Under the pieces are notes generated by a model. The model was not told the DNA's origin, made no database searches, and worked only from the letters and a program-made list of their open reading frames with translations. Of a stretch of DNA of 64,000 nucleotides, positions 1 through 64,000 are shown in pieces. The stretch covers positions 64,001 through 128,000 of the forward strand of contig JAXMNT010000008.1 in the NCBI GenBank assembly GCA_034670305.1, written 5' to 3'. The first letter of the stretch is position 1. Each line of letters starts with the position of its first letter. The translations under genes were made by a program, and so were the position numbers. Source of the DNA: Deltaproteobacteria bacterium. Lineage in GTDB: Bacteria; Myxococcota_A; Polyangia; Polyangiales; Houyiibacteriaceae.

Positions 1-404
1 AGTGGCAGGCCCGTGCCGATGAGGGCGGGGAGGTTGATGAGCAGGACGTTGAACACGGCGCCGTGCATCAGCGAGACCGTGCTGTCGATGCAGAACCAGG
101 CGAGCAGCGAAGCGGTCAGCGCGACGTGGGCCCAGCGCTCGCGCTTTCGGAACGGGCCGAGCACGATCGCGAGCTGCAGCACGTAGCTGCCCGCGATGGT
201 GCCACCGAGCGGACCGAGCAAGAACGTCTTCAGGTGCGCGGCCTCCGCTGGCACCTCTCCAGCGAAGAACACTTCCGCCAGCGCGGCGTTCCAGTGCGCG
301 AAGAAGAAGCTCTCGGGTGCAAGGGCCACGAGCACCCCCACCAGACCGAACACCACGCTGACCACGAGCAACCAGCGGTACCAGAACTCGAACCCCAGCT
401 TCAT
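1..404 (-). CDS. Hypothetical multi-pass membrane protein (runs off window start)
   Basis: Manual translation from ATG 404 (MKLGFEFWYRWLLVVSVVFGLVGVLVALAP...) is open to base 1 with several hydrophobic stretches; G-rich SD-like run upstream; absent from the ORF track because it is incomplete. Confidence 0.75.
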   Translation of the reverse strand, partial: MKLGFEFWYRWLLVVSVVFGLVGVLVALAPESFFFAHWNAALAEVFFAGEVPAEAAHLKTFLLGPLGGTIAGSYVLQLAIVLGPFRKRERWAHVALTASLLAWFCIDSTVSLMHGAVFNVLLINLPALIGTGLP

Positions 405-460
405 GTACCCCCCAGTCCTCAACCCCGATTCAAGGGCTGGTCGAGAGCGCGGTCAACCGA

Positions 461-3400
461 TCACAAGAGTGCGGCGAACTCGCGGCCGAACTCGAGGGGC
501 GTGGGCCGGTCTTTCCAGTTCACATTCGTGGCGGACCGCATGAGCTTGACCAACGCCGCCGGGTAGTCCGCGAACCGAGAGTCGTCTTCCATCGGGTCGC
601 GTTTCATGTGCGCGAGAATGCGTTCCCGCTTGTCGCTGATCTCATCGAAGAACGTACGCCCGGTCGTGACGTTGTAGATCGTGCCCGCCAGCGCGTAGAC
701 GTCCGCGCGCCCATCGAGTTCGACAGGATCGAGCACCTGCTCCGGCGCAATGTAGCCCGGCGTGCCCGCCACGAAACGGCCGCCGACTTCCGCGGAGACC
801 GTTTGCGCCCGCACCATGCCGAAGTCGATCAACACGGTCGCGAGCGGCGTCGCGAGCGCCGGGTCCCGGTGTTTGGCTCCGTCGAACCGCACGCCACCGC
901 TGAGGGGCAGACGCAACCAGAGGTTGGCCGGTTTGATGTCCCGATGTACCAGGCCCGCGTTGTGCAGCGCGGTGAGCCCCGCGCAGCTCTCGTGCACGAC
1001 CTTGCGCAGTTCGAACAGGGTCATGAGGCCCGCGGTCGAGTACTGCTTCAGATCGGCGCCGATCAGGTACTCGAGCACCAGGTACGGCATGTCTTCGACC
1101 ACGCCGCGGTCGATGATGTTCGCGACGTTCGGGTGGTAGAGGCCCGCGAGCGCTTTCGCTTCTTCGGTGAACGACGCGAGGATGCCTTCTCGTTCTGTGT
1201 CGCTCGCGCTCGCGAGCACATCGGCCTTCGGGATCTTCAACACGAAGTATCGGTCGGCACCGGGTTTGCGCACGAGCCAGACGCTGCCGATCCCGCCCTC
1301 GCCGAGCGCTTTGATGAGCTCGTAACCGACGATCATCTTCGGCTGCTTCTTCTTCTTCACCGGCGGCGGCGGCGGGGTGCGCTTCATCGCCGCACTCACC
1401 GACGCTTCCACGAGCGCCGACGCCGTCGGCCCAAGCGAAGCGAACCAGACATCGAGCAGCGCCAGCTCGCGCGCCCGAATGGCCCGGGCGACCACCGAGG
1501 CCATGCGGGGCGCGTTGGCCGACACCTGCGTGTTCAACGAGTCGTCCGGCGGAGAGTCCGCCGCGGGATGCAGCGCGCGGACCGGATCGGCGAGCGCGTG
1601 CTGGAGGCGCTCGGCCGCCATGACCAGATCGAGGCACTGCGCTTCGAGGTCGGGCTTCTGACCAGCCGCACCAGCGAACCCTTCGAGCGCCTTCGCGAGT
1701 CCGCCCAGCGACTCGGCCAGCTCCGTCTCGCCGGCGAAGAGCAGGGCGAGGACACGCTCGGTCTCGGTGCCCCATGCGCCATCCTCGGCCGGGCCGTCGG
1801 CCGCGGTGCCGGAGAGCGCCGCCCTCAGCTCGTCTGCCAGCCCGCAGCAGGTCTCGAGCGCGCCGTCCGCGATCATCGGCAGCGCGGTCGCGAGCTGCTG
1901 GAGAATTGCCGGCCGGTCGATGACCAGTGCCCACCAAGCCGCGAACGGACCGAGCCACGCCACGTCGTCGACCTCACCGAGCGCCGTGCCGCGGGTGGTG
2001 TCGACCAGCCGCCAGAAGAGCGCACTCAGGGCGCTGCGAAGCGAGCCGGGCATGTCCCGCGTCCCATCGACCAGACCCTCGAGTTTGCGCAGCCACAGAC
2101 AGGTGTCGTGCGCGACGCGTCCCGGTCCCGGTCCGAGTTCTTGACCCTGGCCGCACGCGTCGAGCGCGTAGCCACCGAGTTTGAGCGCAAGCACCTCGAG
2201 CGAATGTTCGAAGCTCTCGTCGTCGACGTCGTCGAGGCGCCGCTCGCGCACGATGTCGAGAAGTTCGGCCGGGGCTCGAGCCAACATCTCCCAGGTCTCT
2301 TCGAGGTTGGGTTCTGCGATGAAGTCGCCCTCGGGCCGGGTGGCGAGCATCGGCCCCCAGAGGCGCAGCGCCAGCGAGCGCGCGCACCCCTCGACCGCAT
2401 TGATGGCAGCTGCCCGTTGCCGGTTCGACCCCTCGCCCAAGACGATGCGTTTCGCTTCCGCGAAGGTCGGCCCCAGCGTCCCGGCGAACCGCGCAGCCCG
2501 CGCATCGCCTTCTTCGTCGTCGTAGTGGGCGGCGAGCCGCACCAGGTTCTCGAGCCCGGTCTCGATGTCGAGGGGGTCGCGTTCCGCGGCGTCGAGCGGA
2601 TCGGTGACCTGCAAGATCTCGAGCCACCGGCGCAAGTCGTCCACCTGGTCGGTCCGCGCGCGGCGGGCCATCAGACGAAGTCGGCCGAAGGGCGCCACCA
2701 GCTGGCCGCGCGGCGCACCACGGCGCCAGAGCGTCGCGATGCCGCGGGCGAGGGCGCGCGCCGCCACGGCCCCACCGTCGCCGGTCATGATGCGTTCGGC
2801 GAGCGGATCCCAGATGTCGCGCCGCTCGTGAAAGAGGTACGGCGTGGCCGCGGCCGCAGCCGCCAGTCCCCAGGCCTCTTCCTGTGGGGCGTCGAGAATG
2901 GACTCGAGTTCGTGCCCCAGGATCGCGAGCCGCATCGCGGGCAACGAACAGAAGGCGGTCATCGCGCGCTGCCGCAAGACGTGAGACGCCCCGTGCACCC
3001 AGTCCAGGAGCGTGCCCTCGAGCGGTTCGAACACGCCCGCCAACCGGCCGAACGCACGCGCCGCATGGATCCAGACCATGGGCTCCGGATGCAAGAGCAA
3101 CGGTTGGAGAACCTGGAGGGTGCGGCCGACCAAGTGCGGGTCGGTCATGTGCGACATGCCGCACGCAGTCGTCTCGAGGGAGCGGGCTGCGAGCACGCGC
3201 CCTCGCAGGGAACCCCGCGCCGGCCCTGCGATCACTGCCTCGAAGGTGGCTTCCGAGTTCCAGATCCACTTGCCGAGCACCGGCAACTCGAGCGCGCGGG
3301 CACCCGCTTCCCAGATGAGGATCTCCATGCGCGCCCGGGCTTCGAAGTTCTCCGCCGCGCGGAACTCGTCGGCACCTCCAAGCAACGGCACACACGCCAG

Positions 3401-3772
3401 CGCATCCTGAAGCGGACCGCACACGACGCGACTGCGCGCACCGAGGCGTGCGTGGTCGCGGCGCGTCTCGAGGCTGAGGGCGGCAGAGAGGAGCGGGGCA
3501 AGAACGGCGTCCTCGCGGCCAGCGCTCGCATCGCACCAGATGAGGACCACATCGCCCAGTTTGTCTTCGAGCAATGCCTTGAGGTCGGCGGGCTTGGCCT
3601 CCGAAGTCCACGCGAAGAGCCCATCGTCCACGACGCGCGCGGCGGCCTTCACCCCGTCCGGCAGCTCTTTCTGGAAGCCGCGCCAGGTTTCGTAGAGCCC
3701 TCCGGCGAGCGCGGGTTTGGCCGCAAGCGCCTCGGAGAGCGTGGTCAGGGCCTCTCGAACGGTCTCATCCAT
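461..3772 (-). CDS. Hanks-type Ser/Thr protein kinase, C-terminal kinase domain after a long alpha-helical N-terminal region
   Basis: LGEGGIG loop, VLK, HRDIKPAN, LIDFG, GTPGYIAPEQ, DVYALA motifs in the last ~280 aa; start placed at MDETVRE (ATG 3772). Confidence 0.92.
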   Translation of the reverse strand: MDETVREALTTLSEALAAKPALAGGLYETWRGFQKELPDGVKAAARVVDDGLFAWTSEAKPADLKALLEDKLGDVVLIWCDASAGREDAVLAPLLSAALSLETRRDHARLGARSRVVCGPLQDALACVPLLGGADEFRAAENFEARARMEILIWEAGARALELPVLGKWIWNSEATFEAVIAGPARGSLRGRVLAARSLETTACGMSHMTDPHLVGRTLQVLQPLLLHPEPMVWIHAARAFGRLAGVFEPLEGTLLDWVHGASHVLRQRAMTAFCSLPAMRLAILGHELESILDAPQEEAWGLAAAAAATPYLFHERRDIWDPLAERIMTGDGGAVAARALARGIATLWRRGAPRGQLVAPFGRLRLMARRARTDQVDDLRRWLEILQVTDPLDAAERDPLDIETGLENLVRLAAHYDDEEGDARAARFAGTLGPTFAEAKRIVLGEGSNRQRAAAINAVEGCARSLALRLWGPMLATRPEGDFIAEPNLEETWEMLARAPAELLDIVRERRLDDVDDESFEHSLEVLALKLGGYALDACGQGQELGPGPGRVAHDTCLWLRKLEGLVDGTRDMPGSLRSALSALFWRLVDTTRGTALGEVDDVAWLGPFAAWWALVIDRPAILQQLATALPMIADGALETCCGLADELRAALSGTAADGPAEDGAWGTETERVLALLFAGETELAESLGGLAKALEGFAGAAGQKPDLEAQCLDLVMAAERLQHALADPVRALHPAADSPPDDSLNTQVSANAPRMASVVARAIRARELALLDVWFASLGPTASALVEASVSAAMKRTPPPPPVKKKKQPKMIVGYELIKALGEGGIGSVWLVRKPGADRYFVLKIPKADVLASASDTEREGILASFTEEAKALAGLYHPNVANIIDRGVVEDMPYLVLEYLIGADLKQYSTAGLMTLFELRKVVHESCAGLTALHNAGLVHRDIKPANLWLRLPLSGGVRFDGAKHRDPALATPLATVLIDFGMVRAQTVSAEVGGRFVAGTPGYIAPEQVLDPVELDGRADVYALAGTIYNVTTGRTFFDEISDKRERILAHMKRDPMEDDSRFADYPAALVKLMRSATNVNWKDRPTPLEFGREFAALL

Positions 3773-3907
3773 GGACCGGCCGATCGTACACGCTCCGCGG
3801 CCGGTCCGGGAGTTCCTGGTGCGCACTGCCTGGTGCTGCTTGGTTCGGCGCACTCTTGGCGCTCGGCACGTTGGGTTTGCGAGCCTTCACGCCGAGAGTT
3901 GGGGCGC

Positions 3908-5233
3908 CTACTCCGAGGTATCGCCTGCCGCCGCAAGCTGCTCTGCGAAGGCGCGCAGGCCACCGGCGGGCTGGGCATCGAGGTAGGCCCGGGCTTCGCG
4001 TGCGGCCTGTTCGGTTCGCCCCAGCTGATGCAACGAACGCAAGCGCAGTGCGGCGAGTCGTTCGGACAGGTGGGTTGTTCGCGGGGCTTGATCCAACGCC
4101 GCGAAGGCACCGGCGGGATCATCCAGCTCGTAGAACCGGATCCGGCCCGCGTTGTACGCCGCGCGCGCATCGGTCGACGCGAGCCGCGCGTATGCATCGG
4201 CAGCCTCCGAGAACCGTCCGAGTCCTCGGAGCGCGTCGGCTTCGAGAAGCGGCCAACGGCGGCGGCGGGCTTCGGCGAGGACCGGTTCGAGACGGCCGTC
4301 GCGAAGCCAGGACTCGACGGTGCGGCGGGAGGGGCGGGGTGCGGAAGCGGAAGCGGATGCGGACGCGGACGCGGATGCCGATGCCGAATCCGAATCCGAA
4401 TCCGAATCCGATGCCGATGCCGATGCCGATGCCGAATCCGATGCCGAACCCGATGCCGAATCCGATGCCGAATCCGATGCCGAATCCGATGCCGATGCCG
4501 ATGCCGAATCCGATGCCGAATCCGATGCCGATGCCGATGCCGATGCCGATGCCGAATCCGATGCCGAATCCGAATCCGATGCCGGCGCTTGTTCCGAAAC
4601 CGCCGAGACCGCGACGCTTGCCGCACTTGCGGTTCGGGTTTGGGCGGCGGCTTCGCCGGCGGAGTCGAGGGGGGAGGAGGCGCGGGGGAGGGGCGTGGCG
4701 GCGGTGGGGATCCACATCTGGCCGGCGCGGACGTGGGCGGTTTGGCCGCGGCGGTCGACGTCGACGCTGCCTTCGTAGACGCGGACGGTGGTGCGGCCGT
4801 CTTCATGGGCGACCGAGAAGACGGTGCCGCGCACATGGACCACGGCGTCGCGGGTGCGCACCGCGAAACGTTCGCCGTCCGAGAGCGGCTTCACGTCGAA
4901 CAGCACGGTGCCGCGATCGACCGCGACTTCGCGCGACGTCTGGCTTGCGTCGACGACATCGAAGTGCGCGCCGGCGGTGGCGACGATCGAGTCGCCGGTG
5001 GGCAGCTGCACGCGCAGCGGTTCTTCGTCGGAACGCAGCTGGGTGCCTGCGAGCAGCCCCGCCGCCAGGAGGACACACGCGGCGACCGCCCAGCGCATGC
5101 GGGTGCGCACCGTCTCCCGCCGACGCGCGGCGCGCATCGCCGCGGCGATCATGGCATCCGCCCGGTCGTCTGAGAGTGGCGGCGGGGCGCTGCGCTGGGC
5201 GAGCTCGGTGAGTGCGTCGACCACGTCAGTCAC
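3908..5233 (-). CDS. FecR-domain anti-sigma factor with TM helix, Ser/Ala/Asp linker and C-terminal TPR-like region
   Basis: [17 protein letters not shown]; FecR-like [31 protein letters not shown]-like helical C-terminus; GTG 5233 overlaps the end of the sigma gene. Confidence 0.88.
4341..4584. repeat. Hexamer tract (GCCGAT/TCCGAA/GCGGAA) encoding the SA/SD linker of the anti-sigma factor
   Basis: Directly visible 6-nt periodicity. Confidence 0.95.
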
Positions 5234-5876
5234 TCCTGCCGCTCCCCGCCCGCTCGGCGAACGCGGCGATGTACGGATCCGAATCGAGCCGGCGGGCGAC
5301 CTCGGCGCGGGCATGACTCAGTCGGGAGCGCATCGCGAGGCTGGAGATGCCTTCGAGTTTGGCGGCTTCGCCCGGCTTGAGCCCTTCGACACAGCACAAG
5401 ACGAAGGCGACGCGGCGCTTCTCAGGCAACCGTTCCAGACACCGGTAGAGCCGGCGAAGGGCTTCCCGGTCCATCGCGCGCGATTCTGGGTCGATCTCGT
5501 CCGCCGGGGGCGGCACCAGGGCGAGTACCTCTTCGCGGCTGCGTTTGCGGAAGTACTTGTACGCGATGCGCACGGTGATGCGGTGCGCGAAGGTCGTCAC
5601 CTTGGAGTCGCCTCGAAACGTCGGCAGCGCCCCCGCGAGCGCGACCAGCGCATCCTGCGTGGCGTCGTCGAGATCGGCGCGAGGTCCGAGCAGGCGGTGC
5701 AGCCACCGGCGCACCTTCGGCATCAGAAGCCGCAACACGTGCTCGAGGGTTCGCGGGTCTCCGCTGCGAAGCGCCTCGAGGTCGACGCCCACGAGCCCAC
5801 CGGAGGCAGGCTCGGAAGCTTGCGCACGCACCAGGGGCGCTTCGGTGCGTTTGGGATCGAGGAAAGAGAAGACCAC
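5226..5876 (-). CDS. ECF RNA polymerase sigma factor
   Basis: Region 2 (DDATQDALVAL..FRGDSKVTTFAHRITVR) and region 4 (LERLPEKRRVAFVL..EG..AMRSRLSHAR). ORF is open from TTG 5936; GTG 5876 preferred because of the promoter-like motif at 5885-5915. Confidence 0.9.
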   Translation of the reverse strand: MVFSFLDPKRTEAPLVRAQASEPASGGLVGVDLEALRSGDPRTLEHVLRLLMPKVRRWLHRLLGPRADLDDATQDALVALAGALPTFRGDSKVTTFAHRITVRIAYKYFRKRSREEVLALVPPPADEIDPESRAMDREALRRLYRCLERLPEKRRVAFVLCCVEGLKPGEAAKLEGISSLAMRSRLSHARAEVARRLDSDPYIAAFAERAGSGRSD

Positions 5877-5884
5877 CGACAGCG

Positions 5885-5915
5885 CAGTGCCGAACGCACC
5901 GTCGAACGTTGCAAA
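5885..5915 (-). promoter_or_regulatory. Candidate ECF-type promoter copy B: TTTGCAACGTTC-N12-GGCACTG
   Basis: Same bipartite motif as 7725-7754; ends 8 nt before GTG 5876. Confidence 0.6.
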
Positions 5916-5932
5916 CGATGTGAGCGCAGTGC

Positions 5933-7717
5933 TCAAAAGATCTGTACTCCCAAGGAAACACTCGGAAAACCGCGCACGGTCCAGTCGCCGAACTCGTCGT
6001 CGTGGAGGACGGTTTCACCGAATGTGCCGTAGCTGCTCGGATCGCGGTACGCGCTGACGACATTGTAGGAGAGCCCCGCCACCAGCGCGACGCGGTCGAA
6101 CACCTGGAAGCCGACCAGCACCCTGCCCTGCGCGAGCGTCTCGGTGCCGGCATTGCCCACATCCCCGTCGCTCATCCAGTGGCCGAGCACGTCGAGGTCG
6201 ACGAAGAGGCGTTCGGACGGCGTGATGCGGGCACCCATGCCGAGTCCAAACCCGTAGACCGCGTCGTTGTCTCCTTCGGAGAACGGCCGCGCGAGCACGG
6301 AGTAGAGGTAGTGCCAATGGGCGCCTCCGTGTTTGGCGGCCACCTGGACGAAGCCTTCGGAGTTCGCGGTCACCTCCAGATGGGTCCGGCCGTTGCGCAC
6401 GATGTTGAGCAGCCCGAGCGCGAAGTCTGCGTCGTCGCTGATGTTGACCAACCCGAGCTGCACTCCGTCGAACGAGCCGCGCTGGATGTTGAGGGACCCA
6501 ATCTGCACGCCGTGGCCGCCACGGGCGAAGTTGACCCCGCTCGATGCCTGCAGCCCGCGCACGTGCCCGGTCGCGATGTTGGCGCCGGTCGAGAGCTGCA
6601 CGCCCGACACGTCCCCGTGCACGAAGTTGAATCCGGTGGTGGCCTGGGTGCCGGAGAAGTTGCCCTTCACCCAGTTGAACCCGGTCGCCAGTTGCAGTCC
6701 GCGGCTGTCCGCGCCGGCGATGTTGCCGAGGCCCGCCATCATCAGACCGCCCATGCGCCCGCGGGTCGTGTTCATTCCGAGCGAGAACGCCACCGCCGTC
6801 ATCTCTCCAGCGTGCGCCCACACGCCGAGGGAAAGGGCCCGACTCTCCCGCCCGCGGTGGAACGAGGAGCTGCCGACGTAGGGGAAGAGGTCGGCGCCGA
6901 AGAACACCCGGCGCATCTCTGCGTCGACCGGGTTGTCTGCGTCCGGGACATCGGGCGCACGCGGCGTCTCCGGCGGTGCATCCGTCGCAGGCTCGGGCAC
7001 GACCGGGATCTCGACCACCGAGTCCGGAAGCGGATCGGAGAGCGGCACCTCGATGTAGGCGTCCTCCGCGAGCGTCGCCGAAGCGTTGCGTCCGTCGGGG
7101 ACCTGCACCGAGGCGGAGCCGGTGTCGATCTCCACGCCCTCGCCTTCCACCTCCACGCGAACCCGGACCCGGATCCGGGCCGGCGGACGCCGGATCTCGT
7201 CGAGCAGACTCGACGCCACGACCGCGAACGTGCGCGGGTCGACGCTGGCCAGGGTTCCACTGAAGGGCGCGTGCCGGACCGCTTCCCCGTTCACCTCGAC
7301 CGCCCGCACCGTGGATGCATCCGCGGGACCTTCCTCCACCCAGAGCACCACGCCGGCGCCGACGAGCCGGGCCAGCGATTGCGCGTTCGACGCCCGGGTG
7401 AGGCCCGAGCCGGGGCCGACATCGGGTCCGACGAGTACCGTCATGCCGCGCCCAGCGAGCTCCATCTGCAGCGCCTCCGCGAGCTCCGGGCCGGCTGGCT
7501 CGCTGGTCGCGAGCAACACGCCACCTGGTCGACTGGCCGCGCCTTGGTGCGCCTCGGGCGCAAACACCACGTCCCCCTGGCCCGCCTCGGAGGGCACCGA
7601 CTGCGCACCGACCGCTGAGGCCCAGGCCAGGCAGCCGAGCATGGTGGTCAGACGCAACACGCCCCAGAAGGTTCCATGCACGGACCGGGCACGCATCTCG
7701 AAGTTCGCGTTCTGCAT
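5933..7717 (-). CDS. Exported/outer-membrane protein with GxQxxxxxN surface repeats (LA_2272-like) and probable C-terminal beta-barrel
   Basis: Signal-peptide-like segment ending ASAVGAQ; repeats GLQLATGFN/GTQATTGFN/GVQLSTGAN/GLQASSGVN/GVQIGSLN/GVQLGLVN; amphipathic strands and terminal Phe (VSLGVQIF). Confidence 0.75.
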   Translation of the reverse strand: MQNANFEMRARSVHGTFWGVLRLTTMLGCLAWASAVGAQSVPSEAGQGDVVFAPEAHQGAASRPGGVLLATSEPAGPELAEALQMELAGRGMTVLVGPDVGPGSGLTRASNAQSLARLVGAGVVLWVEEGPADASTVRAVEVNGEAVRHAPFSGTLASVDPRTFAVVASSLLDEIRRPPARIRVRVRVEVEGEGVEIDTGSASVQVPDGRNASATLAEDAYIEVPLSDPLPDSVVEIPVVPEPATDAPPETPRAPDVPDADNPVDAEMRRVFFGADLFPYVGSSSFHRGRESRALSLGVWAHAGEMTAVAFSLGMNTTRGRMGGLMMAGLGNIAGADSRGLQLATGFNWVKGNFSGTQATTGFNFVHGDVSGVQLSTGANIATGHVRGLQASSGVNFARGGHGVQIGSLNIQRGSFDGVQLGLVNISDDADFALGLLNIVRNGRTHLEVTANSEGFVQVAAKHGGAHWHYLYSVLARPFSEGDNDAVYGFGLGMGARITPSERLFVDLDVLGHWMSDGDVGNAGTETLAQGRVLVGFQVFDRVALVAGLSYNVVSAYRDPSSYGTFGETVLHDDEFGDWTVRGFPSVSLGVQIF

Positions 7718-7724
7718 GGTCGGT

Positions 7725-7754
7725 CAGTGCCGGTCCGCGGCGGAACGTTGCAAA
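7725..7754 (-). promoter_or_regulatory. Candidate ECF-type promoter copy A: TTTGCAACGTTC-N11-GGCACTG
   Basis: 12-nt and 7-nt blocks identical to copy B; ends 7 nt before ATG 7717. Confidence 0.6.
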
Positions 7755-7824
7755 GAAGTGACTACAGACTGCGGTCCTCGTGACCAAACTTTGACGTGAC
7801 ACTGCGCGGTGCGCCGACCACCCT

Positions 7825-8499
7825 TTGCGCGTGACCGGTTCCGAGAACGAGTCTTCGAGCGCGGCCGAGCCCACCGCCGAACGACCGAGCATGCGGGGCA
7901 CCCTGCACGCGTGGGCCGTGGTGCCCTTCGCCATCGCCGGCGCGGTGCTCGTGGCTTGGAGCGAACCGGCCGACATGTGGCCGACGCTCGGATACGCGGT
8001 GAGCGTCGCGGCGTGCTTGGGTACGAGCGCGCTCTACCACCGAGTCGATTGGGGTCCGCAGTGGTACGCGCGCATGCGCCGACTCGACCACGCGATGATC
8101 TTCGTACTCATCGTCGGGACGTGGACCCCGCTCTGTCTGGTCGCCTGCCGGGGCAGGGATGTGTCGACGCTCTTCGTGACCTTGTGCGTCATGGCCGGGA
8201 TCGGCGTCGCGATGACTTTGTTTTGGACCACCGCCCCCAAGTGGATCCGCGCCGTCGTGTACCTGGCGGTTGGGTGGATGGGGCTGTTCGTCGTGCCCGA
8301 TCTCTACGCCAGCCTGGGGGCGCAAGGGGTTGGGCTGCTCGCGGCGGGCGGCGTGCTCTACTCGGTGGGCGCGCTCGCGTATGCAATGCAGTGGCCGAAC
8401 CCGTCGCCCAAGGTCTTCGGCTACCACGAGATCTTCCATGCGTTCGTGATCCTGGCCGCCGGCGTGCACTTCGCCCTCGTGGCGACCGCAGTCATCTGA
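7825..8499 (+). CDS. Hemolysin III / PAQR family membrane protein
   Basis: SALYH, RRLDHAMIF..GTWTP, GGVLYSVGA, FGYHEIFHAFV motifs; start uncertain. Confidence 0.92.
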   Translation: MRVTGSENESSSAAEPTAERPSMRGTLHAWAVVPFAIAGAVLVAWSEPADMWPTLGYAVSVAACLGTSALYHRVDWGPQWYARMRRLDHAMIFVLIVGTWTPLCLVACRGRDVSTLFVTLCVMAGIGVAMTLFWTTAPKWIRAVVYLAVGWMGLFVVPDLYASLGAQGVGLLAAGGVLYSVGALAYAMQWPNPSPKVFGYHEIFHAFVILAAGVHFALVATAVI

Positions 8500-8532
8500 C
8501 CGCAGGGATCTGAGCCGGGGCGGCGGCCAAAA

Positions 8533-8573
8533 CGAACAAAGGCAGCCTCCGTTTGCGGTGGCTGCCTTGTTCG
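8533..8573. terminator. Probable bidirectional intrinsic terminator between convergent hlyIII-like and fabH genes
   Basis: Stem AAGGCAGCC/GGCTGCCTT extended by GAAC/GTTC; T-rich tail on the minus strand. Confidence 0.7.
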
Positions 8574-8589
8574 CTGTGGGGACGTGCGT

Positions 8590-9648
8590 TCAGACTTCGA
8601 AGATCGCGCAGCCCCAGGTGAAGCCGCTGCCGAAGACCGTGGAGAGGATGCGGTCGCCCTTCTTCACTTTGCCTTCGCGCTTCCAGTGGTCGATCGTGAG
8701 CGGCACGGTCGCGGCGGTCGTGTTGCCGTACCACATGATCGAGTTGAGCACTTTCTCAGGCGGGATCTTCGCGTACTGCGTGACCGCCTCGTTGATGCGC
8801 AGGTTGGCCTGGTGCGGCACGAACCAGGTGATCTCGTCCCAGGTCAGCCCGGTCTTCTCGAGCGCTCGTTTCGTGGCACCGACCATGTTGCGCACCGCGT
8901 GGAGGTAGACCCGCTTGCCGTCCATCTGCGGGAACATCTCGAGGTTCTGGTCGCGGTCCATTCCGTCGTACCAAACCATCGGGCTCTTCGCGATGTCGAA
9001 GCACTTCAAGTACAGGTGCATCGCGCCGCTGCCGTCGGCCGCCGCGTGGGTGTAGAGGATGCCGGCCTTGTCGTCGTCGGTCTCTTGTTTGCCGACGATC
9101 ATCGCGCCCGCTCCGTCACCGAACAGCACCATGACGTCGCGCCCGCGGGTGCTGAAGTCGAGCGAGTGACTGTGGAGTTCCGACCCGACGAGCAGGATCT
9201 TCTCGTACTTGCCGGCCTTGATGAACGCGTCCGCCATCTCGAGGCCGTAGACGAAGCCGCTGCACTGCTGACGAATGTCGTAGCAAGGGCACCCGTCTTC
9301 GCCGTCGATGCCGAGCTTCGCCTGGAGGAACACCGCGGTGCCCGGGAAGTGGATGTCTGGAGAGAGCGTGCCCAGGATGATGCAGTCGATCTCGCTCGCA
9401 TCCATCTCAGCGTCTTCGAGCGCCTTCTGGGCGGCGCGCAAAGCCAGGTCGCTGCAGTTCCACTTGCCGTCGTTGGGCACGTAGTGGCGCTGTTCGATCC
9501 CGGTCCGGGTACGAATCCATTCGTCGTTCGTCTCGGTCTGGATCTCTTCGCAGACTTCGTGCTGCTGGTTGAGAAAAGGGATCTCCTCGTTCTTGACGAT
9601 GCGGTCGGGAACGTAGGAGCCGATGCCTAGAATTTTCGAGCGAATCAC
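8590..9648 (-). CDS. fabH: 3-oxoacyl-ACP synthase III family
   Basis: WIRTRTGI, QCSGF (Cys), LFGDGAGA, PHQAN (His), YGNTTAAT (Asn), FGSGFTWG. Confidence 0.92.
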   Translation of the reverse strand: MIRSKILGIGSYVPDRIVKNEEIPFLNQQHEVCEEIQTETNDEWIRTRTGIEQRHYVPNDGKWNCSDLALRAAQKALEDAEMDASEIDCIILGTLSPDIHFPGTAVFLQAKLGIDGEDGCPCYDIRQQCSGFVYGLEMADAFIKAGKYEKILLVGSELHSHSLDFSTRGRDVMVLFGDGAGAMIVGKQETDDDKAGILYTHAAADGSGAMHLYLKCFDIAKSPMVWYDGMDRDQNLEMFPQMDGKRVYLHAVRNMVGATKRALEKTGLTWDEITWFVPHQANLRINEAVTQYAKIPPEKVLNSIMWYGNTTAATVPLTIDHWKREGKVKKGDRILSTVFGSGFTWGCAIFEV

Positions 9649-9783
9649 CCTGTCTCGTTACCCTGCCTGGCCGCCAAGGTCCACGGCTTTTCGGGCCGCC
9701 CCCGACTTGGGCTGGGGCGGACTCCTGGCCCGGCCGGCAAAACCCTCGAATCGGGAAGCCCGACGAGACTGCCCACCGCGCGC

Positions 9784-11214
9784 TCAGCCGGCGTCGACCA
9801 ACAGGTTCGCGGGGAACACGACGCTGAACACGGATCCGGCCCCGACCTCCGATGTGGCGCACAGCTCGACGCCCAGATGCTCGCAGAAGGCCTGGGAGAG
9901 CGAGAGGCCGAGGCCGGTGCCGCCGAACTGGCGGCTCGTCGACGGATCGGCTTGGGTGAACGCTTCGAAGATGGACGCGAGCCGATGTTCCGGGATGCCG
10001 ATGCCGGTGTCTTCGACATCGATTCGGGCGCCGGCATCGTCGTGGCGAACCACGACTTGAACCCTGCCCTCGGAGGTGAACTTGAGCGCGTTGCCGATCA
10101 GATTGAGCAACACCTGCCGCAACCGCGCCCCGTCCGTCCGCGCGGTGACCGGTTGTTCGGTGACGGCGCGAAACTCCAAGCCCCCCGAAGCACCGCGCAG
10201 GGATCCGACCACGTCCGCCACCAACGCTTCGAGGTCGACCGGCTCGAGCACGAGCTCCATGTGGCCCGCCTCGATCTTGGAAAGATCGAGGATGTCGTTG
10301 ATCACGTGGAGCAAGTGCAGGCCGTTGTCTCGAATCCGACCGAGGTAGTTCGCTTCCTTCGAGTCGGGCGGCACTGCGCGCATCAGGATCCGCGAGAACC
10401 CGATGACCGAGTTCAGCGGCGTGCGCAGCTCGTGGCTCATGGTGGCGAGGAACGTGCTCTTCGCTCGGCTCGCGCTCTCGGCTTCTTCCTTCGCGGCACG
10501 CAGCGCCGCCTCGGTCGCCCTCTCCTCGGTGACGTCCCGCGCCAACGCCATGAACACCTGGCGCTCATGATCGATCGTCGCGGTCCAGCGAAGCCAACGC
10601 CACGAACCGTCTTTGCTGCGCCATCGGTTCTCGAACCCGATCGTCACGTGGGCACCAGTGGTCAGTTTCGACGTCTCGAGATCGGTGGCTTCCAGATCAT
10701 CCGGATGCACGAACTCGATGAAGGGCCTCGCGCGCAGCTCCTCGCGAGACCATCCCAGCACCTCCGTCCAGGCGGGGTTCAGCTGCTTGAAGTACCCATC
10801 GAAGCTCGCGGTGCAGAGCAACTCCAGCGACAGATCGAAGAAGCGCTGCAAGTGCAGGGCCTCGTGCACCTTCGTCTCGTCGATCTCCTGGGACGCGTCG
10901 ATCTCCATCGACGGGGTGTCCGCCTTGGTCGACTCGATCACCCGTTCGAGTTCGTCGAGCAGGTCCTTGGCGGCTGATGGGAGTTGGTCGGAGGGGGCCA
11001 ACTCGAGGGCACCACCGAGTTCGGTCAGCTCCGGAAAGCCAAAGCTCGTCCCGGTGCCCTTCAGTTGGTGCCCGATCGATCGGAGCTCCGCTTCTCCACT
11101 CGAGTCCCCGCCAAGCAACGTGTCCACCGCGGCCTGGATCTCGACCACCCGTTCAGGAAGCCGTTCGACGTACATGCCCCGCAGCCGCGCTCGAACCTGT
11201 TCGAGTTTGCCCAC
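9784..11214 (-). CDS. Cytoplasmic sensor histidine kinase, HPt-PAS-HisKA-HATPase
   Basis: N-terminal GHQLKGTGTSFGF (HPt); PAS (NPAW..LGWS..FVHPDD); SHELRTPLN, NALKFT, DTGIGI, GGTGLGL. Confidence 0.92.
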   Translation of the reverse strand: MGKLEQVRARLRGMYVERLPERVVEIQAAVDTLLGGDSSGEAELRSIGHQLKGTGTSFGFPELTELGGALELAPSDQLPSAAKDLLDELERVIESTKADTPSMEIDASQEIDETKVHEALHLQRFFDLSLELLCTASFDGYFKQLNPAWTEVLGWSREELRARPFIEFVHPDDLEATDLETSKLTTGAHVTIGFENRWRSKDGSWRWLRWTATIDHERQVFMALARDVTEERATEAALRAAKEEAESASRAKSTFLATMSHELRTPLNSVIGFSRILMRAVPPDSKEANYLGRIRDNGLHLLHVINDILDLSKIEAGHMELVLEPVDLEALVADVVGSLRGASGGLEFRAVTEQPVTARTDGARLRQVLLNLIGNALKFTSEGRVQVVVRHDDAGARIDVEDTGIGIPEHRLASIFEAFTQADPSTSRQFGGTGLGLSLSQAFCEHLGVELCATSEVGAGSVFSVVFPANLLVDAG

Positions 11215-11217
11215 GTT

Positions 11218-11595
11218 TCAGTCGCGCGCCAGAAGCGTCTTGAGCGTCTCGAACAAGACGTCCTCGTCGACGATGGGCTTCGAGATGTATCCGTCGAACC
11301 CCTCTGCCAGATACCGCTCTCGATCGCCCATCATCGCATGGGCCGTCAGGGCGCACACCGGCAGGGTCTGGAGCGCTGGGTCCGCGCGAATGGCGCGCAA
11401 GACTGCGCTGCCGTCCATGCCGGGCAACGAGATGTCGAGCAGTACCAATCGGGCTCCGGAGTCGGCCAGCCCCGCGAGCGCGCTCGTACCGTCCTCGAAC
11501 TCGACGACGTCGTAGTCGTCCTCCAGCAGCGCCACCACGAGCAGCCGGTTGTCGGCATTGTCTTCGACGATCGCGATCGCAGTGCGTTCCGGCAT
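11218..11595 (-). CDS. Single-domain response regulator (DivK/CheY-like receiver)
   Basis: VEDN, LLDISLPGMDG, ALTAHAM, YISKP. Confidence 0.93.
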   Translation of the reverse strand: MPERTAIAIVEDNADNRLLVVALLEDDYDVVEFEDGTSALAGLADSGARLVLLDISLPGMDGSAVLRAIRADPALQTLPVCALTAHAMMGDRERYLAEGFDGYISKPIVDEDVLFETLKTLLARD

Positions 11596-11662
11596 GCGGG
11601 CACCCTACCATCCGGGCGGAGCGCGCGGGCATCCCCAGAAGCCGGGCCACGCCGTTCGAACG

Positions 11663-12985
11663 TCAGCCGGGCGGGTCTGGCTCGAACCATCTGCGCCATC
11701 CACGCAGGTAGATCCCCAGCGACGCAGTGCGCGCCACGTAGTGCACGTGGAGCGCCAGCCACAGCCCATGGTTCGCCAGCGGCTGCAGAAGCCACCACGC
11801 CGCGAGGAAGATCGCGAGCGAGCCCAACATCGCGGTCCGCATCTCGCGGGTCCGGGTGGCGCCGATGAAGATCCCATCCAGCTGAAAACACCAAACGCCC
11901 ATGAGCGGGGCCATGGCCGCCCACGGCAAGAACCGCCGCGCAACCACCCGCGTCGGCTCACTCAGCGTGAGCACATCCACGAGGTGTCCACCGAACAGGA
12001 AGAGCGCCAAGCTGAGCAGCGCAGCGACCCCGACCGCGACAAGGGTGGTGCGCCAGCAGGCCAACCGAAACGCATCCGGTCGCTTGGCCCCGAGCGCCCG
12101 CCCGACCAAGGACTCCGCGGCGAACGCCAACCCATCGAGGAAGTACGCGCTCGTGTTGATGAACTGCATCAGGACCGCGTTGGCCGCGAGCACGAGGTCG
12201 CCCCGTTCGGCGCCTTTTGCCATGAAGAAGACGAACACCCCCACGAGCGAGAGCGAACGAATGGTGATGTCGCGGTTCACCGCGAAGGTTCGCCGAAGCA
12301 TCGCTGCGTCCAGCAGGTGGGCGCGCACCCATCCACCGCCATCCGCACGAAGCAGGCGCCACGCGACGACGAGCCCGACGCCCGCCGCGATGTACTCCGC
12401 CATGCTCGTGCCGATGCCGACGCCGCGGACACCCCAGTCGAACTCCAAGACGAAGAGCGCATCGAGCGCCATGTTGCTGAGGTTGAGAACCAGCTGGAGC
12501 ACGAGCCCCAGGTCCGTGCGCCCGCGACCGATGAACCACCCGAGCAACGCGTAGTTGACGAGCGTGGCGGGCGCGGACCAGATGCGGGCGTCGAAGTAGG
12601 CGCCGGCGAGTCGCTCCACGTCTTCGGTTGCGTGGAGCAAGTGGAGCGCCAGTGCCCGGATTGGCCACTGAAGCGCAAAGAGGAGCAGGCCGCCGGCGAC
12701 CGCGACCAAGAGCGCCCGCCCGAGCGTCGCGCGGACCTCAGGGGCGTTCTCCGCCCCGACCGCTTGGGCGGTCATGCCGGTGGTCCCCATGCGCAAGAAC
12801 GAGAAGCCCCAGAATACGAAGCTGAAGATCAGCGCCCCGACCGCGACCGCGCCGATGTGCATCGGATCGGGGAGCCGACCGACGACCGCGGTGTCCACGA
12901 GGCCGAGCAAGGGCGTCGAGAGGTTCGACACCATGATCGGCAACGCCAAGCGCAGCACGTCACCGATCGTGGGCGACTTGGACAT
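11663..12985 (-). CDS. dinF: MATE family efflux transporter, DinF-like
   Basis: SNLSTPLLGLVDTAVVG, FLRMGTTGMTAQ, FLDGLAFAAE, FQLDGIFIG; many TM helices. Confidence 0.9.
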   Translation of the reverse strand: MSKSPTIGDVLRLALPIMVSNLSTPLLGLVDTAVVGRLPDPMHIGAVAVGALIFSFVFWGFSFLRMGTTGMTAQAVGAENAPEVRATLGRALLVAVAGGLLLFALQWPIRALALHLLHATEDVERLAGAYFDARIWSAPATLVNYALLGWFIGRGRTDLGLVLQLVLNLSNMALDALFVLEFDWGVRGVGIGTSMAEYIAAGVGLVVAWRLLRADGGGWVRAHLLDAAMLRRTFAVNRDITIRSLSLVGVFVFFMAKGAERGDLVLAANAVLMQFINTSAYFLDGLAFAAESLVGRALGAKRPDAFRLACWRTTLVAVGVAALLSLALFLFGGHLVDVLTLSEPTRVVARRFLPWAAMAPLMGVWCFQLDGIFIGATRTREMRTAMLGSLAIFLAAWWLLQPLANHGLWLALHVHYVARTASLGIYLRGWRRWFEPDPPG

Positions 12986-13130
12986 GTCCACGTCGTGCCC
13001 GTTCGAGTGCACCCAGGCAAACCGCGGAGACATAGGCCCGCGCTCCGGATCGCGCTGGGCGCCGTCCTATGGAAGCGGGCCTCGCAGGCGACGGTTGACG
13101 TGCGGTTGGGATCGGGGCGACAACCGAAGC

Positions 13131-13532
13131 ATGTCCATTCTCGATCACCTCACGTTGAACGTCAGCGACTACGGCCGATCCAAGGGCTTTTACGAGGCTG
13201 CCTTGGCAACGTTGGGCGTCAAGGTGCTCACCGAGTACCAGGGCTTCTGCGGCTTCGGCATCACCAAGCCCGACTTCTGGTTGGCGGGTGGACCGTCGAG
13301 CTACCAGACCGCCGAGCAGCTGAGTCCGATCACGCCCGTACACCTGGCGTTCGCGGCGGAGTCCCGCGAGGCGGTCGACGCATTCTACGCAGCGGCGATC
13401 GAAGCGGGCGGCGTGGACCGCGGCGAACCAGGCGCGCGCGGCGAGTACCACGAGCACTACTATGGGGCGTACGTGCTCGACTTCGACGGACACAACATCG
13501 AAGCGGTCTGCCACCTCGCCCCTGCGGAATAA
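13131..13532 (+). CDS. VOC/glyoxalase family protein
   Basis: DHLTLNVSD..SKGFY, HLAFAA, YYGAYVLDFDGHNIEAVCH. Confidence 0.92.
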   Translation: MSILDHLTLNVSDYGRSKGFYEAALATLGVKVLTEYQGFCGFGITKPDFWLAGGPSSYQTAEQLSPITPVHLAFAAESREAVDAFYAAAIEAGGVDRGEPGARGEYHEHYYGAYVLDFDGHNIEAVCHLAPAE

Positions 13533-13612
13533 CTGCGCGTCGAGGCGCGCGCCCAGCACGCAGCGTCCGGCCCACTTCGAAACGTTCTGCCCCCTGACGC
13601 GACCAACCAACC

Positions 13613-14506
13613 GTGACGCTGCCGCGCCGAGATTTCCTCCGCACCCTCGGCCTCGCGGCCGCAGCGTTCGGATGTGGGCGGCGTCGCGGTGAACCCGAGC
13701 CCAACCCCCAAGGAACCCGCGCGATGACCCGAGCCCCCGTCCTGTTCGTGGGACACGGCAGTCCCATGAACGCCATCACCGACAACCGCTGGAGCCGGGG
13801 GTTCGCATCGTTGACCGAAGCGCTGCCCACCCCGACCGCGGTGCTCGCCATCTCCGCCCACTGGTACATCGACGGCACCTGGGTGCTGGCCAGCGCGCAG
13901 CCCCGGACCATCCACGACTTCGGCGGCTTCCCGCAGGCGCTCTTCGAAGTGCAGTACCCAGCCCCCGGCACGCCGGACGTCGCCGCCCGGGTGCGCACCT
14001 TGCTCGCAGATCACGCACCCACCCTCGACGAGACGTGGGGGCTCGACCACGGCACGTGGAGCGTGCTTCGGTGGATGTACCCGGAGGCCAACGTTCCCGT
14101 GCTGCAGCTCTCGATCGATCGACGGCTGAGCCACCCGCAACATCTCGAGATCGGTCGGGCGCTCGCACCGCTGCGCGACGAAGGCGTCTTGATCGTCGGG
14201 AGCGGCAACATCACCCACAACCTGCGCCACGCCATGGGTCAGATGCGCGCGCCGCAACCGGAACAGCCCGCGTGGGCCCGTACGTTCGATGTGGACGTCG
14301 CGCGCGCGGTGCAGCAACACGACGGCCGGGCGCTCGCCGCGGTGTGGCCCGACGGCGACCACGCGCGGCTCGCCCATCCGACGCCCGATCACTACATCCC
14401 GCTGCTCTACGCGCAGGGTGCGAGTTCGACCGACGACGTCGTGACGTTTCCGATCGAGGGGTTCGATCTCGGGTCGCTCTCGATGCGCGCGATCCGCTGG
14501 GGCTGA
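13613..14506 (+). CDS. ygiD: 4,5-DOPA extradiol dioxygenase (YgiD/LigB family) with possible Tat leader
   Basis: [49 protein letters not shown]; alternative start ATG 13724. Confidence 0.9.
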
Positions 14507-14507
14507 C

Positions 14508-14770
14508 GGAAGCGGAAAGCGGAAGCGGAAGCGGAAGCGGTTGCGGAAGCGGAAGCGGAAGCGGTTGCGGAAGCGGAAGCGGAAGCCGAATCCGATGCCC
14601 AAGCCGAAGCCGAAGCCGAAGCCGAAGCCGAAGCCGAAGCCGATGCCGAAGCCGAAGCCGAAGCCGAATCCGAAGCTGAATCCGAATCCGAAGCCGAATC
14701 CGAAGCCGAAGCCGAAGCCGATCCCGAAGCCGATGCCGAATCCGATCCCGAGGCCGACTCCGAAGCCGAT
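14508..14770. repeat. Intergenic hexamer tract (GGAAGC)n then (GCCGAA/TCCGAA)n
   Basis: Visible periodicity between convergent genes. Confidence 0.95.
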
Positions 14771-14795
14771 CGCCCCGGTTCCCGAACTCTCCGGG

Positions 14796-15773
14796 CTACT
14801 CGGTGTCCACCGGGCACTCGCCTTCGCCGTTGAGGTGGCCTTGGGTGCGGAGCTGGGTGCGGACGTAGGACCACAGATCGTCCATGGGTTCGGGGGTGGT
14901 TTCGCCGGGCAGGTTCGGGAGCGGGGGGGCGCCGCCGAGTTCGTAGCGACCGTCGAACTCCACGACGTCTTCGAGTGCGATGCGTTCGAGTTCGGCGCGC
15001 GTGACTTCGCCGTTCAGATCGAGATCCGCGTCCGCGAGCCACTGGGCCAGGCGCACGACGCCGCCCTCTTCGCCTTCGGGAAATCCGTTGAAGAAGAGGT
15101 GGTCGCCATGAATGGTCAACGACGCGAGCGCGCCCCCCTGAGTGAGCGCGACGCCCGAAGGGCCGTTCTCGGACTGGCACGGCCCATAAGCAGCGGGTGC
15201 GGAGGCGCACCACCGGAAGCTGACGGCAGGCGCCGGGAAACATCCGTCGGCGTCGGGCGTTCGGCCAGCCGGAACGTCGGCGAGCGTGGAGGGACAGCTG
15301 CGGCCATCGGCGCGGGTGATGGCACCAGAGACGAGGTAGGTGCAGTCACCGGCCACCATCTCCTCGAAGTCGACCGCGTCGAGATCGACGTTGGTCGCTT
15401 CGCGCGCGCTGCCTTGGCGGTACCGGATCTCGTACCGGCCCGCGGGGGTGTCGCCGATGCGACCGAGGGACGCGCCACTCGGCGCGATGCCCGCCAAGTC
15501 GATGGCGACCTGCCCTGGCAGCCCCGCTTGGACCGTGTCGTCGGTCGCGAGCTGCAACTCGACGTCGCCGAGCACCGCCGCGTACCGATCGAAGGTGGCC
15601 GTCCAACCGTCCTGCATGTCGTCCGGCCCAGCGCCGGCTTCGATGCCGGAGACGATCGTGTCTTCGGCTTCGATGAACACGTCGATCGAACCACTTGGGC
15701 TGGTGCACGCGAACACGCACGCGAGTGCGATGACGACGAAGGAGCGGGCAGGGTTCAAGGACAACATCTTCAT
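14796..15773 (-). CDS. Hypothetical lipoprotein (Cys-containing, IHGDHLF motif, DxDxNG loop)
   Basis: Lipobox-like ACVFAC; third gene of the receptor operon. Confidence 0.75.
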
Positions 15774-15785
15774 GGCTTTCTGTTT

Positions 15786-16568
15786 CTAATCGTTCCAGGA
15801 GAGACGGGGCTGGGCCCGTGTGGTGAGCGCGGTCACGACCGCGCGGGTGGCTTGGCTGTCCTCGGCGAAGACCGCGGTCTCGCCAGGGGTGGTGGCGTCG
15901 AAGAGCGCGTCGAACTGCACGGTCGAGACCCACGCCCGCGGATCGATCGACACGCGCAAGGTGTCGCCGGCTTCGATGTCGTGATCGAAGAGTCGGGACG
16001 CGCGCACCACCACCACCCCCGGGCCGGCGGGTTCGAGGATCAAGCTCGCTCGAAAAGGGAGCACCCGCTCGCCTGCGTCCGATGGCCGGCGCGCGACGCC
16101 CTCGAGCACGACCGAACCGTCCGCCGCCGCCTCGTCCACCACGGGCTCGGTCGAGGTCAGCGGCCACCGCACACCGTAGTTCCACATCGCAGACCGCACC
16201 GTGGTCGCGAGCGCGGAGATCTCGGCGACCTCTCGCGGCGCCGGGTCGAGTCCGTCGATCCGAACCGGTTCGAGCACCTCGGCGCGCGCTTCTTCGCACA
16301 GGTCGCCGGCCTGTACGCCGGGGCAGAGCGTGAGCCCCCCGAACGCGAGCTCGGCGCGGTCGAGTTCGATCGTCCAGCCGTCCCGCCCGGCGAATGATTC
16401 GCTGGCGTCGACGCCCTGCACGACCAGGCGCGCAGGCACGCGCCCCGCACCGGTGTCCACGCACCCCAACATCCACAGACACGCGGCGCACCAAAGAGCC
16501 GTGCCCAGGGCGCGGGCGCAGAGGCGCCACGAAGCGAGCCAGTGTGCTGACGGGAAACAACCGGTCAC
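15786..16568 (-). CDS. Hypothetical lipoprotein
   Basis: GTG overlaps receptor stop (GTGA); WMLGC lipobox-like; [15 protein letters not shown] resembles [15 protein letters not shown] of the next gene; start uncertain. Confidence 0.7.
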
Positions 16569-19078
16569 AGCTGCAACTCCAGCGAGAAGAGGAACGTGCG
16601 CGGTGCGCCGGCGCTCGAGTGCCGGGCTGGCAACCGCGAGCGCGGTGCGTCGGGATCCCAGTGCGACGCGAAGTTGAACTCCGTCGCTGCGTACTCGGCG
16701 CCGAAGACGTTCTGGACTTGCGCGCCGAGCTCGACCGAACGCCAGGCGATCGAGGCCGAGAGATCGAGGAGTGCGACCGGCGCCGAGAACTCCCCGTGGG
16801 GCAACGGCCGCGCCGAGAGCTGCGTGAACCCGATGCCGGCCCGGCCGCGCACCAGGTGGCGCTGCACTTTGCCGAGGTCGCCTTGGGCGGCGAGATCGAG
16901 GCGAAACAGCCACGGCGGCACGTAGGGCAGGTTCTGTCCGGCCTCGAACGCGGGCTCTGGGTCCATCGCGTCGCCGGGCGGCGGCTCCAAGAGCTCCGCA
17001 TCGACGAAGGTCAGACTCGCGGCCGCGGTCAACCAGCTCGGCGTGCGCAGTTTGGCGAACAAGGTCGCGCCGAGCCGCCGGGTCGCGCCGACCCGTTCCA
17101 GCCGGCCTTCGCGCGGTTCGAAGGCGACGTCGTCCGCGAGGTGCGTGAAGAAGCCGACCGCGCGCAGTTCGAGCCACTCGTCGGCCACCAACCCCAAGCC
17201 GAGATCGGCCGAACGGACTTTGGTGAACGGGGCGCGCTCCCCGTCGTCGAGGGTGCGTGCTTGCGGGGATCGAAACCCTTCGCCGTAGGACGCAAAGAAC
17301 GAGAGCGCATCGGTGGGTCGCACCACGAGGCTCGTGCGCGGGCCGGCGGCCACGCCGAATGCGGTGCGGCGGTGTCCGACGAGGGTGGTCGGTTCTCGAA
17401 ACGCAGGCACCCGGTTGCCGAGTCGATCGTCGACCTCGTAGAAGAGCACGTCCGCGCGCGCGCCGACCCGAAGCGTGAGCCACCGATCCACATCGAGGTC
17501 GAGGTCGCCATACAGACCGATGTCGGTTGCACGGATGTCCGCGTCCACCCGCTCGTCCCAGACTTCGTTCTGCGGCGCCTGGAGCAGCGATTGATCCTGC
17601 TCAATCGAATCCACCCGCGTCTGCAGGCCGACCTCGACCCGCGCATCCAGCCAGCGGGTGGGTTCGTACGCGCGGGTCCGGTGACTGGCGGATGCACCGA
17701 GGGAGACGGTGCGGTTGCGCTGTTCGATGAGGTCCCCGCGGCCAACCCACGCGGGCTCCACCGTCGAACGTTCGACGAACCCAGTGAAGTTCTGCTGAAC
17801 TCGAAACTGGTCGTACTGGCCGAAGACCGAGAACGAGGTGTTGCTCCCGTCTGCCGCTCGGTGCGTCGCACTGGCAAGCAATGCGAACCGCCCGGCCGCC
17901 GCGTTCTGGTTCTGCGCGGTCGCGAGATCGTAGCTCTCGTAGAAGCCCACCCGGCCGGCCTGTACGTCGTCGCGCCGCACCACACCGGCGAGTCCTGCAC
18001 GCACCCCGTGGGCGAGACCGGTCAAGCGCACATGCCACGCCCCGGTTCGGAACCCGTGCTGCACGATCGCGGAGGCGCCGAGGCTGCCGCGGTTGTCGCC
18101 GAACCCATTGCTGCGTCGCACCTGCACCGCGCCGAAGGTCTCGTTCGAGAGGCCGCGCGGCGCGAAAATCGCGAGCTGACGGAACGCGCCGAAGGAACCG
18201 TACGACGTGCGGGAGAGGAGCCCGCGCCGTTCGATCCCGAGCGAGAGTTCGATCGACCCAGCCACCGCGAAGTCGCCCTGCTCTGGATCGGTGACGCCTT
18301 CGGTCACCCGCATCGAACGCACGACCTCCGGAATCAGCCAACCGAGATCCGCATACCCCTGACCGTGAATGTGCGAGGGCATGTTCAGCGGCATCGAGTC
18401 CAGCCGCAGCGCGAGATCCTGACCATGCTCCGCGTCGAACCCGCGCAGCGAGATCCGGTGGCCGACCGCGTCGCCTTCGGTGCGCGTCAGAAAGAGCCCC
18501 GGCGCCGCCCGCAGGATGTCGGCTCCTTCGGAGACCGGTGTCGCGATGAGGTCCGCCCCCTCGAACTCGAACGAACCGCCGCCACGCTCCCCGTCTCGCG
18601 CCGGCACGACCTCGACCACCGCCGCCGCTCCGAAGCCCTCGAGCTCCTCCAACCCCTCGAGGTCCCACTCGGCCTGCCCAACGTCACCATCGGAAGCGGA
18701 CTCGGAAGCGGAAGCGGACTCGGAAGCGGAACCGGACTCGGAAGCGGAAGCAGACTCGGACTCGGAAGCGGACTCGGAAGCGGACTCGGAAGCGGACTCG
18801 GACTCGGAAGCGGAAGCGGAAGCGGCATCGGCGTCGGCTTCGGCGTCGGCATCGGCTTCGGCTTCGGCATCGGCTTCGGCTTCGGCGTCGGCTTCGGCTT
18901 CGGCTTCGGCTTCGGCTTCGGCTTCGGCATCGGCCTCAGAACCGACGCCCGCATCTCCGACGCCCGCATCTCCGACGCCCGCATCTCCGACGCCGGCATC
19001 CTGCGCGCCTGCGATCGGACCCCAAGCCAGCGCTCCAACGAGCACCACGCCCCATGCAACTGTCCGCCACCGACACAC
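16565..19078 (-). CDS. TonB-dependent receptor
   Basis: Signal peptide; plug [49 protein letters not shown] terminus. Confidence 0.92.
18690..18936. repeat. Hexamer tract encoding EA/SA/SE linker in the receptor N-terminus
   Basis: Visible (TCGGAA/GCGGAC/TCGGCT) periodicity. Confidence 0.95.
18942..19001. repeat. 15-nt tandem repeat x4 encoding (DAGVG)n
   Basis: CCGACGCCCGCATCT x3 plus one degenerate copy. Confidence 0.95.
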
Positions 19079-19106
19079 CAGGACCCGGAACTAGCAAACC
19101 CATCGC

Positions 19107-19129
19107 TTGTTGCAACTCAATTGCAACAA
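19107..19129. promoter_or_regulatory. Palindromic operator, Zur-like (TTGTTGCAA-CTCAA-TTGCAACAA)
   Basis: Perfect 9-bp inverted repeat with 5-nt spacer, 28 nt upstream of the receptor start. Confidence 0.7.
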
Positions 19130-19208
19130 CGCTTCCACGCTTCAACGATCGAACGGACGTGGAAGCGTTCCGCAAGCGCCGTCCGCGCGTCCTGATAGGG
19201 TCCTTGCC

Positions 19209-20204
19209 GTGCGCGCGCGGCTCCTATTCCTCGTCCTGGTGCTGGGCCTCTCCGGCGCGGCCGCATTCTACTTCTTGCGACCGCTGACGCTTCGCGAAGA
19301 CCCCCTTCAGAACGCGCCGAGTGGAACGAGCGCCCTGCTCTCGGTCGACGTGGCGGCGGTATGGAACAGCGCGCTGTGGCGCACGTTCGTCACCGAGCGC
19401 GGAGGCGACGCACGGTTTCGGGCGCTGCAGGAGCGCTGCGGCATCGACCCCACCGAACAGGTCGAGCGGCTCGTCGCGTTCGTGGGAGGAGACACCCCAC
19501 GCAACCTCGACGCGGTCACCGTGATCGCCCAGGGCCCGTTCGACCACGACCGTCTCGGCGAGTGCATGCGCGACGTGGTCGAAGAAGGCGGCGGCACCTT
19601 GCGCGAAGTCGAACTCGACGGGGTCCCCGCCGTGGCCGGTGGACGGGGCGACTCGCGGATCGCGTTTCTCGGAACGACCGGCGCCGTCTTCGGACAGGAG
19701 CCCGCGGTCCGTCGCGTCATCGCCACCCTTCAGGGCGAGCGCAGCGACCTGCGCACCGAACAACCGGCACTCGCCGCACTCTGGGATCACGTCGCGGAGG
19801 GAAGCGAGGTGGGCTTCGCCGCCAACCTTCCGGAGACGTGGCGCGCCGCGATCCGGCGTCGCATGTCGCGCGAGACGAGAGGCATCGCGGCCGGGCTCTT
19901 GACGGAGCTCTCCGCACTCGGCGCGGGGGCCCGTGTGAGCCGCGGGCTCGCTCTTGGGCTGGTGTTCGAGTTCGAGACCGAGGAGCGCGCCGTCGATGCC
20001 GGCGTGCGGGTGGAAGCCGAGCGGGCCCAGCTGCTCGACCAACCACTGCTCGGTTTGAGTGCTGCCGGCGCCGCGCTGCGGCTCGTCCGCGTCGAAGCAG
20101 CCGACCGCCGTTTGACGGTCGCAGTCGACCTCGATCAACGGCGGGTCGATGGGCTGCTCGAGCTGTGGACCGAGATGCAGCAAGCTCGACGAAGCGAAGA
20201 GTGA
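19209..20204 (+). CDS. Hypothetical protein with N-terminal membrane anchor
   Basis: RLLFLVLVLGLSGAAAFYFL anchor; TAGGGT box 7 nt before GTG 19209. Confidence 0.75.
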   Translation: MRARLLFLVLVLGLSGAAAFYFLRPLTLREDPLQNAPSGTSALLSVDVAAVWNSALWRTFVTERGGDARFRALQERCGIDPTEQVERLVAFVGGDTPRNLDAVTVIAQGPFDHDRLGECMRDVVEEGGGTLREVELDGVPAVAGGRGDSRIAFLGTTGAVFGQEPAVRRVIATLQGERSDLRTEQPALAALWDHVAEGSEVGFAANLPETWRAAIRRRMSRETRGIAAGLLTELSALGAGARVSRGLALGLVFEFETEERAVDAGVRVEAERAQLLDQPLLGLSAAGAALRLVRVEAADRRLTVAVDLDQRRVDGLLELWTEMQQARRSEE

Positions 20205-20402
20205 GAGGCGCGCGGCGCGGGATACGAAGCACGAATCCTCTGTGTTTCAGGGGTGAACGTCATCCGCCCAATTGACTTGATGGGGTTTCGGTGCCGTGGG
20301 AAAATTGGCGCCTCGGCTGGCGTCCGCGTCGGGTGTCCGCTGGGGGGCGGAACCACCGGAGTTCGGTGGGGTGCCCTGCAACGTTTGATCGAGAGAGTAG
20401 CG

Positions 20403-20657
20403 ATGAGTAAGAAACTGTTCGTGGGCGGACTGGCGTGGGCGACAACAGACGAGAGTCTGCGCGAGGCGTTTGAGTCGTTCGGAGAAGTGACCGAAGCCAA
20501 GGTGATCACCGACCGGGAAACCGGTCGTTCGCGAGGGTTCGGGTTCGTGACCTTCACCGACGATGGGGCCGCCCGAGAGGCGATGGATGGGATGGATGGA
20601 GCCAGCCTGGATGGCCGCTCCATCCGAGTGAACGAGGCCCAGGAACGCCGCCGCTGA
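20403..20657 (+). CDS. RRM (RNP-1) RNA-binding protein
   Basis: RNP2 KLFVGGL, RNP1 RGFGFVTF. Confidence 0.95.
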
Positions 20658-20702
20658 ACCAACGGGCGCCAACGAACCGGATGCTGAAGAGGCATCGCAC
20701 CG

Positions 20703-20736
20703 AGAGAGCCGACCCACCCGGTCGGCTCTCTTGGTT
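20703..20736 (+). terminator. Probable intrinsic terminator after the RRM gene
   Basis: 12-bp stem AGAGAGCCGACC/GGTCGGCTCTCT, 5-nt loop, weak T tail. Confidence 0.65.
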
Positions 20737-20924
20737 CCGTCCCACGGATGGTCCCAACCATCTTCATTCGTCGAGAAGCGCGTCCGCGGTGTGTTCTCGC
20801 GCAGCCCGGATCGGAGGACTTCGGCAAACGCTTGTTCGAGCGCGGGGTCGGCGACGACCTCCGAGAGTTCTTCGACTCGGACGCGATCCTACGCGCAGCC
20901 CGGCGCGCGTGATAGACACCGGGC

Positions 20925-21619
20925 ATGCCGTGGCGTTGGATGAAGCTGCGCGACGCCAAAGTGCTCGCGCGATGTGACGATGCAGGAGAGTTGCGCGTGG
21001 ACAAAGGGCGGGTGGAGATCCGCTACAGCGCCAACGACGGCAAGGCGTACCAAGCCTCCAAGGGCAACCTCAAAGCGTCGGGCGATCCAACCATCTTCGA
21101 GGACGAATTCTGCGCGGCCGCCAAGAAGGTCGGCCCGCCCAAGACGAAGTCGAAGTCGAAGTCGGCCAAAGCGTCTGGGCCCACGCCGAACAAGCCGAGC
21201 GCGGACGAAGTGCTCGTGTACTGCGACGGAGCGTGCAGCGGCAACCCAGGCCCCGCCGGCCTCGGCGTCGTGATGCTCTGGGACGACCACCGCAAAGAAC
21301 TCAGTGAGTTCCTCGGACACGGCACGAACAACATCGCAGAACTCACCGCGATTCTCCGCGCCGTCGAAGGCGCCCCGCCGGGTCGCCGGATCGAGCTCTA
21401 CACGGACTCCACGTACTCGATCGGCGTGCTCACCAAAGGGTGGAAGGCCAAGGCGAACAAGACGCTCATCACGGACATCAGGAACGCGTTGAAGGTCCAC
21501 GGCAAGGTCGCGCTCCACCATGTGAAGGGACACGCGGGCGTGGAGTTGAACGAAGTGGCCGATGGGCTCGCCGTCGCGGCGGTCGAAGCGCGGGCCACCG
21601 CAGGCTGGAACGAAGTCGC

Positions 21620-21623
<4 letters not shown>
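20925..21623 (+). CDS. rnhA: Ribonuclease HI with extra N-terminal domain
   Basis: YCDGACSGNPGPAG, TNNIAEL, YTDSTY, VKGHAG..NEVADGLA. Confidence 0.9.
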
Positions 21624-23146
<1,523 letters not shown>

Positions 23147-23204
23147 GGGCCGGGGCGAAATCGGGCGGCACGGAGGGGCGGCGATCTTGTAAACTCGCGC
23201 GCAG

Positions 23205-24752
23205 ATGCTTCGGATCGACTTTTACGTACAGCACCTCGTCCGTCACAACGCACTGGGCATCGACCTGGTGTCTGGGCAGGCGGTGAAGTTCATCTTCGAC
23301 ACCGGGGAGCGGCAGTCCAACAAGCCGATCGACCACGGGCAGGTGGCCCAGTTGGTCCAGGAGGCGGCGCCGCCGATGGCGCTCGAGGCGTTGCGGCTCA
23401 GTGGCAAGGCGGAGTTCTTCCACAAGTCCGAGGCCGGCATGGACGTGCAGGTCAGTCTCGAAGCACCGACGCCGGGGACGTGGGTCGTCAAGCTGCGGCC
23501 GGCCAGTGGGGGCGCGTCGATGGGACGCGCGAGTCTGCCCGAGCCGATGTCCCCCACGCCACGCGCACCCGCCGCCGCCGCAGCGGCCGTCGCCGCCGTC
23601 GCCGCTGCACCTGCAGCCCCTGCCGCAAGTGCCGCACCGCAGATCCAACTGGGCGCCGACGAACCGCGGATCAACTACTACCTCCGGCTGATGAAGCAGC
23701 TCGGCGCCTCGGACTTGCATCTGTGCAGCGAGTCGCCCCCGCTCGCGCGCATCGACGGCTCGATGAAGCCGCTCGAGGAAGGCCGCGCGCCGCTCTCTTC
23801 GGACGAACTGCGCGCACTGATCATGGAGATCACGCCGCCGAAGAACCGCCAAGAGTTCGACGACTGCATGGACACCGACTTCGCACACACCATCGAAGGC
23901 GTGTGTCGCTTCCGCGCCAACGTGTTCATGGACCGCAAAGGCGTGGGTGGCGTCTTCCGGCAGATCCCCTTCGAGCTCCTCAGTGTCCAGCAGATCGGTT
24001 TGCCGGAGAAGGTGCTCGACCTGTGCTGGTTGTCCAAGGGACTCGTGCTCGTCACAGGGCCGACCGGCTCGGGCAAGAGCACGACGCTGGCCACGCTGAT
24101 CGACTTCATCAACGACAACCGAGACGATCACATCATCACGATCGAAGACCCGATCGAGTTCGTGCACACGAACAAACGTTGCCTGGTGAACCAGCGCGAG
24201 ATCGGCACCCACACCAAGGGCTTCAAGGCCGCGTTGCGCGCCGCGCTGCGTGAAGACCCCGACATCGTACTCGTCGGTGAGATGCGCGACCTCGAGACGA
24301 TCGCCATCGCGATCGAGACCGCAGAGACCGGCCACCTCGTGTTCGGCACGCTGCACACCACGAGCGCGCCAAGCACCGTCGACCGGATCATCGATCAGTT
24401 CCCGCCCGACCAGCAGGAGCAGATCCGCGTGATGCTGTCCGAATCGCTGCGCGGTGTCGTCGCCCAGGTGCTCTGCAAGAAGGAAGGTGGCGGACGGGTC
24501 GCGGCGTACGAAGTCCTCGTCGCCAACAGCGCGGTCGCCAACTTGATCCGAGAGGGCAAGACCTACCAGCTCAAGAGCGTCATGCAGACGGGCAAGAAGC
24601 TCGGCATGCAAACCATGAACGACGACCTGCTCAAGCACGTGCTCGCGGGGCGCGTCTCGGCCGAAGAGGCGTACATGAAGTCGAACGACAAGTCGCTCTT
24701 CAAGACCGCGCTCGCCCACAACAACATCAGCCTCTCGATCGTCGAAGACTGA
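23205..24752 (+). CDS. pilT: PilT/PilU-family ATPase with N-terminal extension
   Basis: GASDLHL, RFRANVF, GPTGSGKST, TIEDPIE, LREDPDIVLVGEMRD, GHLVFGTLHT, AVANLIRE, GMQTM. Confidence 0.9.
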   Translation: MLRIDFYVQHLVRHNALGIDLVSGQAVKFIFDTGERQSNKPIDHGQVAQLVQEAAPPMALEALRLSGKAEFFHKSEAGMDVQVSLEAPTPGTWVVKLRPASGGASMGRASLPEPMSPTPRAPAAAAAAVAAVAAAPAAPAASAAPQIQLGADEPRINYYLRLMKQLGASDLHLCSESPPLARIDGSMKPLEEGRAPLSSDELRALIMEITPPKNRQEFDDCMDTDFAHTIEGVCRFRANVFMDRKGVGGVFRQIPFELLSVQQIGLPEKVLDLCWLSKGLVLVTGPTGSGKSTTLATLIDFINDNRDDHIITIEDPIEFVHTNKRCLVNQREIGTHTKGFKAALRAALREDPDIVLVGEMRDLETIAIAIETAETGHLVFGTLHTTSAPSTVDRIIDQFPPDQQEQIRVMLSESLRGVVAQVLCKKEGGGRVAAYEVLVANSAVANLIREGKTYQLKSVMQTGKKLGMQTMNDDLLKHVLAGRVSAEEAYMKSNDKSLFKTALAHNNISLSIVED

Positions 24753-24828
24753 ACGCGCCGCGCTGCCAGCGCTCTCCGACTCGGCATGAAAGGGCTGCTC
24801 GATCGATTGGCGGCTCCACCGCGCCGAA

Positions 24829-25737
24829 CTACTTCTGGCGGCGGAAGCAGTCCTGCACGATGTGCAGCCGTTTTCGCAGACTGGCGCTGTCGTCGATGAA
24901 ACGGGTGGTCACCGAATCGTGGTACCCGCTCGCGTCGGGCAACCGGTCGTCGAGCTCTCGGTAGAACTGGATGATCCGCCGCATGCCGATCTCGCGAACG
25001 TACTTGCCGACCATGCTGGCGATGCCGACGGGCAGATGGTGATCGTCGGCGCTCACTTCGAAGCGCACTTCTCCTTGCGTCGTTTGGTAGACGCTGGAGC
25101 GCGCTTGTTCTTCCTGGACCTTTACTTGGCCCAGCTGTGTGAACCGGGTGCCGTACGACTTGATGCCACCGATCTTGCCGCAGATCGCCAGCACCCTGCC
25201 CGCGGCCCGGTGGGCATCGACCAGCAGGTGTTCGAAGAGACGCAGATCGACGTCGAGTTTGTTGTGCCCGAGCGCAAGGTCCTCGTTCAGCGCTTTGGCG
25301 CACGCCAGCGACGTGCGGACTCGGGTGACACGCACCCCACCCTTCGCCAACCGCGCGAGCACGTCGCGGCCGTGCGCTGGGTCGCCGCCGTAGGTGGGCA
25401 GGCTCAAGGGTTCCGACCAACACTGCTGCGCCGTCGCATCGGTGGGACAGCGCGCCCGAAGGGAGAGCCGGCCGTCGATCGAGATCGCATCGAGCAGCTC
25501 GTCCGGGGTGGTCACCGGGCGGCCGAACGCGCGCTCCGCCAGCGCCAATGCCACCGACTCGATGCCGCCCATGCGCCCGAAGGCCCCCGTCTGCTTGCTG
25601 TCGCCCAGTCCGAGCGAGACGCCGAGCGCGCGCCACTTCGAGGCGTCGTACGCGTCCACCTCGATCGTCGCCGCGGTGGCCACGAGTGGCCCGAGCCGTG
25701 GCCCGAGGCCGTTCTCATCGATTCCGACGACGTACAT
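24829..25737 (-). CDS. Divergent ribonuclease HII-like protein
   Basis: VGIDENGLGPRLGPLV, GLGDSK, ADD..VGIASMVGKYVRE, SGY. Confidence 0.75.
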   Translation of the reverse strand: MYVVGIDENGLGPRLGPLVATAATIEVDAYDASKWRALGVSLGLGDSKQTGAFGRMGGIESVALALAERAFGRPVTTPDELLDAISIDGRLSLRARCPTDATAQQCWSEPLSLPTYGGDPAHGRDVLARLAKGGVRVTRVRTSLACAKALNEDLALGHNKLDVDLRLFEHLLVDAHRAAGRVLAICGKIGGIKSYGTRFTQLGQVKVQEEQARSSVYQTTQGEVRFEVSADDHHLPVGIASMVGKYVREIGMRRIIQFYRELDDRLPDASGYHDSVTTRFIDDSASLRKRLHIVQDCFRRQK

Positions 25738-25936
25738 GCCGGACCATAGCAGTGTGCACCGGCGGGCAACCCGGCGGGCACCGAGGGGTTCTTCGGGCAC
25801 CGCGGTGTTCACCCCACCCTGGGCGGCAAATGAGGGAACGTCTTTGCAACCACCCACCGCAGGCGTATCCTCGGGGGGTTCGATGAAGACACCTGCCGAA
25901 GGGGCGCGGCGAGGGGTGCACATCGGGGGCCTGGGA

Positions 25937-26659
25937 ATGGCCGCCAATGTGGTCCGCGAAGCGCTTCATACCATTGCCAACCGCGAGGTCGCGGTCCGGA
26001 TCATCACGCGCGCGCTGCACCACGCGCAGGAGCAGCAGATCCCCGCCGGTGGGCGTCGGCTCCGCATCTTCGTCGACCGACACCTCCGAACCGCCACCGC
26101 GTTCGTGCTCGACGAGGATTCGGCAGAGCAGCTGTTGGCCCAACTCCAGCCGCTGCTCGCGCGCATTCCGAGCATCGAGCCGGTCGAACGAAGCCGGGCG
26201 GCCAAAGAACTCGACGATCACGTCGGCGTCGCCGGCATCGCGAGTCTCGACGACGAGACCAGCGGCATCATCTTGAGCCGCCCGACCGAAGCCGCCCCCG
26301 TCGACCGCACCGTCCTGATCGCCTCCAAGACCGAAGCGCTGATGGAGCAGCTCGGCGCGGCCGTCTCGGGCGCCCCGCTCTTGCTGATCGACGACATCGT
26401 CACCCTCCTCGACCGGGTCAAAGAGAGCTTCGATCCACCCATCGTCATCGTCGATTGCAGCGCCCCCACGGTTCAGCCGACCACGCTCGCGACGATGGGC
26501 GAAGACCTCCCCGCCGGGGCCGAGGTGGTTCTGTGGGGTCCCGATCCGATCGACGAAGAGACCGCCCGCTCCCTCGTCGAGTCGCCCGACCGTTGGTACA
26601 GCTGCGAGCCCGACCTCCAGTCGTTGATCGCCCTGCTCGGCAAACTGCTCCACGTCTGA
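25937..26659 (+). CDS. Hypothetical protein, possible degenerate receiver-like C-terminal domain
   Basis: Codon pattern typical of real genes here; alternating beta/alpha C-terminal half (TVLIAS..PIVIVDC..VVLWG). Confidence 0.65.
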   Translation: MAANVVREALHTIANREVAVRIITRALHHAQEQQIPAGGRRLRIFVDRHLRTATAFVLDEDSAEQLLAQLQPLLARIPSIEPVERSRAAKELDDHVGVAGIASLDDETSGIILSRPTEAAPVDRTVLIASKTEALMEQLGAAVSGAPLLLIDDIVTLLDRVKESFDPPIVIVDCSAPTVQPTTLATMGEDLPAGAEVVLWGPDPIDEETARSLVESPDRWYSCEPDLQSLIALLGKLLHV

Positions 26660-26703
26660 CCGCCGAATCTGCGTTTCGCGCCGAGACCGACTAGGATGGG
26701 GTC

Positions 26704-27597
26704 ATGCCCACCGCCCGACACCGTGCTTCGTCCATCTGGCGCGCGCTGTCCCTCGGCGTCTTGCTCGGGGGCCTGATGTGCGGCTGCGGCGGGCAAGCGC
26801 CGAGCGGCGAGACCGTCTCGCACGGCGACAGCGCGGGGGGCTGGCTCGAACACGGCGCGGTCCTGGCGAACGAAGGACCTGGCTTCGTCCGCGCCCGTCC
26901 CACCGACCCCACCCGCTTTGGACTCCCGCGCCTCGTGCAGCTGATCGAGGTCGCGTCCGCCAGCGTGCTCGAGGTCTACCCGGACTCGGCGCCGCTGCGG
27001 GTCGGTGATCTCTCCGCGCCCCTCGGCGGCCGCCACCACCGCCACCGCAGCCACCGCAGCGGCCGAGACGTGGACCTCATCCTGTACGCGACGGACTTGC
27101 AGGGCGAGAGCGTGCGGGGTCGCGGCTGGGTCGCGTACGACCGCCATGGTGTGGGCGTCGAGCCAACCGACCGAGGTGGTCGCGTGCTTCTCTTCGACGA
27201 TGCGCGGAACTGGCATCTGGTGCGCACGCTGCTGCTCGACGAAGAAGCGCAAGTGCAGTGGATCTTCATCTCGCGTGGACTCAAGGCGCGGCTTTTGCGC
27301 TACGCGGCCGCGCACGAGCCGAACCCGGAAGCGCTCTTCCGCGCGGCCTGGGCGCTGCACCAACCGACCCGGGGCAACCCGCACGCGGACCACTTCCACG
27401 TCCGCATCGCCTGCGGAGCCACGCAGCGCGCGCTGGATTGCCGGGACCGCGGACCGATGTGGAGTTGGTGGCGGGACGCCGTCGTCAAGCGGGACGCCTA
27501 CGCACCGCTGGACGACCAGAGCCTGCTGGCCCAGCTGCTCGCCGACGCGGACGCCGACGCAGACGATGCGGCCGGGGTCGAAGCGGCCTCGAACTGA
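26704..27597 (+). CDS. mepA: Penicillin-insensitive murein endopeptidase (MepA-like) lipoprotein
   Basis: VGDLSAPLGG..HRSHRSGRDVD and HADHFHVRI motifs; Cys-containing signal. Confidence 0.85.
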   Translation: MPTARHRASSIWRALSLGVLLGGLMCGCGGQAPSGETVSHGDSAGGWLEHGAVLANEGPGFVRARPTDPTRFGLPRLVQLIEVASASVLEVYPDSAPLRVGDLSAPLGGRHHRHRSHRSGRDVDLILYATDLQGESVRGRGWVAYDRHGVGVEPTDRGGRVLLFDDARNWHLVRTLLLDEEAQVQWIFISRGLKARLLRYAAAHEPNPEALFRAAWALHQPTRGNPHADHFHVRIACGATQRALDCRDRGPMWSWWRDAVVKRDAYAPLDDQSLLAQLLADADADADDAAGVEAASN

Positions 27598-27666
27598 CCC
27601 CTCGCCCCCGGTGGCGCACGCCGCCCGCTTGCACCCACCCATGGAAGGTCTACGTTCGCCCGCCTC

Positions 27667-28659
27667 ATGGCACGACGAGACACGGACCCCAACACCGACG
27701 CGGTTGAACGCGCCTGGGACCTCTTGACCGCGGGCGATCTCGAGGGGGCCCTCGAAGCCGGGCAAGCGGCCAGCGAACGGCTTGATTCACCAGAGGGCCA
27801 ACACGTCTTCGGCCACGTCCTGACCGCCGTCGGCCGACTCGAAGAAGCGCTGGAGCTTCACCGCGCCGCATTGGAACTCGACCCGTCCTACCTCGACGCG
27901 ATGTTGAGTGCGTCGGACGTGCTCATGCGTCTCGGCCGGTTCGACGACGCCGCCGAGGTCGTGGAAGAAGCGCTTGAACTCGTCGAGACCGAAGACGAAC
28001 GCGCGGACGTGCTCCTGCTCCTCATCGACGCCACGTTGGGCTCCGGCCACATGGAACGCGCGCGCAGTCTCGTGGCCTCCTTGCCCGAGGGGCCGCTCGA
28101 GTCGCCGCAGCTCGACTTCTTGATGGGCCGTGCCCGGTTCGATGTCGGTGACGTCGAGGGTGCGGCGATGCCCATCGAACAAGCATCGAAGCAGCTGCCG
28201 CACGACGCGGAGGTCTTCTACTACTTGGGGCTCGTGCGCGAAGCGCTGGGCGATCTCATCGGCTCCGCCGCCGCCTTCCTCGAGTGCCGCCAACTCGACA
28301 TGCGCGCGCCGCGCTTGCCGTTCTCCATCCTGCCGCAACGCTTCGAACGCGAGGTGCAGTCGGTCCTCGGCGAGCTCGCGCCGGAGCAGCGCAGCCAGCT
28401 CGACGGAGTGCTCGTCCTCGTCGACGACCTCCCCGGCGCCGAAGCGGTGAGCGAAGGACTGGACCCCCGGCTCCCCGCCCTCTTCGACGAGGTCGAACTC
28501 GACGACGGCATCGTCCTGCGGCGGCTCTTCGTCTACCAGCGGAACGTCGAACGCCTGCTCCCGCGGTCCGACGAGATGTCCGCCACGCTCGTCACTGTGC
28601 TGACCGAGATCTTGATGGCCGCGTCTCTTCGCAAGACGAACGCGGCGCTCGACGCCTAG
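27667..28659 (+). CDS. TPR protein with degenerate minimal-zincin-like C-terminal domain
   Basis: TPR helices (ALELDPSYLDA, AEVFYYLGLV); LFVYQRNVER segment but no HEXXH. Confidence 0.75.
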   Translation: MARRDTDPNTDAVERAWDLLTAGDLEGALEAGQAASERLDSPEGQHVFGHVLTAVGRLEEALELHRAALELDPSYLDAMLSASDVLMRLGRFDDAAEVVEEALELVETEDERADVLLLLIDATLGSGHMERARSLVASLPEGPLESPQLDFLMGRARFDVGDVEGAAMPIEQASKQLPHDAEVFYYLGLVREALGDLIGSAAAFLECRQLDMRAPRLPFSILPQRFEREVQSVLGELAPEQRSQLDGVLVLVDDLPGAEAVSEGLDPRLPALFDEVELDDGIVLRRLFVYQRNVERLLPRSDEMSATLVTVLTEILMAASLRKTNAALDA

Positions 28660-29387
28660 GCGTCGGGCGGGCCTGCGGGCGCCAGGGTCGCGTCGAGCGG
28701 CGGGCCACCGAGACCTGCCCACACGTCGAGGAACTCCGCCGGAGGCGGCTCCACGAGCGCGAGTTCGTCGCCATCGACCCGCGGCAGGCGCAGCTTCCAG
28801 CAGTGCAGCATCACCCGCCGGGCGGTGACGACGCGCCCGTTGTCGCGCACGAGGCGTTTGGACCCGCCGTACATCACGTCCCCGACGATCGGCACGCCGA
28901 GGTTCGAGGCGTGCACGCGCAGCTGGTGGGTCCGGCCGGTCTCGGGAAACCACTCGACCAGACGGACGGCGCCCGCGTCCGCGCGCACCCGCCAACGGGA
29001 CGCAGACAACCGCTCGCCTTTGCCCTCGGCCGCCACCCTGCGCTTCGGGTTCGCGGGATCGATCGAGATCGGCATCTCGCACCGCCCCTCAGCCGCCAGC
29101 GAACCCTCGCAGAGGGAGAGGTACGATCGGTGGTACGTCCCGTCCTTGCGGGCGGCGAGCAGACGGTGGGTCGCTTCGGCGGTGCGCGCAAACGTGACGA
29201 GCCCAGTGACCTCTGCGTCCAACCGAGAGGTCGGGTGCAACCGAGGCGCGGTCGGATCGAGCGCCTTCACCATCTGCGCGAGGGACCGTCCTTCGCCCGG
29301 GGACGTCGTCGGCAGGAAGGCCGGTTTGCTGACCACGAGCAGATGGTCGTCGCGGTGCCGAACCTCGATCGGCCCCACCTCCCTCAC
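28656..29387 (-). CDS. RluA-family pseudouridine synthase
   Basis: LVVSKPA, SRLDAEVTGL, ETGRTHQLRVH, PIVGDVMYG, MLH; GTGA overlap with the upstream gene. Confidence 0.9.
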   Translation of the reverse strand: MREVGPIEVRHRDDHLLVVSKPAFLPTTSPGEGRSLAQMVKALDPTAPRLHPTSRLDAEVTGLVTFARTAEATHRLLAARKDGTYHRSYLSLCEGSLAAEGRCEMPISIDPANPKRRVAAEGKGERLSASRWRVRADAGAVRLVEWFPETGRTHQLRVHASNLGVPIVGDVMYGGSKRLVRDNGRVVTARRVMLHCWKLRLPRVDGDELALVEPPPAEFLDVWAGLGGPPLDATLAPAGPPDA

Positions 29388-32101
29388 CGAGGGTCGCACC
29401 CGGGGCGGGCCTCGCCGGCCACCGCCGTCGCCCGTTTCACGAGCCGCACCTCGCCGCGGTCTCCGTCGACCACGACCTCGTCCCCCGTGCGCAAGATCCG
29501 GGTGCCGTACTTCACGTTCACCACCGCCGGCACGCCGTACTCTCGGAGCACGATGCTGGCGTGGGAGAGTGGTCCGCCGAGATCGGTCACGACCGCCGCC
29601 GCGGTCAAGAAGAGCGGCGCCCAGCCGACGTCGGCGCAGCTCGACACCAACACCTCGCCCGGCTGCACATCCGAGACGTCGTTGGGTCGTTCGATGAGCC
29701 GCACGAGCCCACGGACCCGGCCACCGCTCGCCGCGAGCCCCCGCAGCAGATCCGGATCGTCGCTGGGCGGCATCGCGGACTCGGCAGGCGGTGGGTACCC
29801 CACGAACGTGTCCGGCGGGTCTGGGAGCCGCCGGTCCCGATCGGTTTGCGTGCGTCGCTGGCGGACGCGGGTGGCCACGCTTCCTCCGTGGCGCAACAGG
29901 CCGTGGAGTTCGTCGAGGCTCAGGTAGAAGCCCGCGTCGTCTCCCGCCTCGGGCTCCGAGAGCGCGATCCGACGCGACGCGTCGAGGGCGACCACTCGGA
30001 ACATGCCGAGCACCTCGGTGACGTATCCCCGCAAGCGCTCCCGAAGCCGCGTGAAGCGCTGCACCATCGCCAACACGTGACGCAGCGCGGTCCGACCCGG
30101 CCGTGGCACCCGACGCGCGACTTCCGCTTCGGCGGCTTCGCGCACCGCGAGCTGACGTCGTTCGAGTTCCAGCGGCGTGACGGTGCTCGTGGACTGCAAA
30201 TGCAGCCGCAAGGTCGTCAGTGGAAGCGATGGGTCCTCGCGCCACCGGGGCACCGCCACCTCGGCTTCCCCAGCCCCGCGGTGGCCGTGCGTGTGAAGGA
30301 ACGTCTCGAGCGCACGCCGGGTGGGCCCGTCGGGCAAGTCTTCGACCCGCCGAACCGCGCCATGAAGCAACGCGTCGCTGGCGGCCGGTTCGGCGCGCGC
30401 CATCTCCGCGATGTACCAGAGACGAATGCCGGGCACCGCGCTGTCGAGATCCGCCAAACCGGTCAGCAGATCCCGCTGCAGCGTGTCCGCGCGGTCCCTC
30501 GCGAACAGACGCAGCGCGCCGACGAGCACCACGGCACTCGAGAGCAAGTTGCCGTACGCGGTCAGCATGATCGCACCCGACTCGTCGAGCAGGTGCTCGA
30601 CGTCGGTCAACATCCGATCGAGCGCCGTGCTCGAGAGCACTTGCGGGTCCACGCTGAGCCGCCGACGCTCGGCGGCGAACGTCGCCTCGAACGTCTCGAG
30701 CCGCGCGCTCATCTGGTAGTTCTCGCGGGCGAAGCGCGACGCGGTCACCGGGAGCCGCGCAAGAAACTTCAGCGGACTTCGTCGCTCGACGTCGGACTCG
30801 AGCCGCTCCACCTCGCCGCCGCCTCCGAGCGCGAGAATGGTGCGGGGCGTGAGTCCCGGGATCTGCGAAAGGATCCCCATGAACTCACTCATGTTGAGGT
30901 AGATGCGCCCGCGGAAACATCCGACGAGCTCCGCCTCTTTCGGCACCGTGCAGCCGAGCGACCCGAACGCGCGACGGAATCCCAGATCACTGAACCCACT
31001 GAGGATCGACCAGGTCAGCGGCGTCGCCACGCCCGGCAGCGCTTCGCCCACGTTCACGTTCGACCAAACGATGCGCGACCGCTCGAGCGGATCCGAACGC
31101 TTCTGTTTCCAACGCCGAGTTCCTGGTTGAAGCGCGGTGGTCACCGGCCGCGCTTGGAGCACGTAGAGCGTCTCTCCGGTGAAGGCCCACTCCACGTCGT
31201 GCGGTCCGTGCAGCACCTGCTCGACCCGAAGTGCCATCTCCACCAGCGCCGCCGTCTGGTCTTCGTTCAAAGCGAGGTGGCTGCGTTCGGACTCCGAGAC
31301 GGCCTCCCGGCGGAGTCCCCCGTCTCGATCCACCACCATCCGGCACTCTTTGGAGCCGAGGACGCGATCTCGGGGCGCACGGGTCGCTTTGTCGATGCGC
31401 AACGTGTCGGGAGAGACCGTGCCGTCGACCACGCTGCTCCCCAGCCCAAACGCGGCGTTGATCACGACTTCGCCCGCGTCTCCAGTGAGTGGGTTGACGG
31501 TGAAGAGCACCCCCGCGATGTCGGCCGGCACCATGGCCTGAAGCACCACCCCCACCGAAGGCGTGCTCCAGGTCCCATCGTTGACCCGCAGCCGATCGGC
31601 GTCGGGACGCAAGCGCCGCAGGTACGTCAGGACGGGCGGCGTGAACGCACTCGCCCAGCATGTGCGCACCGCGTCGAGCACCGCGTCTGCATCCCGCACG
31701 TTCAAGACGGTGGTGTGCAGCCCCGCCGCCGACGCTTGGCGCTGGTCTTCTTGGGTCGAAGAAGAACGGACGGCGATGCCGGAGGCACCCTCCCGGACCA
31801 GCGCCGCGAACGCGTCGCGGATCGCCCGCTCCAGCTCGGCGGGGAACGGCGCCGCCTGCAAGCGCGCACGAATGGCGTCGAGTCGCACTGGGTCCAGGTC
31901 CCGTGAGAGCAGCGCCGGAAGCTGGTCGTCCACGGGCAGTGCGGTCTGCACGAACGCGGCGAAACTGGTGGCCGGAACCGCATACGCAGCGGGCACTGGA
32001 AACCCGGCACGGCACAACGCGGCCAGTCCGCGTGCCTTGCCGCCGTACAGCCCGGAGCGTCGGGGGAGCAGGGTCTCGATCCGGCGCACTTCGCGGGGCA
32101 T
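29384..32101 (-). CDS. PEP-synthase/rifampin-phosphotransferase-like dikinase (ATP-grasp, central domain, C-terminal phospho-His swivel)
   Basis: GGKARGL, AVRSSSTQED..SAAG, AGVLFTVNP, DVEWA..LQARPVT, NVGEALPG..TPL, GGPLSHASIVLREYGVPAVV. Confidence 0.88.
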   Translation of the reverse strand: MPREVRRIETLLPRRSGLYGGKARGLAALCRAGFPVPAAYAVPATSFAAFVQTALPVDDQLPALLSRDLDPVRLDAIRARLQAAPFPAELERAIRDAFAALVREGASGIAVRSSSTQEDQRQASAAGLHTTVLNVRDADAVLDAVRTCWASAFTPPVLTYLRRLRPDADRLRVNDGTWSTPSVGVVLQAMVPADIAGVLFTVNPLTGDAGEVVINAAFGLGSSVVDGTVSPDTLRIDKATRAPRDRVLGSKECRMVVDRDGGLRREAVSESERSHLALNEDQTAALVEMALRVEQVLHGPHDVEWAFTGETLYVLQARPVTTALQPGTRRWKQKRSDPLERSRIVWSNVNVGEALPGVATPLTWSILSGFSDLGFRRAFGSLGCTVPKEAELVGCFRGRIYLNMSEFMGILSQIPGLTPRTILALGGGGEVERLESDVERRSPLKFLARLPVTASRFARENYQMSARLETFEATFAAERRRLSVDPQVLSSTALDRMLTDVEHLLDESGAIMLTAYGNLLSSAVVLVGALRLFARDRADTLQRDLLTGLADLDSAVPGIRLWYIAEMARAEPAASDALLHGAVRRVEDLPDGPTRRALETFLHTHGHRGAGEAEVAVPRWREDPSLPLTTLRLHLQSTSTVTPLELERRQLAVREAAEAEVARRVPRPGRTALRHVLAMVQRFTRLRERLRGYVTEVLGMFRVVALDASRRIALSEPEAGDDAGFYLSLDELHGLLRHGGSVATRVRQRRTQTDRDRRLPDPPDTFVGYPPPAESAMPPSDDPDLLRGLAASGGRVRGLVRLIERPNDVSDVQPGEVLVSSCADVGWAPLFLTAAAVVTDLGGPLSHASIVLREYGVPAVVNVKYGTRILRTGDEVVVDGDRGEVRLVKRATAVAGEARPGCDPR

Positions 32102-32109
32102 GAGAGAGT

Positions 32110-33339
32110 CTACTCCCGACCCGTGCCGGACGCTGCGCCTTCGATCGAACGGCCGGCGGTCAGCTCGACCAGGCGGTCGATCAAGAACCGGGATTGGTCC
32201 CGTGCCTCGTCGGTGAAGTCGGCCCCGAGGAACCCGCGCACTTCCTCGAACATGGCGTCGAATGCTTCCTGGTCGTGGGCCTCCAACATCTCTGCGATCT
32301 CTTTCGCCGCGTCCCGAAACACCCGCGTCACATCGGCGGTGCGGGGGTTCAACATCTCGATCGGGCCGTACAGTCCCGGCGACTGCGCAAAGTGCCGACC
32401 GATGACGTACGCCTCGAGCAGATACGCGGGCGACGTGAAGGCCAGGGAGTCCGCGAGCGGCACCCCGAGCCGCGCCAGGGCCAGACCCATCACCTGGGTC
32501 TGAAAATGATTCAGCACCTGCACCACGCTCATCGCGCGGTCGTGGGCCTCGGCGCTCGTCTCGGTGACCACCAGGCCCCGCGACTGAAACGTCTCGCGGG
32601 TCCAGTCGTACCAGTCGTCGCCGCGTCCACGACAGAGCACCACGCGCTGTCCGGTGAACGTGTGCACGCCGGGTCCGAACATCGGGTGCGTTCCGACGAC
32701 GCTCGCTTCGGTCGCGCCGAGCATGGTCTCGAGCGGCTCGCTCTTCACCGAGGTGACGTCCATCAAGAGAGATGTGGCCTTGAGCTTGGGGCCAAGGCTT
32801 CGAATCACGTCCGAGGTCGCACGGATCGGCACACTGATCACCACGACGTCGGCGTACGCGGCGGCGTCCTCGGGGCGCAGGTCCGTGGCCACGTCCGCGA
32901 TCATCACCGCGTGCCCCAGGTCGCCGAAGAGACGCGCCAGGCTCTGGCCCATGCCGCCCTCCCCGCCCACGATCGCGATCGTCTTCGGCTCCAGGTTCTC
33001 CGGCACTTCCGCGCGCAGCGCCGCTTGTCGGTCGCGACTCGCGGTGAGCAAGAGCCGGTAGATGGACTCGATCGACTCCGGCGGCAGACCGAGCTTCTCG
33101 GCCCGATCGGCGCGATCCGCGAGCACCTCCCGCTCCCGCTTCAGATCCCGAATCGGCACCCGATGGTGGCGCTTGAAGCTCGCGATCTCCGCCACGATGC
33201 CCATGCGGCGTGAGAGCAACTGCAGCACATCGCGGTCGATCGCGTCGAGCTGGGCCCGAAGCACTGGGAGCGGACGGTTGGAGGGCGCGCTGGCAGCAGG
33301 AGACGCGGCGGGGCCGGGTTTGGGTTCTTCGTTCGACAT
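32110..33339 (-). CDS. tyrA: Bifunctional chorismate mutase/prephenate dehydrogenase
   Basis: LRAQLDAIDR..LLSRR (CM); IVGGEGGMG, DVTSVK, HPMFGP, HDRAMSVVQVLNHF. Confidence 0.92.
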   Translation of the reverse strand: MSNEEPKPGPAASPAASAPSNRPLPVLRAQLDAIDRDVLQLLSRRMGIVAEIASFKRHHRVPIRDLKREREVLADRADRAEKLGLPPESIESIYRLLLTASRDRQAALRAEVPENLEPKTIAIVGGEGGMGQSLARLFGDLGHAVMIADVATDLRPEDAAAYADVVVISVPIRATSDVIRSLGPKLKATSLLMDVTSVKSEPLETMLGATEASVVGTHPMFGPGVHTFTGQRVVLCRGRGDDWYDWTRETFQSRGLVVTETSAEAHDRAMSVVQVLNHFQTQVMGLALARLGVPLADSLAFTSPAYLLEAYVIGRHFAQSPGLYGPIEMLNPRTADVTRVFRDAAKEIAEMLEAHDQEAFDAMFEEVRGFLGADFTDEARDQSRFLIDRLVELTAGRSIEGAASGTGRE

Positions 33340-33405
33340 GGGCGGCGGGTCTCACCATAATCGCGGACCCTGCCGGGTCGACCCGATGGGCCCACCGAGA
33401 CGACC

Positions 33406-34743
33406 ATGCGCACCCTGAAGCTCCACCACTGGATCCTGATCGCGATGGTGCTCGGCGCCGGAATCGGCCTGCCGCTGAGCCACTTCGGCAACAACGGCAC
33501 CATCGACCCGGACGTGGTCGCGACGATCGCCGACGTGGGCAAGCGGGTGGGCGACCTGTTCCTGCAGCTGCTGAAGATGCTGGTCGTGCCGCTCATCGTG
33601 TCCTCGCTGATCAGCGGGGTCACCGGCATGGGCGACCTGCGCCAGCTCGGCAAACTCGGCGGCCGCACGATGCTCTTCTACCTGAGCACGAGCGCGGTCG
33701 CGATCCTGACGGGCGTCGTCTTCGTGAACCTGATCATGCCGGGCGAAGGCGTGCCGCTCTCGCTGCTCCAAGAAGGTGCCGAAGGTGCGGCCCTCCCGAC
33801 GGTGGCCGAGGAAGGCCAAGGACTCGGCGCGGTGCTCTGGGACCAGCTCAAGGGCATGATCCCGAGCAACCCGCTTCACGCCGCCGCCGAAGGCGACATG
33901 CTGCCGGTGATCTTCTTCTCGATCCTGATCGGCGTGTTCATCAGCCTGGTCGAACACGGCAAGGTCGAGGGCGAGAGCGATGCGGACACGCAGGCGCGCC
34001 TCGACGCCTCCATCGTGCGCCGCTTCTTCACGGGTCTCTTCGCGGTGATGATGAAGATGACGCTCGCCGTCATCGCCCTCGCGCCGATCGGCGTCTTCGG
34101 CTTCATGCTCTACGCCGCCGCCGGCCACGGCTTCGCCGCCTTCCGGGCGCTCGGCTGGTACGCGCTCACGGTGTTCGTCGCGCTCGTCGTGCACGCGTTC
34201 CTCACCCTGCCCGCGATCCTCTACGTCATGGGCCGCAAGAACCCGTGGCACCACGCGCAAGCGATGATCCCCGCGCTTCTGACCGCGTTCAGCACCGCGA
34301 GCAGCAACGGCACCCTGCCCCTCACGATGCAGTGCGTGGAGAAGAGCGGCGTCCCCAACCGCATCGGCTCGTTCGTCCTCCCCCTCGGCGCCACCATCAA
34401 CATGGACGGCACCGCCCTCTACGAAGCGGTCGCCGTGTTGTTCATCGCCCAGGTCTACGGCCTCGACCTGAGCATCGGCCAGCAACTCGTCGTCGCCCTC
34501 ACGGCCCTCTTGGCGAGCGTCGGCGCCGCCGGCATCCCCCACGCCGGCACCGTGATGATGGTCGTCGTCCTCGGCGCCGTCGGCCTCCCCACCACCGCCG
34601 TCGGCCTCATCCTCGCCGTCGACCGAATCCTCGACATGTGTCGAACGACCGTGAACGTCTGGAGCGACAGCGCCGCCGCGGTCGTCATCTCGAGATTCGC
34701 AACAGAGCCACTGACCGAGCTGCCGCCAGAGCCCGCCGACTGA
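33406..34743 (+). CDS. Dicarboxylate/amino acid:cation symporter (DAACS)
   Basis: FLQLLKMLVVPL, AFSTASSNGTLP, GATINMDGT, VDRILDMCRTTVN. Confidence 0.95.
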   Translation: MRTLKLHHWILIAMVLGAGIGLPLSHFGNNGTIDPDVVATIADVGKRVGDLFLQLLKMLVVPLIVSSLISGVTGMGDLRQLGKLGGRTMLFYLSTSAVAILTGVVFVNLIMPGEGVPLSLLQEGAEGAALPTVAEEGQGLGAVLWDQLKGMIPSNPLHAAAEGDMLPVIFFSILIGVFISLVEHGKVEGESDADTQARLDASIVRRFFTGLFAVMMKMTLAVIALAPIGVFGFMLYAAAGHGFAAFRALGWYALTVFVALVVHAFLTLPAILYVMGRKNPWHHAQAMIPALLTAFSTASSNGTLPLTMQCVEKSGVPNRIGSFVLPLGATINMDGTALYEAVAVLFIAQVYGLDLSIGQQLVVALTALLASVGAAGIPHAGTVMMVVVLGAVGLPTTAVGLILAVDRILDMCRTTVNVWSDSAAAVVISRFATEPLTELPPEPAD

Positions 34744-34760
34744 CACAGGGCGGGTCCCGT

Positions 34761-35010
34761 GGCTTCGGGATCGGCTACGGCATCGGCTTCGGCTTCGGCA
34801 TCGGCTTCGGCATCGGCTTCGGCATCGGCATCGGCATCGGCTTCGGCATCGGCTTCGGCATCGGCTTCGGGATCGGCTTCGGCTTCGGGATCGGGATCGG
34901 GATCGGCTTCGGGTTCGGGTTCGGGTTCGGGATCGGGAACGGGATCGGCTTCGGCAAGGCAAAGAAGGCCAAGGGCAAGGGCACGGGCAAGGGCACGGGC
35001 ACGGGCAAGG
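34761..35010. repeat. Intergenic (TCGGCN/TCGGGN)n tract capped by (GGGCAM)n
   Basis: Visible periodicity. Confidence 0.95.
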
Positions 35011-35067
35011 ACCACACGGACGGAAGGCGTTGCGTTTCCCCGCTCCCGCCCCTACGCCCCACAACAC

Positions 35068-36462
35068 ATGCGCAAACCCAAAGTGGCGATCGCCGGGGCG
35101 AGCGGGTTCGTCGGCACTGCGCTTCGCAAGGCGCTCGCCGACCGGTTCGAGGTCGTCGCGCTCAGTCGCCGAGCCCGCGAAGAGGACGGCGTCGAGTGGC
35201 GGGCATGCGACCTGTTCTCGTTGCTCGAACTGGAGAGCGCGCTCGAGGGCTGCGACTACGCCGTCTACCTCGTGCACTCGATGCTGCCCTCGGCGCGGCT
35301 GACCCAGGCTTCGTTCGACGATTTGGATCTGCTCCTCGCGGACAACTTCGCCCGCGCGGCCGCACGGTGCGGCGTTCGCCACGTGGTCTACCTCGGGGGA
35401 TTGATCCCCGACGAAGGCGTGCTCTCGGCGCACCTCGCCAGCCGGCTCGAGGTGGAGCGCACCCTGCGCGCGTATGGGGCGGCGGTCACGAGTCTGCGGG
35501 CGGGGCTCGTCGTCGGCGCCGGTGGCTCGTCGCTGCACATCCTGACCAAGCTCGTCGAACGGTTGCCCGCGATGCTCACGCCGCGGTGGACCCGTTCACC
35601 GACCCAGCCGATCGCATTGCAGGACGTCGTACGCGCGATCGATCATTGCCTCGGGCGCACGGAGATGGCGGGCGACTTCGACATCGGCGGCCCGGACGTG
35701 ATGAGCTACCGCGACATGATGGGCCGCACCGCGAAGGTGCTCGGCAAACGCCGACCGATGGTCGACGTGCCGCTCTTCACCCCAGGGCTCTCCTCGCTCT
35801 GGGTGTCGCTCATCACCGGCACGCCGCGTGCGCTCGTCGGCCCGCTCATCCAGAGCCTCCGGCACGCGATGGTGGTGACCGACAACCCACTGCAACAGTG
35901 GCTCCAGCCCGACGCGCTCGGGTTCGAGGACGCCTTGCGACAAGCCGTCGCCCACGAAGCCGCGCCGAAGCCTCAGCTGGCGCGCCTCTCCACCCACCGT
36001 CGTCAAGCCCGCGTCGCCAGCACCGTGCGCAGCGTGCAGCGCCTCGCCCGGCCGCCCGGCGTCGGCGCACGCTGGATCGCGGAGGAGTACATCCGATGGC
36101 TCCCCACCATGCCGCTGCCGGCGCTCCGCTGCGAACGAGAAGGTTCTGTCGTGCGGTTCTGCCTCGGGCCCTTCTCGAAACCGCTGCTGGTGCTCCGGCT
36201 CTCGGAGGAACGCAACGCGCCGGGCCGAGCGCTCTTCTACATCGACGGCGGTTGGCTCGCGCGCACCGACGGACCTCGACCGGGCCGGTTCGAGTTCCGG
36301 ATCACGCCCGACGGCAAGAGTGTGATCGCGGCGATCCACGAGTTCCGGCCCGCGCTCCCGTGGTTCGTGTACGAAGCCACCCAGGCGCTCGCCCACCTGC
36401 TCGTGATGAAGCTCTTCGGCCGCCACCTCGCCCGACATCCGGGCGAGGTGCCCGCCGATTGA
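35068..36462 (+). CDS. NAD(P)-binding atypical SDR/epimerase (YbjT-like) with C-terminal extra domain
   Basis: IAGASGFVG, AVYLVHSM, VVYLGG, HLASRLEVE, TQPIA. Confidence 0.85.
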   Translation: MRKPKVAIAGASGFVGTALRKALADRFEVVALSRRAREEDGVEWRACDLFSLLELESALEGCDYAVYLVHSMLPSARLTQASFDDLDLLLADNFARAAARCGVRHVVYLGGLIPDEGVLSAHLASRLEVERTLRAYGAAVTSLRAGLVVGAGGSSLHILTKLVERLPAMLTPRWTRSPTQPIALQDVVRAIDHCLGRTEMAGDFDIGGPDVMSYRDMMGRTAKVLGKRRPMVDVPLFTPGLSSLWVSLITGTPRALVGPLIQSLRHAMVVTDNPLQQWLQPDALGFEDALRQAVAHEAAPKPQLARLSTHRRQARVASTVRSVQRLARPPGVGARWIAEEYIRWLPTMPLPALRCEREGSVVRFCLGPFSKPLLVLRLSEERNAPGRALFYIDGGWLARTDGPRPGRFEFRITPDGKSVIAAIHEFRPALPWFVYEATQALAHLLVMKLFGRHLARHPGEVPAD

Positions 36463-36500
36463 CGCGCGACAAGCCTGGCGATCCGCGGGACACTCTGGCC

Positions 36501-36971
36501 GTGAACGCACCACCCCGACGCGTCGTTCCGCCCGACGCACGACGCGACGACTGGCGGATGCCGCGGCCCGTGCGCAAGGTCGCGCGCGCTTTCGCCGAAG
36601 CGCTCTTCGCGGACGAGCAAGGCCCACCTCCGGCCGACCGGCTCGATTGGCTGATGGAGGATGTCCAAGATTTCCTGGCGCACGCTGGGCCGCGGGCGCG
36701 CACCGTCTTTCAGGCCAGCATGGTCGCGCTCGGCACCGTCGCGCCGCTCGCCGCCGGCATTCCGAAGCCGCTGTGGGCGATCGGCTGGCGCGAGCGGGTG
36801 CACGTCGTCGAGAAGTTCGAGAAGACGCCGCTCGGTCTCGCGGTGCTGGGTGCGAAGACGATGATCTGCTTCTCCTGGTACGAACACCCGGCCACCACCG
36901 CGGAGATCGGATACGACGGGCTCCCGCTCGATCCGCGACGCGACGACTCGGAACCCCGAGGCGGCCGATGA
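36501..36971 (+). CDS. Small protein coupled to the GMC oxidoreductase (gluconate-dehydrogenase-subunit-3-like)
   Basis: [17 protein letters not shown] end motif; ATGA overlap with GMC; start may be ATG 36558. Confidence 0.65.
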
Positions 36972-38482
36972 CGTACGAATCGGCGCGCGACCTCGGGCGC
37001 GACCTGGAGCTCAGCTGCGACGTCGTCGTCGTCGGCTCGGGCGCGAGCGGCGCCACCGTCGCGACGGAGCTCGCGGAAGCCGGACAGAACGTGCTCGTTC
37101 TGGAAGAAGGCGCGCGGGTGGACGCAGGGCTGCACGGAAAGATGCGCCCGAGCGAATCGCTCCGGCACGTGTGGCGCGACGGGGGCTTCACGGTGGCGGT
37201 CGGCCTCGGGGACACGCCGGTGATCAACGTGACGATGGGCCGCGTGGTCGGAGGCTCGTCGGTGGTCACCGGCGGGGTGTGTTTCCGAACCCCGGACCAC
37301 GTGCTCGACGGGTGGGCGAACGAGCTCGGTTTGACCGAATACAGCGCCCGCAAGATGGAGCCGTACTTCGAGAAGGTCGAGAAGCACCTGCACGTGGAGA
37401 CGGTCACGCCCGACCGGTGGTCGCGCTCCACGCACCTGTTCGCCGAGGGTGCGAAGAAGAAGGGCTTCCGCATCGAGCCGGTGCGGCGCAACACCGACGG
37501 CTGCCGCGGCCATGGGCGGTGCAACTTCGGTTGTCCGGAGAAAGCCAAACTCAGCGTCGACCAGAGCTACCTGCCGCGCGCCGTCGCCCAAGGCGCGACG
37601 GTGTACTCGCACTGCCGAGTCGATCGCGTGGTGGTGAAGGGTGGCCGCGCGCGCGGGGTGGTCGGCCGGGTGCTCGACGGCCGCAACGGCAAACCCGGAC
37701 ACAAGCTCACCGTTCACGCCAAACGGGTCGTCATCGCGGGCAGCGCGTGGTTCACGCCGGGCATCCTCCGCCGCAGCGGCATCCGAAACGCAGTGCTCGG
37801 CAAACGCATGACGCTGCACCCGGGCTTTCGGATGATGGCCGCCTTCGACGAACCGGTCGAAGGGTGGAAGGGCGCCATGCAGAGCGCGTTCACCGACGCG
37901 TTCGAAGACCGCGGACTGACGCTCGTCTCGCTTTTCATTCCGGTCAGCGTCATCGGCGCGACGATGCCCGGCATCGGGCCGGAGCACGTGAAGCGGGCCC
38001 GCCGGATGCGCTACGTCGCGATGTTCGGCGGCATGATCCACGACGAAGGCGGCGGCACCGTGCGGCGGGGCCCCGGAGGCGCGCCGCTCGCGACGTACCG
38101 CATGTCGAAGCGCGACCGGGCACGCGTCCCCGACATCATCCGAACCATGGGCGGCACCTTCCTCGCCGCCGGCGCGACCGAGATCTTTCCGCCCGTGCTC
38201 GGCCTCGACCACGGCCTCGACGCGGATGCATTCGAGCGGTTTCCGTTCGAGTCGTTGCCGGGCCGCCGATTCGAGTGTTCCTCCCAACATCCGCTCGGCA
38301 CGGCCCGCATCGGCACCGACGCCCGCAGCAGCGTGTGCGATCCGGGCGGCCGGGTCTGGGGCACCGAAGAGCTCTACGTGGTGGATGGCTCCGTGCTGCC
38401 GACCAGCCTCGGCGTGAACCCACAGGAGTCGATCATGGCGGTCGCCACCCGCATCGCGCACGCGATGCCGCCGCTGGCATAG
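36968..38482 (+). CDS. GMC family oxidoreductase
   Basis: [57 protein letters not shown]. Confidence 0.93.
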
Positions 38483-38492
38483 AGGGCGGGGC

Positions 38493-38727
38493 CCCTTGCC
38501 CCTGCCCTTGCCCTGATTCGGCGTCCGCGTCGGAATCGGTCTCGGCTTCGGCGTCGGCTTCGGCGTCGGATTCGGATTCGGATTCGGCGTCGGCTTCGGA
38601 TTCGGATTCGGATTCGGCTTCGGCTTCGGCGTCGGCTTCGGCGTCGGATTCGGCTTCGGCTTCGGCGTCGATGCATCAAGCGGGCAAGGGCAAGGGCAAG
38701 GGCAAAGGCAAGGGTGAGCGCAAGGGC
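38493..38727. repeat. Intergenic (TCGGCN/TCGGAT)n tract bracketed by inverted (GGGCAA)n arms
   Basis: 38493-38513 versus 38682-38702: 21-nt inverted repeat with 1 mismatch. Confidence 0.9.
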
Positions 38728-38804
38728 ACAATCCGAGTCAGCGGTCTCGCACACCGTGCGGTTCCCGATTTGCTCCGAGGCGCCGAGGCTGCGTAGCGTG
38801 CCGC

Positions 38805-40589
38805 ATGAACCTTCGAACCTTGGGCACCCTCGCCCTGTGCGCGGTGTGGGCCGCTGGATGCGGCGGCGACGACGACGCGGCGGTGGACGCCGGTCCCGTG
38901 GACGCCCGTGGCACGGACGCGCCCGATCCGGTGGACGCGTTCACCCCGGTCGATTGCAGCGCGTTCACCGAAGTCGAGGTCTGCGAGGCCAGCCCCACGA
39001 GCTGCGAGATCGTCTTCGACGACTCGACCGGCTGCGCAGAGGCGTGCGCCGCTGGAGGCCTCGTGTGCAGTGAGAGCTTCGAGAACATCGATGGTATGTG
39101 CGCGGGCGATCGTACGATGCCGCTCGATTGCGCGGACACCGGCCACATCTCCGACCACTGCGTGTGCGTGCGCGAGATGGTCGACGCGGGCCCCGTGGAC
39201 GCAGGGGTCGACGCCGCGTCGATGGATGCGGGACCGATCGATGCCGGACCGCCGGGCGAGGTTCTCGCGTTTCCGAGCGCGCGGGGTGCGGGTGCCCGAG
39301 CCACCGGCGGTCGCGGCGGACGGGTCCTCCGGGTGACGAACCTGAACGACTCCGGCGAAGGCAGCCTGCGGGCCGCGCTGACCGCGTCCGGACCGCGCAT
39401 CATCACCTTCGCGGTGTCGGGCGTCGTGATCGTCGACAGCACCATTCGCGTGACGAACGGAGACTTCACCTTGGCGGGTCAGACCGCGCCGGCAGGCGGC
39501 ATCACCGTCTCGGGCGTCAGCCGAGTGCTCGAGTTCGTCGGGGCGGACAACTTCATCGTCCGCTACCTCCGGGTGCGGCCGGAGTACTCCACGTTCGATG
39601 CGGTCTCGCTGATCAACTGCTCGAACCACATCTTCGATCACATCTCGGTTTCATGGGGTGGCGACGAGGTGATGACCACCCGTGGAGACACGGACGACGT
39701 GACGTTCCAGCGGCTGCTCTTGGCCGAGGGCAAGACGGGCACGTTGTTCGGGGACAGCGACGATCCGACCCTCTCGGAGAACCTCAGCTTCCACCACAAC
39801 GCCTACTACAACGTCACCCACCGCCACCCCAACGTGCACACGTACGGACGCGCGGACGTCTACAACAACGTGGTCTTCAACTGGAAGTTCCGCTGGTCGG
39901 TGGTCATCGGCGACGTGCAACTCAACCACATCGGCAACTACTACCTGCAGGGATGCGTCGAGACCCCGAACGGCAACAACAGCTTCAACAAGGTGTTCTA
40001 CCGCGCCGAGTACGAACCCGAGATCCACAGCGCCGGCAACCTCGTGATGCCAAGCCACCTGACGGACCCAGCGGAAGACAACTGGCGGCTCTGGAACTGG
40101 CGGGTCGACGTCACCTCGGGCCCGTACGCCGGCGCCAGCGCCAACACGCAGCTGACCGACGACTACCAGGTGGACGCGCCCTTCCCCCTGCTTGGGCCGC
40201 CGACCACCGCGCAGACTGCGGCGGACGCATTCACGGACGTGAGCAACGATGTGGGTGCGAACCGGCGCATCGACGAGAACGGTGATGTCGTCGCTGAGGT
40301 CGACGCGCTCGACGCGCTCTACCTCTCGGACATTCGGGATGGCGCGTGCGTGAGCTACATGAGCAGCAGCGCCGGACAGAACTTCAACACGACCCCGCAC
40401 TACCTCGCGTTCATCGCGGGGCGGTCGTCGACGCCGATGGGCACCGGACCGGCGGATACGAACGAAGACGGGATCCCGGATGCGTGGATCACCGCGCGCG
40501 GGTTCACGGTCTCCGAGGATCTCACCAGTCACGAATGGCCGAGCGGCTACATCGGCGTCGAGGAGTACCTGAACGAAGTCGATCGGTGA
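38805..40589 (+). CDS. Lipoprotein pectate lyase (PL1-like) with Cys-rich N-terminal module
   Basis: AAGC lipobox; [56 protein letters not shown]. Confidence 0.85.
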
Positions 40590-40637
40590 CCGACCGGCCG
40601 ACCGACCAGCCAGGATGACGTCCGAGGACTTGGTGAC

Positions 40638-40881
40638 GCCGTCGCCGAGGCCGATGCCGAGGCCGAGGCCGAGGCCGACGCCGAAGCCGAAGCCGACGCC
40701 GAAGCCGACGCCGAAGCCGAATCCGAAGGCGAGCCCGAAGCCGACGCCGAAGCCGACGCCGAAGCCGACGCCGACCCCGAAGCCGAGTCCGATCCCGAAG
40801 CCGACCCCGAAGCCGAGTCCGATCCCGAAGCCGAGGCCGACGCCGAATCCGATCCCGATCCCGAGGCCGACGCCGAATCCG
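40638..40881. repeat. Intergenic (GCCGAN/CCCGAN)n tract
   Basis: Visible periodicity. Confidence 0.95.
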
Positions 40882-40883
40882 GC

Positions 40884-41558
40884 CTACTGCTCGAACGCCT
40901 TCGCTAGGGGGCAGTTCTCCGGGGCGGGTTGGCCGCGGCGGTAGCGGTCGAGGAGGTGGCGGGAGCGTTGGGCGAGTTCGCGGCGGACTTGGCGGCGTTC
41001 GCCTTTGACCCGCTTGATCTTCATGTCGTCGTAGCCGGTGGTCTGGTGGCGCATCCAGGCAATGGTCGCGGCGGCGGCGCGCCTCTCGACGGGGATGCGC
41101 TTGGTGCGGGCGACCGTGCCGCTGCCGACCGGGGTCGCGTGCGCGGCGATCGCGCGGGCCATGCGTCGCGCGAGCGGTTCATGGGTCGGGGCGAAGTCGA
41201 GGAACGCGAACACCGCGTCTTCGAACTCGGCGGCGTACGCGACCTGCTCGCGTTCCCGCTTCTTGCGGGCGGCGTCGAGTTTGCGTTGGTGGGCGGGGTC
41301 GCTCCGTTCGAGGGTGAGGGCCGCCACGATCGCGTCGACCCGGTCCTTCGGTGCCCAGATGCCTTGGGAGAACGTGCGGCGCCCCTTCTTCTCTTGCACC
41401 AGCCAGTGCGGTCCGCCGGCTTTCACTCGGCGCGTGAGCGCGGCATCCCCGGGCGGGACGAGGATCCAGTCGGTGGGCGGCACGAGGTACGCGCCCTGTT
41501 CGGTGCGCACCTCGCGGGCCGTTCGGCCCGGGCGCACCGTTCGAGTCTCGGTCGGCAT
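40884..41558 (-). CDS. DUF2293 domain protein
   Basis: [23 protein letters not shown] motif. Confidence 0.8.
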
Positions 41559-41600
41559 GGGCACCCGGTAGCACAGTGCTCCGAGTCACCAAGTCCTCGG

Positions 41601-41854
41601 CCTTCGGCTTTGGCCTCGGCTTCGGCCTCGGCATCGGCATCGGCGTCGGCTTCGGCCTCGGCTTCGGCTTCGGCATCGGCTTCGGCGTCGACTTCGGCTT
41701 CGGCATCGGCTTCGGCGTCGGCGTCGACTTCGGCTTCGGCTTCGGCATCGGCTTCGGCGTCGGCATCGGCTTCGGCGTCGGCTTCGGCGTCGGCGTCGGC
41801 GTCGGCTTCGGCTTCGGCTTCGAAGGGCACGGGCACGGGCACGGGCAAGGGCAC
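41601..41854. repeat. Intergenic (TCGGCN)n tract capped by (GGGCAM)n
   Basis: Visible periodicity. Confidence 0.95.
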
Positions 41855-41868
41855 GCCCCGCCCCCGGC

Positions 41869-42534
41869 TCAGTCCGCGTCGTCCACCCGGGTCAGCGTGA
41901 TGTTGAAGTCGCCGGTGCCGAACTTCGCGAACAGGCGCACCCAGAGCGGCAGCCACATCTCGGTGCCGCGCGCAGTCGTCACGTCGCCGAGATCCAAGAT
42001 CTCGTGGGCGCGCCATCCGAACGTCTGCAGCAACTCGGACACTTCCGCCTTCGCGTCCGCGTCGTTGCCACTCACGAAGATCTGGTGATCGCCGCTGATC
42101 CGCCGGGGCGCGATCATCAGCGAGTTGTGGACCGTGTTCAACGTCTTGATCACGCGCGCCTCTGGCAGCGCCCGCTGGATCTGCTCGGCGAGGCTGTCCT
42201 TGTTGCAGACCGACAGCGCGGGCGGGAAGCCCTGGCTGAAATCGAGTGGGTTCGTGACGTCCACCAGGATCTTGCGCCCGACCTCTTCCACGATGCCCTT
42301 GGCCACCGTGAAGGTGTGCACCCCACTCGTGGCGAGGAACACCATCTCGCCGAAGGCGGCGGCGTCCGCGAAGGTCCCGACCGACGCGCCTTCCCCCTGA
42401 TCGGCCGCCCATCGCTCGCTCGCTTCGTTGCCATCCGTGCGTGAGCCGAGGCGAACCTCGTGCCCGAGCGACACCAACTTGGAGGCGATGGCTTTGCCCA
42501 CATCGCCCGTGCCCAACACCGCAATCTTCGTCAT
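41869..42534 (-). CDS. NADPH-dependent F420 reductase-like oxidoreductase
   Basis: IAVLGTGDVG, LGSR, LVDVTNPL, SLAEQIQ..VIKTLNT, SGND..AK, DLGD..ARGTE. Confidence 0.88.
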   Translation of the reverse strand: MTKIAVLGTGDVGKAIASKLVSLGHEVRLGSRTDGNEASERWAADQGEGASVGTFADAAAFGEMVFLATSGVHTFTVAKGIVEEVGRKILVDVTNPLDFSQGFPPALSVCNKDSLAEQIQRALPEARVIKTLNTVHNSLMIAPRRISGDHQIFVSGNDADAKAEVSELLQTFGWRAHEILDLGDVTTARGTEMWLPLWVRLFAKFGTGDFNITLTRVDDAD

Positions 42535-42755
42535 GCCCGGAGGGTCGCACGACACGCGGGCAAGACTCCATGACCGGGTCGTGGCGGCTCGGCCCTTGCC
42601 CGTGCCACTGGTTTCTGGGTCCGCAAGCAGGGCCCCACCCGAAACTCAGCCCGCGCCCCACGAAATCATGCGCCGTACTCGGCGCGTCCGCGTTCTCCCT
42701 TCGCACCCCCTCCTTTCTCGTGTCGGCTGCCCGTTGGCACAGAGGTGTGACGATC

Positions 42756-45434
42756 ATGTCCTTCCGCCACTTGCTGATGCCCCTGCTTCTCACCACGTCT
42801 CTCGCGCAGGCCCAGGGACCGGGGACCGACGGGGGTGCCGAAGCCGGAGTCGATGCCGAAGTCGATGCTGGAGCCGATGCCGATGCCGAAGCCGATGCCG
42901 ACCCCGAAGCCGATGCCGAAGCCGAAGCCGAAGCCGAAGCCGAAGCCGAAGCCGCAGCCGAAGCCGAAGCCGACCCCGAAGGCGAAGCCGACCCCGAAGC
43001 CGTGGCCGAAGCCGAAGCCGATCCCGAAGGCGACGCCGACCCCGAAGGCGACGCCGACCCCGAAGGCGACGCCGACCCCGAAGGCGACGCCGACCCCGTG
43101 CTTCGGCCACCTCTGGTCCGCGAGGGGCAGGGTGAGGCGGCGTACCCCGAGGGCGCGGAGATGGGCGGGCGGGTGTTGTTGGTGCTGGACGTGGCGGCAG
43201 ACGGCACGGTGGCGGAGGCGCGGCGGCTCGATGTCCAGGCCGAGGAGAACTCGGAAGCCCTGTTCGTCGAGCAGGCGCTCGAGTACGCGCGCCGACTTCG
43301 GTTCGAGCCGGCCACGCGCGATGGGGCGCCCGTCGCCAGCCGGATTCGGTTTGAGGTGGTGTTCCCCGCGCCCCCACCGCCGACGCCAACGCCGCCGAAC
43401 GCGCATCTCGATCCGACCGCCGGAGCCGAAGACGCCTCCGAAGACGCGGCCGATTTCGAAGCGCCGCTCCAGGCGACGTCGTCGATGAACCTCGAGGGCG
43501 AGCGGCTGCGGCTGCGGCCCTACGCCTCCACCGGCGAGCTGCTCAACGCGGGTTCGGGTTTCTACGTCGTCCAGCACGCGGGGGGCGGCAAAGCCAACCA
43601 GTACTTCTTGCGCGGGTTCGACGCCGACCATGGCTCCGACGTCGCGCTCTTCGTCGATGGCGTGCCTGCGAACTGGCCGAGCCACGGACACAGTCAGGGG
43701 TACACCGAGCTGCACTGGGTGATCCCCGAACTCATCGAACGCATGGAGGTCCGCAAGGGTCCGTACTTCGCGGAACTCGGGGACTTCGCGACCGCCGGCG
43801 CGATCAACCTGGTGCTGCGAGAGGATGTCGAGGAGAGTTCCTTCACGTTGGGCGGCGGCACGTACGGAACGTTCCGCGGCGTCGCACTCGTCGCCCCGCG
43901 CACGACTCTCGCGGTGAAACCATTGCTCGCCGCGGAGGTCTACGGGACGAATGGGCCCTTCCAGCGCAGCGAAGATCTGCGGCGGGTGAACCTCTTCGGC
44001 CGCGCCAGCGCGCGCTTCCCCGGCGGCACCACGCTGAGCCTCACCGGCACCAGCCACCTCTCCACGTGGAACGCGTCGGGGCAACTGCCGCTGCGTGCGG
44101 TGAACGCGGGCACGCTCGACCGGTTCGGTACCCTCGACCCGGACGAAGGCGGCGCGACGCAGCGGCACGGCGTGTACGGCCGGTTGACCGTGCCCACCTC
44201 GGGCGGCGACGAAGGCGAAGTAAGCGTGCTCGGGTACCTCACCCACCACCGCTTCGATCTCTACTCGAACTTCACCTACGCGACCGAGCGGCCCGACATC
44301 GGCGACATGATCCATCAGTCGGATCGGCGCACCGCGGTGGGGCTCGACGCCCGCTACCGGGTGCGGCACCGCCTGGGCCCAGCAACGCTTCGCAGCACCG
44401 TCGGCGCCCAGGGGCGGCTCGATCTGATCGACAACGCGCTGGCGGAATCACCGGACCGGATCGACGGCGCCCGCAGCATCGATGCGGACATCGGCCAAGC
44501 GAGCCTGGGGTTGTTCCTGAGCGAAGCGCTGCACTGGCGCTGGCTTCGCGTCGTCGGAGGCGCACGCATCGACTCGTTCTCGTTCGATGTGCAGGACCGG
44601 CTCGGCGGCGAAGGCACGAGCGGCCAGCGGCAAGCGCTGCTGGTCAGCCCGAAAGCCAGCGTCGTGATTCAGGCGCACGAGACGCTGCGCCTCTTCGCGA
44701 ACTTCGGCTCGGGCTTTCACAGCAACGACGCGCGGGGTGTCGTGCGCCGCGACGCGATGCGCGCGAACGCGCTCACCCGCGGGCTCGGCTACGAACTCGG
44801 CGCGCGCCTCGAACTCGCGGACCACGTCACGTTCTCCGCGGCCGGGTTCGTCCTCGACCTCGACTCCGAGACGGTCTGGGTCGGCGACGTGGGCACGACC
44901 GAAGCCCGCGGCGCCACGCGGCGGGTCGGCGTCGAAGCGGATCTCCAGGTGCAGGCGCTCCCCTGGCTTCGGTTCGGACTCGACGCGACGTGGACGAACT
45001 CCACGTTCGTCGACAACCCGGCGAACGCGAACTCGGTCGCGCTCGCGCCGACCTTCCTCCTCAACAGCGAGGTGGTCGTGCAACACCGGGAGACCGGCGT
45101 GAGCGGGCGGCTTGGGTTGCTCTTCGTGGCCGATCGACCCGCGACCGAAGACGGCTTCCTCGAGGCGCAGGGTTTCACGCGGCTCGACGCGTCGGTGCAG
45201 TGGGAACACGAGCGGGTGGGACTGAGTGTCTCCGCGCAGAACCTGCTCAACACCGAGTGGCGGCAGGCGCAGTTCGCCACCACCGCACGGCTGCCTGGAG
45301 AGACCTCGGCCGCGTCCTGTCCCGAAGGCACCCGCGCAGTGGAAGAAGGCGGCGGCTTCACAGGATGCGAAGACATTCACTTCACGCCGGGCTGGCCCAT
45401 CCACATCCTGGCCACCGCAACCGTGAAGTTCTGA
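42756..45434 (+). CDS. TonB-dependent receptor with fused TonB C-terminal-like domain
   Basis: [38 protein letters not shown] (TonB_C-like); plug [28 protein letters not shown]; terminal Phe. Confidence 0.92.
42835..43097. repeat. (GCCGAN)n tract and 18-nt (DPEGDA) repeats in the receptor N-terminus
   Basis: Visible periodicity. Confidence 0.95.
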
Positions 45435-45495
45435 ACCGCCGTGGAATGAACCCCATGTTCGCGCGTGGCGCGTGCTGGGGTTGGCGGCCGAGCGC

Positions 45496-46782
45496 TCAGT
45501 CCCAGAGGGTCTTGCTGTCCTCGAACACCAACCGCCTCCGCGCAGACGGGGGCGGCAGCGTGCTTCGCCGAGGCGAGTAGAAGGTGTCTCCGCGCAAACC
45601 CATGCCGGGGTCGCCATCGTCTTCCGAATCCGTCTCGGACTCGTCGGCGCTGCCGGTCGCGCTCGGCGGAACCGACGCACGCGCGGACGCTTCGTGCCAT
45701 CCGAGCCACGCGCAGAGATCGTCGACGATGGAGGCGGCGGCATCGGGCCGGCCGCGCCGACGGGCCGCCTCCGACATCGCGCAACGCTTCGCGTCGTCCG
45801 AGAGCAGCTCGTTCAACATCGCACCGAGAGACTCGGCCTCGAGCGACGACTGGGCGACACAGCGCGCCGCGCCATCCCGCTCGAGCGCTTCGGCGTTGCG
45901 GGTCTGATGGTCGTCGGCGGCGTGTGGGTACGGCACGAGGATCGACGCGCGGCCGATCGCCTGCAGTTCGGCGAGCGTGGTGGCGCCCGCCCGTGCGACG
46001 ACCAGCGCGGCCGACGCGTACGCGCGCGCCATGTCGTCGATGAAGGACACGACCTCCGCGTCGATGCCGAGCGCGCGGTAACGGGCCTCCACGGCCTCCC
46101 GCATCGCTTCGCCGGTCTGATGCACGACCTTCAGGCCGCGAAGTTCCACGTGGGCGAACGCGGCGGGCACGGTCTCGTTCAGCGCCTGCGCGCCCTGCGA
46201 GCCGCCCATCACGAGCACCGTGCGGGCGCGCGCCTCGAAGCCTTCGGGGTCGGCGGCGGCACGTCGTGCCCACACTCGGAAGTCGCCGCGGACCGGGTTG
46301 CCGACCACCCGGGCGCCCTTGCCGAACGAAGACCGGGTCTCGTCGAAGGAGAGGTACGCGCGTCCGACCACCGACGCGAGCATGCGGTTCGTGAGCCCCA
46401 CGTGCGCGTTCTGCTCGAGCAGCGCGGTGGGCACACCGACCGCCGCCGCCGCCGCCAAGAGCGGTCCCGACGCGTAGCCGCCCACGCCGATGCAGAGCTC
46501 CGCGCGGTGACCGCGCACGATCTGCGCGGCCCGGAACGCGGAGCCCGGAAGTCGCCCGAGACTCTTGAAGAGCTGGGACGGACTGCGTCCTTTGAGCGGG
46601 GTGACATCGAGCGTCGTGAGCCGCTCGCCCCGAGCCGGGAGCAACCGCGATTCGATGCCGCGCTCGGTGCCGACGAAGAGCACGTCGACCTCCAAGCGGC
46701 GCCGCAGCTCTTCTACGACTGCGAGTCCGGGGAACAGATGTCCTCCGGTGCCGCCGCCTGCCACGATGATTCGTCTCGTCAT
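45496..46782 (-). CDS. murG: Lipid II GlcNAc transferase MurG
   Basis: AGGGTGGHLFP, GGYASGP, EQNA..GLTNR, GNPVR, GGSQGA, RAGATT..E. Confidence 0.96.
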   Translation of the reverse strand: MTRRIIVAGGGTGGHLFPGLAVVEELRRRLEVDVLFVGTERGIESRLLPARGERLTTLDVTPLKGRSPSQLFKSLGRLPGSAFRAAQIVRGHRAELCIGVGGYASGPLLAAAAAVGVPTALLEQNAHVGLTNRMLASVVGRAYLSFDETRSSFGKGARVVGNPVRGDFRVWARRAAADPEGFEARARTVLVMGGSQGAQALNETVPAAFAHVELRGLKVVHQTGEAMREAVEARYRALGIDAEVVSFIDDMARAYASAALVVARAGATTLAELQAIGRASILVPYPHAADDHQTRNAEALERDGAARCVAQSSLEAESLGAMLNELLSDDAKRCAMSEAARRRGRPDAAASIVDDLCAWLGWHEASARASVPPSATGSADESETDSEDDGDPGMGLRGDTFYSPRRSTLPPPSARRRLVFEDSKTLWD

Positions 46783-48059
46783 GTCGTCCCTCCAGTGCTT
46801 CGCGCCATCACGGGCGCGCCGACGGATTCGCCCTTCCGTCGGTTCCGCCGCTTGGTCTTGCGGCGGGTTTCTTTTTTGGTCCGGGGCTCGTCCGCTGGTG
46901 CGTCCGAGACCTCGTCGTGTGCGACCGCTTCGCGGGCGCGGGAGACATTCAGCAGGATGCCCACCGCCACGCAGTTCACGAGCAGCGACGAACCGCCGTA
47001 GCTCACGAACGGCAGCACGAGACCCTTGGTCGGCAACATGCCCATGGCCACCGCGAGGTTCGTGAAGGCCTGCAGGCCGACGAACATCGTGATGCCGACC
47101 GCGATGTAGGTGCCGTAGTCGTTCGGCGAACGCCACGCCGCGCGCAAACCGCGCACCACGATGAGCACGAACGTCGAGAGAAGGAAGAGGATGCCGATGA
47201 ACCCGAGCTCCTCGCCGACGATGGCCGAGATGAAGTCGGTGTGGGCTTCCGGGAGGTAGAAGAGTTTCTGTCGGCTGTCCCCGATGCCCACGCCGCTCAC
47301 CCCACCCGCGCCGAAGCTCATCAGCGACTCGGCGATTTGGTACCCGATGCCGTAGCGGTGTTCGAAGGGTTCGAGGAACGCCTCGATGCGACGCATGCGG
47401 TAGGCGGACGTGGCGATGAGCAAGTACGCCATCGGCGCGGCGAGCAAGACACCGCCGAGCAGGTAGCCGATGCGGGCGCCCGCGGTGAAGAGCAGCACGA
47501 AGGTGAGCAGGCCGATCATGACCGCGCTGCCGAAGTCCGGCTGCTCCAGACACAGGAGCATCAAGAACCCGGCGACCAGGACGTGGGGGAGAAACCCGAT
47601 CTGGAACGAACGGATGCGGTCGCGCTTCTTCGAGAGCGAAGACGCCAGGTAGAGAATCAACGCCAGCTTGGCCGCCTCGGCGGGCTGGATGTTCACGGGC
47701 CCCACGGCGATCCATCGCTGGGCGCCACCGGCTGCGTGCCCGAACCCGAGCACGACGATCATCAAGAGCAGCACCGCGACGCCGAGGGCGGGATAGGTGA
47801 AGCGCTCGTAGAGGTGGTAGTCGATGCGCGCGATGAGCAGCATCAGGCCGAGCCCCACGATCGCGAAGCTTCCCTGCCGCACCAAGAAGTGAAGCGGGTT
47901 GTCGTACCGTTCGGCCGCGAAGACCGCGCTCGCGCTGAACACCATGACCACGCCGAACGCGACGATCGCGACCACCGCGGCGGTGAGGATCGGATCGGCC
48001 GGACCGATCACCTTCGGCGCGGGGCGGGCAGAGCCTCGGATGCGATCGAGCCAGCTCAC
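46779..48059 (-). CDS. ftsW: SEDS peptidoglycan polymerase FtsW
   Basis: GAQRWI, QPAEAAK, QPDFG, LPEAHTDFI..GEELG, PTKG..PFVSYGGSS; dcw order. Confidence 0.96.
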   Translation of the reverse strand: MSWLDRIRGSARPAPKVIGPADPILTAAVVAIVAFGVVMVFSASAVFAAERYDNPLHFLVRQGSFAIVGLGLMLLIARIDYHLYERFTYPALGVAVLLLMIVVLGFGHAAGGAQRWIAVGPVNIQPAEAAKLALILYLASSLSKKRDRIRSFQIGFLPHVLVAGFLMLLCLEQPDFGSAVMIGLLTFVLLFTAGARIGYLLGGVLLAAPMAYLLIATSAYRMRRIEAFLEPFEHRYGIGYQIAESLMSFGAGGVSGVGIGDSRQKLFYLPEAHTDFISAIVGEELGFIGILFLLSTFVLIVVRGLRAAWRSPNDYGTYIAVGITMFVGLQAFTNLAVAMGMLPTKGLVLPFVSYGGSSLLVNCVAVGILLNVSRAREAVAHDEVSDAPADEPRTKKETRRKTKRRNRRKGESVGAPVMARSTGGTT

Positions 48060-49447
48060 GACGGCTCCTCGTTCTTCGACGCGAGTGCAGCGAATGCGTC
48101 CTGGAAGTCCCGGCCACGTTCGGCGTAGGACCCGTACATGTCGAAGCTGGAACACGCGGGCGCCAACACCACCGCGTCGCCAGCGCGCGCCAGACGCAGC
48201 GCTTGATCCACCGCGGCCGCCATGGTCGGCGCGCGTTCGATCGGGAAGCCCGGCAGGATTTCGCGAACGGCGACTTCGATGAGTGGCGCCGCTTCGCCGA
48301 CGGTCACGAGCGCACGCCCGGAGCGACCGAGTGCTTCGGCCAGGGGCGTGTAGCTTCCGCCCTTGTCCTTGCCGCCGGCGATCAACACCGCGCGGCCGTC
48401 CATGTGCAGCCCGTCGAGCGCGGCGACCGCGGCGCCGACGTTGGTCGCCTTGGAGTCGTCGAAGAACGTCACGCCGCCGATCGCGCCGACCCGCTCCATC
48501 CGGTGTGGCAGACCACGGTACGACCGAAGCACGGCCGCGATCGCGTCCACACCGATGCCGGCGAGACGCGCGGTGAGCGCCGCGGCCATCGCGTTCTTCA
48601 CGTTGTGTCCGCCTTGGATCCCGAGCTCCGCGAGCGGCACGTCGAGGCCGTTCTCCGGATCGCGCAGCGCGCCGTCTTCGGCCCGCACGTCTTTGCCGAA
48701 CCGGTGCACCTTCGCCGCGCCGACGTTCGCCAACCCGAGACAGAGTGCGTCTCCGTCCGGCACGACGGCGTGGTCCGAGCGGTGCTGCCCCGCGAAGATG
48801 CGGCCCTTCGCCGCCGCGTACGCGGCAAAGGACTCGTAGCGGTCGAGGTGGTCGTCGGTGACGTTGAGAAGGGTCGCGACGTGTGCGCGAAAGCGCGAGA
48901 CGTGCTCCAACTGAAAGCTCGAGAGTTCCACCGCGACGAGCCCTCCGGCGTCCGCGGCCGGGGTGCCGACGACCGTGGTCAGCGGCGTGCCGAGGTTGCC
49001 ACCGACGAAACACGGCCGGCCGGATGCCTGCATCATCTCGCCGAGCAGGCTCGTGACGGTGCTCTTGCCGTTGGTGCCGGTGACAGCGAGGATCGGCGCG
49101 TCGATGAACCACGAGGCGAGTTCGATCTCGCTCGCGATCGGGACGCCTCGGTCGGCCGCGCGCGCGAGCGCCGGAAGCGGCGGCACGCCAGGCGAGACGA
49201 CGACGTGGTCCGCGTCGGCGAACACCGCATCGTCGTGGTGCCCGAACGCGGTCTTCGCGCCGCGTGCGCACAACGCCTCGACGCCGCCCACCTCGGTGCG
49301 GTGGTCGTTCAACACGACGTCGGCCCCACGGGCCAAGAGCAGCTCGGCCGCTGCGATGCCGCTGGCACCGAGTCCGACGACCACGAACTTCTGACCGGCG
49401 ACCTGGGATGCGGCGCGGCGCGAGGTCTGGGTGGAGGTCATGCCCAT
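48056..49447 (-). CDS. murD: UDP-MurNAc-L-Ala:D-Glu ligase
   Basis: VGLGASG, VSPGVP, TGTNGKST, ELSSFQL, DDSKATN, GGKDKG, PACSSFD. Confidence 0.96.
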   Translation of the reverse strand: MGMTSTQTSRRAASQVAGQKFVVVGLGASGIAAAELLLARGADVVLNDHRTEVGGVEALCARGAKTAFGHHDDAVFADADHVVVSPGVPPLPALARAADRGVPIASEIELASWFIDAPILAVTGTNGKSTVTSLLGEMMQASGRPCFVGGNLGTPLTTVVGTPAADAGGLVAVELSSFQLEHVSRFRAHVATLLNVTDDHLDRYESFAAYAAAKGRIFAGQHRSDHAVVPDGDALCLGLANVGAAKVHRFGKDVRAEDGALRDPENGLDVPLAELGIQGGHNVKNAMAAALTARLAGIGVDAIAAVLRSYRGLPHRMERVGAIGGVTFFDDSKATNVGAAVAALDGLHMDGRAVLIAGGKDKGGSYTPLAEALGRSGRALVTVGEAAPLIEVAVREILPGFPIERAPTMAAAVDQALRLARAGDAVVLAPACSSFDMYGSYAERGRDFQDAFAALASKNEEPS

Positions 49448-50577
49448 CACCGCAACTTCAGCGTGGCGAGCGCGGCGACGGCCAACATGATGGAGACGAT
49501 CCAGAAACGAACGATGACCTTCGGCTCCGCCCACCCCTTCTTCTCGAAGTGGTGGTGGATGGGCGCCATCAGGAACACCCGCTTGCCGGTGGCTTTGAAG
49601 ACGCCGACCTGGATGATGACGCTGACCGTCTCCAGCACGAAGATGCCGCCGAGCAGAAGACTCAGCACTTCGTTCTTGGTGACCACCGCGAGTGCACCGA
49701 GGCCTCCGCCGAGCGCGAGCGACCCGACGTCGCCCATGAAGACTTGGGCCGGGTACGTGTTGAACCAGAGGAACCCGAAGCCCACCCCGATCACTGCGGC
49801 GCAGTAGATGCTGAGCTCACCGGCGCTCTCGAGATGCGGGATGAAGAAGTAGCTCGCAACGTTCTGCTCGAAGAGCACCGCGCCGCAGAGGTAGGCGAGG
49901 ATCGCGTAGGTGCCCGCGTTGATCATCACCGGGCCGATCGCGAGTCCATCGAGCCCGTCGGTGAGGTTCACGCCGTTGGCGGTGCCGACGATGACGAACG
50001 ACGCGAACGCCACGTAGAGATACGGCGGGAGGGTGATCGGGTCCGGGTCGTTGGTGACGAACTTCACGAACGGGAGCGCCAAGCGCGTGCGGACCTCGAG
50101 CCAGTCTTCGGGCAGACCACTCTGGCCGTAGAAGAGGTACGAGCAGACCGCGATGGCCACGCTGAACTCGATGAGCAGCTTCCAGCGACCGGCCAGGCCG
50201 CCGGTGTCCTTCTTCCGGACCTTGGCGCTGTCGTCGATGTAGCCGACGACGCCGAAGCAGGCCGTCATGGCGGTGACCACCCAGACCATCGCGTTGGCCG
50301 GGTCCGCCCACAGCACCGTGGAGAGCACCACGGCGAGCAACATCAGCGCGCCGCCCATGGTGGGGGTGCCGGCCTTGCTCAGATGCGACTGCGGGCCCTC
50401 GGCGCGCACCACCTGCCCGATCTGCTTCTTCTGCAGCCGGCGGATGAACCAGGGGTAGAGCCCGAAGCTCAGCAGCATCGCCGTCATCGTCGCGGCGAGC
50501 ACGCGGAACGGGACGTACCGCAGCACGTTCAGGAAACCGAACTCGTCTGAGTAGGGGTAGAGGTAGTAGTAGATCAC
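49447..50577 (-). CDS. mraY: Phospho-MurNAc-pentapeptide translocase
   Basis: KAGTPTMGG, NLTDGLDG, VFMGDVGS, MAPIHHHFE. Confidence 0.97.
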   Translation of the reverse strand: MIYYYLYPYSDEFGFLNVLRYVPFRVLAATMTAMLLSFGLYPWFIRRLQKKQIGQVVRAEGPQSHLSKAGTPTMGGALMLLAVVLSTVLWADPANAMVWVVTAMTACFGVVGYIDDSAKVRKKDTGGLAGRWKLLIEFSVAIAVCSYLFYGQSGLPEDWLEVRTRLALPFVKFVTNDPDPITLPPYLYVAFASFVIVGTANGVNLTDGLDGLAIGPVMINAGTYAILAYLCGAVLFEQNVASYFFIPHLESAGELSIYCAAVIGVGFGFLWFNTYPAQVFMGDVGSLALGGGLGALAVVTKNEVLSLLLGGIFVLETVSVIIQVGVFKATGKRVFLMAPIHHHFEKKGWAEPKVIVRFWIVSIMLAVAALATLKLR

Positions 50578-51938
50578 GCCCGGCCCCCCGACTGCAGGAG
50601 GCCATCGACGACGCGTTCGAGCCGCATCGAGCGGGAGCCTTTGACCAGGATCACATCGGAAGGCTCGAGCGGTCCGAGCGCCTTGAGGACCGCCGCGACG
50701 TCGTTCTCCACCGCGTCTCCGGTCGCGCCCATCAGAGGGCCCACGCAGACCACGTGATCGCAGAGCCGTTCCGCGCGGCTGCGCACACGCCGGTGGTGCT
50801 GTGGCGACTCGGCGCCCAACTCCAACATGTCTCCGAGCACCGCGAGCAGCCGACCTTCGCGATCGTCGGCGAGGCGGCGGGCGGTCTCGAGCGCCATCTC
50901 CACCGCGTGCGGGCTCGCGTTGTAGGTGTCGTCCAGAACGAGTGCACCAAGCGCCGTGCCCCGCGGACACATGCGGCCGGACACCGGCGAGAGTTGCGAC
51001 ATGCCCCGCGCCGCCGACTCGAGATCGAGATCGAGCGCGCGTACGATCGCGAGTGCGGCGCCGGAGTTGCGTGCGGCGGCTTCGCCGAGCAGCCGGGTGC
51101 GCACTTCGATCTCGCGGGTCTCTCCCGCGTGCCCCGCCGAGACGAGCGAGCTGACCGCGTGCCGCGCGATGGTCTGGATGCCGAGCATCGACCACCCGAG
51201 CAGGCGGACCTCGCCCGCGTCGCCGTAGCGCACGTCGCCTGCGCCCACCGACGCGTCGGCGATGCGCACGCCCGAACCCCGCACCGTGTCGAAGAGCGAG
51301 AGCTTCTCGCGCCGCACCGCGGCCAAGTTTCCGAGGCCCTCGGTGTGCGCGACGGCCACGAGCGTCACCACCGCGACGTCCGGACCGGCGATCTCACCGA
51401 GGCGCCGGATCTCGCCGGGTGCGCTGGTGCCCATCTCGACGACCGCGATCTCTTCTTCGTCGAGGGCCAGGAGCGTCATGGGTACGCCGATCTGGTTGTT
51501 CAGGTTGCCCTGGGTCGCACCCACGTCGAGACCGGCGCCGCGAATGGCGGCGGCGGTGAGTTCTTTCGTGGACGTCTTGCCCGCGCTGCCGGTGATCGCG
51601 ACCACGCGGCCGCCCCAGCGCTCGCGATGAAACGCCGCGAGGTCCCCGAGCGCGCGGGTGGTGTCGTCGACCTCGACCACCGGGAATCCGGCGGGCACCG
51701 AGGCACCACGCTCCACCAGGGCGGCACCGGCGACGTTGGCGATGTCGGGAAGGAAGCGGTGCGCGTCGAAGTGCTCGCCGCGCAGCGCGACGAAGAGCGC
51801 ATCGGTGCCCGTGATCGCGCGCGAGTCGGTGCACACGCCTTCGACTTCGCGGTTCTCGCCACGGAGCGTGCCGCCGGTGGCTTCGGCGACTTCGTGCAGC
51901 GTGAACGCGGCTTGGTTCTGCGGAATGGGCGTCGCCAT
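50574..51938 (-). CDS. murF: UDP-MurNAc-tripeptide:D-Ala-D-Ala ligase
   Basis: TDSR, ITGSAGKTSTKE, NLNNQIG, DDTYNASP, GDMLELG, VKGSR. Confidence 0.96.
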   Translation of the reverse strand: MATPIPQNQAAFTLHEVAEATGGTLRGENREVEGVCTDSRAITGTDALFVALRGEHFDAHRFLPDIANVAGAALVERGASVPAGFPVVEVDDTTRALGDLAAFHRERWGGRVVAITGSAGKTSTKELTAAAIRGAGLDVGATQGNLNNQIGVPMTLLALDEEEIAVVEMGTSAPGEIRRLGEIAGPDVAVVTLVAVAHTEGLGNLAAVRREKLSLFDTVRGSGVRIADASVGAGDVRYGDAGEVRLLGWSMLGIQTIARHAVSSLVSAGHAGETREIEVRTRLLGEAAARNSGAALAIVRALDLDLESAARGMSQLSPVSGRMCPRGTALGALVLDDTYNASPHAVEMALETARRLADDREGRLLAVLGDMLELGAESPQHHRRVRSRAERLCDHVVCVGPLMGATGDAVENDVAAVLKALGPLEPSDVILVKGSRSMRLERVVDGLLQSGGRA

Positions 51939-53434
51939 CAGTGCGCCCCTTCCGTGATCTTGGCGATCACCGAAGCCGCGCACACGCGGTCGTCGAAGTC
52001 GCGCTTCTCGGTGCCGACGATCTGGTAGTCCTCGTGGCCTTTGCCCGCGATGAGCACGGTGTCGCCGGCCGACGCCAAACGCAGCGCCATGGCGATGGCG
52101 GCCGCGCGATCCGGTTCCACGATGTAGCCCGCATCCGAGCCGATGTGGTGTTCCACGCGTCCCTCCGCGTGGAGCCCTGGAAGAATCTGCGCGATGATCG
52201 CGTCTGGATCCTCCGTGCGCGGGTTGTCGCTGGTGACGAACACGTTGTCGGCCGCTGCGGCTGCCGCGCCCATCTTCGGCCGCTTTTCTGCGTCCCGGTC
52301 GCCACCACAACCGAACACCACCGAGAGCTTGCCCGAGGTCAGCGGACGCACCGACGCGAGCGCGCGGCGCAGCGCGTCGGGGGTGTGGGCGTAGTCGACG
52401 AGCACGAGCACGCCGCGTGGATCCGGAACCCGCTCGAGCCGCCCAGGCGCCCCGAGTGCGTGCTCGAGCGCGGCGATCGAATCGGGAACCGAGTGACCCA
52501 GCGCCTTCAGGCAGCCGAGCACCACGAGCAGGTTCTCGAGGTTGTGCGGGCCGACGAGCGGGCTGCGCAGGGCGTGTTGCGCATCGCCTTCGTACACGGT
52601 GGCGGTCAAGCCTTGCGCGCTCGAGACTCCGGTGGCCCAGAGATCCGCGCCTTCGACGCATCCCACCGTGCAGACGTCGTGACCGGCCGCTCGCACGCGT
52701 TCTGCCAACTCGGCACCGAACGGGTCACCGACGTGGATCACACTCTTGTCCGGGGCGTGCCGAAGAAAGAGCGCCGCCTTGGCCTCGCCGTACGCGGCCA
52801 TGGTCTCGTGAAAGTCGAGGTGGTCTTGGGTGAGGTTGGTGAACGCGGCGACGCGAAAGTGCACGCCAGCCGTCCGGGCTTGGGAGAGGCCGTGGCTGCT
52901 CACCTCCATCACGAGGTGCGACGATCCCGCCGCGACGCAGGCCGCGGCGAACCGCGCGAGGTCGTCCGCTTCAGGGGTGGTGAACGAAGACGGCTCGAGC
53001 TTCGCACCGGCGCGCGATGCGACTGTGCCGAGCAGCGCGGGTGCTTCTCCGAGCGCGCGCAGTCCCTGGTCCAAGATCCACGCAGCGGTGGTCTTTCCAT
53101 TGGTGCCGGTGATGCCCACCACCGCGAGCCGCGCGGTCGGGTCGTCGTGAAGCGCGTGCGCCACGGGCCCGAGCGCCGCGCGATCGTCGGAGACGACGAG
53201 CTGCGGGAGCGAGGTCTCGAGTTCGGCGCCGGTCAGCACCGCCACCGCGCCGCGGGCTTCCGCCGATGCCACGAAAGCGGTTCCGTCGAACGTGGCGCCG
53301 CGCAGCGCGGCGAACAGATCGCCGCGTCCGACCTGGCGCGAGTCGCGGCGCACGTCGCCGACCTCGGCGTCGCCGACCGTGCGCGCGTCGAGTCCTGCGT
53401 CGCGGACGACCGTTGCGAGTCGAGAGAGCATCAT
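51938..53434 (-). CDS. murE: UDP-MurNAc-dipeptide:diaminopimelate ligase
   Basis: TGTNGKTT, MEVSSH, TNLTQDHLD, DYAHTPD, FGCGGDRD, DNPR (mDAP-type motif), AGKGHE. Confidence 0.96.
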   Translation of the reverse strand: MMLSRLATVVRDAGLDARTVGDAEVGDVRRDSRQVGRGDLFAALRGATFDGTAFVASAEARGAVAVLTGAELETSLPQLVVSDDRAALGPVAHALHDDPTARLAVVGITGTNGKTTAAWILDQGLRALGEAPALLGTVASRAGAKLEPSSFTTPEADDLARFAAACVAAGSSHLVMEVSSHGLSQARTAGVHFRVAAFTNLTQDHLDFHETMAAYGEAKAALFLRHAPDKSVIHVGDPFGAELAERVRAAGHDVCTVGCVEGADLWATGVSSAQGLTATVYEGDAQHALRSPLVGPHNLENLLVVLGCLKALGHSVPDSIAALEHALGAPGRLERVPDPRGVLVLVDYAHTPDALRRALASVRPLTSGKLSVVFGCGGDRDAEKRPKMGAAAAAADNVFVTSDNPRTEDPDAIIAQILPGLHAEGRVEHHIGSDAGYIVEPDRAAAIAMALRLASAGDTVLIAGKGHEDYQIVGTEKRDFDDRVCAASVIAKITEGAH

Positions 53435-55575
53435 GGCGACTCCCGTTCCATCGGCGGACCACCGACCGCGGCGACGACTTCCGCTTCGATCTCTGCGCTC
53501 GCGACTTCCGGGGGCGCCAGCGTGAGGTGCACCGTCTCTCCGGTCGGCATCGGCGTGCCGCCCGCCGGCACCTGGGCCTGTACGACACCATGGCCCACGA
53601 ACACGCCCCGGAGCCCCTGCGCACCGAGCGCGATGAGCGCCGCGCGTGCGCTCTGGCCGACGACCGCCGGCGCCCGCACTTCGCCTTCCGCGAGTGGCAG
53701 CCGGAGCGGTTCGATTTCGGGTTCTTCGTCCGACCCGGCACTCGCCAGCGCGCGGCGGCGACGCGTCTGCTCCCGCGCGTGTTCCACCAACGCTTCGCCG
53801 CCGGTGGCCGCCGGCACACCCAGGTGTCGCAACGCGGCGGCCCCGACGCGGCGGAAGACCGGACCGGCCACCACGCCGCCGTAGTGCGCGACGATCGGTT
53901 CGTCGATGACCACCGAGATCACGAGCCGCGGGTTCTGCGCAGGCACGAACCCAGCAAAGCTGGCGACCCAGCGGTCCGCTGCGTAGCCGCCGTGCACGTG
54001 GTCGGCTTTCTGAGCGGTGCCCGTCTTGCCCGCCACCAGGTAGCCGTCGATCGCCGCCTGGGGCGCGGTGCCGTCGGGGCCGGTGACCGCGGTCAACATG
54101 TCGCCGACCAAACGCGCGATGCGTTCCGGCACCACCCGTCGCCGGACTTCGCGCGGGGTCGGATCCTCGTCGCCCACCCGGCGGATGAGGCGCGGGCGCA
54201 TCAACCGTCCGCCGTTCGCGATCGTCGCCATCGCCGCAGCGATCTGCACGTTCGTCGTGCTCATCGCCTGGCCGAATGGAATGGTCGCGGCGTCCATCTC
54301 GAACCACTCGCGGAAGTGCCGGAGCGACCCGCCGGTCTCGCCCGGTAGGGGCAGCCCGGTCGAGTCGCCGAATCCGAACCGTCGGAACGCGCGGTAGAGC
54401 CCTCTGCGCCCGAGGCTGTGGCCCACCTTCGAGAGACAGATGTTCGAGGAGTACGCCAGGCACTGCGCGGGCGTCAGCAGCTCGTGCGGGGTGGTGTCGC
54501 GGATGACGTCGTCTTCCCCCACCTGCATGCGGCCGTTCTCGCAGTCGATGCGTTCTTCCGGGCGCAGCGTGCCCGACGCGAGTGCGGCGGCGACCGTGAA
54601 CGGCTTCACGGTGGAGCCCGGCTCGAACCGATCCGTCACCGCGCGGTTGCGTCGATGGGACGCGGGAGAAGAACCCGGACGGTTGGGATCGAAGCTCGGG
54701 TAGCTCGCCACCGCCAGCAGCTCGCCGGTCTCTGGGTCCATGACGACCACGCTGCCGGCGCGCGCTTCGTACGTGCGCACCGCCAGTTCGAGTTCGCGCT
54801 CGGCCACGCGTTGAATGGTTCGGTCGATCGTCAGCGTAAGGTCTTCGCCCTGCGCCGCGCGGTCGTCGAGCAGCTGTTCGGAGAACACGACACGGCCACT
54901 TCGGTCGCGGATCGCCGGAACGGAACGGACCGACCCACGAAGGCGCTCTTCGAGCGAGAGTTCGAGTCCTTCGATGCCGACGCCATCGATGTTTGCGAAA
55001 CCGAGCAGATGCGAGGCGAGTTCGCGGTTCGGATAGAAGCGGCGCGCCTCTCGGTCGATGTGCACGCCGGGCAAGTTCGCCTCGCGGATCTGCGCCGCGA
55101 CCCGAGGCGTCACCCTGCGTTTGATCCAGACGAAGTAGCGGTCCGACCGGAGCCGCCGCTCAATGCGCTCCGGATCGATGCCGAGCAGCGCTTCGAGTTG
55201 GCGCGTGAGCACGACCGGGTCCATGCCTTCGGCGCGCGCTTCGCGGGGGTTCGCCCAGATGCTGTCCACATCCACGCTCACGGCGAGTTCCGCGCCGTGG
55301 CGGTCGTAGATGGTGCCGCGTTTGGGCGCGAGGCGGATGCGACGCAGGTACTGGTCTTCCGCCATCTCGCGCAGCGCCGGCGCCCGGTCGACCTGGAGTT
55401 CATACGCACGCCGCCCGACCAACGATGCCCCCACGAGGAGCAAGAGGCCGAGCACCGCGATGCGCACCTTCATCCACTGGACGTTGCGGAGCGGGTTCGA
55501 CGACGGTTTCGACTCGGGCTCGGGCGCCGGCGCGCCAGGCGTGCGGCGCTTCATCTTCGGTGGACGCTGGCTCAT
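53431..55575 (-). CDS. ftsI: Class B PBP FtsI with C-terminal PASTA-like domain
   Basis: RGTIYDR, RFYP, EPGSTVK (SxxK), SSN, KTGT. Confidence 0.96.
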   Translation of the reverse strand: MSQRPPKMKRRTPGAPAPEPESKPSSNPLRNVQWMKVRIAVLGLLLLVGASLVGRRAYELQVDRAPALREMAEDQYLRRIRLAPKRGTIYDRHGAELAVSVDVDSIWANPREARAEGMDPVVLTRQLEALLGIDPERIERRLRSDRYFVWIKRRVTPRVAAQIREANLPGVHIDREARRFYPNRELASHLLGFANIDGVGIEGLELSLEERLRGSVRSVPAIRDRSGRVVFSEQLLDDRAAQGEDLTLTIDRTIQRVAERELELAVRTYEARAGSVVVMDPETGELLAVASYPSFDPNRPGSSPASHRRNRAVTDRFEPGSTVKPFTVAAALASGTLRPEERIDCENGRMQVGEDDVIRDTTPHELLTPAQCLAYSSNICLSKVGHSLGRRGLYRAFRRFGFGDSTGLPLPGETGGSLRHFREWFEMDAATIPFGQAMSTTNVQIAAAMATIANGGRLMRPRLIRRVGDEDPTPREVRRRVVPERIARLVGDMLTAVTGPDGTAPQAAIDGYLVAGKTGTAQKADHVHGGYAADRWVASFAGFVPAQNPRLVISVVIDEPIVAHYGGVVAGPVFRRVGAAALRHLGVPAATGGEALVEHAREQTRRRRALASAGSDEEPEIEPLRLPLAEGEVRAPAVVGQSARAALIALGAQGLRGVFVGHGVVQAQVPAGGTPMPTGETVHLTLAPPEVASAEIEAEVVAAVGGPPMERESP

Positions 55576-55973
55576 CGCACGCGTCCAGACGTTCCGCGCT
55601 GCGCGCGATGCGGCACGATCGGCACCACGCGTTCGGCCGGTGGCACGTCCATCTCGAGCAGGCCACGGGCCACGGTCTCGACCCGGGGCACGTTGCGTAG
55701 GGTTGCGGCTTCGACCGAGAGCAGCCGGCGCTGTTCGATCAGCCGGCGTTGTTCGGAGCGCGCCTCGCCGACGTCGTAACCGAGCCGCACGGTCTCGAAA
55801 CGCATCGCGAGATGGACCACGAACGCCGCGGCTGTGGCGAGCACCGCCGCGGTCCAGAGCATCAGGAAACGCGCGGCCACCCCGTTGCGGGCCCCGCTGC
55901 GGGCGGGCGCCGGACGCGTCTCGGCGTCGGGGGCGGGGGGCGCCATGCTCACGTTCTTCTTCGGACGGCTCAT
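55572..55973 (-). CDS. ftsL: Cell division protein FtsL
   Basis: Single TM plus coiled coil, between rsmH and ftsI with 4-nt overlaps. Confidence 0.85.
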   Translation of the reverse strand: MSRPKKNVSMAPPAPDAETRPAPARSGARNGVAARFLMLWTAAVLATAAAFVVHLAMRFETVRLGYDVGEARSEQRRLIEQRRLLSVEAATLRNVPRVETVARGLLEMDVPPAERVVPIVPHRAQRGTSGRVR

Positions 55974-56860
55974 GCGTCCTCCGATCGCGGGCGGCGGCGT
56001 GCAGTGCGCAGCTTCGCGGTGCGGGCGCGCGGGTTGCGGGTGCGCTCTTCGTCTCCCGCGATCACCGGCTTCTTGGTGAGCGGAATCATCCGCGGCTCTT
56101 CGCGAAACGCCCACTTGACGATCCGGTCTTCGAGCGAGTGAAACGAGATCACGGCAGCGACGCCGTCGTCCTCGAGCATGTCGGGCAACTGACCCATCAA
56201 GCGGGTGAGTTCGTCGAGCTCGCGGTTCACCGCGATGCGCAGCGCCTGAAACGTACGCGTGGCGTTGTCGATCCGTCCCCGCTTGGGGAACACGCGGTGC
56301 ACCGCCCGGCTCAGGTCTTCGGTGGTCTCGAGTTCGCCGGCTTCAAATGCCTCGCGAATCGAACGTGCGATGGCCCGCGAGCGACGCTCTTCGCCGAGTT
56401 CGTAGATGAGATCGGCAAGCTCGGTCACGTCGAGCCGAGCGATCAGCTCGAGCGCAGTCTCGCCGGCCTCGGTGTTCATGCGCATGTCGAGCGGGCCCGC
56501 GTTGCGGAACGAGAACCCGCGGGTGGCGTCGTCGAGTTGCGGGGAGCTGACGCCCACGTCGGCGACGACTCCGTCGAGCCGCTGAATCGAATGTTCGGAC
56601 AACACATCCCGCAGGCGCCCGAACTCCGCGTGGACGAACGTCACCCGATCGCCGAAGCGGGCAAGTCGCTCGCGCGAGGCTTCGAGTGCGATCGGATCGC
56701 GGTCGAGTCCGATGAGCGTGCCGTCGGGCGCGCTCCGTTCGAGCACTGCTTCGGCGTGGCCGCCGCCACCGAGCGTCGCATCGGCGTAGCGTCCTCCGGC
56801 CCGCGGCGCGATCGCGTCTACGGTCTCGGCGAGCAGCACCGTCTCGTGATGAAACGTCAC
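55970..56860 (-). CDS. rsmH: 16S rRNA m4C methyltransferase
   Basis: HETVLL, DATLGGGGH, GVSSPQLD..RGFSF, FQALRIAVN, ISFHSLEDRIVK, NPRAR. Confidence 0.97.
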   Translation of the reverse strand: MTFHHETVLLAETVDAIAPRAGGRYADATLGGGGHAEAVLERSAPDGTLIGLDRDPIALEASRERLARFGDRVTFVHAEFGRLRDVLSEHSIQRLDGVVADVGVSSPQLDDATRGFSFRNAGPLDMRMNTEAGETALELIARLDVTELADLIYELGEERRSRAIARSIREAFEAGELETTEDLSRAVHRVFPKRGRIDNATRTFQALRIAVNRELDELTRLMGQLPDMLEDDGVAAVISFHSLEDRIVKWAFREEPRMIPLTKKPVIAGDEERTRNPRARTAKLRTARRRPRSEDA

Positions 56861-57309
56861 AGGCCGAGCTCCGCGAGCCGCGCCGCCAACTTGGTGCGCG
56901 CTTCTTCGTCTTCGAGCACTTCGTCGCGAAGCGTGTCGAACTGACCCTTCGCCCAGAGTTCGATGTGGTGGCCCATGCCTGCCCACAACGCTTCTCGGTC
57001 GAGGCCTGCATGCCGCCGCAACGTCGCGGGCACGAGAATGCGGCCCATCTTGTCGAGATCGCACTCGACGGCGCCGGACACGTAGATGCGCCGAAGCATC
57101 TGCACGCTTCGGTCGAACTGAGGGAGCGTGGACAGGCGTTCTTCGAACGAGATCCATTCGCTCATCGGGTAGGCGACGAGACACGGATCGAGTCCGCTGG
57201 TGATCACCAGACGCGAATCGCCCCGCGTCGCGAGCACGTCGCGGAAGCGGGCAGGAAGCGAAGTTCGCCCCTTCTTGTCGATTGCGTGTTCGTACCGGCC
57301 TCGAAACAC
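56857..57309 (-). CDS. mraZ: Transcriptional regulator MraZ
   Basis: FRGRYEHAIDKKGR and LDKMGRILVP motifs; GGAGAG SD. Confidence 0.97.
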   Translation of the reverse strand: MFRGRYEHAIDKKGRTSLPARFRDVLATRGDSRLVITSGLDPCLVAYPMSEWISFEERLSTLPQFDRSVQMLRRIYVSGAVECDLDKMGRILVPATLRRHAGLDREALWAGMGHHIELWAKGQFDTLRDEVLEDEEARTKLAARLAELGL

Positions 57310-57360
57310 CGTCTACCTGGCTCTCCTGGGGACCAAATCCCCCCGTGGCTGGCGAGAATG

Positions 57361-57390
57361 ACACTTCTTGCCACTTCTTACCACCACTTG
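57361..57390 (-). promoter_or_regulatory. MraZ-binding direct repeats (10-nt period GTGG/GTGT)
   Basis: Plus strand ACACTTCTTG-CCACTTCTTA-CCACCACTTG, about 50 nt upstream of mraZ. Confidence 0.75.
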
Positions 57391-57704
57391 CCGAAGCTAG
57401 AAGGTGGATGGGCAGGAGTCAACTTCGACGCGCTTCACTATCCGCTGAAATCATTGGTGTTTTCCGCGGTCATGGCGGATTTCGGCCCCAGTGGCGCCGG
57501 GGATCGGCCGCGATACCGGCGAAGTGACAGTGTTGGCGCTGATCTCACCATGATATAGCCGATCGTGTCTACTATCAGCTGAAGAACGGGCAGTGGATAG
57601 CTGAGGTCCTGGCGGCCGATGGGCAGTCGTCCTGGAGCGCCCCCCAAATGGGGGAGGCATGTTCGGGCTCGCGTCGGGGTCGGCGGTTTTCGTACACTTG
57701 GCTG

Positions 57705-58325
57705 GTGAACGCCGAATCCGACGCCGAGGTTGAGGCCGAGGCTGAGGCCGAGGCCGACTCCGAATCCGACGCCGAAGCCGACGCCGAAGCCGAAGCCGAC
57801 GCCGAAGCCGACGCCGAAGCCGACGCCGAGGCCGAAGCCGACGCCGAAGCCGAAGCCGACGCCGAAGCCGAATCCGAAGCCGAAGCCGAAGCCGAAGCCG
57901 ACGCCGAGGCCGACGCCGAGGCCGGTGCCGACGCTGACGCCGGTGCCGACGCCGACGCCGGTGCCGAATCCGACGCCGACGCCGCCGACTCCGGACCGGA
58001 AGCGGGGTTGGAGGCGGCTTGGGCGCGGTTGGTGGAGAACTGGGATGCGCCGGAGGCGCACAAGAAGTTTCGGGGGCTGTGTGCGCAGTGGGGGCGGCTC
58101 GACTTCGCGGGGATGCGTTATCGAGAGGTCCAGGCCAGGGACGAGGGGCGGGCCGAGGTGGCCAAGCGGGAGATCGGGAAGATCATCGCGGTCGCGGTCG
58201 CGCAGCTCGAGACGATCAAGTCGGAGCCGAAGAGCAGCCGCCGCACCGTGAACCTCATCGGCTTCGCGGTGGTCTTCGGGCTGCTGTTGAGCGTTCTGTA
58301 CATGTTTCTGTATGCCCAGCAGTAG
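57705..58325 (+). CDS. Hypothetical protein: acidic repeat N-terminus, helical domain, C-terminal TM
   Basis: TACACT box 6 nt before GTG 57705; [22 protein letters not shown]. Confidence 0.65.
57711..57990. repeat. (GCCGAN)n tract encoding AE/AD
   Basis: Visible periodicity. Confidence 0.95.
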
Positions 58326-58370
58326 GGCTCGCTCCACGGGTGGCCTCCCGTGTATCCTGGCGACCTTCGA

Positions 58371-59042
58371 ATGCAGATCGATTTCAAGTCGCGCGAGCTG
58401 ACGGTCAAGCTCGTCTACTACGGGCCCGCACTCAGCGGAAAAACCACGAACCTCCAGGCGATCCACCGTTTGGTGACGTCGGACACCGCCGGTCGGCTGA
58501 TGACGCTCGAGACCCGGGACGACCGGACGCTGTTTTTCGACCTGCTACCGCTGACCTTCAGCAGCGGAAGCGGCATCCAGGTCCGCTTCAAGCTCTTCAC
58601 GGTGCCCGGCCAAGTCATTCACAACGCGACCCGGCGGCTGGTGCTGCAGGGCGCCGACGGCACGGCGTTCATCGCCGATTCGCAAATCAGCGAGACCAAG
58701 GCGAACCGGCAAGCCTTCTTGAACATGCAGGAGAACTTGACCGAGAACAATCTCGATCCGACCGAACATCCGATCGTGATTCAGTTCAACAAACGGGACC
58801 TTCCGAACACCCGTTCCGACGAGGAACTGGACCGCATGGCGGCGCGGGGGCGCGAGCCCGTCTTCGGCGCGATCGCGACGCGCGGCGTCGGCGTCATCGA
58901 GACGTTCCTCGGACTCACCGATGTGACCTGGCGACGGCTCGAAGAAAAGCATTCGCTCCACGAGAAATTTGGTCTCGACCCGGACGAGTTCCTGAACGAC
59001 ATCCGAGAGCGCCTGGGCCTCGACGGCAAGGCGGCAGAGTGA
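58371..59042 (+). CDS. sofG: MglA-family small GTPase, SofG-like
   Basis: KLVYYGPALSGKTTNL, DRTLFFD, TVPGQVIHNATRR, NKRD; no roadblock/MglB neighbour; orthology recalled, not computed. Confidence 0.75.
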   Translation: MQIDFKSRELTVKLVYYGPALSGKTTNLQAIHRLVTSDTAGRLMTLETRDDRTLFFDLLPLTFSSGSGIQVRFKLFTVPGQVIHNATRRLVLQGADGTAFIADSQISETKANRQAFLNMQENLTENNLDPTEHPIVIQFNKRDLPNTRSDEELDRMAARGREPVFGAIATRGVGVIETFLGLTDVTWRRLEEKHSLHEKFGLDPDEFLNDIRERLGLDGKAAE

Positions 59043-60445
59043 CTGCCGCCGACCCGGAGACCCTGGAGAAGTCTGGCATCGACATCTCGATGGGCGATGT
59101 CGCGCGGCTGGAAGAGGTCGTCGACAAGAACGCACTCCGAGACGTCTGTCGGTCGTTCTTCGATCTGTTCGGGCTGTCCGTGCGGGTGTTCTCTTCCCAA
59201 GGCACCATGCTCGCCGATGTGCATGAGGAGCCGGCGATCCACGCGCTGCTCCGGACCACGGCCAAGGGACGCGATGCCCTTGGAAAGAACGTGGATCAGG
59301 TCGCCCGACATGAACCGAGCAACGCCGAGATGCTCGATGAGATCACCGGCGCCGTGTACGACGTCGTGCCGCTCAAATACCAAGGCCGCATCGTCGGCCG
59401 CTTCGTGGTCGGTCCGTACCTGCCCGCGGAGCGCAAAGAAGTCCCGCACTCGCTCCTGACCATCGACGCCGAACTCGACGCGGAGGCTCTGCGGGCTGCG
59501 CTCGCCGAGATGCCGCGGGTGCGGAACGCCACCGCCGAGCGGATCGTCAAGCACCTCCGCGGCGTCATCGACCTGCTCCTCTTCTCGAGTCACCGCGCCC
59601 ACCTCACGAGCGAGATGCACGTCGCGAGCGTGCGGGAGAGCTACCGCGAGCTGGCCGAAAAGACCGCCAAGCTACAGGCGGCGTACGACCGGCTGCGAGA
59701 GCTCGACAAGTTGAAGTCGAACTTCCTCGCGACGGTGAGCCATGAGCTGCGCACGCCACTGACTTCCATCATTGGTTACTCCGAGATGTTGGAGAGCGGA
59801 ATCGGCGGAGACCTCAACGAAGAACAGCTCGAGTTCGTGGACACGATCCACAGTAAGGGCGAGCAACTTCTGCAGTTGATCACCAGCCTCCTCGATCTCT
59901 CCAAGCTGGAGCAAGGTGTGGTGCGACTCCGCACCGAAACCATGGACGCCCGCGTCATCGTCGAAGACATCGCAAAGACGTTCACGCCCGCGGCCCTCAA
60001 GAAGACGATCCGCGTCGACATCCAGGTCGACGAGAACCTGCCCCGCATCGCGGCGGACCCGATCCGCCTGAAACAGATCCTCTCCAACCTCGCGGAGAAC
60101 GCCGTGAAGTTCACGCCCGAAGGCGGCACGGTCACCTTCGGCGCGACCGAGACCGAACTCGAAGGCGAAGGGGGCGGCCTCGGCGCCGTGCTGATGGACT
60201 CTCCCCGGCGTGCGGTCGCGTTCACGATCTCCGACAGCGGCATCGGCATGCCGAGCGAGGAGCTGCCCCGCATCTTCGACGCGTTCTACCAAGTGGACGG
60301 AAGCTCGACGCGGGAACACGGCGGCACCGGACTCGGGCTCTCCATCGTCAAACGCCTCGTGGACGCGCACGAGGGCCGGATCGAGGTCGTGAGCCAAGTG
60401 GGCGCGGGCACGACCTTCACGGTCGTGATCCCCGAACCCGACTGA
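59039..60445 (+). CDS. Cytoplasmic histidine kinase with PocR-like sensor
   Basis: GTGA overlap with GTPase; VPLKYQGRIVGRFVVGPY; SHELRTPL, NAVKFT, DSGIGM, GGTGLGL. Confidence 0.88.
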   Translation: MTAADPETLEKSGIDISMGDVARLEEVVDKNALRDVCRSFFDLFGLSVRVFSSQGTMLADVHEEPAIHALLRTTAKGRDALGKNVDQVARHEPSNAEMLDEITGAVYDVVPLKYQGRIVGRFVVGPYLPAERKEVPHSLLTIDAELDAEALRAALAEMPRVRNATAERIVKHLRGVIDLLLFSSHRAHLTSEMHVASVRESYRELAEKTAKLQAAYDRLRELDKLKSNFLATVSHELRTPLTSIIGYSEMLESGIGGDLNEEQLEFVDTIHSKGEQLLQLITSLLDLSKLEQGVVRLRTETMDARVIVEDIAKTFTPAALKKTIRVDIQVDENLPRIAADPIRLKQILSNLAENAVKFTPEGGTVTFGATETELEGEGGGLGAVLMDSPRRAVAFTISDSGIGMPSEELPRIFDAFYQVDGSSTREHGGTGLGLSIVKRLVDAHEGRIEVVSQVGAGTTFTVVIPEPD

Positions 60446-60453
60446 CGGGTTCC

Positions 60454-61425
60454 GTGTCCGCGGAAGACGAGTTGATCGAGCGCCTCCGCGCACTCCATGC
60501 CGTACCGGACGCCGACGTCCCCATCGCCATCGGAGACGACGCGGCCGTGCTCACCGTCGCAGGCAATCTCGTCTTGAGCGTGGACGCGTGTGTGGAGGGC
60601 ACCCACTTCCGCACGGACTTCTTCCAGGACGAAGGACGGATCGACTGGGCCACGGTCGGGGACCGAGCCGCCACCGCGGCCCTGAGCGATCTCGCCGCCA
60701 TGGGCAGCCGGCCCGTGGCCGTGCTCAGTTCACTGGCCGCTCCATCCGATGCCGCCGCGGTCGTCGCAGCCATCGCACAAGGCACCGAGCGCGCCGCCCG
60801 ACGCGTGGGAGCCTTCGTCGTTGGCGGAAACCTTGCGCGCGCCGACGCCGTCTCAATCCACACCACGGTCGTTGGCGCGGCGAGCGACCCGATCACCCGC
60901 CGCGGCGCCCGGCCTGGGGACGGGCTCTACGTGACCGGACCGACTGGAGAAGCGGCGCTCGGACTGGAGCTCTTGCTGCGCGCCGAAGGCGACGTGGACG
61001 CATGGACAATGGACGAAGCGCACCGCGTGCTGGTGGAGGCGTGGCGGCACCCGCGCGCCCATGTCGCCGAAGGCCTGGCGCTCCAGGGCCACGCGCACGC
61101 CTGCATGGACGTCAGCGATGGCCTCGCCCTCGACCTCAGCCGCCTCTGTGGTGCGAGCGGAGTGGGCGCCACTTTGGACTTCGACGCACTTCCGCTGAGC
61201 GACGACGGCCGGCGCGTTGCGGCCTCCCTTGGGCTCGATGTCGAGCGACTGCTTTTGCACGGGGGAGAGAGCTACGTGCTGCTGTTCGCGTCGGCGGCGA
61301 GACCGCCCGTCGAGTGTGTGCGCGTGGGCGTGGTCGATGGCGCGCGCGGCATCCGAGTGCGACGCGACGGCGCGACACGCACGGTCGAACCGACCGGGTT
61401 CGACCACTTCAGAAGTGAAGACTGA
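60454..61425 (+). CDS. thiL: Thiamine-monophosphate kinase
   Basis: IGDDAA, SVDACVEGTHF, LSDLAAMG, GGNL, MDVSDGL, GGESY, GFDHF. Confidence 0.93.
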   Translation: MSAEDELIERLRALHAVPDADVPIAIGDDAAVLTVAGNLVLSVDACVEGTHFRTDFFQDEGRIDWATVGDRAATAALSDLAAMGSRPVAVLSSLAAPSDAAAVVAAIAQGTERAARRVGAFVVGGNLARADAVSIHTTVVGAASDPITRRGARPGDGLYVTGPTGEAALGLELLLRAEGDVDAWTMDEAHRVLVEAWRHPRAHVAEGLALQGHAHACMDVSDGLALDLSRLCGASGVGATLDFDALPLSDDGRRVAASLGLDVERLLLHGGESYVLLFASAARPPVECVRVGVVDGARGIRVRRDGATRTVEPTGFDHFRSED

Positions 61426-62293
61426 GCGACGCGAGCCCGCTGACGTTCACGCCGATCGCATCGCCGTCTTCACCGATCTCCACGCTGGGGACGGGCGGTC
61501 CGTCCACACCCGCGCGGCGCACGTTGAAGAGCGCGACGTCGGCGCCGATGCCGATGGCGGCGAGCTTGTTGATCTGGAAATCGAAGCCGAGCCCGAGATC
61601 GACCGCGACGCCGCGAATGGGGTCGTCGGCTTCCTCGCGAAAGTTGTCGAGTCCGGTGAGCCATGCGTAGCCGATGCCGACCCGCAGGTATGGCTCGATG
61701 TGCGGCGTCGGGATGCGGATGCCCACATCGAGCGTCAGCGTGCCCAGGTCGAACTCGTCGTGGTTGGCGTACTCGAACTGCACCCCAAGCGTGAAGAGGG
61801 ACACGAAGAAGCCGCCACCCGCCCCCAGCGCCCAACCGTGGCCCTCGAGCCGCTGGATCTCGGGCACGAGGTTGTCGTTTTTGATGACGCCGAGGTTGGC
61901 GTAGGTGTAGCCGGCGGAGGCCTCCAGATAGAAGACACGGGTGCGGTCCTCTTCTTCTTCGTCGACCTCCTCTTCCGGCGCGCGTCGGGGTCCCCGATCC
62001 GGCGGAGGTTGCCGGGCTCGTGGGGCCGCGGCCGGATCGGGCTCGCTCTGGGCTGCCACCTCCGCCACCCCGAGTTCGCCGGCTGGCTCGGCCTGCGCAG
62101 CGGCGGTCGGCTCGCTCTCAGCGGGCTCGGCGGGCTCCGCCGGCTCGGCGGTCCGAGGGGCTGCACCTTCCGCAGGCGGCGCTTGCACGTCCTCGACGAC
62201 GCCTTCGGAAGGCGGCTGCGCGTGCAGCGGTGCCCAGCCAGTCCATGTCAGCGCGGCGACCAGCCCCACCTGCCCCAATCGCCCATACCCCAT
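61409..62293 (-). CDS. Outer-membrane beta-barrel protein with Pro/Ala/Glu-rich N-terminus
   Basis: Signal peptide ending LHA-Q; EPYLRVGIGY strands; terminal Phe. Confidence 0.78.
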   Translation of the reverse strand: MGYGRLGQVGLVAALTWTGWAPLHAQPPSEGVVEDVQAPPAEGAAPRTAEPAEPAEPAESEPTAAAQAEPAGELGVAEVAAQSEPDPAAAPRARQPPPDRGPRRAPEEEVDEEEEDRTRVFYLEASAGYTYANLGVIKNDNLVPEIQRLEGHGWALGAGGGFFVSLFTLGVQFEYANHDEFDLGTLTLDVGIRIPTPHIEPYLRVGIGYAWLTGLDNFREEADDPIRGVAVDLGLGFDFQINKLAAIGIGADVALFNVRRAGVDGPPVPSVEIGEDGDAIGVNVSGLASLSLHF

Positions 62294-62386
62294 CGACCGA
62301 GCCTACCAGCGGCCCCACCGAATGGTCGAGCCTGGACCACGCGGTCCGATGGACGATGCGCCGCGCCTCCGGAGCCAACACGCGGC

Positions 62387-63124
62387 TCAGGGACCGCAGT
62401 CGCTGCAGTCGGTTCCGGGGTCGCACAGATCGGTGTCCGAGCCCGGCCGACCGTCGTCGCACTCGTTGTCGTGCGCGAATCCGCAGCTGTCGTTGCACAC
62501 CCCGCCCGCCGCAGGCGCCGCACTCGGCCGACACGCATCCGGCACCGGTTGTCCGAGCTGTCCGAAGCCGCGTTCGTACTGTGAGACGAGCTCCAGGCAC
62601 GAACCCTCGGGGTCGCTGCTCTCTCGGGCCACACGAAGGGGCTCCGTGCAGAACTGGGCGTCCTGGTCACTGAACGCGAGGCAGCAGGACTCCGCGAGCA
62701 CACAAGGGTCGACCGCCGGCGGTGGGATCACACCCTGGTTGCCTTGGTTGTTCTGGCCGAAGCCCTGGTTCCCTTGAAACCCCTGACCTTGGTTCCACGC
62801 CGGCCAGTTGTTCTGGTTCGGGTCGTTGGAACTCATCGCGGCCTGGGTCGCGCAGACGTTGCACATGCCGCAGGTGAGCGCGAAGAGCACTCCGATCAGA
62901 AACCCGATGCCACTGAGGACCATGCCCGCGATGCCAAGACCGCTGGTGTCGCCATCGGTGCTGGCGCGCGACGTCGCGACGCCGCCGAGGATCAGTCCGA
63001 ACAGACCGAGAATGGGTGCCCCGAAACTCAGCAAGGAACCGACGAACGGCACCATCGTGGTGAAGAGGCCGCCCATCATGAAGATGAGCGAGAGGAGTCC
63101 GAGGATGAGACTGGCGAGCGCCAC
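62387..63124 (-). CDS. Membrane protein (DUF4190-like TM region) with Q/N/G linker and Cys-rich C-terminus
   Basis: ALASLILGLLS..GIAGMVLSGIG; CDDGRPGS..CDPGTDCSDCG. Confidence 0.75.
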   Translation of the reverse strand: MALASLILGLLSLIFMMGGLFTTMVPFVGSLLSFGAPILGLFGLILGGVATSRASTDGDTSGLGIAGMVLSGIGFLIGVLFALTCGMCNVCATQAAMSSNDPNQNNWPAWNQGQGFQGNQGFGQNNQGNQGVIPPPAVDPCVLAESCCLAFSDQDAQFCTEPLRVARESSDPEGSCLELVSQYERGFGQLGQPVPDACRPSAAPAAGGVCNDSCGFAHDNECDDGRPGSDTDLCDPGTDCSDCGP

Positions 63125-63165
63125 GCGGCAGTCTACGTCGACCTCGCGAGAATCACCCGCGCTCT

Positions 63166-63864
63166 CTACGCACGTTTGGTGAGCGCACGGAGCATTTTCC
63201 GCCGGAGAAGGAGCGTCAGCTGCTCGCCGAGCTCGGTGGCCACCGTCACCAGGCGCTCGACATCGGCAGGTTCCGCGCGGGCTGCGATCCCGTGCTCGAA
63301 CAGCTCGAGCTCGACTCGGGCCAGGTTCCGGACCGCTTCCATGTAGGGTTCGAGGATGGTGTACGGCAGCATCTCCGCATCGAGCCCCGCCTTGCGCGCG
63401 GAGCCGAGCAGCCGGAGCAGCGCCAAGTCGTCGCCTCGAAACCCCACCGCACCGTCGACCGTCTCAGGCGTGACGAGGCCCACGGTCTCGAAGAACTTCA
63501 GTTGCACTTCGGGCACCCCCGCCGCGAGCAGGTCGTCGCGGGTTCGGAAAGACTCGTCTCGCTGCTGTGCCAACACGCCCTGGACCGCGTCGGCGATCTC
63601 GATGCCGAAACGCTCCGCCCGTTCGAGCACGTCCTTGATGATCTTCAACGGCAGAAACCGGGTGCGCTGCAGCTCTTTGATGGCGCGGATCCGCGGCACG
63701 AGGGCGGCGTCGTAGTACGCCATGTTGCGGCTGGTGCGTTTGGGCTGCGGCAAGAGCCCTTCGAGCACGTAGTGTTTGATGGTCGCCGCAGGCACCCCGC
63801 TCCGGCGCGCCAGTTCACTCATCTTGACGCGCTCGACCGGCCTGTCGGATGAAGAACGTCCCAC
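63166..63864 (-). CDS. MerR-family transcriptional regulator
   Basis: MSELARRSGVPAATIKHYVLEGLLP..YY..RIRAIKELQ..LPLKIIK; start GTG 63864 or ATG 63822. Confidence 0.88.
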   Translation of the reverse strand: MGRSSSDRPVERVKMSELARRSGVPAATIKHYVLEGLLPQPKRTSRNMAYYDAALVPRIRAIKELQRTRFLPLKIIKDVLERAERFGIEIADAVQGVLAQQRDESFRTRDDLLAAGVPEVQLKFFETVGLVTPETVDGAVGFRGDDLALLRLLGSARKAGLDAEMLPYTILEPYMEAVRNLARVELELFEHGIAARAEPADVERLVTVATELGEQLTLLLRRKMLRALTKRA

Positions 63865-64000
63865 GCTCGTCGGTCTAGACGCACAGAGTGAGAAGTTCAA
63901 CTGTCTGCCCGCCACCACGGGTCTGCCCGCTTCGCGAAGCCTGGCGACCCCATGCACCCCCCCTATCGAGGAAGCCGGCCTTCGCTAGGCCCAGGTGCGG

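Follow-up and report, generated by a model that had tools for sequence, protein, structure and literature searches.

How an anti-sigma factor of the FecR type might receive an extracellular signal when no TonB-dependent transducer is encoded beside it is the question raised by a three-gene locus from a member of the Polyangiales, lying within a 64,000-nucleotide stretch of contig JAXMNT010000008.1 (hereafter the window). FecR-type cell-surface signalling is described, in the text available to us, with TonB-dependent transporters (PMC11637429; PMC7186176). The three co-oriented genes proposed in the initial annotation were found in place, as minus-strand open reading frames at 5933-7717, 5226-5936 and 3908-5314, in the order barrel-stalk protein, ECF sigma factor and TM-FecR-linker-TPR anti-sigma factor; all features of these genes given below lie on the minus strand. 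Their description as tightly packed fits the first two genes less well, given the likely later start of the sigma gene, since the longest open reading frames overstate the packing. The absence of a TonB receptor was likewise true of the three-gene unit but not of the window, which contains two (16565-18652, situated 8.8 kb from the trio, and 42747-45434), neither of which matched STN. The adjacent HlyIII-family gene (7825-8499) was rejected as part of the module, as it was not conserved beside close relatives, and no lipoprotein or enzyme neighbour was conserved around window-type loci.

The identification of the second gene (5226..5936 as the longest open reading frame) as an ECF sigma factor was borne out by Pfam matches to Sigma70_r2 (E 2e-14) and r4_2 (E 1e-12). 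Its translation is likely to start at GTG 5876 or GTG 5831, as judged from the sequence, because a conserved promoter-like motif occupies 5887-5913. This motif, with the consensus TGCAACG-N16-SCAC, is present as TGCAACG-N16-GCAC at 5887..5913, upstream of the likely sigma start, and as TGCAACG-N15-GCAC at 7727..7752, upstream of the barrel-stalk gene. The motif predicts autoregulation of the operon together with one target, a DUF6268 barrel gene. It was absent from the DUF6268 homologue of G287, a genome that carries the module, and the form found in the window was not enriched in distant TPR-only loci (4 matches in 629,530 bp).

The start of the predicted anti-sigma gene (3908..5233) is most likely GTG 5233, since relatives begin there, although the longest open reading frame extends to 5314. 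A short cytoplasmic part precedes a transmembrane segment (5036-5092; residues 75-93, hydropathy 1.83), which is followed by a FecR domain (~4703-5032; Pfam FecR match at residues 98-184, E 2e-13), an S/A/D-rich linker (~4337-4702) and a TPR region (~3929-4336). The transmembrane segment, FecR domain and linker were recovered as initially claimed, whereas the TPR assignment was weak in this protein and draws its support from relatives. Pfam found no TPR match in the whole anti-sigma factor, the TPR region searched alone matched TPR_16 at E 0.006, and TPR_14 was matched by 13 of 19 aligned anti-sigma relatives; the TPR regions of two anti-sigma clades barely aligned (hhalign probability 6%). 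The S/A/D linker of about 80 aa previously noted corresponds to the core of a full FecR-TPR linker of about 122 aa. The length of this linker varied from 35 to 149 aa across 23 relatives and its composition was not conserved, so the S/A/D composition was rejected as a functional feature. A Gly-Thr pair in the FecR domain (G163-T164, 4823-4828) was invariant in 14/14 aligned anti-sigma factors, and GTxF was present in 16/23 wider relatives.

The first gene (5933..7717) encodes an exported protein of 594 aa, or a shorter form should translation start at ATG 7696 or ATG 7639, and its product is the predicted outer-membrane transducer. The hydrophobic N-terminus, Pro/acidic stretch, GxQxxxxxN repeats and C-terminal GVQIF described for it were all found, and both a beta-helix and a barrel were predicted with AlphaFold and VIA. 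The fold order in the AlphaFold model is an alpha/beta N-domain, a Pro/acidic linker, a beta-helix and an 8-stranded OmpA-type barrel, with pLDDT mostly 85-97 over residues 66-176 (N-domain), 269-440 (beta-helix) and 444-593 (barrel). A hydrophobic signal peptide (7604..7717; residues 1-38, ending in AVGA before Q) is predicted from sequence and hydropathy. The N-domain (7190..7522), the predicted signalling domain, is followed by a beta-rich segment beginning RIRVRVRVEVEG (7073..7177; residues 181-215), which was modelled at low confidence and had a mean identity of 57% in 9 close relatives, compared with 24% for the linker. The latter, Pro/acidic and flexible (6923..7072; residues 216-265, pLDDT <50 over 220-263), leads into the beta-helix (6398..6913), in which five G-x-[QM]-x5-N units with 16-residue spacing lie at residues 324, 340, 356, 372 and 388, and which was matched in VIA to 3p4g (Z 16.7, rmsd 1.9, 171 aligned). 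The barrel (5936..6388; residues 444-594, with terminal Phe) was matched in VIA to OprF (Z 14.6, rmsd 2.5, 123 aligned) and NspA (Z 14.4, rmsd 2.5, 136 aligned). No Pfam match was obtained for the protein (no Plug, TonB barrel or STN). The NCBIfam LA_2272 repeat was matched at E 3e-5 and 23.7 bits, against a cut-off of 25 bits; relatives scored 34.5 and 61.8 bits against this family (NF047436), above the cut-off, and the Atlas score for the family was 0.97.

Both termini of OmpA-type barrels are periplasmic, and for this reason the beta-helix is predicted to form a periplasmic stalk rather than a surface repeat, which makes its GxQxxxxxN repeats unlikely to serve as a receptor surface. The initial interpretation, with the repeat protein as a putative outer-membrane receptor, is partly supported as a whole. 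An autotransporter reading, with the repeats as surface passenger, was set aside on the ground that an 8-stranded barrel is too narrow for the passage of a polypeptide chain. In the model, long barrel loops follow strands 3, 5 and 7; the outer loops were 33-56% conserved, and no ligand site was found. The N-domain, which reached a pLDDT of 92.7 when modelled alone, gave Foldseek matches to GNA1162 and PelC (both E 7e-5) and TolB (E 1e-3) at rmsd 6-8 and TM 0.36-0.49. Its VIA matches (Z<=8.9) were unspecific and reflected common alpha/beta arrangements, with TolB (Z 7.3) among unrelated rows, and an Atlas score of 0.87 for CsgG/LpoB is a lead only. The modelled N-domain therefore bears a weak resemblance to TolB-N/PelC/CsgG, and no STN-type structure was present among its listed fold matches.

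A form of TonB-independent cell-surface signalling was considered probable, though far from assured, in which binding of the N-domain to the TPR takes the place of an STN-STN contact. The outer membrane would house the predicted barrel, and the beta-helix, linker and N-domain would extend into the periplasm, where the N-domain would likely bind the anti-sigma factor of the inner membrane at its TPR end. Alteration of this contact would release the sigma factor, whose predicted targets are its own operon and the DUF6268 barrel gene. By analogy with FoxA/FoxR, binding might shield the anti-sigma factor at rest and its loss lead to proteolysis and sigma release, with self-cleavage of the anti-sigma factor presumably at the conserved Gly-Thr. 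As input, the likeliest candidates would be a ligand or partner that engages the three long outer loops, or else altered membrane spacing sensed via stalk and linkers. The lack of a plug that could move in an 8-stranded barrel counts against such a relay.

The neighbourhood survey suggested in the initial annotation found the barrel-sigma-FecR order kept in 9/9 assessable close relatives. The barrel-stalk family was present in 194 of 401 genomes of the order, and a sigma factor with a TPR anti-sigma factor lay within about 3 kb in 72 of 77 Polyangiales N-domain loci with full flanks, versus none of 11 barrel-stalk copies without the N-domain. Among 40 loci outside profile building, the full-flank counts were 23/25 with the N-domain and 0/7 without it. 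The N-less copies fell into a clade of 9 and one row apart from it in the chassis tree (FastTree, as used for the sigma tree), or approximately two independent losses, and four separate N-bearing copies also lacked a sigma factor. Caspase-headed copies were accompanied by a sigma factor with a non-TPR anti-sigma factor in 3/3 cases. FecR-linked sigma factors of Polyangiales fell into several clades, and the closest paralogous anti-sigma factors were paired with repeat-less mini-barrels that retain the N-domain. The 10/10 mini-barrel N-domains tested scored 11.8-65 bits, compared with <=10.6 bits for 81 from TPR-only repeat proteins, and clustered with the window's N-domain (SH-aLRT 99) in agreement with the sigma tree; these came from 10 of 16 loci and were found by iteration from the window's profile, which favours this outcome. 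The N-domain follows the sigma/anti-sigma clade and not the barrel, though the barrel is nearer the sigma gene. Its role as the signalling part of the barrel-stalk protein is thereby supported indirectly, and the TPR, rather than FecR or the S/A/D linker, is pointed to as its candidate partner because most family members have TPR-only anti-sigma factors. The window's genome (96% complete) contained 10 FecR matches and no FecR_C match, and its sole STN sits in PilQ; hence it has no STN-bearing receptor. Five other sigma/TPR cassettes of this genome adjoin an exported barrel-like gene with an N-domain match, clear in 1, moderate in 2-3 and weak in the rest, and individual Polyangiales genomes carried as many as about 30 FecR matches.

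Related proteins were also found in Bacteroidota, where two Persicobacter loci and one Hymenobacter locus (a synteny base of 3 loci in 2 genera) encode a sigma factor, FecR+FecR_C and then an STN-CarbopepD_reg_2-repeat-barrel protein; in one of the three, STN forms a separate open reading frame. Searches for further loci from two diverse alignments yielded no conserved seed. The Bacteroidota STN-repeat-barrel protein matched that of the window at BLAST E 3e-17, and STN was matched by 46 of 75 Bacteroidota-type repeat-barrel proteins. A fourth locus (L200) has a short chassis and no sigma factor, and 934 clusters matched one Bacteroidota-type LA_2272-repeat query at E<=1e-30. A wider reading, offered tentatively and falling short of an even chance, is that the beta-helix/8-stranded barrel constitutes a second class of TonB-independent transducer in Myxococcota and Bacteroidota, signalling without transport or plug via a rigid stalk and bearing a swappable periplasmic head matched to the anti-sigma factor; the pairs would be STN with FecR_C, a TolB-N-like head with TPR, and caspase with a third anti-sigma type.

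It was also considered that the barrel protein could be a regulated output only, for instance a structural protein of the outer membrane or a tether of the envelope, with the anti-sigma factor sensing through its own FecR/TPR and regulator and target simply kept together. As such an arrangement would have it, the barrel-stalk gene and another barrel gene are each immediately preceded by a predicted sigma promoter, and the N-less and sigma-less copies imply that the chassis can work alone. This explanation is nevertheless judged unlikely, as it does not account for an N-domain that keeps to the anti-sigma clade where barrels are swapped, for the STN head beside FecR_C anti-sigma factors in Bacteroidota, or for caspase heads with non-TPR anti-sigma factors. 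A similarly low probability is assigned to a contact that is real but reports outer-membrane assembly or envelope spacing, so that the inserted barrel protein switches its own sigma factor off. Predicted autoregulation, a second predicted target that is also a barrel, the rigid stalk with two long linkers, the lack of a transport channel and the lack of a conserved lipoprotein or enzyme beside window-type loci would all suit such feedback; the many paralogous cassettes, whose sigma factors fall into separate clades, however, fit many specific signals better than one stress, and a small lipoprotein gene is often found next to the mini-barrel paralogues.

The system had also been called TonB-free, which held in the FecR-type clade (exbD or TonB receptor at 0/9 loci) but not in the family, where 28 of 108 loci had one or the other nearby (exbD in 24 and a TonB receptor in 18); these genes often lay immediately upstream in the order receptor-exbB-exbD-tonB. 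This linkage might mean that TonB-ExbBD, or else a separate TonB-dependent receptor, is required by the relay in trans, with the barrel-stalk protein as adaptor. As it is restricted to TPR-only clades and may mark regulated targets, and the barrel has no plug, such a requirement is thought very improbable. Control of the sigma factor by the Ser/Thr kinase whose gene (461-3853) follows the anti-sigma gene on the same strand, as proposed for ECF267, with its 1-3 kinases nearby (PMC7826278, as far as its available text goes), is considered extremely improbable, this kinase having been rejected as part of the module because it was not conserved beside close relatives (0/9 closest loci) and kinase matches occurring in 2/108 family loci, none FecR-type, and 1/19 paralogous anti-sigma stretches.

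The preferred relay through an N-domain-TPR contact shares with FecI-FecR-FecA, FoxI-FoxR-FoxA and Pup, as portrayed in the available text of the papers cited at the outset, an ECF sigma factor, a single-TM anti-sigma factor with periplasmic FecR, a FecR-domain Gly-Thr motif and, encoded alongside, an outer-membrane barrel whose N-terminal domain is periplasmic, together with predicted induction of the partner. FoxR cleaves itself at this Gly-Thr site (PMC11637429), whereas cleavage is here a prediction. Those systems have a TonB-dependent transducer (plug and large barrel), STN and an STN-like FecR_C, in contrast to the plug-less 8-stranded barrel, alpha/beta N-domain and C-terminal TPR of the present locus, which also has a beta-helix stalk and a predicted autoregulated promoter. 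DdvS-DdvA of Myxococcus xanthus similarly comprises an ECF sigma factor held by an anti-sigma factor that spans the membrane and has periplasmic TPR, but DdvA carries a CHAT domain as well as a zinc anti-sigma domain, and the available text mentions no FecR domain or barrel partner for it (PMC11506125). LA_2272 surface-repeat proteins (NF047436) have the same repeat; their name suggests that they are exposed at the surface, without a part in signalling, whereas here the repeat is predicted to be periplasmic and precedes an 8-stranded barrel. Should the relay hold, a role would be provided for proteins of this type, and a small plug-less barrel could pass information inward. NsrA-CyaK signalling, to our knowledge, works without TonB. 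In this Sinorhizobium meliloti system an outer-membrane beta-barrel protein is needed for the trans-envelope signal, but the NsrA barrel is much larger (residues 600-1200) and the output is an adenylate cyclase, not a sigma factor (PMC7529298, available text). The Persicobacter and Hymenobacter loci resemble ECF239/ECF240 of Bacteroidota in their sigma factor, FecR+FecR_C and +2 protein with STN and CarbopepD_reg_2; the +2 protein is described as a TonB-dependent receptor in the part of the supplement available (PMC7826278), unlike the beta-helix/8-strand chassis that makes up the C-terminal part here. A search of largely open-access literature found no paper on the barrel-stalk partner protein.

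A close counterpart is the group ECF267 (Casas-Pastor et al. 2021, PMC7826278), listed from Sorangium and Chondromyces, in which an anti-sigma factor resembling FecR and fused to TPR is encoded at +1 with no FecA-like or other TonB-dependent receptor. As this group, of the same myxobacterial order, already covers FecR-TPR anti-sigma factors without a TonB receptor, the initial designation of an undescribed system was too wide. ECF267 is described in the accessible text as having no conserved promoter, and without a named outer-membrane partner, whereas the present locus has a barrel partner and a conserved promoter motif, and its kinase (one in the window) is not conserved. ECF267-type anti-sigma factors were left without an input in that text. 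The question becomes testable through a named candidate partner, a candidate interface between N-domain and TPR, a target gene and a promoter motif, and the STN form can be tested in cultured Persicobacter or Hymenobacter.

The three-gene module proposed in the initial annotation was found to be real, with all three genes in place on the minus strand. An exported barrel-stalk protein (5933-7717), with no Pfam match and a near-threshold match to the LA_2272 repeat, is followed by an ECF sigma factor identified from sigma domain matches (5226-5936) and by an anti-sigma factor with a transmembrane helix and a FecR domain, assigned on domain and hydropathy evidence (3908-5314). The C-terminal TPR of the latter was weak by itself (E 0.006); of 19 relatives in the alignment, 13 matched TPR_14. 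Low-complexity repeats (Ser-Ala/Ser-Asp in one frame) common to the anti-sigma linker (4350-4580) and an intergenic stretch (14500-14800) suggest repeat expansion. The module is flanked by a gene (461-3853, minus strand) whose 1,100-aa product has an extended helical N-terminal region and ends in a Ser/Thr kinase domain, an adjacency not kept in the loci of relatives, and by a divergent HlyIII/PAQR (TrhA-like) membrane protein gene 108 bp from the start of the module (7825-8499, plus strand), the position of which was also not kept in relatives.

An AlphaFold model of the barrel-stalk protein, built with 21 sequences, comprised an alpha/beta domain at residues 66-176, then a linker of low confidence, a beta-helix at 269-440 and a barrel of eight strands at 444-593, so that both the barrel and the beta-helix envisaged at the outset were present; as the mean pLDDT was 80 and the pTM 0.46, the relative placing of the domains is not fixed. 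In a structure search, the helix aligned over 171 residues with the beta-helix of a bacterial antifreeze protein (Z 16.7, rmsd 1.9) and the barrel resembled OprF (Z 14.6) and NspA (Z 14.4). The loops after barrel strands 3, 5 and 7 are long, and the turns after strands 2, 4 and 6 are short. As OmpA-type barrels with such a pattern have both termini in the periplasm, we infer from the model that the helix, linker and N-domain (head) would be periplasmic. Modelled alone, the head reached a pLDDT of 93; its best Foldseek matches were GNA1162, PelC, FlgT and TolB, with poor rmsd, a wide structure search returned common alpha/beta folds only, and a match to CsgG/LpoB at 0.87 in Atlas provides a lead.

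The barrel-stalk family was matched in at least 194 of the 401 genomes of the Polyangiales, a tally that, like that of FecR, counts two unpublished genomes (G387 and G123), neither of which enters any other result. The anticipated synteny was borne out, as sigma and FecR genes directly follow the barrel-stalk gene in all nine assessable genomes carrying the window-type head, the locus of a tenth being broken by a contig end. A wider survey covered 108 loci (100 stretches out of the best 150 of about 400 matches, chosen by rank/contig position, plus eight added loci), 91 of them with full flanks. Where the head was present, a sigma and a TPR-ended anti-sigma lay within about 3 kb in 72 of 77 full-flank loci, the remainder being one with a sigma just beyond the cut-off and four without a sigma; for head-less copies the count was 0 of 11. 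Among 40 loci fetched after profile building, it was 23 of 25 with the head versus 0 of 7 without (full flanks). Two points count against the association: N-less rows of the tree, from which one short N-less ORF was left out, formed one clade of nine and one separate row, and therefore reflect about two independent events; and four separate N-bearing rows are without a sigma. Caspase-headed copies stood beside a sigma plus a non-TPR anti-sigma at 3/3 full-flank loci; this head (Peptidase_C14) was seen on the beta-helix and barrel, hereafter the chassis, at loci L009, L101, L115 and L158 and in proteins P0024, P0028, P0030 and P0031. FecR occurred in only nine of the 108 anti-sigmas, the others being TPR-only, and TPR is therefore the constant periplasmic part. 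The TPR types of FecR and TPR-only anti-sigmas barely aligned (probability 6%); the two corresponding head types aligned with a probability of 96.5%. GIN/DUF2807 or DUF4097 beta-helical proteins adjoin cassettes in Polyangiales and Hymenobacter (L117, L089, L091, L103, L201) and other cassettes have Cys-rich DUF7107 proteins upstream (L006, L088); these are candidate surface partners or targets.

The source genome (7.9 Mb, 96% complete) contained 10 FecR matches, one STN match (within PilQ), at least nine Plug matches and no FecR_C match. It also held five further cassettes of a sigma, a TPR-ended anti-sigma and a 310-350-aa exported barrel-like protein, whose best E-values for the head were 1e-7, 9e-5, 3e-4, 2e-3 and 1e-2 in a five-protein search. 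FecR proteins of 1,300-1,700 aa directly after a sigma of their own clade form a widespread separate class (G000:C1:326185-330459 in this genome; L042-L044, L047, L050-L052), and one FecR anti-sigma (G000:C7:121291-122949, minus strand) has a weak TonB_C-like C-terminal domain (E 0.002); the sigma beside it is the window sigma's closest own-genome relative by phmmer. The closest paralogues of the window's anti-sigma adjoin mini-barrels that lack the repeats, and a gene for a small lipoprotein often lies upstream. The window sigma fell in a 23-row clade (support 100) in which cassettes with repeats and cassettes with mini-barrels are intermixed, and which is separate from the TPR-only sigma clade. 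A profile built from close repeat-bearing heads only scored 10 mini-barrel heads at 11.8-65 bits versus at most 10.6 bits for 81 heads of TPR-only repeat proteins, the mini-barrel set (10 of 16 loci) having been found by iteration from the window's profile, which biases toward the observed split. The same split was seen in the head tree, with mini-barrel heads apart from TPR-only heads. By sequence comparison, the chassis is common to the TPR-only family and the head to the sigma clade. The head is the part of the gene furthest from the sigma gene, and its following of the sigma clade while the chassis does not is the pattern expected of a matched signalling domain.

A parallel exists in Bacteroidota. 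One homologue (P0027) has a different head ahead of the same repeats and barrel as the window protein. Four of six matched annotated plasmid records were examined: two Persicobacter loci encode, in order, a sigma, FecR+FecR_C and an STN-like-CarbopepD_reg_2-repeat-barrel protein; one Hymenobacter locus encodes a sigma, a GIN-domain protein, FecR, an STN ORF and the chassis; and the fourth has a short chassis and no sigma. STN E-values across the three sigma-bearing loci were 3e-5 (below cut-off) and 4e-11, the third giving a FecR_C-like match at 0.08; BLAST to the window protein gave E 3e-17, spanning helix and barrel. STN was present in 46 and CarbopepD_reg_2 in 71 of 75 sampled proteins (query plus every second of the best 150 matches; E<=0.01), counts that cover proteins, not gene context. 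In FoxA/FoxR, the transducer STN binds that of the anti-sigma, which is thereby shielded from proteolysis (PMC11637429). The clearest indication that the chassis acts as a transducer is that it bears a canonical signalling head next to an anti-sigma that is itself canonical.

A motif, TGCAACG-N15/16-GCAC, was found upstream of the barrel gene and of the likely sigma start. The pattern TGCAA[CT]G-N16-18-[GC]CAC, defined from those sites, was matched 14 times (13 with spacer 16) across the 105,729 bp of the window and 10 close loci, where shuffling gave 0.5 matches on average. The motif occurred in 8 of 10 close loci, one near-identical to the window and two from one genus, mostly ahead of barrel and sigma genes. 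With a weight matrix of 10 sites of other genomes, the top three sites in the window genome were one on contig 65 (25.7) and two in the window (24.3 and 23.7), the reversed-genome peak being 20.0. We infer from these sequence patterns that the motif would be the promoter of the module's sigma, the predicted target of which is the DUF6268 barrel gene after the best-scoring site (L131:810-1694 = G000:C65:8206-9093, minus strand). Among 87 other genomes of the family, 7 had a homologue of this gene; the motif precedes it in the module-bearing G160 and G191, which belong to one genus, but is absent in module-bearing G287 and four module-less genomes. The fourth-ranked site (G000:C60:34641, minus strand, score 21.8), 265 bp ahead of a 229-aa gene that resembles norC, may be a chance match.

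Against a family that is TonB-free throughout, the stretches fetched for 28 of 108 loci contain exbD or a TonB receptor gene, in many cases in a receptor-exbB-exbD-tonB array immediately upstream, but those of 0 of 9 FecR-type loci do; such genes may be targets or partners. The order receptor-exbB-exbD-tonB-repeat barrel-sigma-TPR anti-sigma recurs at L077, L109, L119, L121, L123, L128, L160, L161, L185, L192 and L195. In the window, a TonB-dependent receptor (695 aa, no STN match) precedes two exported proteins without family matches, likely lipoproteins, in a likely uptake operon (14796-18652, minus strand), and a second receptor lies at 42747-45434 (plus strand).

There is a good chance of contact between the barrel protein, whatever its role, and the anti-sigma, a prediction that includes feedback, in which the protein, once made and inserted, switches off its own sigma. 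A TonB-independent cell-surface signalling relay is the most likely reading of the conserved module, with somewhat lower confidence. A literature search found no paper on the barrel partner, and the locus contributes a chassis built on a beta-helix, evidence that heads are swapped, an STN-bearing form in Bacteroidota and a predicted promoter. ECF267 is described as controlled by FecR-TPR anti-sigmas in the absence of any TonB-dependent receptor, and the supplement text consulted names no partner (PMC7826278); the conserved promoter motif is a point of difference from that group. Compared with Fec/Fox, the module would work alike but without three defining features of those systems.
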